From Podarcis melisellensis (taxonomy: Eukaryota), in the NCBI GenBank assembly GCA_964234715.1, contig OZ174284.1: 64,000 bases of DNA. One strand, given 5' to 3'. Within the stretch, counting starts at the first letter, position 1. Every line of letters starts with the position of its first letter. Under the pieces are notes generated by a model. It saw nothing but the letters and a program-made list of their open reading frames with translations, had not been told where the DNA came from and searched no databases. The position numbers and the translations under genes were made by a program. Positions 1 to 64,000 of the stretch are shown here, in pieces.

Positions 1-300
1 AAGTTGATCTGATTGATAAAAGATAGACTGGAGCCTTTCCTTTCAAAAAAATTCGTTTTGACTAAAAAAAAAGAAAGAGAAAAAACATTTCTAATGAAGT
101 AGCAGAAGAGTGCAACTGTTGTGTCAAAATCTTATCTTACCAGTTTAAAACACAAGCAAAAAGTTCCATCATTATTTCAGTTGTGAATGCTTTCTAAAAG
201 CATGTTCAGACACTAGATTCTAAATTAATTCAAATCATCTTAATTTAAAACCTAACAGTGTCTGCTGTGAAGGATCTCCCAGTTTATTTTTCTCAGTAAC

Positions 301-702
301 TGTGGCCCCGTGAGCTTGTCAACATCATCTGCTGGAGTGTGATGGTTGCCATGGCAGGACTATGGAGAGGAGCTTCACCCCCTACTTGTAAGGCTTTGGG
401 GAATCGACTTCCTTCCCCGTGGCCGTAAATGAGCAGATCAAATGAAAGGGAATTATTACCAGTTAGTTTCTTTAATAAACACAGAAAAGGATAAAAGATA
501 GCCTCTAACCAGAATGGTGGTGCTCCTAAGTAAGGATCCCACCCCCTTCTATCCCTATTAATCTACGTCACTTCTACGTCTTGTAAGAGTTTGTACCCTC
601 TGTGCTTTCTGCTCTGCCAATTTCTGAGGATCAGGATCAGGAGGAGGGGGTGGCTCCCACCATTCTTCCTCAGTGCAGCCCCCCTCAGCACGGTCCCTGA
701 CA
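301..702 (-). mobile_element. Possible degenerate solo LTR (Gypsy/ERV-like)
   Basis: TG...CA ends (tgtggcc at 301, ccctgaca ending 702), near-matching 4-bp flanks taac/ttac, ATTAAA on - strand near 472-477. Boundaries uncertain. Confidence 0.35.
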
Positions 703-1719
703 TTACAAGATCTCAGCAGGCCCTGCATCTCATGTGGGATCTCACCAAGGGACATGTTGGTGAAAACCTTCAAAAGGTTCTTCTACCTTCCTGATTTCCC
801 TCTTTGACTCTTCAGCAGCAAGGGGAAACTTTCCCAGCCCACCCCCAGTTCAGAAGCCCCCACTGCAGCTGTCAATGCCTCCTGGTTAACACTGTTGGTA
901 AGGAATTTTACTCTCATCCACAATGGCTTTTCACCCCACCCCCTCACAGTTTCTTTCAATTTTGCCATTCAAGTCCAGTTTTCCACATTTCTGCATCAGT
1001 GTGTGTGTATTCCTCATGAAAATTCATCAGCATTTTAATGCAAATTTCTCCTAATATACACATTTGTTGTATAATTTTGCACTTCTGCAAAGCAATTTCC
1101 TCGAATATAATGATGATTTGTTTCAGTTTCTTACCTGCCCCACACCATATGGCCCCAGGGCAGGATACAGCAATTTAAAAGTACAATATTAAAAAAAGGT
1201 TAAAACAGATTATGGGCACAAGAGTAGGGTTAGTCCTAAATATATAATTATGATAGCTCGACCTGTTCCTCAGGGAATTGAGAAAAGCTGCTGGTGTTTG
1301 AAGGCTAATGTGACTAGATCTTTATTTTTTAAAAAAAACTTTGTGGCACTTTCATGCCATCAGAGGTTCAACTCAGACTTGAGCATCTCGTCTATTCCCC
1401 CTTGGGAGGGGTGCTCCTAAGCAGAAGAGTTTGCATCTACCTCAATGTATTTAACTAGAGGAAAGTGAGAGGCCACCAGAAGGAAGCTACAGCCTCTCTT
1501 TACCATGGGGACAGACGGCAGGTACCCTGGGGCAAAATGAATTTTATCATAAATTCTTAATGCTGCATAGCAGCACTGTGTTATATATACCAAATTCCTG
1601 ACACAAACATCTTGGTCTTTCACAATGCTTTTGTTTGGGGCCTATTGCTCTTCCAGGACCCTGCTGCATTCCACTCTATGCTATTTTGCATAACACAAAA
1701 CCCCACTTTGCTCTTCTGT

Positions 1720-1789
1720 ATTTTAATATTCTGTTGGAAGCCGCCCAGAGTGGCTGGGGAAACCCAGCCAGATGGGTGGGTATAAATAA

Positions 1790-1790
<1 letters not shown>
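1720..1790 (+). mobile_element. LINE (L2-type) 3' end fragment
   Basis: gccgcccagagtggctgggg...ggtataaataaa followed by a simple-repeat tail; the same motif occurs inverted at ~61555-61592. Confidence 0.55.
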
Positions 1791-1839
<49 letters not shown>

Positions 1840-1846
1840 CGTTGTT
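1791..1846. repeat. (TTG)n microsatellite
   Basis: Directly visible; produces the poly-L and poly-N ORFs in the track. Confidence 0.95.
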
Positions 1847-2920
1847 ATCTTTCCTTACCTTTTCAACTGTTCCTGCTGATTTCTTTTTGTACCACTGTGA
1901 AGACTCCACAGTTCTTTAAATGCACATGCCCTTCGCTACCCCATAAAGACTTCATTGGATGTCACCCTTGCTTAATCCACCACCTTCTCACCACCACAAT
2001 TTCTACCAATTTCATTTGCAATAGGATGATCAGTGAATATATTAAGCAGTGTCCTTTGTTGAAATTCACATGTCTTGCATGGGTTTGTTTCCTGTATTTC
2101 TATTCAAATGTTTCCTTGGCTTTGTTTTCAAAAATGGATATGCCATTTTTTATTTATACGTTATAAATCTCAAAGTAGTTCACAATATAAACATGATTAA
2201 AATCAATAAATAACCATGATTAAAACATCCAGGTAGATGTAAAGCGTAACACATAATTTCAGGAACAGGAACAGCTAGAGCAAGCAAGTAAACAAAAAAG
2301 AACTCAAAGTTAACTGTCAGCAAATTCCAAGTGTAAACAGAATGAGTGGTCTTTGGTAGATAGGGGAAGGAGAAGGGGAATTTGTTGCTGGACTCCAACT
2401 TCCATCAGCCCTGACCACTGGCCATGTTGGCTGTGGTTGATGAGTGATGAGGTCCAATAACATCTGAAGGACCACAATTTCCCCATCCTTGACTACTTCC
2501 CTCCTGATACTTGAGCTCTGATCTTGTTGCCACTTGGGATGCCACCGCAAGCTCCAACAACATGGCAGAGGAATGTAGACAGCGCAGAATAATAGAGAGA
2601 GAAGCAGGAACCAGAGAACTGAGGTGTTTAAAAGTGAATTGAATGGGTTTAAAAAGAATAGTAGAAGAAAGAGGGAGCTGATGTAAAGAGGAAGGAAGAC
2701 TGAACATGGGCTCAGTACAGACAAGCAGCTTAACAAATGCAAAGGGCTTCTTTTGCCAGGTTAGACATCTGTATTAACAAAGTATTGTAGTTTTCGTTCT
2801 TCTTTTGATCACATGTTCTAATGTGTGGCAATTCTCCTCAATCTTTTCCTCAATTCTCTGTATCATTGTACATTCTTATGTGGCATCATTTTTTCCACTA
2901 TAAGGGGTGGATGGTAATAA

Positions 2921-3070
2921 NNNNNNNNNNNNNNNNNNNNNNNNNNNNNNNNNNNNNNNNNNNNNNNNNNNNNNNNNNNNNNNNNNNNNNNNNNNNNNNN
3001 NNNNNNNNNNNNNNNNNNNNNNNNNNNNNNNNNNNNNNNNNNNNNNNNNNNNNNNNNNNNNNNNNNNNNN
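2921..3070. other. Assembly gap (150 N)
   Basis: Run of N. Confidence 0.99.
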
Positions 3071-3533
3071 TGTAATTTGGATAGTAGAAGCTATGTTCAC
3101 TATACATAAGGAGGTACTCTCCGCTGCCTATTCACTTCCAATAATGAATTAGCTTTCTGCTTAAAGATTTCCAGGAGAGAAAAATACACCAGAAGTTCAC
3201 CTAGTATAACCTTGCTCCAGGAAAGATTGCTAAAGAGAAGAGGCTTCAAATACAATTTTAGTATAGGTTGCTGGCAGGAATAACAATAAGAAAATGAATC
3301 GTTTTTCCCTATCCCAATGGTGTGCTTTGGGGAAGAGTGTTACAGTTATCAAATTATAGCAGAAAATAAGTACCTAATCACTGTTATTTAGCAGCGTTCA
3401 TGAAGCTCATGTACGATGGTGCAAGTCAATATTTACCGTAAATTTCACACATTTTGGTAAAATGTAGAAAGCTTTTTATTCATAAATGGTTAGTTTGGAT
3501 TGAAAGGAGTTGGTATGTGTGAGAGGGATAGAG

Positions 3534-4216
3534 CAGTGTTTCTCAACTGGGGGCCACAGGTGAAAATCGCATAAATGGGGGGCTGGGGCACAAGACTAGG
3601 CAGCCACAGAGAATTTGCAGCAGTTAGTGATGAATTGAAAGATGATGAAATAATTTTGTATGTGAATCATTTGAAGCAGCTTTATAACAATATGGAATTT
3701 TATTTCCATGATAATCTGGACTGGGTAGTTGATCCATTTGCTGTGAATGCTGCTGATGTTCATGTTTCTTTGCAAGAAGCCTCAAAGAGCTACAGAGCAA
3801 TCAGAGTAACTTTCAGTAAAGAAAACACAATTTTTTGATAGAGTACAATCTCAAAAAAGTACCGGTATCCACAGCTTTGGGATAAATCAAAATGGTTTTT
3901 CATGGCATTTCCTACTTTGTATTTGGTAGAATTAGGTTTCAGTCATGCGAATTATTTACTCTGCCTAACGCGGAATCACCTTAGCATAATGGACAGAAGT
4001 GATCTTCGGTTATCCCTCACATCAATTGAATCGGATATATTAAAAAAAGCTTGTTTCTGGTCATCAAGAACAAGGGTCACATTGCCACACTAATGGAGAA
4101 ATACTTAAAGTATAACATTTAAATACCCAGCTTTCTACTGGCAGGACAGAGGGGGGTCACAGGAAGGAAACAAGGTCAGAAGGAGGCCACAGTCAGAAAA
4201 AGTTTGAGAAACACTG
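3534..4216 (+). mobile_element. Internally deleted hAT (Charlie/Buster-like) DNA transposon with transposase C-terminal remnant
   Basis: TIRs cagtgtttctcaa / ttgagaaacactg; degenerate 8-bp flanks ggatagag/gtctacag; frameshifted peptides WVVDPF and AFPTLYLVELGFSH...DLRLSLTSIE resemble the hAT C-terminal dimerisation region. Confidence 0.8.
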
Positions 4217-4759
4217 GTCTACAGCATGGGCTTCTTCATTATTTAGAAGCACTCTGTTGTTTCATGGAAAATTTCTAATGGAAATCAGCAGTATTTGAAG
4301 TATTTATGTGTTAAATCTCTAGAAACAGGAGAGAAATTTAAAATTAGAATAACACAATTGGATAAAACATACTTTATTGTTTTGAGCGTAAGTAGACTGG
4401 AACAGATGATGTTCTTCACTGTGGTGGCCGCTCTGGCTAATGTTTTGCAACAGAACAGTAGAAGCTGAACAATAGGATTGTCAAGACCAAAGTGGAAAAG
4501 CACATGATCTACATGTAAAAGATACCAGGTTTACTTCCTGCCTGAAACTCTGGAGAGGTGCACTCAGTCAGTGTGGACAATCTGAGCTCAATAGACTATG
4601 TACCAATTTGACTCTGCGTAAGACATCTTCCTGGGTTCCCAAATTCACTTGGTCTGAGTGATCCTTTAGCTAACTTGACAGGTTAGGAAGATCCAGTAGT
4701 TTTCCTATCTCTCTTGTCAAGGAGAGGTAACCGGACACAAGAACTGTACTATGAACTAA

Positions 4760-5116
4760 AGGTAAAGGTAAAGGTACCCCTGCCCGTACGGGCCAGTCTT
4801 GCCAGACTCTGGGGTTGTGCGCCCATCTCACTCAAGAGGCCAGGGGCCAGCGCTGTCTGGAGACACTTCCGGGTCACGTGGCCAGCATGACATCGCTGCT
4901 CTGGCGAGCCAGAGCTGCACACGGAAACGCCGTTTACCTTCCCGCTAGAAAGCGGTCCCTATTTATCTACTTGCACCCGAGGGTGCTTTCGAACTGTTAG
5001 GTTGGCAGGCGCTGGGACCGAACGACGGGAGCGCACCCCGCCGCGGGGATTCGAACCGCCGACCTTTCGATCAGCAAGCCCTAGGCGCTGAGGCTTTTAC
5101 CCACAGCGCCACCCGC
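4760..5116 (-). mobile_element. Sauria SINE, near full length, young
   Basis: On - strand: tRNA-like head with A box (ggtggcgctgtgg) and B box (ggttcgaatcc), (ACCTTT)n tail; perfect 14-bp TSD gtactatgaactaa at 4746-4759 and 5117-5130. Confidence 0.92.
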
Positions 5117-7002
5117 GTACTATGAACTAAGCTTATGTAAAAAATAAATGCATAGGGAAACAAAGGATAAGATTTCAAATTTCAGTGAGAGAAGAGAGCA
5201 AATATATTTCAATCAGGGGAGGCAAGATTCACAGCTTTAAAGGCTCCCTCTTGGATAGTCGTAGCATGAACAGTGCAATCCTATACATGTCGATTCAGGG
5301 ATATAGGATTGTAGTCTATACTGCATACACACCCAAAAAGAATCTGCCAACCCAAACCCAAATGCAATATATTTTAGCAGCTTTCGATTACCTCATAAGG
5401 CAACAGTATCCACAAAGGTCACTCACCTTTGAAACAAAGGATTCGCCCAGAGTGCAAAGAGAGTCTGCAAACCTTTGTGGATAATTAAAGCTCAATGTAT
5501 AGATTTGGTTATGAATAACCACATGAAATTTGAAGCCTCCCAGAGTGGTTCCCTGACAGCCTAAGGGTAGGTATCAACTGGTAGGTCAGTATGCATGATG
5601 CAGTTATCATCCTGGGAACAGCTTCTGGGAGCAGGGACAGAATATAACTTCTGAAGTATGTTTTGGTTCCTATGTAAGACTCTTAAGAATGGGAAATGAC
5701 AGCCTCTGTACCATGCTATAACTTCATTCTCGAAGGCTGATGGATCTTCTTACAGATCCAGGGAAATTGCCAAGAAATTATTAGGTTTCTGATGATGTGA
5801 CTTTTCTGAGCTACCGTTGGGCTCTATTGTGCTTCAGATATAAATTGGAAATATTATGAACCCATGTGTAATTTATGACTAATGTATAATTAAACTTGGT
5901 TGGAATGGAGAATATTAAACAGTGCTTACTTATAAATTTATGCCTCATTTTGCAAATTTACCAAAAAGAAAATCATACAATGAGATAATGATGGCATCTA
6001 TGTTGGCCAATTGATCTGTGTAGTTAATAACCAACTCTTAATACATTGCAGTCTCTTGGTGATAAATCAGGGTTGCTATTATTAGCTTCCTGTTCCAGGG
6101 TCCGGGGACATGTAGACCTTTATGAATATGAACACTGAGGGCTGATTGATAAGATGAGTAGAAAAAATGCTTAAGGCCAGGCGGAGCTATGGCTTTGGAA
6201 AAAGAAATTGAACCCTGAATTGATTATATGAATTAAATCCAGCCTAGAGAGCAAAATAATCACGTTCTGTCCCTGTCGATTCAGGTTGTTTCAGGACAGC
6301 AAACATCATTTTCTCTGTGGCATGTTCATATTAGCTCCGCCATAAAATGATGATGCCCTGACCTGCTGTAAAACTGATACAGCATCTCTATTAGAATGGC
6401 TGTTTGTCAGCCTACTGTTGCAGATCAGATTTCAATTCTATTTTCTGTCTTTAAAAAGTATTTAAAGACACAGTTTTTAAAGTAGTTTAGAATGCTCCAA
6501 GCTCATTTGCTTGTCCTATAGTTGTAGTATTATGTTTGGTAATATGGAGACTTTAATTTTCTTGAAACGTCATACATCTAGCCTACCCTGAGGTGAGACA
6601 GTAAATGATGCTGCCACTCCTGAAAGAACCCAAGGTTATTTTGGCAAAGTTACTTTGGCATCGAGGGCAGAAAATCCCACCAGCAGCTCTACCTGGGAGT
6701 AAAATATGATAATTATAACCAAGTAAATAATTATCAAACTGCTTTGCTCTCCTGACACACAAAATCAGCTACCTGAGGCAGCCTTCTCATTCTCCCTAAA
6801 GCTAGGGCTGGCCGTGCTATCCTGAACTCTATACTGAACAAAGCTAAGATGGCATTTGTATCATTATTTAAAACCTTTCTTTTTCACTGCAAATGCAATT
6901 CCAGAGCAAGCTACGGTACAAAATACAAATACATATAAACAGGTTATAATATGAACTACAAATCCATGTAAACTGCACAATCAGATTAAAGGAAGGCAGA
7001 TA

Positions 7003-7228
7003 CAGTGGTACCTCGGGTTAAGTACTTAATTCGTTCCAGAGGTCCGTACTTAACCTGAAACTGTTCTTAACCTGAAGCACCACTTTAGCTAATGCGGCCT
7101 CCCGCTGCCGCTGCACCGCCGGAGCACAATTTCTGTTCTCAACCTGAAGCAAAGTTCTTAATCTGAAGCACTATTTCTGGGTTAGCGGAATCTGTAACCT
7201 GAAGCGTATGTAACCCAAGGTACCACTG
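7003..7228 (+). mobile_element. Tc1/mariner-pogo (Tigger-like) MITE, family A
   Basis: TIRs cagtggtacct / aggtaccactg, TA on both flanks; many near-identical copies in the window. Confidence 0.9.
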
Positions 7229-7309
7229 TAAATTACAACTAAGCAGTAAAAATGCACATCCATCCTGGAATGGAACACCATCAAAGGCCTTGGTGAGCAC
7301 CCTAAGACT

Positions 7310-7720
7310 ATGCAAGTTTTTACTGCAGAGGGAGTGCAACCCCACCCAGAACAAGCATCTTCCCAATCCCTGAACCCAGGAGCCACCCACCAACAGAACC
7401 TCCATCTTGTCAGAATGCAGGTTCAGCTTACTGGTCCTCATCGAGCCCCTGCTACACTGATCTAGAACTTCCACAGCTTCACCTGACTCAGCTGAAACAG
7501 AAACAGAGGGGGGTGTCACCAGCAGAGTGATAACACATTGTTCCAACACCCCCCCCCCCACTCCCAATGGTTTCATAAACAGCATTGGGGAATAATGGCA
7601 CCCCATGGCCTCAAAGCCAAGGAGGTTGAGCAGGTGTCACCCAACACCACTCTCTCATAGTGACCATGCAGGTCAAAAAAACAACCACCTCCAACTCTGA
7701 TCCCATAGAGTCACTCCAGA
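7310..7720 (-). mobile_element. Degenerate L2 LINE reverse-transcriptase fragment
   Basis: ORF 7139..7606 contains SGEAVEVLDQC...KLNLHSDKMEVLLVG, resembling the L2 RT region downstream of YADD. Confidence 0.65.
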
Positions 7721-8834
7721 AAGACACCGTGCCGGTTGTCCCAGGGTATATTGCAGCCTGTTTAACTAACATGCTCACATGCTACCAAAAAAGAAAAAGC
7801 AATGCATTGGCAGAAGATGGTGCTATTGTCTAATGGTGATGTTTAGGCTCAGTCAAAAGGGTGCTCTGCTGTGAGCATCCCTTCAGGCAGTGACTGTGAT
7901 GAATATATGCTTGACGGGTGTTGTAGAGTCTGCAGAGAACAGTTCAGCTAAAAGGATAGCTTTGGAGACAGAGGGAAGACTGATTTTAGTCTTGCGGCGT
8001 GCAGAGATAATCCATTTTTTATGGATTCTACTTTTAAGTTACAGAAGTAATTACTACTATCCAGATGTGTCAGGAAATAATATAGATGTAATTTTACTGT
8101 GTTCTTCTTGCAGGGGATGTGCACATTATATCTCCAGGTCTCAAAAATGAAGCAGTGAGTGTCTGTTTAAGTAATATATAGATTGCTCAGCTACTCTGAA
8201 AATAAGTTGAGAATACATTTTCATATAGCCTTAGCTGCTAGAAAGCTCAGTTCTCAAGTCTTCTGAGCAGACCAGAGAAGACTCATGGAGTTTGTCTACA
8301 GCTAGGGTCCCCAAGGTGCCTGTATGATCTCTAGTGTTCTCCAACACCCACCTGGTGCCTTCCATTTTAAAAATGACCCTTTATTTATTCATTTAAAAAG
8401 CTTGTTGGCTCTCTTTTTTGGTTGTTTAGTTGGGGGTGTTGCCTGCTTTTTTCTTTTGGTCTGGGCTTTATTTGCCTCCTCCTGTAAACTGAGTATTTTG
8501 TGTGGTGTGCACAGCAGTTTTTAGATATCCAAAAAGTCTATCGGTGAACCTGGAGTCCTGCAGTTTCTGGTGGGCTCCAGCAGCTGTAACTATAAAGAGA
8601 AACACATGAAAGCTTGAGACACCACCTTGACATAATTGCAAAACCAACGTTGTCTATGATATAAGAAAGCCTTGTTGACTGCTTTGAAAGTTGAGGACCA
8701 CTCCACTTTGTTTCTAGAAATGCACTGCAATATTCCCCTTAGACGAAAATTTAGCAGCGTTTGTAGAACACAACTTGATGCTTTTAATCAGACTTATTGC
8801 TGTACAGTTAATAAAACAGCAATCCTTTGGAACT

Positions 8835-9091
8835 CCCTCCTGCCCACCTAGCAGTTCAAAAGCACGTCAAGTGCAAGTAGATAAATAGGTACCACTCTGG
8901 TGGGAAGGTAAACGGCGTTTCCGTGTGCTGCTCTGGTTTCCAGAAGAAGCTTAGTCATGCTGGACACATGGCCCGGAAGCTGTCTGCGGACAAACACTGG
9001 CTCCCTTGGCCTATAGAGCGAGATGAGCGTGCAACCCCAGAGTCATCCACTACTGGACCTAACGGTCAGGGGGTACCTTTACCTTTACCTT
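8835..9091 (+). mobile_element. Sauria SINE, 5'-truncated
   Basis: Reverse complement of the copies at 9762 and 22128; ends in acctttacctttacctt. Confidence 0.88.
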
Positions 9092-9761
9092 GACTGAATT
9101 AAACAAACCCCCTCCCTGTTGAACTTCAGGTGCCTGATGAAGACTTTTCTATTTCAGCAGCAATTTTATCTGTTTTTATAATGGATTTGAATTCCTCTTA
9201 TTCTTTGTATGATTTCTTTTTTATGTACTCCACTTAGAAATTCTGCATATTAAGGTGCAAATCTGTCTCTTAAATACTAAGGACTAAGCCTTTAACGTGG
9301 CAGGTGCTGTCCCGTGATACCCCTTGCCAGTAGAGGTTCAACAGGAATAATCCCTGCCTACTTTTAGACATCTTCTGAAAAATAGGGTTATTCAAACAGG
9401 CCTCTGAAATGTGAATTTATTTTTACCAACTAGTATTTATCGATTTTTCTGTTGATTATATTGTAAAGTTGTTCTTTTTATGCTGTATATCATCTTGCTA
9501 CATTTTTATGAAAGTGCAGTCTATAAGTATGTAATGTAATGTATTACAATACAATATATCCCATAGTTTGGCTCTAAGTTATCCTAGTAAGTTTGATCCT
9601 GGGAAGAGATTTTGACCAAGCACTTCCAAGGTCACACTCTTATGCATGATAGATCATGGCTACAAAGCCCCCTTTTTTGTACGTGTCTCCCACGGATTGT
9701 ATATACATGTATATAGCTTATATACATTGGTATTCAGAAGTCCATTGAGTTCAATGATCTT

Positions 9762-10124
9762 AAAGGTAAAGGTAAAGGGACCCCTGACCATTAGGTCCAG
9801 TCGTGGCCGACTCTGGGGTTGCGGCGCTCATCTCGCTTTATTGGCCGAGGGAGCTGGTGTACAGCTTCCGGGTCATGTGGCCAGCATGACTAAGCCGCTT
9901 CTGGCAAACCAGAGCAGCACACGGAAACGCCGTTTACCTTCCCGCCGGAGTGGTACCTATTTATCTACCGGTACTTGCACTTTGACGTGCTTTCAAACTG
10001 CTAGGTTGGCAGGAGCAGGGACCGAGCAATGGGAGCTCAGCCCATCACCGGGATTCGAACTGCCGACCTTCTGATCGGCAAGTCCTAGGCTCTGTGGTTT
10101 AACCCACAGCACCACCCGCATCCC
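9762..10124 (-). mobile_element. Sauria SINE, full length
   Basis: tRNA-like head with B box ggttcgaatcc-like motif, (ACCTTT)n tail, imperfect TSD caatgatctta/caatgagctta. Confidence 0.92.
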
Positions 10125-10699
10125 TGCCCTGCAATGAGCTTACTCCTAGATAAATTGGTATAGAATTTCAGCCTTGAACACCTCCACTTCCCACTGAAAT
10201 GCCTGTTCAGTCATTTCATCTTCTGACATCTGGGGAAATCGTAGGGGTATGCAACTGCAGAAAGATCACATCTGCAGCTGGTTGTGTAGCAGCTGTGAGC
10301 CGAATAATATTACATCAATTTAATGCCAATTGTGATTAATTTAGCAGTCATTATTTATACCACTATAAATGGCAGGATTGTGAAAAAAGATAGAATTAGA
10401 CATTAGCCTTCTAACTGCTTGTTTGCGTCCCATGATATTTTTCTATTTGCAATGAATAACATTTAAAAATGCCTTACTATTACTACTACCCACCAGAGTT
10501 AGTAATTGCCTTTCCTAGTTGTTCCCAGGTTCCTAAAATGGCACTCTGTCAAGCCAACTAAGGCTTTACTCCTCATCACATTGAACATAGAAAGTCATAC
10601 TTCTGTGGATAGAATTGCACTATGGAAATACTTACAGGATTTATGCAGAACTGGGCAGTGGTCCAAAGATACTTGCATGGAATTTAGGTTTATTGAATG

Positions 10700-10800
10700 G
10701 AAAGAGTTTTCTTCCTGGTGGCCACCAACTTGGATGGCTTCAAAAGAGGATTAGACAAAGTCACCATTGGACTATCATTGGGTACCAGCCATGATGGTTC
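10700..10800 (+). mobile_element. CR1 LINE fragment
   Basis: gtggccaccaacttggatggcttcaaaagaggattagacaa resembles the CR1 ORF2 end / 3' region. Confidence 0.55.
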
Positions 10801-10914
10801 AGTTCTGCCACCACTACAGTCAGAATGGACTGATTTAAGTTGCAGCAGCTTGAATTCTTGATTAAAATTGTTAAAATCTTCAAGATAAATAAGTGGTTTA
10901 ATTAACTCCCATCT

Positions 10915-11025
10915 TTTTCCTATATTTTTTATTAAATTTTCTGTTTTACGTTTTAGAATATGCATTTAAACCATCTTAAAATATCAATGACTTCCCTTCT
11001 TCTCTTTCCATAGTTCATTTTGCAT
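10915..11025 (-). mobile_element. Distal 3' UTR of the older L1 (continuation of 15729-16235)
   Basis: On - strand tatgcaaaatgaactatggaaagagaagaaggg...tttaataaaaa with AATAAA; joins the tatgc at ~15730. Confidence 0.5.
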
Positions 11026-13003
11026 AATATATATATATATTTTTTAAATATTTATTAGGGTTTTTACAGAAAAAAAGAAAACATCCAATAACAATATACA
11101 ATATTACTTTGTTTAACAAAATTTCATATCCTCTTTGAACTTCCTCACGCCTCCCACTCCCATTTGCATCATTAATAAATTTTGTCCAGCAAATTATCAT
11201 CTTATTTCCAAATTTTAAAACCGCTTAATTACAATAAAATTGTTCTCCTACAAATTTATTTTTCTTAATCTCTCTTCTCATCAGTTCCTGATCTATTTTA
11301 GTGATGGCCAATTATTTATAACTAAGCATCTTTTTTAACATTCTGATAAATCATAATATTTTTGTAGATAAATCTTGAATTTCTTCCAGTCTTCTTCCAT
11401 CCTCTCTTCTCCCAGGTCTCGGATTCTGCCAGTCATCTCCGCCAGTTGCATATAGTCCATCAATTGCGTCTGCCATTCTTCCAGTGTGGGTAGATCTTGA
11501 GTTTTCCAATTCTTAGCGAGTAGTATCCTTGCTGCTGTTGTCGCATACATGAAAAATGTTCTATCTTTCTTTAACACCTTCTGGTCGACAATGCCCAGAA
11601 GAAAGGCCTCTAGTTTCTTGGTAAAGGTATACTTAAACACCTTTTTCAACTCATTATATATCATTTCCCAGAAGGCCTTCACCTTAGGGCAAGTCCACCA
11701 GAGGTGGTAGAATGTTCCTTCATTTTCCTTACATTTCCAGCATTTATTGTCTGACGAATGGTATATTTTAGCAAGTTTAACTGGGGTCATGTACCATCTG
11801 TATATCATTTTCATTACATTTTCTTTCAAAGCATTACATGCAGTAAAGTTCAACCCAGTGGTCCACAACCTTTCCCAATCCTCAAACATAATATTATGCC
11901 CAATATCCTGTGCCCATTTTATCATAGCCGATTTAACCATTTCGTCTTGTGTATTCCATTTCAACAGCAAGTTATACATTCTTGAAAGTACCTTAGTCTT
12001 AGGTTCTAACAGTTCTGTTTCCAACTTCGATTTCTCCACCTGGAATCCTAACTTTTTGTCACTTTTAAAAGTTTCCTTAATCTGAGCGTAGTGTAACTAG
12101 TCTCGCACTTTATCCTTCATTTTCTCCATACTCTGCAATTTCCAATTATCTCCGTCTTTTTCTAGCAGTTCCCAATATTTTGGCCAGTAGGCTTCCATAT
12201 TGGTTCCTTTTCGGGCCTTAGCTTCCAAAGGTGAAAGCCACCTTGGTGTTTTATTTTCCAGTAAGTCTTTATATTTAGTCCAGACATTAAACACTGCTTT
12301 TCTGACAATATGGTTCTTAAAGGCCTTATTGATCTTAACTTTATCATACCACAAATATGCATGCCAACCAAAAGCATTGTTGTAACCTTCAAGATCTAAC
12401 ACATCAGTGTCCTCAAGAAGTAGCCAATCCTTTAGCCAGCAGAAGGCTGCGGCTTCATAGTACAACCTTAAGTCTGGCAGGGCAAAGCCCCCTCTTTCCT
12501 TTGCATCTGTTAATATCTTAAACTTAATTCTGGGCTTTTTGCCCTGCCAGACAAATTTGGAAATATCTCTCTGCCACCTCCGGAAACACTCTGCTTTGTC
12601 CACAATTTGCAATGTTTGAAACAAAAACAACATCTTTGGCAGCACATTCATCTTAATTGCAGCAATTCGGCCTAGTAAAGAAAGCTTCAGCTTTGCCCAA
12701 CTTTCCAAGTCTCTCTTAATTTCCGACCAACATTTTTCATAATTGTCTTTAAATAGACTCAGATTTTTAGCTGTTATATTTACCCCTAGGTACTTTACCC
12801 TTTTCACTAGTGATAATTCTGTTTCTCTCTGAAACCGTTCTGACTCTGTGTCTGTCATATTTTTCCCTAGCACCTTCGTTTTTTTATTTAACTTAAATCC
12901 TGCCACCTGACCAAAATCATTTATCAATTGTAATACTCTTTTCGTACTAGATTCTGGCTCCTGCAATGTCAATACTAGGTCATCTGCGAAGGCTTTTAGT
13001 TTA

Positions 13004-15179
13004 CAGTGGTGCCTCGCAAGACGAAATTAATTCGTTCCGCAAGTCTCTTCGTCTTGCGAGTTTTTCGTCTTGCGATGCACGGTTTTCCATAGGAATGCAT
13101 TGAAAATCAATTAATGCGTTCCTATGGAAAACGCCTTCCCCCGACCTCTTCTGGCGGGTGGCATTTTAAAATCACCCGGGACAGCGGAGGACTTCTCCGC
13201 TGTCCGGGGCGATTTAAAAGCCCCTGGGAAGGCAGGCAGGGGGGACAAAGGCTTTCCCGCCCCGCCGCTCGGCTTCGGGACATCGTTCCGATGCCGGGCG
13301 GCGGGGGGAGGCTTTCTCGCCCGGCCGCCCGGCTTCGGGACATCCTTCCGATGCCGGGCGGTGGGGGGAGGCGTTCCTGCCCCACCGCCCGGCATCGGAA
13401 CGATGCCCCGAAGCCGGGCGGTGGGGGGAGGCGTTCCTGCCCCACCGCCCGGCATCGGGACGATGCCCCGAAGCCGGGCGGCGGGGGGAGGCGTTCCTGC
13501 CCCACCGCCCGGCATCGGGACGATGCCCCGAAGCCGGGCGGCGGGGGGAGGCGTTCCTGCCCCACCGCCCGGCATCGGGACGATGCCCCTAAGCCGGGCG
13601 GCTGAGGGAGGCGTTCCTGCCCCACCGCCCGGCATCGGGACGATGCCCCGAAGCCGGGCGGTTGGGGGAGGCGTTCCTGCCCCACCGCCCGGCATCGGGA
13701 CGATGCCCCGAAGCCGGGCGGCGGGGGGAGGCGTTCCTGCCCCACCGCCCGGCATCGGGACGATGCCCCGAAGCCGGGCGGCTGGGGGAGGCGTTCCTGC
13801 CCCACCGCCCGGCATCGGGACGATGCCCCGAAGCCGGGCGGCTGGGGGAGGCGTTCCTGCCCCACCGCCCGGCATCGGGACGATGCCCCGAAGCCGGGCG
13901 GCTGGGGGAGGCGTTCCTGCCCCACCGCCCGGCATCGGGACGATGCCCCGAAGCCGGGCGGCTGGGGGAGGCGTTCCTGCCCCACTTCCCGGCATCGGGA
14001 CGATGCCCCGAAGCCGGGCGGCTGGGGGAGGCGTTCCTGCCCCACCGCCCGGCATCGGGACGATGCCCCGAAGCCGGGCGGCTGGGGGAGGCGTTCCTGC
14101 CCCACCGCCCGGCATCGGGACGATGCCCCGAAGCCGGGCGGCGGGGGGAGGCGTTCCTGCCCCACTTCCTGGCATCGGGACGATGCCCCGAAGCCGGGCG
14201 GCGGGGGGAGGCTTTCCCGCCCGGCCGCCCGGCTTCGGGACATCGTTCCGATGCCGGGCGGCGGGGGGAGGCTTTCCCGCCCCGTCGCCCGGCATCGGGA
14301 CATGGTTCCGATGCCGGGCGGCGGGGGGAGGCTTTCCCGCCCCGTCGCCCGGCATCGGGACATGGTTCCGATGCCGGGCGGCGGGGGGAGGCTTTCCCGC
14401 CCCGTCGCCCGGCATCGGGACATGGTTCCGATGCCGGGCGGCGGAGGGAGGCTTTCCCGCCCCGTCGCCCGGCATCGGGACATGGTTCCGATGCCAGGCG
14501 GCGGGGGGAGGCTTTCTCGCCCCGTCGCCCGGCATCAGGACGATGCCCCGAAGCCGGGCGGCGAGGGGAGGCTTTCCCGCCCCGTCGCCCGGCATCGGGA
14601 CATGGTTCCGATGCCGGGCGGCGAGGGGAGGCTTTCTCGCCCCGTCGCCCGGCATCGGGACGATGCCCCGAAGCCGGGCGGCGGGGGGAGGCGTTCCTGC
14701 CCGGCCGCCCTGCATCGGGACGATGCCCCGATGCCGGGCGGCGGGGGGAGGCTTCAAAAGCCATCCGGGGGCTTTTAAATCGCCCCGGACAGTCCCGGGG
14801 CGATTTAAAAGCCCCCGGTTAGGCAGGCAGGGGGGGCAAAAGTCTTTGCCCCCCCTGCCTGCCTTCAAAAGCCGTCCGGGATAGCGGGAAGCGCTTCCCT
14901 GCTATCCCGGACCGCTTTTAAAATGCTGGCGGTGGGGAGCAAAGCCTTTCGCCCCCGCCGGCCTTCCTGGACCTCTTCTGAAGTCCGGAGGGGGGAAAAA
15001 GGCTTTGCTCCCCACCGCCAGCATTTAAAAAAAGGTCCCCGAGATTTCCCTATGGGCTTTCGTCTTGCGATGCAAGCCCATAGGGAAAATCGTCTAGCGA
15101 AGCGTCGCAAAACCCGAAAAACCCTTTCGTCTTGCGGGTTTTTCGTCTTGCGAGGCATTCGTCTTGCGGGGCACCACTG
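13004..15179. mobile_element. Non-autonomous Tigger/pogo-like TIR transposon (2176 bp) containing a minisatellite
   Basis: TIRs cagtggtgcctcgcaagacgaa / ttcgtcttgcggggcaccactg; TA TSD at 13002-13003 and 15180-15181; repeated subterminal ttcgtcttgcg; no transposase ORF. Confidence 0.92.
13250..14760. repeat. 60-bp GC-rich palindromic minisatellite, ~25 copies
   Basis: Unit ccgcccggcatcgggacgatgccccgaagccgggcggcggggggaggcgttcctgcccca repeats in register with the 60-column lines. Confidence 0.97.
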
Positions 15180-15728
15180 TATATTGTTTCACTCCGACCT
15201 GGATCCCCTGCACCAGCCGGTCCCCTCTAATCAAATTCAAGAGCACCTCCAGAACTGAGATAAATAACAAAGGGGAAATCGGGCAGCCTTGTCGTGTTCC
15301 TTTTTCAATTTTAAATTCTTCTGTTACCACATTGTTAACTATCAATTTAGCTTTTTGTTCTGAATATATTGCATCGATCCCATTTTCAAAACCCCGCCCC
15401 ACTCCCATTTCTTTTAGATTTCCCTTCATAAATTTCCAAGAGATGTTGTCAAAGGCCTTCTCCGCGTCTATAAATATCAGTACTACTTTAGTGTTTATAT
15501 CTGTTTGCAAAAGTTCCAAAATGTCAATAATGTTCCTTGTGTTTGCAAACATGTGTCTGCCCGGGAGAAAGCCGGCCTGGTCTTTATGAATTACTTCATT
15601 TAAAACTCTTTTAAGTCTGCATGCTAAAACATCAGCAAATATTTTGTAATCCACATTTAGAAGGGAGATGGGGCGGTAGTTCTTAAGTTGTGTTTTTTCA
15701 GTTTCTGATTTTGGTATCAACGTGATAA

Positions 15729-16235
15729 AAGCATATTTTACATAAACTAAACCATTCAGTATTCCATTATTACATCCATCAAATCTTATTTACACTGTTG
15801 AATTTGTCTTAATGCTGCTCACGTTTTCAAATGTACACAATTTCCTCCATATATTCAATAAACATTTTCCAATCTTCTTTAAATGTATGTTCTTCTTGTT
15901 TTCTTATTCTATATGTTAGGTCTGCCACAAGCTGTACACATTCCATCAATTTAAGTTGCCATTCTTCTTTAGTTGGGGCTTTGCTTGTTTACCATTTTGG
16001 GGCAAACAAAACACAGGCCACAGTAGTGGCTTACATAAATAACCTTTTTTGATACCTGGGAATTTCTGTCTGAATTATCCCCAACAACAAGGACTCTGGG
16101 TTTTTTGGGGGGGAAGTACTTCTAAGCATTTTTTTCAATTCATTATGAATTATTTCCCAATGCTCTTTTACCCTTTTACAGGTCCACCACATATGATAGA
16201 ATGTACCCTCAGTCTCATTGCATCTCCAGCAATGG
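15729..16235 (-). mobile_element. Older L1 3' fragment (ORF2 C-terminus and part of the 3' UTR), different family
   Basis: CWRCNETEGTFYHMWWTCKRVKEHW...LLGII is homologous to, but diverged from, the C-terminus at 11335-12039; frameshifted. Confidence 0.85.
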
Positions 16236-16399
16236 CAGGGCTGGCCCAAGACATTTTGGCACCTGATGTGACAAAAATAGTGCCCCCCTCCTCACCAAAG
16301 AAGAAGGGGTGGGTGAAGATCTACATCAGGAACACGAGGGAAATAAAAGTATCTCAGTCAGTAGAACATGAGATTCTTAATCTCAGGGTAATGTGTCCA

Positions 16400-16495
16400 A
16401 GCCCCACGTTGGGCAGAGGATCCTTGCATGGCAGTGGGCTGGACTAGATCATCCTCCTGGTCTCTTCCAGCTCTACAGTCCTATGATTCTATGAT
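16400..16495 (+). mobile_element. CR1 3' end fragment
   Basis: ggactagat...ttccagctctacagtcctatgattctatga tail; a similar tail occurs at ~17230-17275. Confidence 0.6.
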
Positions 16496-16663
16496 CTGCA
16501 TCAGGATCTGCTCCCCTTCTAGATCCAGCTGCCTGAGGAGGTCACTTAACGTTGCCTCATGTATTAGCATGCATGTGAAGGGATTATCACAACTTCAAGT
16601 AATCTGTTCCCAACTAAACAGAGGCTTTAAACTAACCACAAACATCTCATGCCTTGTGCAGTG

Positions 16664-17038
16664 CAGTGGTACCTCTGGTTACGTACTTAATTCGTTCCGG
16701 AGGTCCGTTCTTAACCTGAAACTGTTCTTAACCTGAAGCACCACTTTAGCTAATGGGGCCTCCTGCTGCTGCCACGCCACCGCCGCGTGATTTCTGTTCT
16801 CATCCTGAAGCAAAGTTCTTAACCCGAGGTACTATTTCTGGGTTAGCGGAGTCTGTAACCTGAAGCATATGTAACCTGAAGCGTATTTAACCCAAGGTGG
16901 CTTAGTCATGCTGGCCACGTGACCTGGAAGCTGTACACCGGCTCCCTCGGCCAATAAAGCGAGATGAGCGCCGCAACCCCAGAGTCGGCCGTGACTGGAC
17001 CTAATGGTCAGGGGTCCCTTAACCTTTACATACCACTG
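16664..17038 (+). mobile_element. Tigger-like MITE family A with interrupted right TIR
   Basis: Same family as 7003-7228; right TIR split as aaggt|SINE|taccactg. Confidence 0.88.
16899..17030 (+). mobile_element. Sauria SINE 3' fragment nested in the MITE TIR
   Basis: ggcttagtcatgctggcc...ggtcaggggtcccttaacctttac matches the 3' end of the other SINE copies. Confidence 0.88.
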
Positions 17039-18204
17039 TACAGAATCTCTGATGCCAAGGCAATCCCCTCAGGACCACAATAGAAGAGGAAAGCATTAAG
17101 TTTCTTCTCCCTCCTGTTTCAATACTGATAATTGTCAGCTCCATCCCCACCCTGAGGATATTATCTACATTTATTATTATGACTTGAGTGTCAGGATTGT
17201 GGGTTAGAGCCCCATGTTTCGCAAGAGATTCTTCCTCATGGTCCCTTCCAACTCTACAGTTCTATGATTCTATGAAGTACAATTCTCAGCCTCTCTCTCT
17301 CCTAATAGATATATATATTTCTATACTTGCCTTTGTTTGTTTACTTTTGACTCCTTACTATTTTACCTACAAAATTAAAATAGTAAAAAGTAATAATAAA
17401 AATTGAAGTACATCACTCTTCTTTCCACATTCTGCCCACACCAAGTGAGGATATAAATATTCAGATATTCCTATAGTTCTGATAAATCTATATTCATTTG
17501 CTCATATGCACATGCGACACAGCATATGTGACTGTTGTTGTTGTTGTTGTTTACAACTTTGCATCTTAACAAGAGGATAGCCACAATCTGTGTAATATTT
17601 TCACTTTCTGAGTCAGCTGAGAATTAGCACTTGCTGTTCATAGTTATTCAGAGTTTTGATATATTTTTTTAAAAAAAACAACAGACTTTTCCCTTCATGA
17701 TTTATTTCAAAGTCCTACATTTCACAAGTTTATTATGTACCAATATCCATGGTTACTTGTGCTCTCATTTCCTGTGACAACAATAATCCTATTTTCTTGT
17801 CTGGCTGTAGATTGAATCTCCAAGCATGCACTATGCATCTTTATAGCAAGTCACCAGCTGAGTTTTGTTCTGCTGTAAAATATTTTGATTACTTAATAAA
17901 GTTCAAAATAAGATAAATAAAATGGACCAATGTTTTGAGTTAAGGTTATCCTTTGACAACTAAATGAACAACAAAGAACACGAGTTGTTCATGGGGGGGG
18001 GCATATTCTGGGAAACAGTATTCCTGGAAAATCGGAAGGAAAAAACCAAAGCACCAAATTCCAGTTAACAAATGATTCAGATTTCAGTAACAGATGCTCT
18101 TATAGTCAAATGTGCACTGCAACAATATATTGTGGGGGGTTTTTTGTCAGTTCTTACATGTTTGTTAAAAACACAGCCAGAATCTTTCCAAATTTCTAAC
18201 CCAG

Positions 18205-18306
18205 GGTGCCCTCCAGATGTTTTGAAATGCAACTTCCATCACCCCTGACCACTGGCAACTCCAGCTGGAGCAGATGGGAGATGCTATCTAAAACATCTGG
18301 AGGGCA
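18205..18306. mobile_element. Degenerate palindromic hAT-type MITE
   Basis: gccctccagatgtttt...aaaacatctggagggc arms; same family as 56424 and 63356; relatives at ~2370-2490, ~19860-19970 and ~25270-25370. Confidence 0.6.
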
Positions 18307-18699
18307 TGATGTTGACTGTCTCTGTCTGAGCAGGCAGTGGCTTCTCTGCCAATCTTTATCAGCCCTGGTCCTTTCCATAAGAGACAGCAAAGATGGAATT
18401 TGTGCTTTATGCATGTGCTCTGATGCTGTACTATGATGCCAGGACAACAGAACTCTGGCCTCAGAGTAGAGTTTCTGTTTGCTATCCCAGCCCACAGTAC
18501 AACATCCTGGACCACCTGATGCCCACAGGGATTAGGATATGAGTATAACAGCACCCTCTTCACCCTCTGTATTCTGCAGAAACAAGTAGTCAAAGGAATA
18601 CTGCTTCTGAACTTAGAGTTAATATACAGCCGTTGTTTCCAGTAGTCATAGACAGTCCTATCCTAAATGAATTTGCCCCTTTAAAACCATCCAAGTAGT

Positions 18700-19330
18700 C
18701 AATGCTCTGATAACCTCCAAGTTGGACTGTTGCAATGGGCTCTATGTGGGGCTATGCTGGGCTCCCTTTGTAGGAGGGGTGGGATAGAGATTTAATAATA
18801 AAAATGAATGCATCATGGAATCTGCAGCTGCTATGGAATTTGTTGTTTGGAGCAGTGAGATGATATCATATAATATGGATCCTAAGGGAACTTGTACAGT
18901 TGTACACTTGTACTTCAAGTTGTTGGTGCTAGTGTAGAAAGAGAAAGTCCTTAAGGCCTTAGGACCCAAGTAATTGAAGGAGTACTGAATGCATTACCAA
19001 CCAATCCAGAGTTTGAAACTTTTTGGGGTTGCCCTGCTTCTGGGGCTGTGAAACACCATATAGCAGGGCCTTCTCAGTGGCAGCACCACATTTGTGGAAC
19101 TCCCTCCAAGTTCAGGTTCAGCTGTTTCCCACTTTATATTCACTCAGGAGACAGCTGAAGTCCAATTTCTACAGGCCCTTTGGAGGGTTATCAGCGGTGG
19201 GCCTATTTATCTGTGTGAAATGTTGCAGTTACGTTATTTTGCAACAAATACTGTTACAACTTTGTTTTTAATGTTGCTTTTTAAGTGTTGTGAGCTACTC
19301 TGGACTCTGTATGATAAATGCAGAGATATA
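18700..19330 (+). mobile_element. Degenerate L2 LINE fragments
   Basis: ttggactgttgcaatgggctctatgtggggct (LDYCN.LYVGL-like) and RAFSVAAPHLWNSL motifs typical of the L2 ORF2 C-terminus. Confidence 0.6.
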
Positions 19331-22127
19331 ACTAAGTAGCAAGCATCTTGTGGTAGTGAATCAGCAAAACTCGGTATCAGCAGTACAGATGTCTTGGTTT
19401 TTTAAGGTTTACGCCCCATTTGCAGTATTCTGAAAGATCGAATGTAAAGGTTTCGAAATGCCAACATACATAATCATGTGATAAAGTGTAAGACATGTTG
19501 CTGCAAGTGAAACCACACTTTCAAAATTCCTTCCAGGAACCATAAAATGATAAGCTAGTCGTCTTGTAAGAGTTGTGTGCCTGTTCTAGTCAGTAAGCAG
19601 ATGGGCATAGCAGAAGTAGAATTAGTCCAATAAAATGCGTCATACTCTAAGAGATTTGACAAGTGCACCTCATGTGCTTTACTGTAAAGTGTCTGTTACT
19701 GTAAACAATCACTCATATTCCTGTAGCCATGATGGAGTGCATATGACTGTTCTTTTTTAATTGCATGGAATGCATTTGGTCAGCGGACGAGAAACATATT
19801 TGGGCTGAGGAAAGTGCCTGGAAAAAAGGACCTAAGATAAAGATCCCTGCTGCATCAGAACAACCTGGTGCCCCCCAGATGTTCCCCATTCCTTCCACCA
19901 TTGACCGTGCTGGTTGGAGCTGATGGGAATTTGAGTTAGCATCATTTGAAAGGTCACAAGTTCACAACTCTGCTCTATATATAGCATGGCAAATTCCATT
20001 TCGATCACACTTTAAATGCAGATTTTATTAGGCTTCAATGAACTTCTGCCAGCAAAGCATCCCGAATGAAAGAAGTCTTTATCTGCTGATTGGAAGAAAT
20101 TAGTTACATTGGAGAGGGGGCAGGAGATCACACTTGGGAGCGTGACCTACATCTTAACAGAGAGGTCCGCGTCCGCTGAGGAACACTTCTGCAAACTTTC
20201 ATGATCATCGGCATCTCCATGGCAATTACTTTAATTGCTCACATGCTAAAGAATGATGCTGGGGGGGGGGGTATGTTCAGGGGACATTTTAAACTTCCCC
20301 TTAATGGAATTTAACAGTTGGATGTAAAGTGTCATCACTATGTGGCCAGCCAGCTCTCTGCAGACCACACATTTCCAAAGTGCTGTGTGCAGGTAGATGG
20401 TGCAAACAAGCAATGATGCCTTCTAGCAATCTTTTTAATAAGTTTGATTCTCCCCTATATATTTTTCAAACCAAACCTGGAATCCAATTGAATTTGCTTC
20501 CTTGGAACTCCTTAGTGGATTCTGTCAGCAATATGGATAAACTCCCTGAGGGCCCCAAAGGCAAATTAGAGGAACCTCCCCCCCCCCTTTTGGATGGTTT
20601 TGGTTTTTCTTTTCTTATCAGTTACATGCTGTCTCAAAGGAAGCCCTGAGGGGTATGTGCTAAAGACTAGCCAGAATGCAGAAGGTCATCCGCTCAATCC
20701 CTAGCTTTTCTAATGAGAAGGATTCCAGGTACCAAGGATGGAAATACCTCTTTCTAAGACCTTGGACAGCTCCTGTGAGTTACAGCGACAGTACTGGTCA
20801 AGATGAGCCAGTATAAACTATCTTCATATGTTTCCCTTGTAGCAAAAGCAGTTTCATCCAGAACAGAAAGTGGGCGGAAATGTTTTATGCATACAGTGTT
20901 CTTTTATCTTAGTCTGCCTGTATGTCATAGTCCATGAAGCTTTTGAATACATAACAAAATATGAATCTTACAAATATGTGCATAATGTTGCAACAGAAGA
21001 GGGAATTTTAGATGTCGTCATCTGCCTAGGTAAGAACATGTCGTGATAGTACTTTTAAGGAAACCAAGCAGTTTTCAAATAATGAAATGTTTGCTTGCAA
21101 TGTTTACTGACAAGGGCAGCTGCTAAAATAGCAGACTCATTTAGTCAAACATCTAATTGGTTGCCTGTTTTGGATGTGTCCCAGTTATTTAACTTACTAT
21201 CCGATGTATGTTTCAGTAGATCAAAAGCCTGCATTTAAATAAAATAAAAAGATTTATAGCAAGGGCAGAATCAAAGTTGTCTTGACTTATGCTAATAAGG
21301 AATGAGACTGGTCAATGTTTCCAGATTTAAGCCTTTTAGTATTTGCATTTGTATTTTGCATCTCTTCTACTGATTTGAAAAGGCAATAAGGCTGGAATCT
21401 AATACCCACTGAACTTGGCAGGGCATAATTCTGAGTAAACATGCATATTGTTGCATGCCACCCCACTCTCCGAAGGGTGTGAGATTCCAGGAGTTTGAGG
21501 CACTTACCCAGGGTTTGGTTTCCTCAGAATGAGGGACAACAGAGACTGTGGTGTCTTTAGGATATATGGCTTATTTTTACACACACACACACCCTAAGCC
21601 TGTGATGGAGGGGCTCATAGCATCAACATCCCAAGAGAGCCTTGCTTCTCCCACAGCCACAGCCTTGGAATCCAGCAGAAATCGGGCATGGCTTTGTTTT
21701 GCAACTGCCCAGCCTGCAGCTTTGCTTCTGCCTTCTAGCTCACAGCTCTGGCCTTTGTCTTTCTAAATACCAGTTGAGTTGAAGGAGGGGAGCGGTGGAA
21801 CCCATTTGCCTTGAGGACACAGAGCCACTTCCTTTCTTACCATAATGGCCCATTACCTCACCAGGAAGACAGCCTGGCTGTTCCAGGAATTGAATCGGTG
21901 CTGGATCCAGGAATTAAAAAGGGGCACAGGCATACAACTCATAAGGATATGGTCGCACTGCTTATCTCTTGTGCCTATGTCCACTTCGCAAGCTTCCCAC
22001 AAGCATCTGGTTGGCGACTGTGAGAATAATGATGGAGTGGATGGGCCATTGGCCTGATCCAGCCAGCTTGTCCTACGTTCTTATTTTTTCAGTGCAACCT
22101 GCCGTTACCCCTCTCTTGTAGCAGTAT

Positions 22128-22478
22128 AAAGGTAAAGGTAAAGGGACCCCTGACCATTAGGTCCAGTCACGGACGACTCTGGGGTTGCGGTGCTCATCTC
22201 GCTTTATTGGCCGAGGGAGCCAGCGTACAGCTTCCGGGTCATGTGGCCAGCATGACTAAGCCGCTTCTGGCGAACCAGAGCAGCGCACGGAAACGCCGTT
22301 TACCTTCCTGCCAGAGTGGTACCTATTTATCTACTTGCACTTTGATGTGCTTTTGAACTGCTAGGTTGGCAGGAGCAGGGACCGAGCAACGGGAGCTCAC
22401 CCTATCATGGGGATTCAAACCGCCGACCTTCTGATCGGCAAGTCCTAGGCTCTGTGATTTAACCCACAGCACCGTCCC
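22128..22478 (-). mobile_element. Sauria SINE, near full length
   Basis: Very similar to 9762-10124; imperfect flanks gcagtata/gcaatata. Confidence 0.92.
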
Positions 22479-23447
22479 TGCCACAAAAAGGCAATATATA
22501 TTGAGAGTGTTTTTAAATCAGATCTGACCTTCAAAGCAAAGTCACAAAGAATATTAATTGTTTCAATATGTATTATCTACACTTAAGAGGAATGACTTCC
22601 TGCTATTTCGCCTTGAGCTATGCTTTGAGGTAACCCAAGGAGGAAGAGTAACACATGGCATGGCTCTGTCTCCCTGTTTACAAGCAAAGTCCCCCTTTCA
22701 AATAAACAACCATTAGCAAAACAATAGGGGCTTCTAATCTTATTAATCCTCTGGAAGATTGCAGTGATTGTGTGGCATGAATAAAGCAACTGCTGGCTTG
22801 CGTCTCTGTTTTTTTGCAGTATAAAAGGGAGAAGAAGCATATGACCCCCTTTCCCGTCTCATGTGGAGTGGAGCATGTGAATAGATTTGCTATAGGATGT
22901 GTAAAAAGGTTACTGCTTTGAGCTGCTGTCCTCCAGCTAGTGCTGGATAGACAGATCCACATGTTTCCTATGCAGGACTCGCCTCTCAGTGGACTGCATC
23001 TACTCCTTTCAGGATCCTTCCTAGCAGACAAGTAAGTGCACTCTAAAATATGCATGAGGGTGGCATGTGGTCTCTGTCCATAATTGTCTATAGAATTACA
23101 GCGATCTCTGCAGAAATAGCTGGAGTGCAGTGTGGGCATGACGTATATTGTAAATGGCAGATCATTATTCTGAGCACACAATGCACTGTGTGTTGCCTGC
23201 TTGTGTGCCTTTTGTGCTTCTCGAACTAGTCCTCATTCTGAAGAGATGGAGAAACTGTTTGGGTTATGCTAACAGATTGGGAGGGAGGCATGATAGTACG
23301 CAGTGCAGAGAAAGTCACTGTCACACAAGTGATAGCAAAAAAAAGGAGGGGGGAGATACCAGCCTTATAATATTTGTGTCAGCCATCTTAAGTCCTGGCA
23401 ATGAAATCTTCCGACTGCAGAACATTCACAGAAAATGTTCCACATTC

Positions 23448-23497
23448 ATTATTATATTATATTATATTATATTATATTAATTATATTATATTATATT
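23448..23497. repeat. (ATATT)n microsatellite
   Basis: Directly visible. Confidence 0.9.
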
Positions 23498-24409
23498 GGC
23501 TTAGGTATGACACAGTTTACAGAAAGTGACCACTTTCCTGGAATATTTGAAGGGGAAAACAGGAGGCACCCTTTCAGTAAACACCTACCTTAAAGTTTTC
23601 ATCTAAAAACCAGTGGAGGGAGCATTTTTGTGTGTGCTATGCTTTGGTGCTTCTGTGAAAGTACACACCCATTATTTTCCACCTTCTCTTTGCCTATAAC
23701 ATGCATGCTCACAATGAACATTTTGCTGCAGAATAAACTTCCACACTTGCATATCTCCACATGTTAGTAGGCACATTCAGAAGTTACAGCTGTGCTTCAG
23801 GGCTGCACTTCCACAGAGAAATTTACATAGATGTGCACAAGGCTTACAGAAGTCACTGGCTATTAAAAAAAAAACTCCTCTTGCTACAAATCAGAAAGGG
23901 TAAATGGTTTGGCAAAAATTCAGTGATAGCTTTCCCATTTACAAAGCAATAAAATAGGACAAAAGATTCTACTACAAGCACATTTGTGAAAGGCGGTTTG
24001 GTCATTTCTTGGCACTATTTCAGTCTGGGGTTTGTCGCTTGCTTCATGATTTGGTAATTTAATTGAAGTTGGGGGTTTGTGGCACTATCAAATTCTGCGG
24101 ATATGAAAAAGTATGGATTCGTTTTTTGCAAACAGTTTGGTTACATTTTCTTTGGGGAATTTGGAATCAAATTTGGTTTTGCCTATACAAGTTATATTTC
24201 TAAGTGGCACATAGCTTATAATGCAGATTCAAGAACCTAGTCAATGAAAGGGATTGAGGTCACATTTGGATTATTGCACTGTGTGAAATCCATAGCATCC
24301 ATTCATATGGTGGGAGATGTAGGAGTGTTTTAAGTCGGGTAAAGTCGATGGAATGACTCAGTAATGGAATTGGATGGTGCAGAATAGGTTAGGAAGGGAA
24401 GACTGGCCG

Positions 24410-24608
24410 CAATGGCTGTGCTGTCTCCACTGTCAGAGGCAACATGTCTCTAAATGCCAATCGCTGGGAATCGCAAGTGGGGATAGTGCTCTTTTGCTCA
24501 GGTCCTGCTTATGGGCTTCCTATAGGCATCTGGTTAGCCACTGTCAGAACAAGATGCTGGACTAGATGGGCCATTATCCTGATCCAGAAGGTGGTTCTTA
24601 TGTTCTTA
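24410..24608 (+). mobile_element. CR1 3' UTR fragment
   Basis: gccactgtcagaacaagatgctggactagatgggcc...tcttatgttctta tail; a related fragment lies at ~21950-22085. Confidence 0.6.
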
Positions 24609-25709
24609 AGACTGCAAAAAAAAAATACAAATAAAAGAAATATCAGGAAGGGATACCAAGAGCAAAGAACAGCCTCCTCCCTTCCCAAAAGTTCCTTCTT
24701 GAGAACACAAAATAAGTGAATGTACGGTGAATATGAATATGTGTGAAGTCTGTACATTCCAAATCAGTAGGCTTGCAAGAGACAGCCAAAATCTGGAGGA
24801 CAAAATTTTTGGATGTGCAAGCTAGAAGTATGCTGAATTTGGGGGGGCAGGGAGTCATAGCCATGTACTATTCTCAAATCTTAAATCAGATCCCTGGATA
24901 TACTTTTGTCACCACTCCCAAGCACCAGATATACTTCTACGGCAGTGCAATGACTGGATTCAGGGAGTGAATGCAAAAAGTGGACCTTGCATGTCTGGCT
25001 CATTTTGATATCTGAAAGATTTGGACTGGAATCCAAGTCATTTCTTTGTGGTAACTGGAGGTTGGGTATAGAACTTGTGTACAAAGAATGAGCGAACTGT
25101 GTTTATTTTATACCTTGGCACAACCATATTTGATATAGATAAATGTTTTGATGGGTCAGACAATACAGGTGAGCCCTAAATTTCCAAAAGAATAATTAGA
25201 AGCATGCAGTCCTACTACCTCTGTTTCTCTAGGATGGAGCAGTTAATCTACCAGATTTTGCTGAACTCCATCTCCAATCAGCCCCAACCAGCATTGCAAA
25301 TGGTCAGAGTCCAGAATTGTGGGAGCTGGAGTCCGAACAATATCTGGAGGGCCACAGGGTTCTCCATCCCTGCTCTAGGTCGTGGGAAGAGAGCCCTCTT
25401 GCCACAGGGTAGCTATGGAATCTGAACCTATATGTTGCTGTTGTTGCTACTGCAGTGTTGTCTTTCTATTGAAATCGACCACTTCTGAACGGTGAAAGAA
25501 AACCACGTTTAATACCCACGTTATGAAAATGTACAAATTAGATACGATTAAAAGAGTTCTGGTTCTGAATCCTTCTAAGGTTGAGAAGATTAACTGGTTT
25601 GGGTGTCAGTGGAGCTTACAGATCGCAAAGGTGGGGCAAAGCACACATTAAATGCGGGTTTGCATTTATTTATTTTTAATCGCCCCTGTATGCTAAATGT
25701 GCATTTAGT

Positions 25710-25711
<2 letters not shown>

Positions 25712-25757
<46 letters not shown>
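25712..25757. repeat. (GT)n microsatellite
   Basis: Directly visible. Confidence 0.97.
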
Positions 25758-25760
<3 letters not shown>

Positions 25761-25971
25761 CACTAGGGGCATATATTTCTCTGGAAGAGAAGAGAATCTG
25801 GAATGCCTTGATGCTATGATATATTTTTGCCCAGGCTCATGGAATCCTGTCCTTAGAAGGGGTAGGGTGTCTTGGGAATGGGGCGGAACCGGACTTTCCT
25901 GCAGACTGTGGAATTTTCCCGAGTGGTTGCATAATGATATGCCGGGTTAACTCCCACTCACCCACACTTAC

Positions 25972-26560
25972 CTTATTTTCTTCTCTGGGCATCCTCATTT
26001 GCCTGGCCCTGCTCTCACCTCCTGAAGCCTTCCCCCCTATAACCAACCCTTCTTCGTCATCCCGCTCCTAAATCTGCTGTTCCGCTGAGCATCACTCCCT
26101 GCACCCTCGTATCAAAATCTCTCAGCAGCACCTACACGGACAGCAGCATCCTTTCGCCCTTATCCTTAGAAGCTACTGGCGCAGGCGAGAGCGCCAAGGG
26201 AACTCCGGGTAGGGCAGGAGCTTCAGTCGGGCTTCAATTTGGCACTGGGCATGTGCGAGGGGTCTGTGCCCGCGCCAGGGAGGCGGAGCCAAGGCTGCCG
26301 CGCGCCGCCTTTGCACCTGCAGTAATGTGTCACCGCGAATAGATGGGCGGGCGGGCGCTGCCGAGCGCGCCGCTTGCCTCGCCTCGTCGTTCTCCGGGGT
26401 GTCGCCGCGGAGTGTCCCCCCCCCCCTCCAGCCGCCACACGCCACACGCCTCCTTCCGCGCCCGCGGCTCCTTTGCAGCTGTGAGGCTGCCGCCGCTTTC
26501 CCAACCCGACGAAGCCCTTCCCTGACCCAGCAACGTTTCCCTCGTTGCCAGGCTCGAGAG
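25972..26560 (-). other. Putative first exon of a leftward transcript
   Basis: Consensus donor AAG|GTAAGT at 25972/25971 at the left edge of the CpG island; TSS position is approximate. Confidence 0.45.
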
Positions 26561-27300
26561 TGACATCACCCGCGACCAATCGCTGCCCGGCGCTCTCGCG
26601 CTCCGCCACCGCCCCCCGGCCCCCTCCCGCTCTTGCCCCAATCAGCTCGGTTCGCCCACAGCCCCCTCAGGCAAAGGCGGGCAACTGTCAAGGCGTTTTG
26701 GGGGGTGGACTTCGCTGAGGAGAAGGGAGGGAGGTGGGCGCGCGCGCAGGGGGCAAGGCAGCCAAGCCTAGCCAAGCCAAGCCAAGCAGGGCAGGGCGCT
26801 CCCAGGTGCTTGCGGCTGAACGCGGGAAACCTCCAGCTGCGCAGCCCCCTCCCGCCCGCCGCACCTCGCGCGCGTTTTTCCCTCAGCAGCGCGGTCCCCG
26901 CACAGGTAGGACTTGGCTTCTTATTGTTATCCGCACCCAGGGAGATTTCGAAGAGCTGGGTTGGGTGTTTAAATCCACCTCAGGGGTGGTGAGGGGGGTG
27001 GGCTGGATAGGTTGGGGGGAGGGGGGCTGCTGCCTGCTGCCGCGAGCTTTTCTGAGGGAGTGTCGCTCTGAGGAAAGGAGATGTGCGCGCCTCCAAAAGC
27101 GTCCCCAGGTTTATGGGTCGTTTTCAGTCGCCCTCTTCTGGGGAGGCAGAAGCTGGCCGAGTTGCCGCCGCGCGCGCAACAGAAGGATGAGGCAAGTTTC
27201 CTCGGGGAAGCTCCGCCGCCCAAGCAGCCCGCTCGATTGAGCAGCAGCACTGCAATACCCAGAGCAATTAGCTCGGCTGGAAGGACGCAGCCGGTTTGGG
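26150..27300. promoter_or_regulatory. CpG island, probable bidirectional promoter
   Basis: Non-repetitive, GC- and CpG-rich; CCAAT at 26576 and 26638, TGACATCA at 26561-26568, GC boxes, GCGCAGGCG (NRF1-like) at ~26179; splice donors face outward on both strands. Confidence 0.85.
26660..26905 (+). other. Putative non-coding first exon of a rightward transcript
   Basis: Lies downstream of two CCAAT boxes; donor CAG|GTAGGA at 26905/26906; start is approximate. Confidence 0.45.
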
Positions 27301-29549
27301 GTGGGGGGAAGACGTTGCTCTGAGATTATACGCTGCCTCATCCAATGTATTGGCCAATATATTTCTCTTGCTTTCCCCAATGCATCTCCCACCCCCCTTG
27401 CCACCCCACCCCCCGCGCTTCCCACCTTTCCGTCTTGCAATATCAGAAGTTAAAGAGAGGCGATTCTCACCTTGCAATTCCACCCTCCCAGTTCCATCCA
27501 CTTCAGTGGTGAAACGCATTTGGCTGCTGCTTCTTTTTTCTTTTTTGCACGGGCTGTGATGATGGGGGGAAAACAAATCCATGTTGCCGGTGCAGATGGC
27601 AGGAATGGGTTTTATTTCTTTCTGAGCTTTCCCGTTTTCTCAGTTGCGCCACAGCTTTTAGGAGCACCTTGTGGAGATCTGCTGCTGCAGACAGGGGAAC
27701 ACCAAGGAGAAAAGAGAAAGGAGATCCTTTAAGCTGGGTCTCGTAAAAGATCCATGTCGCCCAGGGGTGACATTTTCAGTGTGTGTGTGGGGGGGGGGTG
27801 ATGTTCACACAAGCATTCCTAATTAGTTGTTAATTTACAAGGTCTGAACTCAGGGGAGTGTTTACTGGGGAGACCCAGCAGGAAACTCGCTTAGGATTTT
27901 CTCCCCTGTAAGGAAATGATCCATTGGGACAATATTTGTTTGATAGGAGGCAGGTTGGTATGAAAGGGTTCGTTAACCAGTGTTAGAGGATACAATGAAA
28001 GGCATATTACAGAAATTGGCAAAATTAGTGACAAGGCAGATGAAATGGGCTGTTCGAATTGTTATTGCTACCATCCCTGAAGGGAATCTTCAACACATCC
28101 TCATTGCTGCTGTTAACATTTCAACCCTAAAGGAGCTGCATATACAAAGCAGGAACTGGGTCATATAATTCAACATAAACTTTATTTTTTTAAAATCCTG
28201 TTACATAAAATTGGCCTGGGCTGGCACAAAAATAGTTGAGTTGAAGGAGCCTAATACAAGGGATGCAGTTCTCTTTAATGTCTATGATATCCTCTGGTAT
28301 ATAAATGAATAATGCAGCATTAATGTAATTCGCACATCCATTTTGGTACTGCTGTGGTGGTTCTGCAGGCATCTTGTGTAGAGGCTGCTTCCATTCCAGA
28401 AGGCAGGTTTGGTCTCTATCTCACTTTTTTTTTTTTTTTTGGTCCAACGTTTTATATGTCTTACATAATTTGCAATTTGCATTTGGATGAAATTTATTTC
28501 CCCCCCCCCCACACACACACTTTTACTGTTACTCTTTTAAAAATTGCCAGTTAGTGCAAACGTTGCAGTGTATATGTTGCATTTCACCTTGGTTATAGTA
28601 ACACCTGCTGGAGAGAACAGAGACATTGCTTCCAGAATCGGCTACTGCTGAATTTCAGCTGCACCACACTCATACTAAATAGGTGCAATACGTAGAAATG
28701 AGCTTGAATGGCTTCGGTATAAAACCATTCCAAATTACTGTTTTCATCTCCAGTCAAGACCATAGGCTGTTAAGGGTTGGAAGCAGTAAATGATGACCTT
28801 AGAGATATAATGACAGGGGGAGAAACACTGTGCCACACAGGAGCTTGTTGTTTTCGTATGAAGGCACTAGGGCATCCAGAGTCCTTTACCTGGGCCTTAT
28901 TCTGCTGGTTGCCAATGTGCTATTCTTTGCCTTTCTCCTCTGGAATCCCTAAGTTCTGTCTTCTACATACAGTTATGACCTCAGAAAACCCAATATTCTC
29001 TAGGGCTCTTTAAGATTTTTGTTTGCCCCGAGAGAAGGAAGGAATCCTGGGTCAGGGATTCCCTCCCACCATCAGTCCACCAGTGGGGACCTCTTCTGCA
29101 TTTTATACCATTCGTTTGTTTGGGTGTTTTAAAATTGTAAACTGCTTTGACAGGAATCTGGTATATAAATGCAGCAAATAATTAAATGAAATGCCATTAA
29201 TTTTTTTTTAAGAGAATGCTTTGTTAGCAGGATTATGCAAGTATTTTTTTTGGGGGGGGTCCATTTCTTTAAGAAAAGGAAACCCTATTTTGGATGTTTA
29301 TTTGAAATTCTCTGATTTTCTGCATAATGTGTCCTGCAACTTGGGAGCCCTGTAAACAGAACATGTTCAGATCCAAGCTGGAAAAAACACACACACATGA
29401 ATCCCATAAATGAGCAAACATTGAAAATGTAATCCTGCATATCTTGACCATTTATGCAATTGCCAATAAGTTGGGTAAGAGTGATCACCTTGGATTCATT
29501 ATATTGGATGATAGCTCATAGAGCCATAAGGAAGGATCATTCATGAAGA

Positions 29550-29778
29550 CAGCCAGTGAGGTGTAGTGGTTATAGTATTTGACTAGGACCTGAAAGACCA
29601 GGGTTCAAAGCCCCACTCGGCCATGAAGTTATTAGGTGACCATCAGCAAAATCACTTTCTATTAGCCCAACCTACCTCATAAGGCTGTTGTGAAGATAAA
29701 ATGGGGAGAGGGGACCATGTGACCACCTTGAACTCCTTGGAGGAAAGATGGGGTAGAAATAAAATGAATGAATGAATG
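29550..29778 (+). mobile_element. Squam3-like tRNA-derived SINE
   Basis: agccagtgaggtgtagtggtt head, B-box-like gggttcaaagcc, (gaat)n tail. Confidence 0.7.
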
Positions 29779-29813
29779 CACCAATTCCTTTAACCCCCTC
29801 CCCCATCCATCTG

Positions 29814-29814
<1 letters not shown>

Positions 29815-29849
<35 letters not shown>
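29815..29849. repeat. (AAT)n microsatellite
   Basis: Directly visible. Confidence 0.9.
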
Positions 29850-30558
29850 TTATTTTTGCTCAGGGTGGCTAATAATAAAGACTGTAGCATTCTCCAGGTA
29901 CAGAACAGGGACAAGCAAGGTTATGCACAAGTCAATAATACTGTAACTACTGGTTGAAAGGAAGGTGGCCTTACTAGTCAGCTATCTGAGTGGACAGAAA
30001 GGGATGAAATGGCAAATAGATCCTGAGCACAAAGAAAAGCCCACATACTTTACCCAGCATTCCAAGGAGCCATACCTATGATAGCTTAATGAAAGTTAAC
30101 TATTTTTTAACTATCTTGGTATACTTGCAAGCATGGAAGCTGAATGTCAGTTGTCTTCCACACTTCCAATGCATGCAGATACGTAAACTGGGGGTGGCAG
30201 TCTAACCATAACTGATTTGAATGTGGAATTAAGGTGTTATACTTTTTCTGATTGTGTTAATTAACACTGAATACAAGAGTGTGGTTTTTGCATGTAACTT
30301 TAGGCCCACTAGCACAAGTCTACCTCACACACAGCACCATGATTTGATTGTATTGAGATTAGAGGGAGAGTTGGTTCTCCTGAGCACACTACTATAACTG
30401 CTTGGGTATTACTTCTGAGCATTTTGGAAGGAGTGGTATCCCAATCTGTGTCTTCTCTGCTCATATGACAGCCTATCTGGGATAGATGGTTTCAGAGGGA
30501 ACTTCCCACAAAACTCATTCTGTCTTTTGCATTTGTATCTTGCGCTCGGAACGACATA

Positions 30559-30764
30559 CAGTGGTACCTCAGGTTAAGAACTTAATTCATTCCAGAGGTC
30601 CGTTCTTAACCTGAAACTGTTCTTAACCACTTTAGCTAATGGGCCCTCACGCTGCCGCCGCACGATTTCTGTTCTCATCTTGAGGTAAAGTTCTTAACCC
30701 AAGGTACTATTTCTGGGTTAGTGGCGTCTGTAACCTGAAGCGTCTGTAACCCGAGGTACCACTG
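30559..30764 (+). mobile_element. Tigger-like MITE family A
   Basis: cagtggtacctc...gaggtaccactg, TA flanks. Confidence 0.9.
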
Positions 30765-32655
30765 TACATTAGTTTCTCCGAGTTTTTACCCTTATAGCAG
30801 CTTTGTGAGGTAGTATAGGATGGGAGATGCCCAAAGGACATCTGGTAAGATTTAAACCTAGGCCCCTCTTATCCCAGGTATAACACTCTTTATCATACTT
30901 ATTCAGGCGTTATCAGCATTGAATATCTTATAGCTAGCCCCCTTGAACATCATTCTTAAAAGGTCACCTACTTGGAGAATAAGTTCTTCGTTTTGCTATG
31001 ATGCCCAGATGAACTGGAGGCAGGAAAAAGAGAAACGTTAAAAGGATTTGCCCTTGTAAAGTCCCATAATATTAACAGATAAAGAAAAGATCCACCTAGT
31101 TTGGGTTTTAAGTGTTCAGTCATACAGCCAATGACTCTTAGATATTTTGAAAGGTTTCAAGATTTAAGGGAGCTAAGTGCTGAAGCCTAAAGGGATATTG
31201 ATGAGGTTTAGAGAAGTTGAAATCTTGATGCAACAACAAGTACAGAGAGCTAGCGAAGCACAGGGCATGAGCCATAAATTGGATATCGCCTTTAGCATCA
31301 TCTCACTATGATGACTTAAACTTCTTTTGTAGAGAAGGTGGGATCCTGTGGGATCCACCAGGCTTCCCAGACCACAAAACAAATGGGTTCTGGTATTTTT
31401 CAAGAATATTCTTCTTTCATATTCCCAACTGAGACAGGAGTAGAAGATTTTATGGCTTTAATTTAGTGTATGCAGTTCCATTAATGTAATGCTTTGTTGC
31501 CACAGCTTTCAAAGGAATTCCTTGGGTTTTCCATTTTTAATAGTTATAAATAGACATCTCAGAGCCATTACTTCTTGCACTTACTTTGAATGAGCTGCTG
31601 ATACTAGAGCCATTTTTCTCTTAAATAAATAATCTCTGCTTGCGCTAACAGATTTTATTTCTTCACCACAAATTGTGATCTTGATGTATAACTCCACCCT
31701 CTTTCCTGTAAATACAGTTAATGTATTCTTATGTATAGTTCCTATGTATTCCAGTCCTGGTTACTTCTGAAACTATCATTATTTTCTGCAATTAATTAAG
31801 AACTATATCAGATATATTTTGTTTGTGTGATACAGCTGTATCATGTCATAGTATGAGCCCTCTTGCCAAATCTCTTTCATTCCATCTTTATATTTATTTA
31901 ACCTTGGCTGGTTTTATTTTTAAAGTTTATATTCTGCCCTTCAAAAATAAATAAAAATAAAACAAATATATTAAGACCAAGGCAATCTTAAACATCATAA
32001 AATCAGCATATAATTTTAATAAATGAATGATTGGGAAAATAAAAGCATATTTGTCTGCTTCCTAAGATAGCTATTAGGCAAATCTCCCTTTATGGTCTTC
32101 AATTTCCACTCTAACCATCAGGTAAGGTTGATTTGACCCTCTCCTTTCACTTTGTTCCTGATGTAGATCTTCACTGACTCCTTCTTCCCTTGGTGGGGAA
32201 AGGCACCTTTCTGTGTCTCAGGTGCCAAAATGACTTGGGCTGGCCCTGTTTATTGCCCTGCTGTAAAGAGGTCCATGCCAATTTCTGCATATCAAATAGA
32301 TTTTTTTGAAGGCACGGGAAGAGGATACGATAGCTTTTGTCTGGCCACTTGGCAATTTAAAACTTCACAGTAACTAAGTAGGATGTCTGTAGGACAGCCA
32401 ATTTTTATGAACAGAATCTATAGATGTGTCTGTAGCTGCTGTTTGATCTGGTGCAGTAGTAAGTTATATAATATTTATCTGCAAGGTGTGAAAGCTTAGC
32501 CTGTGAGTTGCAGCAGGTATGGAGGCAGCTACATCCCAGAGCAAAAAGTGAACTCCCAATTTTCTCTTTGCAAGTAGTGCTCCCTGTCAGCACCAGTGAG
32601 TGCCACTGCCTTTAAGGGGCTTGCTGTGAACTTAAAAGTATAAGGTATCACAATG

Positions 32656-32897
32656 CAGTGGTACCTCGGTTTAAGAACCGAGCCGGTTTAAGAAGGATTG
32701 GGTTTACAAACTTTGCAAAACCGGAAATAGTGTCTCGGTTTGAGAACTTTGCCTTGGTCTAAGAATGGAATCTGAACAGTGGAAGGACACCAGCAGCGGG
32801 AGGCCTCATTAGGGAAAGCACACCTTGGTTTAAGAATGGTTTTGGTTTTAGAACGGACATCCGAAATGGATTATGTTTGTAAACCAAGGTACCACTG
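32656..32897. mobile_element. Tigger-like MITE, related family with ggtttaagaa subterminal repeats
   Basis: TIRs cagtggtacct / aggtaccactg followed by TA. Confidence 0.85.
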
Positions 32898-33017
32898 TAT
32901 ATCATTTGTTGCAACTGAATAATACAGTTACCAATCTAGAAACTGGTAGGCCAGTTGACAATCTATCCATATTACAATCTTCCTTTCCCTTCAATGAACT
33001 TCCTGTGGAAGATTATG

Positions 33018-33233
33018 TAGGGTTGCCATACACCAAGAATTTCCTGGACATAGCCGGGATTTGGCTGTCGGAAACAGTGTCCGGGCGGAAATCATTGGAA
33101 TGTCCGGGAAGATCAGGACATATGACAACCCATGTCAGAAGTTTAGATTTTGGTGAATTTTCTTTTAAAAATAGCTCAAAAATGTCTTTTTTGTGTGTGT
33201 CCAGATTTTCACTTTTTGAAATATGGCAACCCC
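33018..33233. mobile_element. hAT (Blackjack-like) MITE
   Basis: TIRs gggttgccata / tatggcaaccc; 8-bp TSD agattatg at 33010-33017 and 33234-33241. Confidence 0.75.
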
Positions 33234-33464
33234 AGATTATGACATTCCATAAGAGATTAGAAATGCTTGCAACTATAGTAGTGAGCTGCTCCTAATTGTA
33301 TAAAGGACACACTGGGGTAGACTTGTAAATTGCAGCATATGTCAGGGGAGTTTTATTGAATTTGCATAATGAATAGCCTTTAGGAGAAACTGGTCATTAA
33401 GGTTGTAATCCTAAACACACTTACTAGGGAGTAAGTGCCACTGAACTCAGCAGTGCGTCTAGAT

Positions 33465-33717
33465 CAGGGGCAGGCAACCTAAGGCCCGGGGGCCGGATGC
33501 GGCCCAATCGCCTTCTCAATCTGGCCCATGGATGGTCCAGGAGTCAGCATGTTTTTAAATGAGTAGAATGTGTGCTTTTATTTAAAACACATCTCTGGGT
33601 TATTTGTGGGGCATAGGAATTCGTTCATTTATTTATTTTTCAAAATATAGTCTGGCCCACCACATGATCTGAGGGACGGTGGACCAGCCCACGGCTGTAA
33701 AAGGTTGCTGACCCCTG
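33465..33717. mobile_element. hAT (Charlie-type) MITE
   Basis: TIRs caggggcaggcaacct / aggttgctgacccctg; perfect 8-bp TSD gtctagat. Confidence 0.88.
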
Positions 33718-33815
33718 GTCTAGATCTCTGCATTTTTAATGATGAGGGGTAAATATGTATACATGTCTGCATTTTTAAGGATGAGCTGATTTTAAGGGTA
33801 TTTTTTCTCTTTCAG

Positions 33816-34050
33816 AAGTTCAAACCGAACCTATTATAATGTTTCTGCTTTACAATATATATGTTTTCCTTTTCAAAACCTTATTATTGTGATAAGCAAA
33901 GCAACAGAAATGGAGAGACTGATCTGTTCTTCATTATAAGGATGGGGTGGAGCAAAAGGCAAACTGAATGTGACTGAAGCAAACTACTTGAAATGAGGAC
34001 ATATTACACATTTCTCTGAATACTGCACACGTTTAAAAGCATAAAGAAAG
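33816..34050 (+). other. Candidate non-coding exon
   Basis: Strong acceptor ttttttctctttcag| preceded by a ctgat branch-like site; donor AAG|GTTTGT; no long ORF. Confidence 0.35.
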
Positions 34051-34254
34051 GTTTGTAACTGAAACAGCCCCGGGTTTGTGATCCAGCACAGCTGTTTCAA
34101 TTCCATTCATACTCTCGCATTGTCAAATGTTCTTGGGAATTTTGCAAGCAGCTGACCCTGTTCCTTAAGTGTGGTTCATCTGTACAAACCTGTACTGTGT
34201 TGGCATATTATATTGAAGAATTCAAAGGAAGTGATGAGCTCTATTCCTTGACAG

Positions 34255-34405
34255 GTTTTCTCTTGATGAATCTTGCTACAGAAGCCTCCAATGTCAGGGT
34301 AGTTTGCTGTGCTGAGTTGCTGCAATTTACCATTTAGAATTACATCAGCATTAAGTATGCACAGCTGGATAATTATTCCCTTTTTCACACCCTTCAAACA
34401 AAATG
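34255..34405 (+). other. Candidate exon ending in a start codon (ATG|GTAAGT)
   Basis: Acceptor ttccttgacag|; caaaATG at 34403-34405 immediately followed by consensus donor GTAAGT. Confidence 0.4.
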
Positions 34406-35080
34406 GTAAGTCAGGATAAGAACAGGGTTTGTGAACAGTTTTAAAGAGTTTTGCACATGATGGTTGTTTTAGGTTTTAGAGTCTAGGAGCAGATTGGAGG
34501 AACTACAACCTTGCCTTTATCACCTCAAATCCATCTGAAAGTAAATTAGGCAGGCAGTTGCAAGATAGAGATGAGAGATGGAGCGTTAACATTAGGTCCA
34601 TAGTCAATAGTTTAGGCTTCCTCAACCTGGTATCCTCCAGAGGTTTTTGAATGCAACTCTTATCAGCCACAATCAGCATATCTGTACAAGGTTAGTGAAG
34701 GCTGGACTGGTGGCTATTTTCTTGCACTTAAACCTTGGAAATTTAGCTTCCAAAGCTCTTAGGAATGTTGGTTTTCAAATTTCTCATTGGTAGCATTTAG
34801 AGAATATTAGTGTCAGGCCATTCCTTTAGGCATTAATTGCCCAGTCATGAACATGTTTAGTTGGACCATCAGAGAGACGTGCGTCATTGTAATTATACTT
34901 AATATTGTATCCCACAAGTGCCATCAATAATAATAATAATAACAATTAAATAAAATATAATGTGTTAGAACACATTGCTGAACACATGTTCAGGCAACAG
35001 CTCTTCAGATTGCTGTTTGCCCCACTAGGAGAGGATTTAAGTGAATGATTTATTGGCCCTGCTGGCTGGAAAATTTGGGA

Positions 35081-35575
35081 TGTAACATAAGCAGTCAAGT
35101 ACAACACTTCCTGTTTGCCCAGAGTGGGCACAAAGGCGGATGTTACTCCAGCCAGGAGGACTTCCTGTCGCACCTGGTCTGGAGCATCCTCCCCCTGCGT
35201 GTGATCAGGTAGATGGGTGTGACCCTGTGAGACCCTGTAAAAGGGCCAGTCACACAGCCATCTTCCTCTTTGACTCTTGATCTCGATGCCTTTGCTGTCT
35301 GCTGGCTCTCAGCCAGCAGCACATGGGCTCAATCTTCATATGGGATGAACTCAAACTCTATTCTGTAACTACAAGCTAAAGTTTGCCTTCGGGGAACCTT
35401 CTGTGAACTGAATATAAGTAAACCTTTTATTACTTTTAAAGAAGACTGCTGTGTCTTTATTCTTTTTAAGAGGGAACAAATGGGATTTACCAGGAACAAA
35501 ACCCAATCTGGACAAGCCAGATTGGATTGCTTAAGTAGATTCAAATGAACCTACTAACTAGCTTCCTGCAATATA
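35081..35575 (+). mobile_element. Candidate solo LTR
   Basis: Starts TGT; flanked by direct repeat ttggga; TATA-like gtaaaaggg at ~35237 and AGTAAA at ~35417; 3' end is TA rather than CA. Confidence 0.5.
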
Positions 35576-35820
35576 TTGGGATATATACTCTGCTACTGAC
35601 TCACTAGCATGAGTGAGGAAGGATAATATTTAATCAATATATCCTCTCCTACTATCCACAACATTCCCACAGAAAATAAGAAGAGCCTTGCTGGAAGAAG
35701 ATGCTAAAGGAGCAACTAATTGAGCATCCATAAAGTGACCAGGGGTTTGTGGGAAGCTCACAATCAGGGGAAAATTGGAGTTGTCGTCCAATGACATTTG
35801 GAGGGCCACAGGTTTCCCTG

Positions 35821-35886
35821 TAGTATAGTATAGTATAGTATAGTACAGTATAGTATAGTATAGTATAGTATAGTATAGTATAGTAT
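35821..35886. repeat. (TAGTA)n microsatellite
   Basis: Directly visible. Confidence 0.95.
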
Positions 35887-37428
35887 ACGGCAGAGGAGAG
35901 CAGGAGGAATATTTTGCCTTAAATGCCTCAGCCTAACTGTGATAGAGGACATGATCTGGAATCATTTCTTATATTAATCAGAGTGGCTGAAGCTATCTAA
36001 GCAAAGCAGCAACTGTCTATCTAAGCTGGAGACAACTATAAATTTGCCGAAAAGTACAACTACATGTTGGTTTACAAAACAAAACAAAACCCCACTCGGA
36101 CTAATTTCTGCTAACATATAGTCGTAGCTAAATATGAATTTTCAATGTGACTGAGTTATTAACTACCAATGGTAAAGACAGATTTAATTTTGGATCCTTT
36201 TTTAGAACATTGTTTCTTTGTAGCTATTAGGGCAATGTTCTGCAGTAAATATCCTATATATGCCCATGTGATTTTTTAAGAGGGTTGGTTGTTGGTGTCT
36301 TTGGGGGGGGGGGTTGCTGTTCTTAAAAACTGTTTCCCATAATTTGAGTTTCCTATACAAAGCTGCATTTCTGTGCTGTTTTTATTTACCCAGTAGAAAT
36401 TGGCAGGTGCTTCCTTTTCAAATGCCCAAAGAAGTAAGACTTGTAAGTAATGCTACTTGGGAATTGGCAGAGGATTCGGGTAAGGAAATTACTCCCTTGC
36501 CTCATACTACAATATTGTCTTTGAGAGACAAGTTCTTGTTGTGTTTCCTCTTTGGGAAAAGCATCAATTTGTCCTTTTCCCCCCCAAAGGGTGAAGGGAA
36601 GATATAAACAGCCATAAGGCCATAGAACTTTATGTGCTCATCCACACCAGCTGAGGAGTGGGTGGTTGCCTCTGCAGCTTTTCAGAAGTAGTTTTTGAAA
36701 GAAGAAAGGACTGAAAATACTTTCTCTTGTTCAGGCTTGGTGTCAGGGATTGTCATTGTTAGGCACTTGCCCGGGTCCCCAGTCTAGCTGGCCACCTCTT
36801 CCTCTCTCACTCTTCCTCCTTTGCTCCCTGGCTGTTCACACTTTTTCTGAGATAATGGAAATAGAGCATCCTATGCTCATCTTGCCCACTCTTTCTGGGC
36901 AGTGGTGCAGACTGGGCTCAGAGGAATAGAACAAATGAATGAGCTCAGAGGAAGAAGCTCACTCTAGACAGTGCATGCACTGAAAGAGTCCTTCCTAAGG
37001 GCCCCAGAAAACCTGGAGCTGTCAGTGCTCTTGATTTGCAGCAGTAAAGAATGAATGGCAAAATATATCATACACCTTGAGAGGTGCTGCTACACAAAGC
37101 CCCTTGTGGGGAAAAACTGAAAGGTGGGGGAAGTTGCCAGGTTGGCAGAAGAGGCTTTCCAGGTGGGAGGAAGTACATGTAGCTATGATAGTGTAATGAC
37201 CAGGTGGGTTGCTGTTGCTTACTGGGAGGGGTAAAGTGATGGGGAGGTCTGGTGCTCCTGCTGTTGCATTTCCACCACATCAACCTCCCTGCTGCCTCTC
37301 CCACTAAGCAACAATGACCCATCTGCTGGAAGCTAGCACAGCAGATCTGCCCCACCCAGCAAGCTGTTTCTGCAGGTTGGAAGAGGAGGCAGCACAATAT
37401 TAAGAGCATAGTGGTTAATTATCTACAC

Positions 37429-37585
37429 CACTGGTCTTCAGTTGATGGGTCACAGCATGATCCTGTAGTTCACAACAGGAGAACTACTACCATGCAAATA
37501 TATGGTAAAGGGTTAAGAAATGGGTTTCCAAATGCATGTTTGGGTTAAAAGTGGGCCCTGAATTTGAAAAGGCTGAAGATGCCTG
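37429..37585. mobile_element. Degenerate hAT MITE
   Basis: Flanks atctacac/atctagac; right end aaaaggctgaagatgcctg. Confidence 0.55.
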
Positions 37586-38380
37586 ATCTAGACAACATTA
37601 AATGCAATAAACATATTTACCCCTTTCTGCTTTTGTGACTAGACTACTGTATCAACTGCATTTTTTCTTTTCAAACTATTCTCTATTTGATATTGCCTAT
37701 AAGTTTATAACGGGCTGTTATGTTGCAAAGGAAGTGTAACTGGGGACTTGCTTATCCAGTTTGAAAAGCTAAGATTAAATTCCTTTAACTTCGGTATCTA
37801 CGGTATATCTGTTTACAAGCTGCATTTGGTTCTACTAACTTGAATTACAGGGTATGTCATTTGGATGATATGATTATATTATCTCTAGTATGAAAATGGC
37901 AAGAGCAAGGTCTCATCATGGGGGCTATGCAAAAAGGTGCTGCTTCCTTTCAGGAGAAGGGAGCGTTTGATTCCCGTACGCATAGAACTTTCTAAAGTGA
38001 ATGACCAGTAAAACCATAACATTAAAATAAGAGTTAAAAATAAAAGCATGAAAAATTCAGCAGCTCAATTAAAATCTGTAAATCATGAGAGAGCATCAAG
38101 GAGAAAGGAAGTTTTCAGTGCCTACTTAAAAGCCTGAAATGATGGGATTTCCCACAGGAACAGAGTTAAGAAGCAGACGGATGTTTAAGTGAAAACAAAT
38201 TCAGTGGCCTGGTTCTCATGACATAGTAAGCAAAACAATGGCTAATGGGGCTGCACAAATGTGTAAGCTCCTCTCTAGTACCCTACACTTTCGCACTGTC
38301 CCAGTAAGCCAAAATTTGGTTTACCAGTGTTCCCTCCCCCAGATGGCTTACCAGTACTTAACTTTTGCAGTCTGGAAATA

Positions 38381-38630
38381 CAGTCGCACCTTGGTTTTTG
38401 AACCGCTTAGTTCTCAAACATTTTGGCTCCTTAACGCCGCAAATCCAGAAGTGAGTGTTCCGGTTTGCAAACTATTTTTGGAAGTTGAACACCCAACGGG
38501 GCTTCTGTGACTTCCAACTGGTTGCAGGAGCTTCCTGCAGCCAATCAGAAGCCACACTTTGGTTTCCAAATGTTTTGGAAGTCGAACGGACTTCTGGAAC
38601 GGATTCCGTTTGACTTCCAAAGGTACGACT
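38381..38630. mobile_element. Tigger-like MITE, family with ttggaagtcgaac repeats
   Basis: ta|cagtcgcacctt ... aaggtacgact inverted ends. Confidence 0.75.
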
Positions 38631-40579
38631 AGATGTAATTTGTATCTGTAGTATCAACATTCTATAATGTTGATTCTGCTTTGTTGTGAAGGACTGCAGA
38701 ATTGGATACTGCAATCGTTTATTTAATTTCTCTCTGAGATGCTATCTAAATAGCCAGTATTTGACAGATGGTGTCCTCTGTGGTGTGCCTATGGATGCTC
38801 TTTTCACAGGGTTATAATTGAGTGCTGAAAGTGAGAGGATTGTGTTTGTTTTCTTTTTCTGCTCTTTGGGCAGTGATCTATCCCTAGAGAGAAATCTCAG
38901 GTTAGCACTAGAAGGAATAAGTGGGGACTATAAGATCTGAAAAGTAGGTCATTTTTTCCTAATGTCCTGCTTTGCATATATCTGCCACTAAAGTAATAGA
39001 AAAGTCAATATGTATCAGAACCTGAGGGCATCATTGGCTGTTGCTGATACTGTCAAATGGTGTAATCTCACATGTCCCTGATTAAATATTTGCATGATTG
39101 AATTTTATGAGAGAGAAGCTGATAATAATGTGGTTTGCCATTTTTATTTCTATAGAATTCTTACAAAATAAATGTCCATAGTCCTTTACATTTGCAGTCT
39201 ATAAGAGGAAGAAGCAAATTTTATACAATGGCACCCCTAAGCAAAAATGATTTACAGGAGAGCTGGATATGGCAGTGAATAAATTTCCATAATTTTATCA
39301 AATATATTTATAAATTCATTATATTTACTTGTTTTGTGAGTTTATTTGGGACCTATCATCCAGCTAAATTGTATGCAAAAAGATGGGATTGGCCTGTGGA
39401 TTGTTTTAGCTGTGAGAAATATATTTGAATAATAATGTTAGGAAAGTAAAGCAAATTGATATTTTTACAAAGATGGAATTCAGAAGGGCTACAAAATCAT
39501 TTAAATTTATGTAAATCCTAAATGGACTTTATCTGTTAGGTTTTTCAATTGTGAAAATGTGGGTATCTTATTTTAATTTTATAAATTAAACAGCTTTCTG
39601 TTTACAAATTGAGGAAAGTGGCAAGACTGCTGCATAATCTCACTACTTTACAAGCAGGCATTGTTGCCTAGCAGCAAGAAGCCTTATTTAAAAGCTGTTT
39701 TATACTTAAGTGAACATAAATAACTCATCACTCCCAAAGTTTTGGGGACACACACAGTAATTTTTAAAAGGCCGTTACATTGTTAAAAGCTGAGAGGTGC
39801 TTTAAGAAAGCCCAGTTCAAAAATGTGAATACTTAGGGAAACAAACCTTTCCTTTTCACAGAATTGCTTCAAGCTACATAATTGCTATTTGTACAATGAA
39901 TCGTACAGTATGTTAAAAATTTTGCCCTGAGGTTGTTTTCACACTCTTAGGAATTGATCCCCATAATTTCCAGCAATCGGATCATTAAAGTATGTTTATT
40001 TGCAGAAACACCTTTTGGGCATTCTGGGCATAAATCTCCATGAAGTTAATTTTGAGTAGCTCTGTTTCGTCTAACAAGTTAAGGTAAAACTTGACAGTGA
40101 TTTGGATCTTAGTGTGTGTATGTCATACCCTTCGAATTGCTTATCTCATGTCACTCAGTTAGCACTGAATTCTTATCTACCCTTTTCTCTTGGATGCCTG
40201 AAATAATGACCTATGTCTGTGCTCTTGTTTACATCAGGGCAGGTGTTCTTGCTCACAGGATGTCAGGATGAAAATCAGGTGGCTTGCAGCATGATTCTAT
40301 TCAGCTCCCAAAACATGGCCCAGGTGATTTAGATACCATCTCATTGTGAGGTGTGATACACAGAGGAGAACAACATAAGGGGAGAAGTGCTATAGCTTCC
40401 TTTTCCAATCAGTCTCAGTGAGGTTAGGATTCTCCTCAGCTTTTTCTTCAACCTGCTTGTCATTTTCTACTCTGGCTGCATATAAGAACTGTAGACTAGT
40501 AGAAGAGAGGAAATAACTTATCCCTTGTGGAAGCTGGAGAGAAAGGCAATACATTTTAGCCCTGGTGTACTTGGTGCCT

Positions 40580-40648
40580 GGGACACGGGTGGTGCTGTGG
40601 TCTAAACCACAGAGCCTAGGGCCTAGACCACAGCACCACCCTCATCCC
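40580..40648. repeat. Inverted pair of Sauria SINE 5' ends forming a hairpin
   Basis: gggacacgggtggtgctgtggtcta ... tagaccacagcaccaccctcatccc. Confidence 0.85.
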
Positions 40649-41464
40649 TGAAATGTAACTAACAGGGCAGTGATATAAGATCGGAAATGCACCCAAACCA
40701 CCATGCAGGGAGCCAGTTTAACTAAAATGCATTAATTGGAAGTTGATTGGCATTTTGATAATTGTATAATTTGGGAATTAATTGTTATTGTTATAATTCA
40801 GCTATTATTGCGGGTATATTGGAAAACTAATGAAAGTTCTAGTTTGAAATTTCACACTGGGGGTCTCTCTTTGAAATTCTTTTAGATCATTGGAACTTGT
40901 GAATTAAATTTTACTGAAATTTTGTTGATACTTGAAAGATTTGCTTGTGGGCCTTGCATATCAGATTCTGGTTATAGGAAAATAAAATGAACATGCTGGT
41001 GAAAATCAATGGATAAATCAACTGTTCAGTGGGGGCCACAGGTTCTTTATCACTTGCCCAATAGACAACAAAGTTGTCCCATTAGCATAAGGACTCCCAC
41101 CCGTCCAGTGGGACTTCCTCTTCCTTCCCTCTGCTCATGTTCCACCTGCAACCTCTCCATCTGTTTTGGAGATTCCTCTGGAGCTCATTTTGTGTGGGGA
41201 TCCTGGGAGCATGCAGGGAAAGCAGAGGAAGCCCCATTGCATAAGTCATCCTTGTGCTAAAAGGACGGCCTTTTCTCCAGCTCCAAGGGCTTTCTGGCAG
41301 TTCCCTCACTGAGAGAAATGAGACTGCAGGGAACCAGGCAGAGCTCCTTCTTGATAGTCATGCCTGCTCTGTGGAACCTCCTCCCGTCAGATGTCAAGGA
41401 ACCTTTAGAAGACACCTGAAAGCAGCCCTATATATGGAAGTTTTTAAATAGAAATATTCAAGTA

Positions 41465-41703
41465 CAGTGGACCCTTCGGATACGAATTTAATTTGCTCCA
41501 GGGGTCCATCTGCAACTCAAAAAGTCTGTAAGCAGAGGCGGCAATTCTGCACATGGCACAATTGAGCACTTCTGCACATGTGCGAAATGCACAGAGCACT
41601 TCTGCGCATGCGACGAAACCTGGAAGTATACACTTCCAGGTTTGCCATGTTCATAACCTGAAAGTTACGTATCCAGAGCAGTACGTAACTAGATGGTCCA
41701 CTG
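41465..41703. mobile_element. Tigger-like MITE, another family
   Basis: ta|cagtggacc ... ggtccactg|ta; ttaatttgctcc after the left TIR. Confidence 0.8.
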
Positions 41704-42071
41704 TAAAATGAATGGAGAAGGCAGAATTGGAAAGCATGCACTTATGTATCAGTTGTGAAATGCTAAGTGGTTACGATGTATTGGTGCTGTCTTAGGGCAT
41801 AACAAAATGAATTTCCTTTATGGAAAATGTCAGAAGAATGTGAGACGTTCCATGGAGATGGGGAACATTGGTGGGGACCATCTCCTTTCCTCCCACCAGT
41901 GGAAACTTCCATCAGATCTCAGTCTCTTTCATGAATGTTAGGAACTCTTCTGCTTCTAGAAAAAGGTATTCTGGATCTAATCAAATGTTTTTTCTTAATT
42001 TTGACCATTGCAGGTTTCTGATGTGTATAATTATAAATAGAAATATAATTTTGGGAGTGGCAAATGAAATT

Positions 42072-42310
42072 TATTATTTATTTATTTAGTATCACCTTTA
42101 TAGTCCACTTTTCCTCTCAAGGAGCTTAAGCTGATATGTATACATGGTTCTCCCACCTCTCCATTTTATCCTCACAACAACCCAGTAAAGTGGGTTGGGC
42201 TGAAGAATTGTGTCTTGCCTAAGGTCACCCAATGAGCTTCATGGGTGAGTGAAGAGTTGAACCCTGTTGTCTCCCAGAGCCTAGTTCAACACTCTAACCA
42301 TTAACACTGG
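42072..42310 (-). mobile_element. Squam3-like SINE
   Basis: Reverse-strand homologue of 29550-29778 with a (ttat)n tail. Confidence 0.7.
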
Positions 42311-43774
42311 ATAACATAATACAGAAAGGAATGATTTATATAGGAGCAGCTTATGTTGTTGTTTTGTCAATGGTGACTGAGCTGTTGGGCAAATAATGTT
42401 AATGTCCCTCAGTAAGTAGTACCAGGATAATAAAGAATAAATGGTACATTTTTTTTTGTAACTGAAAGAATGTAATTTTGCTGTAAAGATCAACAAAGCC
42501 TGATGACTGTAGGCATATTTAATATGATGGTGATTTAATTTTTTTAAAAAAATAAAATAAAATGCTGTATTTAAAGCCAGTGGCTATGAGGCAATGACAG
42601 CAGATGTGAATACTTGTTAGCATACAGGAAATCTTGTCATATAAAATAAGCATCTATTTTGAAATAAGGAATAGTTTTCAAATTATTCTCTTTCAGTGCT
42701 GGAAAATAATTGGAAAGCATACTTGCCCTCCCTGGGCAATTTGAGCTCATTGATGATGATTGTTATCAGGGTTTTTTCCTCCTTCCTCCTCTAAATTGGT
42801 CACCCCCTGTTAGACTTGCTATAGGGAATATGTTCTTAGGTTTAGGAATACCAGATGGGATTAATCAACATAGTGCTTTGTTCTTTGTGTTTTTCACTAC
42901 CAATATCAGAGATGCTGAGTTCATTGACACACGTTATTTCAAGTCCCTTCAGGCTTTGGGGGTACTGGAAAAAACGCAATGAAAGTCTAGTTAGGGTTTC
43001 TTTACTTTTCATGTAAAGCCCTAAAGCCTGGCTGTTGAGCACAGACTCGCATGGGTTTTGGTTTTGTTAGATTTACAAAGGATGAGGATTCTATCTGGCC
43101 ATGTTACATTCAACAATAACCCTTTGGTCTGAAAGTTAAAAGCCCTGAACATAACTGCTATGTTTTGGCATTTCCGCTTTACTACTCCCTCTAGCTCACA
43201 TTTTTCTGACCTAAGTGGACTGGCAGGAACATTTTAATTGGGTGTAGATCATGATTCCTATGAAGAGTGTATGCAGTACTTCATCAGATGCCCCTAATGA
43301 GACGCACAGATGTTGGGGAAGGCTTGGATAGAAATGCCAATGAGTTCTAAAAAAACAACAACCTGATGACATGGTCTGAAAGCAACAGAAAATGAGCTCC
43401 TTTATGGAGCTCATACTTCTGCTAATGAATATTGAAATTTCATGACATGACATCGTAGTCTAACAGTGTTACTGAGAATTGCTTGTGAGGAGATATGAAA
43501 CATGGAAATATGTGACCTATGATGTACATATGAACACTAAATAAACATGCTACATTAAACTTTGTAATATTCCCTGTGCTTTCGGCATTTGCAATTGTGT
43601 CTAAGGAAATTGGAGACTGATATATTTATACTCTTTTTTAGAGCAATGCTGAAGCTACTGTTGAATTCTAATATATCATGTGTTGCAACAGTACTTATGA
43701 CAAATGGGAAAGAGAAAAGTCATTATACTTGAGATCACAACTACTGAAGACAGTAAGAGAAATAATCTCAGATA

Positions 43775-44016
43775 CAGTGGTACCTCGGGTTACAGATGCT
43801 TCAGGTTACAGACGCTTCAGGCTACAGACTCAGCTAACCCAGAAATAGTATCTCAGGTTAAGAACTTTGCTTCAGGATGAGAACAGAAATCATGCTCCGG
43901 CGGCACGGTGGCAGCGGGAGGCCCCATTAGCTAAAGTGGTACCGCAGGTTAAGAACAGTTTCAGGTTAAGAACGGACCTCCAGAACGAATTAAGTTCTTA
44001 ATCTGAGGTACCACTG
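43775..44016 (-). mobile_element. Tigger-like MITE family A
   Basis: TIRs and TA flanks; inverted relative to the 7003 copy. Confidence 0.9.
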
Positions 44017-45362
44017 TATTGAAAAGAAAATAAGGTGGCTGAATGCCTATCACCTTGAAAGTGAAATGAGATCACTACAAATAGAGTTGTGGTTTCTACA
44101 TACCTGTGACACCATGAATGGCATAGTGCTCTTTATATACATACCTGAATATAGATCGAGAGAATAAACAGCCTTGTTCCTCTGCTTTGAAATCGAAAAC
44201 ATAGTTAAAATTTAGCTCTTTCACCATAGTATGACAGTGATTGTATTTTCATAATTTTAGTTGTCACTTCTCCAGGTAAAATAAATAGCTTGTAGTGCTT
44301 CAACATTTTATAAGTATAATCCCATCTATATGGTCTAAAGCAGTGCTGAGGAAGCATTGGCCTTCCAGGACTCCAACAACATATGTAGGGTCAAAGATTC
44401 CCCAGGTGTGATCTAAATCACTTGAGTGCATAGCAGAAAAAAGTGAATGCAGAATGTTGAAAAGAGTGTAATTGATGGGGAGGGGAATCCTTTTGGCACA
44501 TCTTCCTCCATGTTGGCTCCAAATGCATGTGTAGCTTATTCATTATGGGGAAAATGTACAAGCGCTCTTTCCGCATATTAGCAATAAGTAGCAGAAGCAT
44601 GAATATACATTCTTTTTTGCTTGAACATCTTCTGTTTGACTGATTGCTGCTTGTATGGGGCAACATGACCTTACCTTGGTAGGATGGCATGTTTTTGGTA
44701 AAATGACAACCAAATTTTGGAAGATATTTATTGTATTTTTTTAAAGGAGGGAGGGGCAAATTAAGGTCACAGTAGAGGAACATCTGAATTAAATGAGATT
44801 AAATTAAATCTGCAGATTGTGCGCCATAGTTAAAGATAAGGTGTGCTGAAAAGCAGCACTAGTATATTTCTGTTATACTTTCCTTCTATAATTGCACATA
44901 GCTTGGCTGTTTTGGCAAAGCTGGCAACAATTTTAATCTTACCGCACTGAGACTAGCAAGATATCTGATGACTTATGTCATCTGGCGCATATAGAGGCAG
45001 CAACCAGAGATGATATTGATCAAAATTTGAAAGAGCTTTATAGGTCAAGACGACATCTTGAATTGAATATCAATCTGTTTGGCAGGCAGTGTAAGTGAGT
45101 CCCAGTGGCAATATTTGGTCTTATAAAAATGATCAAGAATTGCATATTGATGTGCTTCTGTATTTGTAAATGGATAGTTTGATTGGAGTGAATATTTGAG
45201 CAAGATTTTTACAGATGGAGCTGGGATAATATATATATATGGAAAGGTTATTAAAGTTGTCAGGGTGTGTAGAATGATATGGATTCCGTATAGAAGATAT
45301 TTCTTTAGCATCCCTCCTCAGGATGATTTGATGCTCTGCATTGCTTGAGCTGCAGTCTTATA

Positions 45363-45577
45363 CAGTGGTACCTCGGGTTACATACGCTTCAGGTTACAGA
45401 CTCCACTAACCCAGTACCTTGGTTTAAGGACTTTGCTTCAGGATGAGAACAGAAATCGTGCTCTGGCGGCGCGGCAAGGAGGTCCCATTAGCTAAAGTGG
45501 TGCTTCAGGTTAAGAACAGTTTCAGGTTACGAACGGACCTCCAGAACGAATTAAGTACTTAACGTGAGGTACCACTG
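45363..45577 (-). mobile_element. Tigger-like MITE family A
   Basis: TIRs and TA flanks. Confidence 0.9.
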
Positions 45578-45651
45578 TACTCACTTGGGAGCATATTCAA
45601 CAGGACCCACTTCTGAGTAGACCATGCATAGGATGGTGTTGTAAGTGATGT

Positions 45652-45663
45652 CCACTAGAGGGC
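45652..45663 (+). promoter_or_regulatory. Candidate CTCF core motif
   Basis: CCACTAGAGGGC matches the CCASYAGRKGGC core; motif match only. Confidence 0.35.
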
Positions 45664-46366
45664 TTCAATGAGAATTGAAGCAAGAGAGGGGAAAAACACT
45701 TTTTTTTCTTTGTCTTAAAAAAAAGAAACAAACCATGACTGCATCGACTCATTTAATTTTGTAACTGAGAATTAATCGGAAAAGTCCTTTTAAAAGATTT
45801 CTTCTGCTGGTTGCTCTTTTCGATCTGTTCTTTCTCACAGCAACTGTGTATCCATCTAATAGTTTTCAAATGCATGCGCCATTCCAAATAAAAAGAGAGC
45901 ATTATAGTGTCAGGTGAGGTAGCTGGATTATTCATTGTTATGCTTGTTCGCTAAGCCTGGAAATATGCAGTTGTCAGAATTTATATTTTAAAAATTTAAT
46001 ATATGCTAAAACTATTGTAAATGGCTGTTGAATTAATTCCAAAATGTTAATGAATGAAGATACTGAAGTAGTTTGACCTTCTAAACCGACTGACTTCTTG
46101 AATTGGCTAAGCGTATTGTGCAGTCGGTGTATTTATTTATTTATTTATTTTAAAAAAACCTTTTTGGTTTTGTATCAGTTTATCCTTGAATCTCAAAGCA
46201 GCAGGTTGACATGGAGGAAATAACAGCTCTCACACTGGAAAAACCTTTAAGATAAGAGTCTAAATGGAAATTTAAATTACAGAAATGTCTCTTTCCTGCT
46301 GGGACTTAAATATACAGGCTTAGTATATTTAAATTCAGCCCAGCCTGTAGTTCTATATCTGATATA

Positions 46367-46608
46367 CAGTGGTACCTCTGGTTACAAACTTAATTTGTCC
46401 CAGAGGTCCGTTCTTAACCTGAAACCGTTCTTAACCAGAGGTACCACTTTTGCTAATGGGGCATCCCGCTGCCGCTGTGCCGTCGGTGAGCCATTTCTGT
46501 TCTCATCTTGAGGTAAAGTTCTTAACCCGAGGTACTATTTCTGGGTTAGCGGAGTCTGTAACCTGAAGTGTTTGTAGCCCAAGGTGTTTGTAACTTGAGG
46601 TACCACTG
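46367..46608 (+). mobile_element. Tigger-like MITE family A
   Basis: TIRs cagtggtacctc / gaggtaccactg. Confidence 0.9.
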
Positions 46609-49597
46609 CATGTGCTTATAACAGTGTCATAAAGCTGATTCCATCATTGTAATGTGATACTACGGTGACCTTGTGCTGGCACAGGAGTCAGACTGTCTAT
46701 GTAGAGACACTCCATTCTAAATGGTTATTGCTTGGTTATTTCCATACTCTTTTTGGCTACAAAGCATTTTGTAGCTTGCTCCTAAATTGTAAGCCTGAAG
46801 ACGCATAGTGAAAGAAGTATGAACTGTGACTGCATTGATGATTATCCCAAGCATCAGTATTAAAACCCTGTGATTTTTTTTTCTGTGCTGAGTTAAGCCT
46901 AAATAACAAAGACTAAATAGCACAACATGAGTCACTCAAGACTGCTAATAAATACCGGTAAGTGCAAGGTGGCAAAGGACAAAGGCCAGGCTCCTATTTG
47001 ACAATTAGAAATTGATTAGAAAGTTTTGCACTGACCTGCTAAGTATCTGGCCTGATGCAGCATAGTGTGAGCAGAAATAAAAAAAACTGGAGATGCAAGT
47101 CAATATCTGTAGCCTGGACTGATAACTGGATGCTCAGAGGCAGCCATTCATGCATTTCTGAAGTGACAGCATAGATTGTTGGTGGAAATAAGTTTACACA
47201 CAAAACCAGTCCCTATCAGAATGCCTAAGGACTCATTCAGACTCCCTTCTGTGCCATTTCTGTTTCTAGACATAGGTCCCTGCTTAAAAGCTCTGTGTCT
47301 AAGGGTTGGGTTTTGTTTTGCTTCCTCTGCAAAAATGCACTCTTTGCTGCTGAAAACAACTCCATGGAAAACCCAAGCTGTTGTATGTTCAGCGTTAAAG
47401 AGTGGGTTTTTCTGGTGAAAGCAGCACGGCAAGAACAAAACAAAACAACAAAAAGCACTTGGAGATGGAGAAAACACAGGGCAGGAGGTAAGCGTGGGTG
47501 AGGCCTAAGCAGATTCCTATGTTCTTAATGCTACGCTGTGAATAATACTACAGTATGCTACTTTGTTGTTGTTGTTTATGTCCCTCCTTTTCACCTGATG
47601 GGATTCAAGGCAGCTTACAGTTAAAAACAAGAATATCTGAAAACACAGAATAATAACAATAACAATAAATAAGAACCAATTTAAAACAATTATATAAAGC
47701 ATTAATCACATGTAATTACTTACTTAATATGGAGCAGCAGAAACATTAAATCACAGGCCAAGAATTCTCCCATTACGCCAGGGCAATCTAGTTTGTCAGT
47801 TCTGTGGGTGTTGGTGTTCTTTATTATTAATCTCACAAGGCATGGTTAATATGGGTACCCAGATGCTTAGAAAGTCGAGGTGATTTTAATCTGTTTAAGC
47901 ATTTTAACTTTTGTGTGTTTTAAAGTAGGATTGTGATTCCCCCCCTTGATTTCACTGCTTATCTTTTGTAAACTGCTTTGAGATTTTTTGTTTTGTTTTT
48001 ACAGTCAAGCAGTGTATAAATTTTATGAAATAAACAAATAAAATGAGTAATGTTTGGCCCAACCAGATGTAGTTTGGCACAAAGTGTTCTATTTTGTTGT
48101 TTGTTATAGCGGATAACTAGAACTTAATTTTTTAGCAAAGCTTTAGATGTCATATAGAATCCATTCCATTTTTGTTTGTTTGTTTAGTTCTTAGATGAAT
48201 GCCAGTATCTACAAAAAAAAAAAAAGGTTCATTTACAATTTATACTAGAGTCCATGGTATTTTCAACTTTTAAGAGCTTCTGAGTATGATGAATGACTTC
48301 CAATCAATGCACTTGCATTGTGGCTGATTTTTTATTTTTGTAAAGCAAATAATTTACTTAACAGATACTGATTTGGTTCCAGTGTGGCAACCCCATTAAA
48401 ATGAGTCACAAAGAGGGATATCTAAAACATTTACTTTTCACCTGTGTCTTATCTAGTAATTATGTTCATTCCTGAGAAAATTATGGATACCTAAATCCTA
48501 TTGACAGCAATGTGGCTGAAGCATCTAAATATGAAGTCTGGTTGTTGATTTCAATGTCAATTAGGCTCACCTAAGTTTGTCTGGATTGCACCCTAAGACT
48601 GCAGTTCTAAACATACTAAAAAGTAAGCTCCATTTAACACAGAACTTAATACCTGTAAATACATTGTATTCTAAATAGTGCTACAGGAGAATAGTATCTT
48701 GTGTTTGTGCAGAAAATTACTTTTCACTGATAATATAGCTTCCATGATACAACTTGTTGGAAAGGATCTAGCATATTTTATTCTTCTTACTCAACCAAAT
48801 ATGATGATGAAATTTTATACATGTACATTACAATTTAAATGGTCATATTCAACTTTCATTGATAACTCTGTTTTCAGCTGAGAACAAAGAAGCCACTATA
48901 TCCAATTTAGTCATGTGTCTGTAAATGATGAGCTTCTGGTGCCAATGACTGTCTTGTTTTTGTGTTCGTTCATCCATGCTCTAGTATGCTTTAGCTTGTC
49001 CTGAATTTACTCAACTAATTGAGAGGTACTCAACTAATTGATAGTTTGTTCTCTACCTCGACCATTTTCAGCAGCTTAAAAACAGGAGGATCTTCAAAGT
49101 AACGCGTACTTTTCTTGTTTTCAAAAGAACTTTAAATATTTAAGCATTGATGGTGTTCATTGTCTTGTATTATTCCAATAATGATGCTGGGTTGTTACTA
49201 CAGCTATTAGGCAATAGTACACAGCATCACCCTTTGACCTTGAGCTCAATCTACATTGCTAGGCTTTTGTTTTCATTCTACCAAGTTGCCTTCCAAATGA
49301 TGGTCATGTGTAAGAAAACATGATGAGAAAGATAAGTTGTAGGTGAGCGAATGCCAGTTACAATTCTCCATTTGGCTCTCTGCCCCGACTTCCTTTCCCT
49401 TGGCTCTTGATTTTCTCATTCTGTACTCTATGACTTCTGTCTCTTTCCATCCTTGCCTCCCTCTGTAACTCAGTTATATTTACAGAAAAAAGCTTTGTTG
49501 GTTGTTGAGCCTTTCTGGTGTCCACGTCCAGCCTTTGAATAACTGTTCCTAAGACTTTTAAGAATACCACTATTTGCCTCTCTTCAGTGGCGATGTA

Positions 49598-49814
49598 CAG
49601 CAGTACCTTGGGTTAAGAACTTAATTCATTCCAGAGGTCTGTTCTTAACCTGAAACTGTTCTTAACCTGAGGTACCACTTTAGCTAATGGGGCCTCACGC
49701 TGCCGCTGCACGATTTCTGTTCTCATCCTGAAGCAAAGTTCTTAACCCGGGTTAGCAGAGTCTGTAACCTGAAACGTATGTAACCTGAAACATATGTAAC
49801 CCGAGGTACCACTG
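49598..49814 (+). mobile_element. Tigger-like MITE family A
   Basis: Mutated left TIR cagcagtacct; right TIR gaggtaccactg; small internal deletion. Confidence 0.85.
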
Positions 49815-49815
49815 C

Positions 49816-49986
49816 ACCTGTGACACGTATTCTGTCCATGAATGGCATAGTGCTCTTTATATACATACCTGAATATAGATCGAGAAAATAATTATCAGCC
49901 TTGTTCCTCTGCTTTGAAATGGAAAACATAGTTAAAATTTAGCTCTTTCACCATAGTATGACAGTGATTGTATTTTCATAATTTTA
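49816..49986 (+). repeat. Dispersed direct duplicate of 44102-44259
   Basis: About 160 bp nearly identical (catgaatggcatagtgctctttatatacatacctgaatatagatcgaga...cataatttta). Confidence 0.92.
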
Positions 49987-50070
49987 ATCTGAGATACTAT
50001 TTCTGGGTTAGCGGAGTCTGTAACCTGAAGCGTCTGTAACCTGAAGCGTCTGTAATCCGAGGTACCACTG
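49987..50070 (+). mobile_element. MITE family A 3' fragment (single TIR)
   Basis: ctgagatactatttctgggttagc...gaggtaccactg|ta. Confidence 0.85.
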
Positions 50071-53000
50071 TATCGGCATGCCTAAGATATATGTGGCGAT
50101 AGGAATTGCATCTGCTGGCTTCAGAAAGAAACTTGATTCTCCATAAAGAAGTTGATTTTCCATGCAATTCCTAAGTGGGAAGGTGTATGTGTATTGGTGT
50201 CTCAGAGGCAACAGGTTGACTAAATGTAAGCTGTTACCTTACCTCCCACTTTTCCAGCAGTATCCCCCCACCCCGCTTCATTCAGGAAGAAGAGTTTAGC
50301 ATAGCAAACACACTGACTTATGGAGGTGTTGGCCATGATCTTGGAACAGGCATGCACAACATGTGACCCATCAAAACAAATGTAGCTTAGTAGCTACGTT
50401 TTATGGCAAGGGCTACTCAGTAGGGTGCAAGAGGGCATTGATTGTTCTTCTGACCGGTGTTTGTCGCATGCTACACTGTTTCTATTCTGCTGCCATTAGG
50501 CTTCTAAAAAGGCAATGTTGTTCATTTTCCTGTCCACTGGAGTGGAATTTTACTAGATTTATTAATTATGTTCTCATCACACACCTTTCCTTTCTATGAA
50601 AAGGAAATGCAACACTTATGGCGGTGCAGGGAAACCACCATCAATTATGCATGGTTTGAGGACTGAAAACAACTGTGAATACCAATCATAATTGGTCATA
50701 TTGATTTTCGTTCCAGACATGGGGAGAATAAGCAACTACAGACAATTTCTGTTTCTGTCTCCATCAGAATTGCCCAACATCCCTATGTCTGAGGGCTGCA
50801 TTCATACTTGGCCCATCTGCCTGTGGGCTACATTACAGTGCTGGGTATGGTCATCCCATACATGCACATACAGATCAGTAGGGGAGGGGGTTATTGCAAC
50901 ATCTCCACACATCATATGGTCAATCTGATTACTGGGGGAGGGTATTTGCAGTGTCTGTGTGTCTGCTATTGGTGCTAAAATTGGTGGGATCTGGATAGGT
51001 CAGAAAAATGTTCAGGCTGATAAACCGGGAGTTAGGTCCTCAGTTTTATGGCCTGCCAGTTGATTGACAAATCATGCTGTGCCACTTGACAGCAGAACCC
51101 TGTGGCTGACAATCTGCATTCAGCCTGGTGGCCCACAGGTTAATCGGACTTTTGTACATAGTGATATGTGCATTTCACTCACTAATTGACTTTTACTACA
51201 TTTATATACATTTATATACAAGGATTTGCTTAAGTTGTGAACGCAGTCTATGATCTATGTTCCCTTTACTGTATATCTTTTCTACTCCAGTTGTGTGTTT
51301 TAAACCTGGTGTGCAAGTCATTTTGGAAATCTTACTTTATCTCCCTCCTAAAGCAAACCACTTTAGGTATTGGTTAGAGATAAGCTCTTATTAAAGATTA
51401 AACCTCATCAGATAGTTTTGGGACATGATGATCCAATGAAAATGTTGTGCCTGCTTCCAATAATGCTGCTGTATTTATACAAGCATATTTGGTTAAGTGG
51501 TGGCTTGGCATGAGTTCATTTCTACTGTCTTACAAAGTTCTGGTGCTTATAAATAGACAGACAATGCGTAATTATAGTACTACAGGGGCTTCTGTATGTG
51601 AGAAGAAATGCAGTCATTTGCTAGGGATAATAATTGCTTTCATTTTCAACAGTGTTCCTCACTGTTATTTAGGAAGAAGTGATCGGCACAAGGATTGGAG
51701 AGCACCAAGACCAAAAAGAGAAATTGCACTTCTTCATTTGTAATTTTGAGCAGCTGAAGTCTTATCCATTCACTTTCAGTAAGTTCCATTTGTGTGATTT
51801 TTATTATATTATTCCAACTTTCTTTTGAAAAGATTCTGTATATAATACACAGTGTCTTTTTATGAATATTGGGAAATAATATGTTACAAAATTAATTTTC
51901 CTGGAAAGTATAACCTTATTTCATAGAAAATTACAGTGTGAAAATTATCTTATCTTCATCTTATTTAGCTTTGAATGCCACATTGAATGTCTAAATCAAA
52001 TTAGTTGTGATAACTATAATTATTGGACACATGTGTATTTCTTCGTGAATAGCAACAGGAGGAGCCTTTTAAAAAGTAAGTGCTGGCTCACACTTGCAGG
52101 TTATCCCAGCCACAGATAGGTCTGCCATAAGCATGTGGATATGCTGCTATATGACGTTAAGTGGCAACTTGACACAGGAAATAAATATCTGGTTGCTGAG
52201 ATTTCCTTAGTCACAGACATGCTGGAGAAATCCGTAAAGGGTTCATCCTGCCTGGAGTTCCCCAAGGGAACACCAGTAGACACAGGCTTAAAGAGAAAAA
52301 TTAGGCCTTTGTTAATACCAACGTACCTAGGGGTCAAACAACCCATTGGAACTGCTCTAGTACAAGTAGTTTTAGCTTCTGGAGTTGGCATGCCAAATGG
52401 GTCTTACCTCCCCACCCCACACCCCCAAAAGTAACACAGACACAGACACAGACAACTTTTAAGCTCTCTGCCTTGCTTACCAGATTGTAGGAGGCTCTCG
52501 TGAGATCTTGCAGGAGTTTCCGAATTCTTGCAAGAGCTTCCCACAGCCCATAAGCAAGATAGAGAGCTTAAAAGCTCTTTCCACAACAGGGAAACCCTCT
52601 GTAAAATGAGCTTTTAAGCTCACTGCCTTCTCTGTGTTTAATTTGTGAGATTTCATTTAGATGACCGTCAAGCGCATAAAGTTGAAACTGCATAAGTTAA
52701 ATGTGTAAGTTGTGAGATGTCTGTAATAGAGGCTTAATTTGCAGTGTTGCAGTATTTTTTATAATATGTTGCCCATTACTAACTGATTCATAAATCCATA
52801 ACAAAATATAAGCACATCTTAGATCCATTATTGGTATATGGATCACAGCATCTCTTTCAATGCCCCACAGGGTTAATCATGCCATAATTCTACAAAAGCA
52901 CAGAACCACCATCACCCAAGAATCTGATATCAGGGACATATATCTCCTCTCTCAGACACTCCATTGCCTCATTCTTCTGATATCTCTGGTATCACACTTT

Positions 53001-55428
53001 CATTCTATTTTCCTCCTCCCAGTCTCCTCTTTTCCTCCTTTTTCTTTCTTGCCCTCTCAGTTGATTTGCTTTCTTTTAGCAGCTCTGATGCCAAACTGGG
53101 CCTTGAGAAGCATATGAAGCTCAAAGAGGGACTGGGAGAGATAGTTGTGTTGTTCCTATTTTCTCTTTACCTCTGTGTGCCTTTCAGTGGAAGAAAAAGG
53201 AACCACATTTGCCATCTCAAGGCAAATGGATCTTTTATCTTTTAGTGGGGAGAATGGGGCTGAGGCATTGTGGGCACCAGGAGAAGTCCTCAAGGATGCA
53301 CAACAACCACAGGTACCACAATGGAGGCCCCTGCTCTTGAATATGCATTAGGGGTGGTCAAGAAGTTCTTAGCTTTTAGGGCAAACTAGATGTTGTGCTG
53401 GTCTGCCTGCACCACATACCAAAAGCCAGGGGTAGGTGTACAATTTGAAGGAGTGCACAATTCTCCTTATGCCCACTACTTGGCTGTCTGTAGTACCTTT
53501 CATTTGTGCCTGTTCTTTGAACTGCACTCTTTGTTTTGTATGTGATTGGTGGAAACTTGCATTTTAAAGAAAGATATTGGTCCGAAGTAGAGCGGAGATG
53601 AGCTTGGAGTTGGGCTGAAAACTTTAAAGCCCCCATCAAGTCAATATTTAAAGCATTTCAACTATTAATGTTGTCTGATATCGATTTATTTTACACTGTT
53701 GGCAGGCAAGGGAGTATGTGATGTGATGTCCTTCCAGCTGGCACACTTTACATTGAATTTTCAATCCTGTATGTTCCTGTACGCACTCCAGGGAGATTGA
53801 TTTGGGAGTTTGTTACAGACATCTCCTGGAGTGATCTGCACAGTATCTTGTACTCTCTAGGTGCAAAATACAATGATAACAGTAATAGGAAATAATGCAC
53901 CAACAGTCCTTGTCCCCACCCCCCACCCCCAAGAAAAATAATCAGGAAATTGAAATAATAAATGGCATTTAATCACGGGGGCAGGGTTTGACTTCAACCA
54001 GAGAGAAGAGGGTTATTACAACCATGTTTCATCTCCAAGGCTCCTGTTTTATTTTCTTGCTTGTTCTCTGACTAGTGTGATGCTTCACCTTTCTCTGTTA
54101 ACCTTGTTTCTTTTCTCCCTTGACTTTATCATGCATAAGCACTTATTCATGAAAATACTTCTCTTGAGCTCAAGGGTGCTAGCCAACAGGAGAATCTTAC
54201 CACACACTTTTGCTCATCCCTACATCTTTTTCATATCTCCAGTTCCTGAACCCTACTCTGGAGTATGGAGGCATTGGCAACAACGGTATACTGCCTTAAA
54301 CCACTACACAAAACCTTCCCAATTTTTGCTTATGTCTTTGTACTAATATTCAGGGAAATGTGTGTGTGTGTTTAATTGAAAGTATCCCTCGATTGCTGTT
54401 CAGATGTCATTGGAAAAAACTTGTTTCCTTATATCCTTGTTAGTGACAATGTCTGCATTTTCTCTTCTTTAAAAGGATAATTAGGTGGCAATGCAATTAA
54501 TCTATCACTTCTTTAAGGAGTCACTGACTTTTATCTGATTAATTGTTCACGATCTGAACAAAAATGATATTTTAAGGGTGGTTTGCAAATACTTTTTGAA
54601 AACAAAGGTATATACCATGTAGAAGATTTTTATATTCTGACCCAATCCACATTAGGTATTTCAAATAGTAATACAATGGGCAGTGTGTCAATTTGGGGTT
54701 GGTAGACTGGATTCAGACTAAAATATATATTTTATTTGAACAACTGAATTCATAGTGGTGGTGACACTATCTCTTCCTCCCGATGACTATACCTGTTTTG
54801 TCTTTGCTTTTCAATCATTCATTCTTCGTATCCTGTACAAGCAGAGTGCAATTATGTGTTATATTAATGTCTTTCCAGTCATGGAGGTGCAGTGATGGGG
54901 AAAGATTCAACAAGTTTTGAATGATTTCAGGTGCTGAAGCCACTTCTTTTTTGGCAGAGGGTGGAGAGGAGGCTGCAATTCCTGTTTACTATAATATTCT
55001 TGTTCTGGCATTCACCTTAGAAAAAATGCAGTGCTAGAGGTTTTTTAAAACTAGGACATTTTCTAATTGTTTCAGAAATTGATATTATTGTTCAGTGAGG
55101 CTTCCAGATAAATGTGAATAAGATTGCAGCCTAGATATTATAACTCTTAAGTCTGAAATGTAAAAAAAAGGAGGCATCTTTCATGGAATATTGATATAAT
55201 GCAGTCCAAGGCCAAGACTGGGCATTTAACCAATTGCTGAGAAAGTTGTCTTGTCCAAATAAAACTTGATGACTCCAAGGGATGCTAAGCATCTTGTTAA
55301 ACTGGCTGCAGTGCCATGATATTGGTTCCCCTTTAAACAATAAATTTCAGATTTTCTTGATTTAGCAACTGCAAATGTTTCTGTACTATATGGAGGATCT
55401 TGGTCTAATCCATTAGAACAGTTATAAC

Positions 55429-55665
55429 AGAAGAAGAAGAAGAGTTTGGATTTGATAAACCCGAAGGTGTCTCAAAGCAGCTAACATTCTCCTTTCCCTT
55501 CCTTCCTCACAACAAACACTCTGTGAGGTGAGTGGGGCTGAGAGACTTCAGAGAAGTGTGACTAGCCCAAGGTCACCCAGCAGCTGTATGTGGAGGAGCA
55601 GAGTCGCGAACCCGGTTCACCAGATTACGAGTCTACCACTCTTAACCACTACACCACACTGGCTC
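55429..55665 (-). mobile_element. Squam3-like tRNA-derived SINE
   Basis: On - strand: gagccagtgtggtgtagtggttaagagtgg...gggttcgcgactc head and (CTT)n tail. Confidence 0.82.
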
Positions 55666-56423
55666 ACAGTCTTCTATCTCCCTGCTCAATCAAAGCAGCA
55701 GATAATTCTTAAGTTATTTGATGTCCAGTGCCCAAGTCTTTTCCTTTAGTTGACCCATAGCTTCTCCCAGCAATTCCCAGTAACTCTCCTTTCTTTACCA
55801 GTGCTTAGCATTTATTTTCTCTCTACTCAGCACACACAAGACACCCCAGCCATTTCAGTTTGGATTGAATTCTGTCATCGCATCCCACCGATCAAAATCA
55901 GGACTCTCATTTTTTTTTTGTTCCAGGCTCTTGCATGAGAACAAAAATTGAGTGTTTTTTGGTTCAGCACTCTGGTGCATGCGGGCTGGACCAAAAAAGG
56001 GAACACTCTGGGATCCAATCAGAAGTTAGGGTGGCTTCTGTAAATCTAGGATGTTCCACTTAAATTGGGATGGTTGAACAAGACGCCACATTAGTTTGTG
56101 CTATTGTCCAATAGGATGAAGCAAGATGTCTACTGACTGAGTAATTTGAGTTTACCAGCTTCTGTTGCTGGTTTGGCAGATTGAAAGCATGACAGTTTAA
56201 CTGTCACTCAGGCCTGTTGCTGGCCCACCACTGATAAACCATCTCCACAACTCTCAGCAGATACTCATAGCCATTTAGAGGCACTATATTCAGTTATGTA
56301 TAAAACCCTTTAAACATTTAAAAATTTACCTCTTAAAAAAATATGATTTCACGACAAATAACATTGCAGTAATACTATAAAAATCCCTTTTTTTGAAAGT
56401 TAGTTTTATTTGTTTGTTTAGAG

Positions 56424-56559
56424 CAGTGTTTCCCAAACTTGTGTCTCCAGCTGTTTTTGGACTACAGTTCCCATCATCCCTGACCACTGGTCCTGCAAGC
56501 TAGGGATGGTGGGAGTTGTAGTCCAAAAACAGCTGGAGACACAAGTTTGGGAAACACTC
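56424..56559. mobile_element. Palindromic hAT MITE
   Basis: Near-perfect ~55-bp inverted arms; 8-bp flanks gtttagag/atttagag. Confidence 0.88.
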
Positions 56560-57804
56560 ATTTAGAGCATTAGTTCCTCCATTGTTCAGCAAAAAAGGCC
56601 CCCAGAGTGGCTTACATAAAATCAATTAAGCCAAGACAGAAATGAAAAGACATGGCACTAAGGGGAAAGAGACAGGGGGAGAGAAGAAAAAATAAAACTT
56701 GATTACTTGCATCATTGTTTTTATAATGACCAACTGGGACAGTTCAAATATAGGAGGTTGGACTAGGAATAGGCAGTATAAGACTTATGAGCCTATTGAG
56801 TCTGCTAACTTTTCCTTTGCTTGTGTAGGAATGACTTTTCTGTGGGCTAAATAGAGCAGTGGGTTTTTAGGAGCAATATGGACTAGATATGTGCTGTGTT
56901 TTGTTGCTTGCTCCTCATCTAATCCATGCTATTCTAACATTTTAAAATGCCAGATAATAGTTAACATATGAATAACAAAGGGTTAACATTAGGAAGCCGG
57001 GACTGAAAACTATGTTTGTATAGTCGACAAATGTGGTTTTCGTCGTGTCCTTGAAATATTTATCATGCTTTATTGACAACCTATTATTTTCCTGTCAGGT
57101 GCTTCAACATTTTAAGTACTTTTTGAGATCCTCTGGCAGGGTTGTCACAGAAGAAACAGTCTTCTTTTTTTTCAATTCACTTTTGGAACACATTAGACCT
57201 TGTTTTAAATTTGCTTCCCTTCAATAACTTGTCAAATGACTGCTTCATACAGCAATTACAAGTAAACTACAAGGTTCTTTGGAAGGAAGGGCAATCGTAG
57301 CATCAGCAGACTTTGTAGGGTTTCCTATGAGAATGGGAAGAAAATAATTTCTGAGTTTGTGTGCAAAATGCTTTAGGAGTTCATTTCTTCTTTTTTACCC
57401 AGTTTTTCCCCACAGGCCAGAGTTACATCTCACAATAAGCCAGGGCTTCCATCTTATTGCCATTTACTTTGAATAAGCAATGCTCTAAACACATGGCCTG
57501 ATTGCTCCTCCAAGGCAAGCAATAGGAAAAAAAACCTGTGAAGTTACAATTAAGCTTGGATTTTCATGACATCCAAATATGAGGTCCTGGTTTGTTGCTT
57601 CCAAACAAGACAGGGTTCCTAAGACATCACTAAAGTATGGCTTAAGGATGGTTAGTAATTCAGGCTTGTTAGGGAGAAACCAGCCAAGATCCCAAGTTGG
57701 GATGTCATGACAAGCAAAACATAGATGTGGTTTCCTGGTTTGTTTCTTCCATTTGCTCCAGGAGAGGAGTGAAGTGGGTGGGTTGGGGCTGTGGGTACTG
57801 GCAT

Positions 57805-58023
57805 ACGGTAAGGCTGCAATTTACACTCATTTAACTTGTGCACGTTCAGCTTTATACGCTTGGCGAAAATATTTCTAAAAATTAAAAACGGGGTGGAAAG
57901 GGGGAGGGTGTCTAGAAAAAAATAACTTTCCACCCACCATTGAATACAATGTGCTTTGATTATAAGTGATTTTGGCTTTGGGTACCCCAGATCGTAGCCC
58001 CCACATAAGTTGGGAGCTTACTG
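57805..58023. mobile_element. Old Tigger-like element remnant
   Basis: ta|cggtaaggctgcaa ... ttgggagcttactg|ta degenerate inverted ends. Confidence 0.4.
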
Positions 58024-59554
58024 TACTATTCACTCAATGTAAACCACAGTAAACTACCGATTGTGGCTTATTGCGACATGTGAACACAAGCGATTCTCTT
58101 AGTTTTAATAATACATGTTATATGGTTGTCAGTATACTTTATGCACATTTTCTCTGAAATTCTTACAATAAATTTATTCTGGTAAATCAACCAGGATATA
58201 TTATCCCTCGTATTAAGGGAGGAACTGATGCATAAGAGTTACCACCTAATAAATTTATGCTGATGTAGACTTTGAACCACAGATCTCCTGACTCACTACA
58301 CCACTTTTTATTATTGAAAAACATGTGTGAATGAAACAAAACTTACAACTCTTCATTAAAAAATGTATGTTTTTGAAATGGTAATGGTAGAATTCTATAT
58401 GAAGATATGCTGATGGGGGTTGGCGAGAACAAATGAAATAGAGATGAATGAACTTCCGTCCACTCATATTGTATCTATACTACTAATTGTAAACCTCATC
58501 CATGAATGATAAACATTTGTTTTATTGATAATTCTAAGTTGGCTCATAATGCTTTGGCAATTTGTTGTTAACAAAAGACAGCTGGACATATAAAAGGCCC
58601 CATTACCTCCAGTAGCTTAGGGCCTCATCAAACCTCAATCTGGCACTGCTCAGGGTCTGAGGTGGTGTACAACAGTATTAATATTTGTTTTGGTATTTTG
58701 GATCCAGATCTCTAGTTTAACTGTATTTGGGCATCACCACTTCTCCATATCTTTACCACAGCCATTTTACCATGAAAAATTTCAATTCCTAGTTTATAGT
58801 TACAGTACTATTTAAATTCTTGGAGGGTTTTTTTATCCACATTTGCAAACCTAGGCTAGTTTTAATCATTCCAGTTACAAAGCCATAATTGAAATAGATT
58901 TGCATTCCCCCTTCCCTTTGCTCCAGCTAAAAGTAAATAATTAGGGCATGACTGACTGCTTTTTTAGTTTACCTTTTTGTTAAAGTGGATAAAGGTTATT
59001 TTCATGTGCAGTCGTTGCTGGCTGATCACTCTGTTCCATGTCAGAGGAAGGCTTGAATAATCTCTTTGAAGGCAGCATTGAGGCAGAGAATTAGCATTCT
59101 TTCCAGCTGTACTCCACTGCACACAGGTTGGTTACTCGTTTGCCATTGCAGAGTTTTCATTAGATCAGCTGAAAAGATGCATGTCTCCCCCCTTGGAATA
59201 CAAAATTAGATGCGAAGAAAAGAAAACAGAGCCAACAAATAAGTGTGGGATAATGTGTATCAATTAACCATGAAAACATCTATATTGTAAATTTTCAAAA
59301 TGTGCATGCTGCTTTGTTTGCGAAAGCATTTTATAAATACGGGGGCTGCCCTGAACAAAGATTGGCTTGTAAAGTTAAGTTGCTATTTGGCTTATAAAAG
59401 GCACAGTAATTAAGAGAGTGTTAGAACTAAAAGGCATAGGTAAATTACTTAAACCCTGCACACTTCATTCTGTTGTAGAGGTATCTGATCATTGTATTTT
59501 GATTTAAAATAATAATAATATTGTGTGCATGTGGCAGAAGATCTTCAGATCTTC

Positions 59555-59640
59555 AGATCACCTCCAGACTGGATTATTGTAACTCACTCTATGTGGGGCT
59601 GCCCTTGAGACTGACCCAGAAACTCCAGTGGGTGCAGATT
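59555..59640 (+). mobile_element. L2 LINE ORF2 fragment
   Basis: Encodes ITSRLDYCNSLYVGLPLRLTQKLQWVQ, a canonical L2 motif. Confidence 0.75.
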
Positions 59641-60417
59641 TGTCATTTTAAATCTTTGCTTTGGTTATCTCACCAAAGGGTACTTGCCCCTAACTTGGAT
59701 CTTGGCATCCAGGAATTCTCCTAGATACAGTGTTTGTGTTTGCACCAACAACCTGGAGCAATGGTGGCAAGAAAGCAAGCGGAAAATTAGATTACATATC
59801 AACTTCTATAAGTGGTATAATTCAGTATAGCAGTTATGTTTAGGATGTAAGATAAACAGAATAACCTCTTTAAAATATCATAATTCATTCTGCCACATTT
59901 AGAATACTGTGTTTACTTTCCATGTCTAGGGATGCTGACAGCCATGCCAGAAACATGTATCTTAAATATAGCTATAATGTGCTTAGGCATATTATAAGCA
60001 TTTATAAACATGCATTTTGTCGACAGATGTTTGTGACATGAACTGATTTTTAGCTTTGTGCAACTGTTTCTATAACTTACATTCTGCAGTAGATCAAATT
60101 ATACTTTTATTACAAGATCGAGGAAAAAGGAGTTTGAGTATTACTTAAATCAATTACAGGGTTGGACCCAGAACTTTTGCAATAGGCAAGCAGAACTTTG
60201 AGGTAAAAGCAGTTAGTTTCACTGTTGTAGCAGAAGTGACTGTGCCTGAGTCCAACGAGTCAACAAAGATTTTAAACAGGATTCTCCATAATCTACATAA
60301 ACTACATAATCTAACCTGCAATATGGATCCCCATTTGACCTGTGAATTTGTTTTCCCCTAACAGCCACAAAATATCTATTTGCTAACATTTGCACACACA
60401 TTTTCTTGTGTTTGCAG

Positions 60418-60593
60418 GCAGTTTGAAAGTGGGGAAAAACATGAAGGCTCCCTAGAGCTCTTATGACAGCCAGGGAATTGATTTATCTTGGCTTAATTCT
60501 TTAATAGACACTTCCCGTCAAAATATGCTCTCCCGCTATCTTCTGGCCTTCAGCAGAGATATATAAGCTGGATCAACCTTACAGAAAATAAAG
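60418..60593 (+). other. Candidate non-coding exon
   Basis: Branch-like tgctaac, acceptor ttttcttgtgtttgcag|, donor AAG|GTATCT; stops in all three frames. Confidence 0.3.
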
Positions 60594-61015
60594 GTATCTT
60601 TAAGAGGTTTAATTAAATCAAAGTTTACTAATAAGCTTTGCAGAAATGGAGTTCCAAGTCTTCCTTTCTCATGCAAACTAGTTTCTTATTAAGCATTTAT
60701 CTAGTAGCAAATCCAAAAGGAGATATTTATTTAAATTTCTTCCATTTGATGCAAAATCAAAAGGTAATAAAGATGTGTAGCTTGTTTCCTGCACTGTGGT
60801 GTTAATAGCCATTAATATGAATTTTCTCTTCCTGTGCAGTGTTCTTAATCTCAGCCAATTTGGCAATGACTTTCTTTTGATAACTGTGAATATGAACAAG
60901 CATTGCTTAGGACTTGCAGCAGATTGAAATGCTATGCAACATCTAAACACATTGATAGGCCTGTTTCATAAACCTAACTAGGGGGAAATGTTTTTTTTTT
61001 TTTTCTTGCATACAG

Positions 61016-61139
61016 GCCAGATATCCAAAGCACATTTGTTAGAGTAAACATCATCCAATTGTGTTGTTGTGTTCAGCAATCCTGTTGAGTTTCCCATAGT
61101 AACCAAAACCTTTTCTTTGACCTGGTGATTCCTCCACAG
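61016..61139 (+). other. Candidate non-coding exon
   Basis: Branch-like cctaac, long poly-T tract, tacag| acceptor, donor CAG|GTTTGT. Confidence 0.3.
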
Positions 61140-61653
61140 GTTTGTAGTGTCAAAAGCAAATTCAAGTGGCTTGAGTTAACTGTGGGGTGTTTTTGTTTTT
61201 TAGTTTTGCTTCTTCTATTTGTGCATTTGCTTGCTTCAACTTTAATGAACCTGAAATTACAATATCTTTTTTTTAAATAAAAAACTCTGTTCTCTGTTAG
61301 TAATATAAGTTACAGTCTCCACTTTACCTATAAACATGTGTTTAAAAGGCCGGGGGGGGGGGGGATGAATGCATCTCACACTGGCTAACTACCTTGAGTA
61401 CAGTAAATTGGTTCATGGGTGCCATTGCAGTGACTAATTTTATAATTCAATAGCCGTAATCAGTTTGAGATCGAAAGGCTGCATTTCCTAAAATAATAGT
61501 TCAGGCAAATGCTTCCTGTAAATAATAATAATAATAATAATAATTTAATAATAATTTATTTATACCCTGCCTCCCCAGCCACTCTGGGCAGCTTCCATAA
61601 AATCACACTTTCACTTTCACGTGTTCTCAGATCTACCCAGTCAGTTTTCCATT

Positions 61654-62522
61654 TGCGTGGGCAGGCGGAGTCCCCAGACCCCGAGCGGTCCCCCCCCGTT
61701 ATGTGAAATAACGACTCAAGACAACGTGCTATGTGATTAAATTGGCCACAACTTTATTAAATTTCAAATGTGGGTAGACCTTGGCTCAGGCATTGGGCAT
61801 TCTCCCTCCCCAGTCCCCAGCCGGGGACCTAGGGAGCATCAGGGTTATCCAGTGTGGGGGGGGGGATGGGCCGGCTCTGGAGTATATATGTTCAAGAAGA
61901 GATAGCCGCCCCCGTTACGCCGCCGCTGCATGGGAGAGCAATGACGACCTTTCAGCGTATGGTCAAAGCCTCCCTTCAGAAACCCCTTTAACGGGGAACC
62001 CTGGTATCGCAGCTGCAAAGAGGAAGATGGACAAAAGGATTCCACCCAAGGCTCGATACCGCCAAAGTTGTGACGTTTTGCTACGGGAAAGGCGAAATCT
62101 GCCAATGCAGGGAAATTTCTTTCCAGTCCTTTAACAGCGACCTTAACGTAGCAGCGCCCGCCTACCTGTGAAGGAAAAGTTAACCTGCAAAACCTGTGAA
62201 GAAAAGTTAACCTGCGAAGTAAGACATTAACTGAGGGTGGGTAGGGTGGGAGAAGCTCTGGAGCCAAGTGAGGATTCCCAGGTAAGATCCTCCCTCTATG
62301 GTGTGGGCAGGTAATCCCTCCCCTACCTGGCCTGATCTCCTTGGCAACGCTTCCCCCAGGTGGGATTGGAGAACTGACTGGGATAGGCGGAGACCTCCAG
62401 GTATCCCACCTTAGGGAAGGCAAAGCCAAGCCTATGCTGATGGAGCCGCTCCAGATTCAGGGGCTGCGAACGTCCACGCAAAGGGCGCCCCCCCGTTTTA
62501 TGCGGGGAGCGGTCATTCCTCA
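61654..62522 (-). mobile_element. Solo LTR (Gypsy/ERV-like), ~870 bp
   Basis: TG...CA ends, flanks catt/cact; on - strand TATA-like tatata at ~61884-61889 then AATAAAGTTGTGGCC at ~61758-61744; CpG-rich; internal ~28-bp tandem duplication at 62164-62218. Confidence 0.7.
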
Positions 62523-63355
62523 CACTAGCCAGCCAGAATAGCCAGTGGATGGAGCTGTGTCTGAAATGCACAGAAGATGCATAGCCTCCAATTGCCACGA
62601 AAATTGCCAGGAGCTTCACAAAAACACTTAAAAGTATCATTTTGCCATGCGAATTCTGGAATTCCCTATTGTAAGCCTTTCCTTCCCCTCCCACTCAAAA
62701 AACAATCGAAATTCTCTCCACCTTTTCATCCATTGCTTCTTCCATCGCCTGGTCAGAGAAAGAGAGAAGCAGCAACCTACTTCGTGTTCTTGTTTGCACA
62801 CTCTTATGAGCTGCTCAGCAACATTGCACACAACAGGGAGTGTCTGCTTTGCATCCAAATTTCTTAGGTCCCTGCCCAGTTTATTTGCATTGCTGCCTTA
62901 CCTTTTGTTGCCAGTTTCATTTGGGGACCTGAAGTGCCACTGAGCCACTGCCACCTGTGCGTTTAGTGGGCGTTTCCTCTTTGGTGCCTGCTTTGAGAGA
63001 CATGCAGAGAGATCTGATCCTGGAGCTTGACTTTCTCTATGGCTTAAAATAAACAAGACTAGATTCCTAGAGAGGAAGGGGATTTGGAGAAATGGGGAAG
63101 GGGTCCTCTGGAGCAAACACACTTCCCTCCAAAGCCCCTTCCTTCCTGAATGTGGATGCAGAAAAGGCATTGATTTCTCCCATGAGCTGAACTAGTGGCG
63201 TCTCCCTGTTTTGTGCATTTGGGTGTCCTAGGGCAGCTGGGGGTGGGGGGAAGCCGAGGTTTGTGTGTCTGTGCAGCTGATCCACCCAGGATTCACCAAA
63301 GCACCAGGATTCTGCAATTGCTTACACATTCCTATTTTGCTCAAAAGTTTTAAAC

Positions 63356-63485
63356 CAGGCTTCCTCAACCTTCCAGGTGTTTTTGGCCTACAACTCCCAT
63401 GATCCCTAGCTAGCAGGACCAGTGGTCCGGGATGATGGGAATTGTAGTCTTAAAACATCTGGAAGGCCGAGGTTGAGGAAGCCTG
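63356..63485. mobile_element. Palindromic hAT MITE
   Basis: TIRs caggcttcctcaacct / aggttgaggaagcctg; perfect 8-bp TSD ttttaaac. Confidence 0.9.
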
Positions 63486-64000
63486 TTTTAAACACTAAAA
63501 AAATGAGGTTTTGTATCCCCAAACTCAAAAGTTTATATTTCCCTGTACCCCAAAATAAACACTGGGATGCCCCATATCATACACCTGCACAATCACAGCA
63601 ATAATGGTTGTTCAGAGTTATCATGCTTCCAAAATACTCATAAATGCATGAGTCTCCAGACACACACATAATTAGTTGCATTAATTGATATGGGCTTTTC
63701 ATTTTTCCTCAGGCTTCCCTAAATACCATACATAAATTCAAAGATTTCTGTGTTTCAAATTCTGTGGTTTTGTATGATTCCTCTAATAGCTTTTGTACTT
63801 GACCATGGGGAAATGTTCAAGCAGTGATACTGATGCATAATAGAACGTCCCTTTTATCATCTGAAGAATATTAGAGAGTATATGATATGCTGGAAGACAG
63901 ATCCCCAGTTAGCTACTTTGAGCACTGGTTTTTATGCCCAGGGATCTGATTTAGTATAAGTCAGCTTCCTGTTTTCCCATATTTATATGATTCTGCAGAA

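Follow-up and report, generated by a model that had tools for sequence, protein, structure and literature searches.

A probable Tigger-like non-autonomous DNA transposon carrying a GC-rich palindromic minisatellite inside a lizard L1 copy

What kind of sequence is the GC-rich, hairpin-filled stretch at 13004–15179 of this 64-kb DNA from Podarcis melisellensis? (We refer to the whole 64,000 nucleotides as the window; it includes one assembly gap, at 2921–3070.) An earlier reading of the letters, made without database searches (the sequence-only reading), had taken it for a Tigger/pogo-like transposon with an expandable minisatellite, and for the best candidate here for an undescribed system. 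We conclude that the stretch is one non-autonomous, non-coding copy of a cut-and-paste element that belongs to the Tc1/mariner-pogo superfamily and is most probably Tigger-like, and give this explanation as a whole a probability of about 0.85. The proposal of an undescribed system is not supported: tandem-repeat MITEs, hairpin-driven array growth and "mobile CpG islands" have all been published (PMC3879986, PMC6947457, PMC6928650), and the element is an unusual-looking case among known repeat-carrying miniature transposons rather than a new system.

One line of evidence comes from the DNA into which the element was inserted. The element spans 2176 bp (672 bp without its tandem array), with TA dinucleotides at both borders (13002–13003 and 15180–15181). 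When 13004–15181 (i.e., the element and one TA) is deleted in silico, ...GVKQY is joined to KLKAFADD... in a single frame across the junction. Removal thus returns the reverse-transcriptase frame of an L1, so that the whole 2176 bp came in as one TA-targeted insertion. The two flanks, both coding on the minus strand, match consecutive segments of the 205-position Pfam RVT_1 profile. The part of the host reverse transcriptase upstream of the insertion (15181–15540, ending in GVKQY) matches positions 63–143 significantly (E = 2e-13); the downstream part (12643–13002, starting with KLKAFADD) matches positions 151–205 with E = 5.4e-05 and 23.4 bits, just below the cut-off of 29.6 bits. The host L1 copy was thus older and had already decayed when a single 2176-bp unit integrated at a TA within its reverse-transcriptase region and duplicated that TA. 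The original view of a transposon with terminal inverted repeats (TIRs) and a TA target is supported: the sequence is non-coding, and the repaired frame shows that it entered as one unit.

This is the only copy of the element in the window (n = 1), and the recently active family of the sequence-only reading, with arrays that expand and seed VNTRs around the genome, is a candidate interpretation. A search of the remaining sequence for further copies, or for pieces of the modules, returned only 12–14-nt chance matches and the TTAATTCGTTCC of small MITEs (see below). The 22-nt TIR pattern had no matches in metagenome, prokaryote-genome and viral contig collections, nor did the 31-nt core of the array unit in metagenome contigs, as is to be expected because the scanned collections hold no lizard DNA.

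Between its ends, the element consists of stem-loops and the array. On the left, a 20-bp stem closed by an 11-nt loop forms one hairpin module (13082–13132); next comes a long imperfect hairpin domain (13133–13252) that includes a perfect 11-bp stem-loop (13179–13205) and TTTAAAA linkers at 13165 and 13213. On the right are modules with a 24-bp stem (14765–14818), a 20-bp stem (14821–14864), 23 pairs (14867–14919) and 45 pairs (14921–15026). The three stem-loops that had been quoted as examples of such a chain were all recovered, at 13082–13132, 13179–13205 and 15046–15089. Folded as single-stranded DNA, 13004–13260 reaches −78.1 kcal/mol (z = −10.1) and 14740–15179 reaches −186.5 kcal/mol (z = −19.0), and in neither case was any shuffled sequence as stable. 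The interior can thus probably be viewed as GC-rich hairpin modules placed in series, with TTTAAAA-type linkers between them.

The array itself lies at 13249–14752. TRF reports a period of 60, 25.1 copies, 93% matches and no indels, and the array is a minisatellite of 25 units of 60 bp (77% GC), much as had been claimed (~25 tandem palindromic units). Single units can fold in either of two registers, with energies of −24 to −30 kcal/mol. Units with a flipped core start at 13250, 13310 and 14210, and 14 forward-core units fill 13370–14209. Chimeric units that are perfect palindromes occupy 14270–14509 and recur at 14570. The units that start at 14510 and 14630 combine a forward core with the other spacer type, and a variant forward unit starts at 14690. 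When the forward core is reverse-complemented, the flipped core differs from it at 2 of 25 positions. In the chimeric core the left half is of the forward and the right half of the flipped type, which yields an uninterrupted 22-bp stem. A direct repeat brackets the array (13204–13262 and 14795–14854, both on the plus strand; 52 of 59 positions identical, with one gap), close to where the sequence-only reading had placed one (~13165–13250 and ~14770–14845). Its left copy terminates with one arm of a hairpin, the left, and the array takes the place of the right one; the intact module at 14821–14864 is the complete counterpart of this half-module.

These patterns suggest how the array may have arisen. 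The short direct repeats of one hairpin module could have allowed replication slippage or unequal exchange, which would have multiplied this module into the 60-bp array. Every unit can form a hairpin in either of two registers, so that intrastrand template switching may also have flipped the core and produced the chimeric, perfectly palindromic cores; template switching has been reported to generate perfect hairpins (10.1101/2023.04.19.537475). We infer both the slippage and the template-switch steps from the arrangement of unit types.

Where this growth took place is a matter of refinement. There is a substantial chance, which we put somewhat short of even, that the element transposed with a far shorter array, or with a single module, and that most of the 25 units of this one copy grew here after insertion. 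Identical neighbouring units (four at 13730–13969 and two at 14270–14389) point to recent local duplications, but the array has already diverged into three core states and carries flipped-core units at either end, which calls for more history than the near-intact termini suggest. Growth in place is compatible with the main explanation and does not replace it. If it did occur, the family would spread an expansion-prone seed, not ready-made VNTRs.

The ends of the element bear on its identity. The TIRs (13004–13025 on the plus strand and 15158–15179 on the minus strand) are 22 bp long with one T/C mismatch, and are accompanied by the TA duplication, so that both terminal features originally described are present. 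No further TIR match was found in the window with up to three mismatches allowed (chance expectation 0). Each end begins with a 13-nt terminal core (CAGTGGTGCCTCG in the left TIR), followed by a 9–11-nt motif (in the left TIR, the 9-nt CAAGACGAA), and further copies of this motif lie inward of both TIRs, inverted in the left end and in tandem at 16-bp spacing in the right end. Beyond the first 22 bp, the two ends no longer match as inverted repeats and are arranged differently. The 11-mer TTCGTCTTGCG, of which about seven copies had been noticed near the ends, has exactly seven exact copies, all within the element and two of them in the TIRs; elsewhere in the 64 kb there are only two matches with one mismatch and no exact ones (0.19 matches expected by chance). 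The left subterminal region (13026–13080, plus strand) holds TTAATTCGTTCC, a sequence also found in the small MITEs, as well as two direct copies of TTCGTCTTGCG (13048–13058 and 13064–13074), which form a terminal hairpin (13009–13080) by pairing with the TIR motif. In the right subterminal region (15034–15157, plus strand), one copy sits in the loop (15059–15069) of the hairpin at 15046–15089, and three direct copies follow at 16-bp spacing (15126–15136, 15142–15152 and a third inside the TIR). These terminal and subterminal repeats are putative binding sites of a transposase that would be supplied in trans by an autonomous relative.

A TA target and TIRs of ~20 bp have been described for Tigger elements (PMC9219625). 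MITE_109 of Rhodnius prolixus, a Tigger-like MITE whose family contains Tigger homology, has TA and CAGTGGTACCTCGGTTTTCGAA (PMC4678618); the TIR of our element is identical to that of MITE_109 at 12 of 13 positions in the terminal core and at 17 of 22 overall. The window also contains six ~230-bp MITEs with CAGTGGTACCTCG ends, laid out like the ends of the element and flanked by TA on both sides in four cases (in the other two, one side has decayed). With Tigger-like MITEs in general (MITE_109, human MER2-type elements and Anolis TcMar-N families with Tigger3/4-like ends; PMC3014272), the element shares the TA duplication, ~22-bp TIRs starting with CAGTGGT.CCTCG and a non-coding interior, and it is presumably mobilised in trans as they are. 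It differs in being ~10 times longer than a typical MITE (at 2176 bp, it exceeds the few hundred base pairs of the strict definition), in an interior that is unrelated to any transposase and made up entirely of GC-rich hairpin modules and a 1.5-kb minisatellite, and in its subterminal motif CGCAAGACGAA, which differs from that of neighbouring families.

The Tigger/pogo-like label stands in part. The ends match a published Tigger-like type, and their layout is common to the abundant small MITEs of the window. Pfam searches of long ORFs and a six-frame motif scan revealed no transposase-like ORF in the 64-kb window, and "Tigger" is a statement of end similarity only. It is worth considering whether a Tc1- or mariner-type transposase mobilises these ends, in which case the superfamily would be right and the label wrong. 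TA duplications and short TIRs occur throughout the Tc1/mariner-pogo superfamily, no autonomous partner with the ends of the element was found in the 64-kb window, and in Anolis none of the 17 non-autonomous TcMar families resembles the sole autonomous family found (PMC3014272). However, the terminal core matches the end of a Tigger-like MITE whose family contains Tigger homology, and Tigger3/4-like ends do occur in Anolis families (PMC3014272), so that we regard a different transposase as rather unlikely.

Could the array be, in length or in part of its structure, an artefact of assembling a palindromic repeat that is hard to sequence? Assembly of GC-rich palindromic arrays is error-prone, and concern on this score is reasonable. 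We nevertheless consider an artefact improbable: the period is exact, with 0% indels across 25 units, the unit variants are arranged in blocks, and the junctions with both arms and with the L1 flanks are clean.

The base composition of the element sets it apart from its surroundings. CpG observed/expected is 0.97 in the element (GC 0.71), whereas the 5-kb flanks reach 0.31 and the window outside the element 0.29; it is 0.95 in the non-array arms and 0.68 in the small MITEs. In the seven copies of the motif, 14 of 14 CpGs are intact, and within unit types, 2.6% of CpG positions are changed versus 1.9% of others. The CpGs thus show no excess of decay (0.97 against a background of 0.29, and 2.6% against 1.9%), in agreement with the earlier remark that they are almost undecayed, and on these grounds the element looks young. 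High CpG content could instead stem from hypomethylation or GC-biased conversion. Using compositional criteria for a CpG island (>200 bp, GC ≥0.5 and CpG observed/expected ≥0.6), the element qualifies over ~2.1 kb, with the first and last passing 200-bp windows starting at 13050 and 15100. This make-up may well be a passive outcome of GC-rich cargo and young age (or germline hypomethylation), with no designed function.

A much bolder view would be that lacertid lizards harbour a Tigger-like family which is mobile today and distributes ready-made VNTRs that are prone to cruciform formation, resemble CpG islands and remain free of methylation. We give this little credence. Were it true, each insertion would add a regulatory or fragile site at which individuals differ in the number of units and the orientation of their cores, and the family would be the DNA-transposon counterpart of the SVA elements of primates. 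The SVA elements of hominids, described as "mobile CpG islands" (PMC6928650), are likewise mobile elements that bring a GC-rich VNTR with them and leave CpG-island-like DNA at new sites, but they are L1-mobilised retrotransposons with a poly(A) tail and variable target duplications, whereas the element described here is of the TIR/TA cut-and-paste type. More generally, if the family proves abundant and young, it would provide a vertebrate case of hairpin cargo in a cut-and-paste transposon growing into minisatellites, its flipped and "corrected" palindromic cores would be template-switching footprints for study, and it would show how insertions bring CpG-island-like, structure-forming DNA into CpG-poor regions. 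As a single copy, its main value is for repeat annotation.

Very improbable, too, is that the GC-rich array is a working element under selection (a CpG island free of methylation, a regulatory module or a hairpin precursor of small RNAs): its CpG-island composition, the 46 GC-box cores (GGGCGG/CCGCCC) in the element versus 11 in the other 62 kb and the strong hairpins of its units would fit, but the element lies within a dead L1 copy, ~11 kb from the one ordinary CpG island of the window, no Rfam family reaches its threshold, and cargo and youth account for the composition.

Candidate products and structures of the array were rejected as well. A coding gene is not indicated, as the long array ORFs contain no Pfam family; a word search with the 586-aa array ORF examined 5802 candidates and gave no significant match, and the open frames are a consequence of the high GC content and of a repeat period equal to 20 codons. 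The 1.5-kb array, with its long open frames, should not be taken for a gene or promoter island. Rfam returned only generic miRNA-hairpin look-alikes far under their gathering scores (mir-1304 at 45.7 of 90 bits and mir-3155 at up to 38.9 of 70 were the best, and the rest scored less than half), so that a known RNA family is rejected. So too is a G-quadruplex array, there being no canonical G3+N1-7 motif on either strand.

We also compared the element with others that carry repeats. Tandem-repeat-containing MITEs, and stem-loop models for the growth of their arrays, have been described (PMC3879986), as has the dispersal of minisatellites by transposons (PMC6947457). In pearl/DTC84 of bivalves, DINE-1/PERI of Drosophila and Xstir of Xenopus, left and right "cassette" ends flank a central tandem array whose units vary, as they do here (PMC3879986, PMC6947457). 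The units of pearl/DTC84/DINE-1-type MITEs, like those here, contain palindromes, which have been proposed as hotspots of copy-number change, and the stem-loop replication models put forward for these arrays parallel the growth proposed for the 60-bp array. However, their units are ~150 bp and present in at most ~5 copies (vs. 25 copies of 60 bp), and they show a putative AA target duplication, an adjacent tetranucleotide microsatellite and possible Helitron affinity (PMC3879986). Here the target is TA, TRF shows no microsatellite beside the array, and the units are 77% GC and fully palindromic with flipped cores. The element and the pearl/DTC84/DINE-1-type MITEs are not of the same lineage.

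Foldback-type elements (e.g., Tetris of Drosophila virilis; PMC4079207) are also DNA transposons that supply tandem repeats and extensive secondary structure. An assignment to this group was rejected: Foldback elements have long TIRs made of tandem repeats, whereas the TIRs here are 22 bp, the ends are dissimilar beyond them, and the array is central.

The element at 13004-15179 is bounded by 22-nt terminal inverted repeats (TIRs; left 13004-13025 on the plus strand, right 15158-15179 on the minus strand) that differ by one T/C mismatch, with a TA dinucleotide immediately outside each end. The 64 kb contain this 22-nt sequence only at these two inverted sites, where chance would give none, and the 11-mer TTCGTCTTGCG has seven exact copies, all within the element (0.19 expected in the 64-kb window); its only two matches elsewhere in the window are both mismatched. 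Both flanks code for an L1-type reverse transcriptase on the minus strand. Pfam RVT_1 positions 63-143 are matched upstream (15181-15540; E 2e-13) and positions 151-205 downstream (12643-13002; E 5.4e-05; 23.4 bits, slightly under the 29.6-bit cut-off). Removal of the element plus one TA fuses ...GVKQY and KLKAFADD... in a single frame. Because the RVT_1 segments are consecutive and deletion restores the frame, all 2176 bp entered at TA as one unit, or a shorter unit did so and the array grew later; either way, a chance genomic minisatellite between two unrelated ends is excluded. The host L1 predates the insertion, given its 11 stops over ~800 codons and its CpG depletion. This degraded L1-type element spans 11338-16400 on the minus strand, with RVT_1 either side of the insertion. 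Upstream of the reverse transcriptase, a Cys/His-rich ORF (16034-16291; no match in a Pfam search) resembles the L1 ORF2 C-terminus and may belong to a second, neighbouring L1 fragment.

Tigger elements have TA duplications and ~20-bp TIRs (PMC9219625). MITE_109 of Rhodnius prolixus, whose end is TA + CAGTGGTACCTCGGTTTTCGAA, is classed as "Tigger-like," and its family is reported to contain Tigger homology (PMC4678618); the element matches this end at 12 of 13 core positions and 17 of 22 overall. In Anolis, Tigger3/4-like ends occur on TcMar families that are non-autonomous and for which no partner could be identified (PMC3014272). Because there is no transposase ORF anywhere in the 64-kb window, the Tigger label is based on the ends only, and these suggest a transposon on a Tigger-like chassis. 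The element is without coding capacity. Long open frames do run across the array; its 77% GC and the fact that one period equals exactly 20 codons explain them, and they match no Pfam family. A known RNA family was also considered and rejected (the Rfam matches are generic miRNA-hairpin look-alikes, well under gathering scores).

Elsewhere in the window are at least six small MITEs of ~206-242 bp with CAGTGGTACCTCG ends (7003-7228, 30559-30764, 32656-32897, 43775-44016, 45363-45577, and 46367-46608), flanked by TA on both sides in four cases and with one side decayed in the other two. Lone ends of the same kind occur at 16664, 49802, and 50058. When ends are aligned, the element and the small MITEs have a common layout: at the 5' end TA, a 13-nt core, a 9-10-nt motif (M), TTAATTCGTTCC, ~9 nt, and two inverted copies of M, and at the 3' end [CCTCG + M] in two or three tandem copies. 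The sole difference is M itself, which is CAAGACGAA in the element and GGTTAAGAAC or GGTTACAGAC in the small MITEs, defining at least two subfamilies of the latter. M and its repeats are putative transposase-binding sites, and we infer that the element and the small-MITE families would use related transposases. At the right end (15124-15172), three motif copies with 16-bp spacing read nTTCGTCTTGCG(G/A)G(G/T), a pattern reminiscent of the CENP-B box (TTCG...CGGG) but spaced two bases more tightly. This likeness is a lead to a candidate pogo-type transposase binding site.

GC-rich hairpin modules, with TTTAAAA/TTCAAAA linkers between them (eight listed), make up the interior. The arms, the parts either side of the array, form nine stem-loop domains and fold far better than shuffled sequences (left, -78.1 kcal/mol, z -10.1; right, -186.5 kcal/mol, z -19.0). 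The array starts precisely at the point where one module ought to have its right arm. That module has an intact twin, a 20-bp-stem hairpin at 14821-14864, and displacement of its right arm by the array accounts for the direct repeat that brackets the array (13204-13262 and 14795-14854; 52/59 identical).

Tandem Repeats Finder reported a single array, in which 25.1 copies with a period of 60 extend over 13249-14752 at 93% matches and without indels. Each unit consists of a spacer, a 14-nt arm, a core, and the complementary arm; it folds at -24 to -30 kcal/mol and can also fold in another register that has the spacer at its centre. The units are grouped in blocks: two with flipped cores (13250 and 13310), then 14 with forward cores (13370-14209), then a single flipped one (14210); five more are chimeric, with the left half forward, the right half flipped, and a continuous 22-bp stem as the result, two are forward with the other spacer type, and one is a variant forward unit. 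A flipped core matches the forward core's reverse complement at all but two of 25 positions. In the 13370-14209 block, the forward-type left arm of every one of the 14 units has the same CpG-to-CpA change, and the block was therefore amplified after that change. Four identical units in a row (13730-13969) show that the array underwent recent local duplication. Copy number would be set by replication slippage or unequal exchange, and cores may have been flipped and "perfected" by intrastrand template switching at hairpins; both are established mechanisms. Minisatellites can arise by slippage between short flanking repeats (PMC6947457), stem-loop models for MITE-internal repeats are summarized in PMC3879986, and template switching can produce perfect hairpins (10.1101/2023.04.19.537475).

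The CpG observed/expected ratio is 0.97 in the element, compared with 0.29 for the remainder of the window and 0.31 for the neighbouring 10 kb; the arms reach 0.95, against 0.68 for the small MITEs (0.58-0.78 individually). All 14 CpGs of the seven motif copies are intact, as is the TIR-core CpG at both element ends, which is lost from most small-MITE ends in the window. Within unit types, 2.6% of CpG positions and 1.9% of other positions have changed, and the array is thus without a deamination excess. This CpG state fits a young insertion, although germline hypomethylation or GC-biased conversion, instead of youth, may lie behind the retention. By composition the element qualifies as a CpG island; it has 46 GC-box cores, versus 11 in the remaining 62 kb, and lacks any canonical G-quadruplex motif. 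About 11 kb away, an ordinary-looking CpG island (26150-27250; GC 0.67, CpG observed/expected 0.81) has no tandem structure and includes a 168-aa ORF (26734-27237) without a Pfam match; the island probably marks the promoter or first exon of a gene.

All the structure noted in the sequence-only reading of 13004-15179 (TIRs, TA, 11-mer copies, array, hairpins, direct repeat, and CpG) was recovered. Its interpretation is supported in part: transposon identity and apparent youth are borne out, and the family-level seeding of minisatellites is a hypothesis. The proposal of an "undescribed system" is not supported: transposons that disperse tandem repeats are well documented (pearl/DTC84, DINE-1, Xstir, Tetris, rice minisatellites; PMC3879986, PMC6947457, PMC4079207), and SVA retrotransposons have already been named "mobile CpG islands" (PMC6928650). 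The element works like pearl/DINE-1 and foldback transposons, but on a Tigger-like chassis; it falls outside the pearl/DINE-1 lineage, whose members target AA and have a microsatellite alongside, and was rejected as a foldback element. Its unusual features are an interior built of hairpins throughout, at 71% GC, and a palindromic array of 25 units whose cores include flipped and chimeric forms. In a search of the published literature, no description of this family from lacertids came up. Among sequences that are not lizard DNA, metagenome, prokaryote-genome, and viral contigs contained no match to the 22-nt end, metagenome contigs none to the unit core, and a word search with the 586-aa array ORF yielded nothing significant.

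A run of 150 N at 2921-3070 is an assembly gap or masked stretch. Segments at 9616-10071 (+), 16835-17068 (-), and 22033-22353 (+) encode nearly the same peptide, …VKVKGPLTIRSS.GRLWGCGAHLALLAEGA.VQLPGHVAS…, and are probably a dispersed repeat family; the first has nothing in Pfam. Two of these copies make up an inverted pair at 16899-17029 and 22132-22262 (131 nt, 95% complementary), separated by 5.1 kb.
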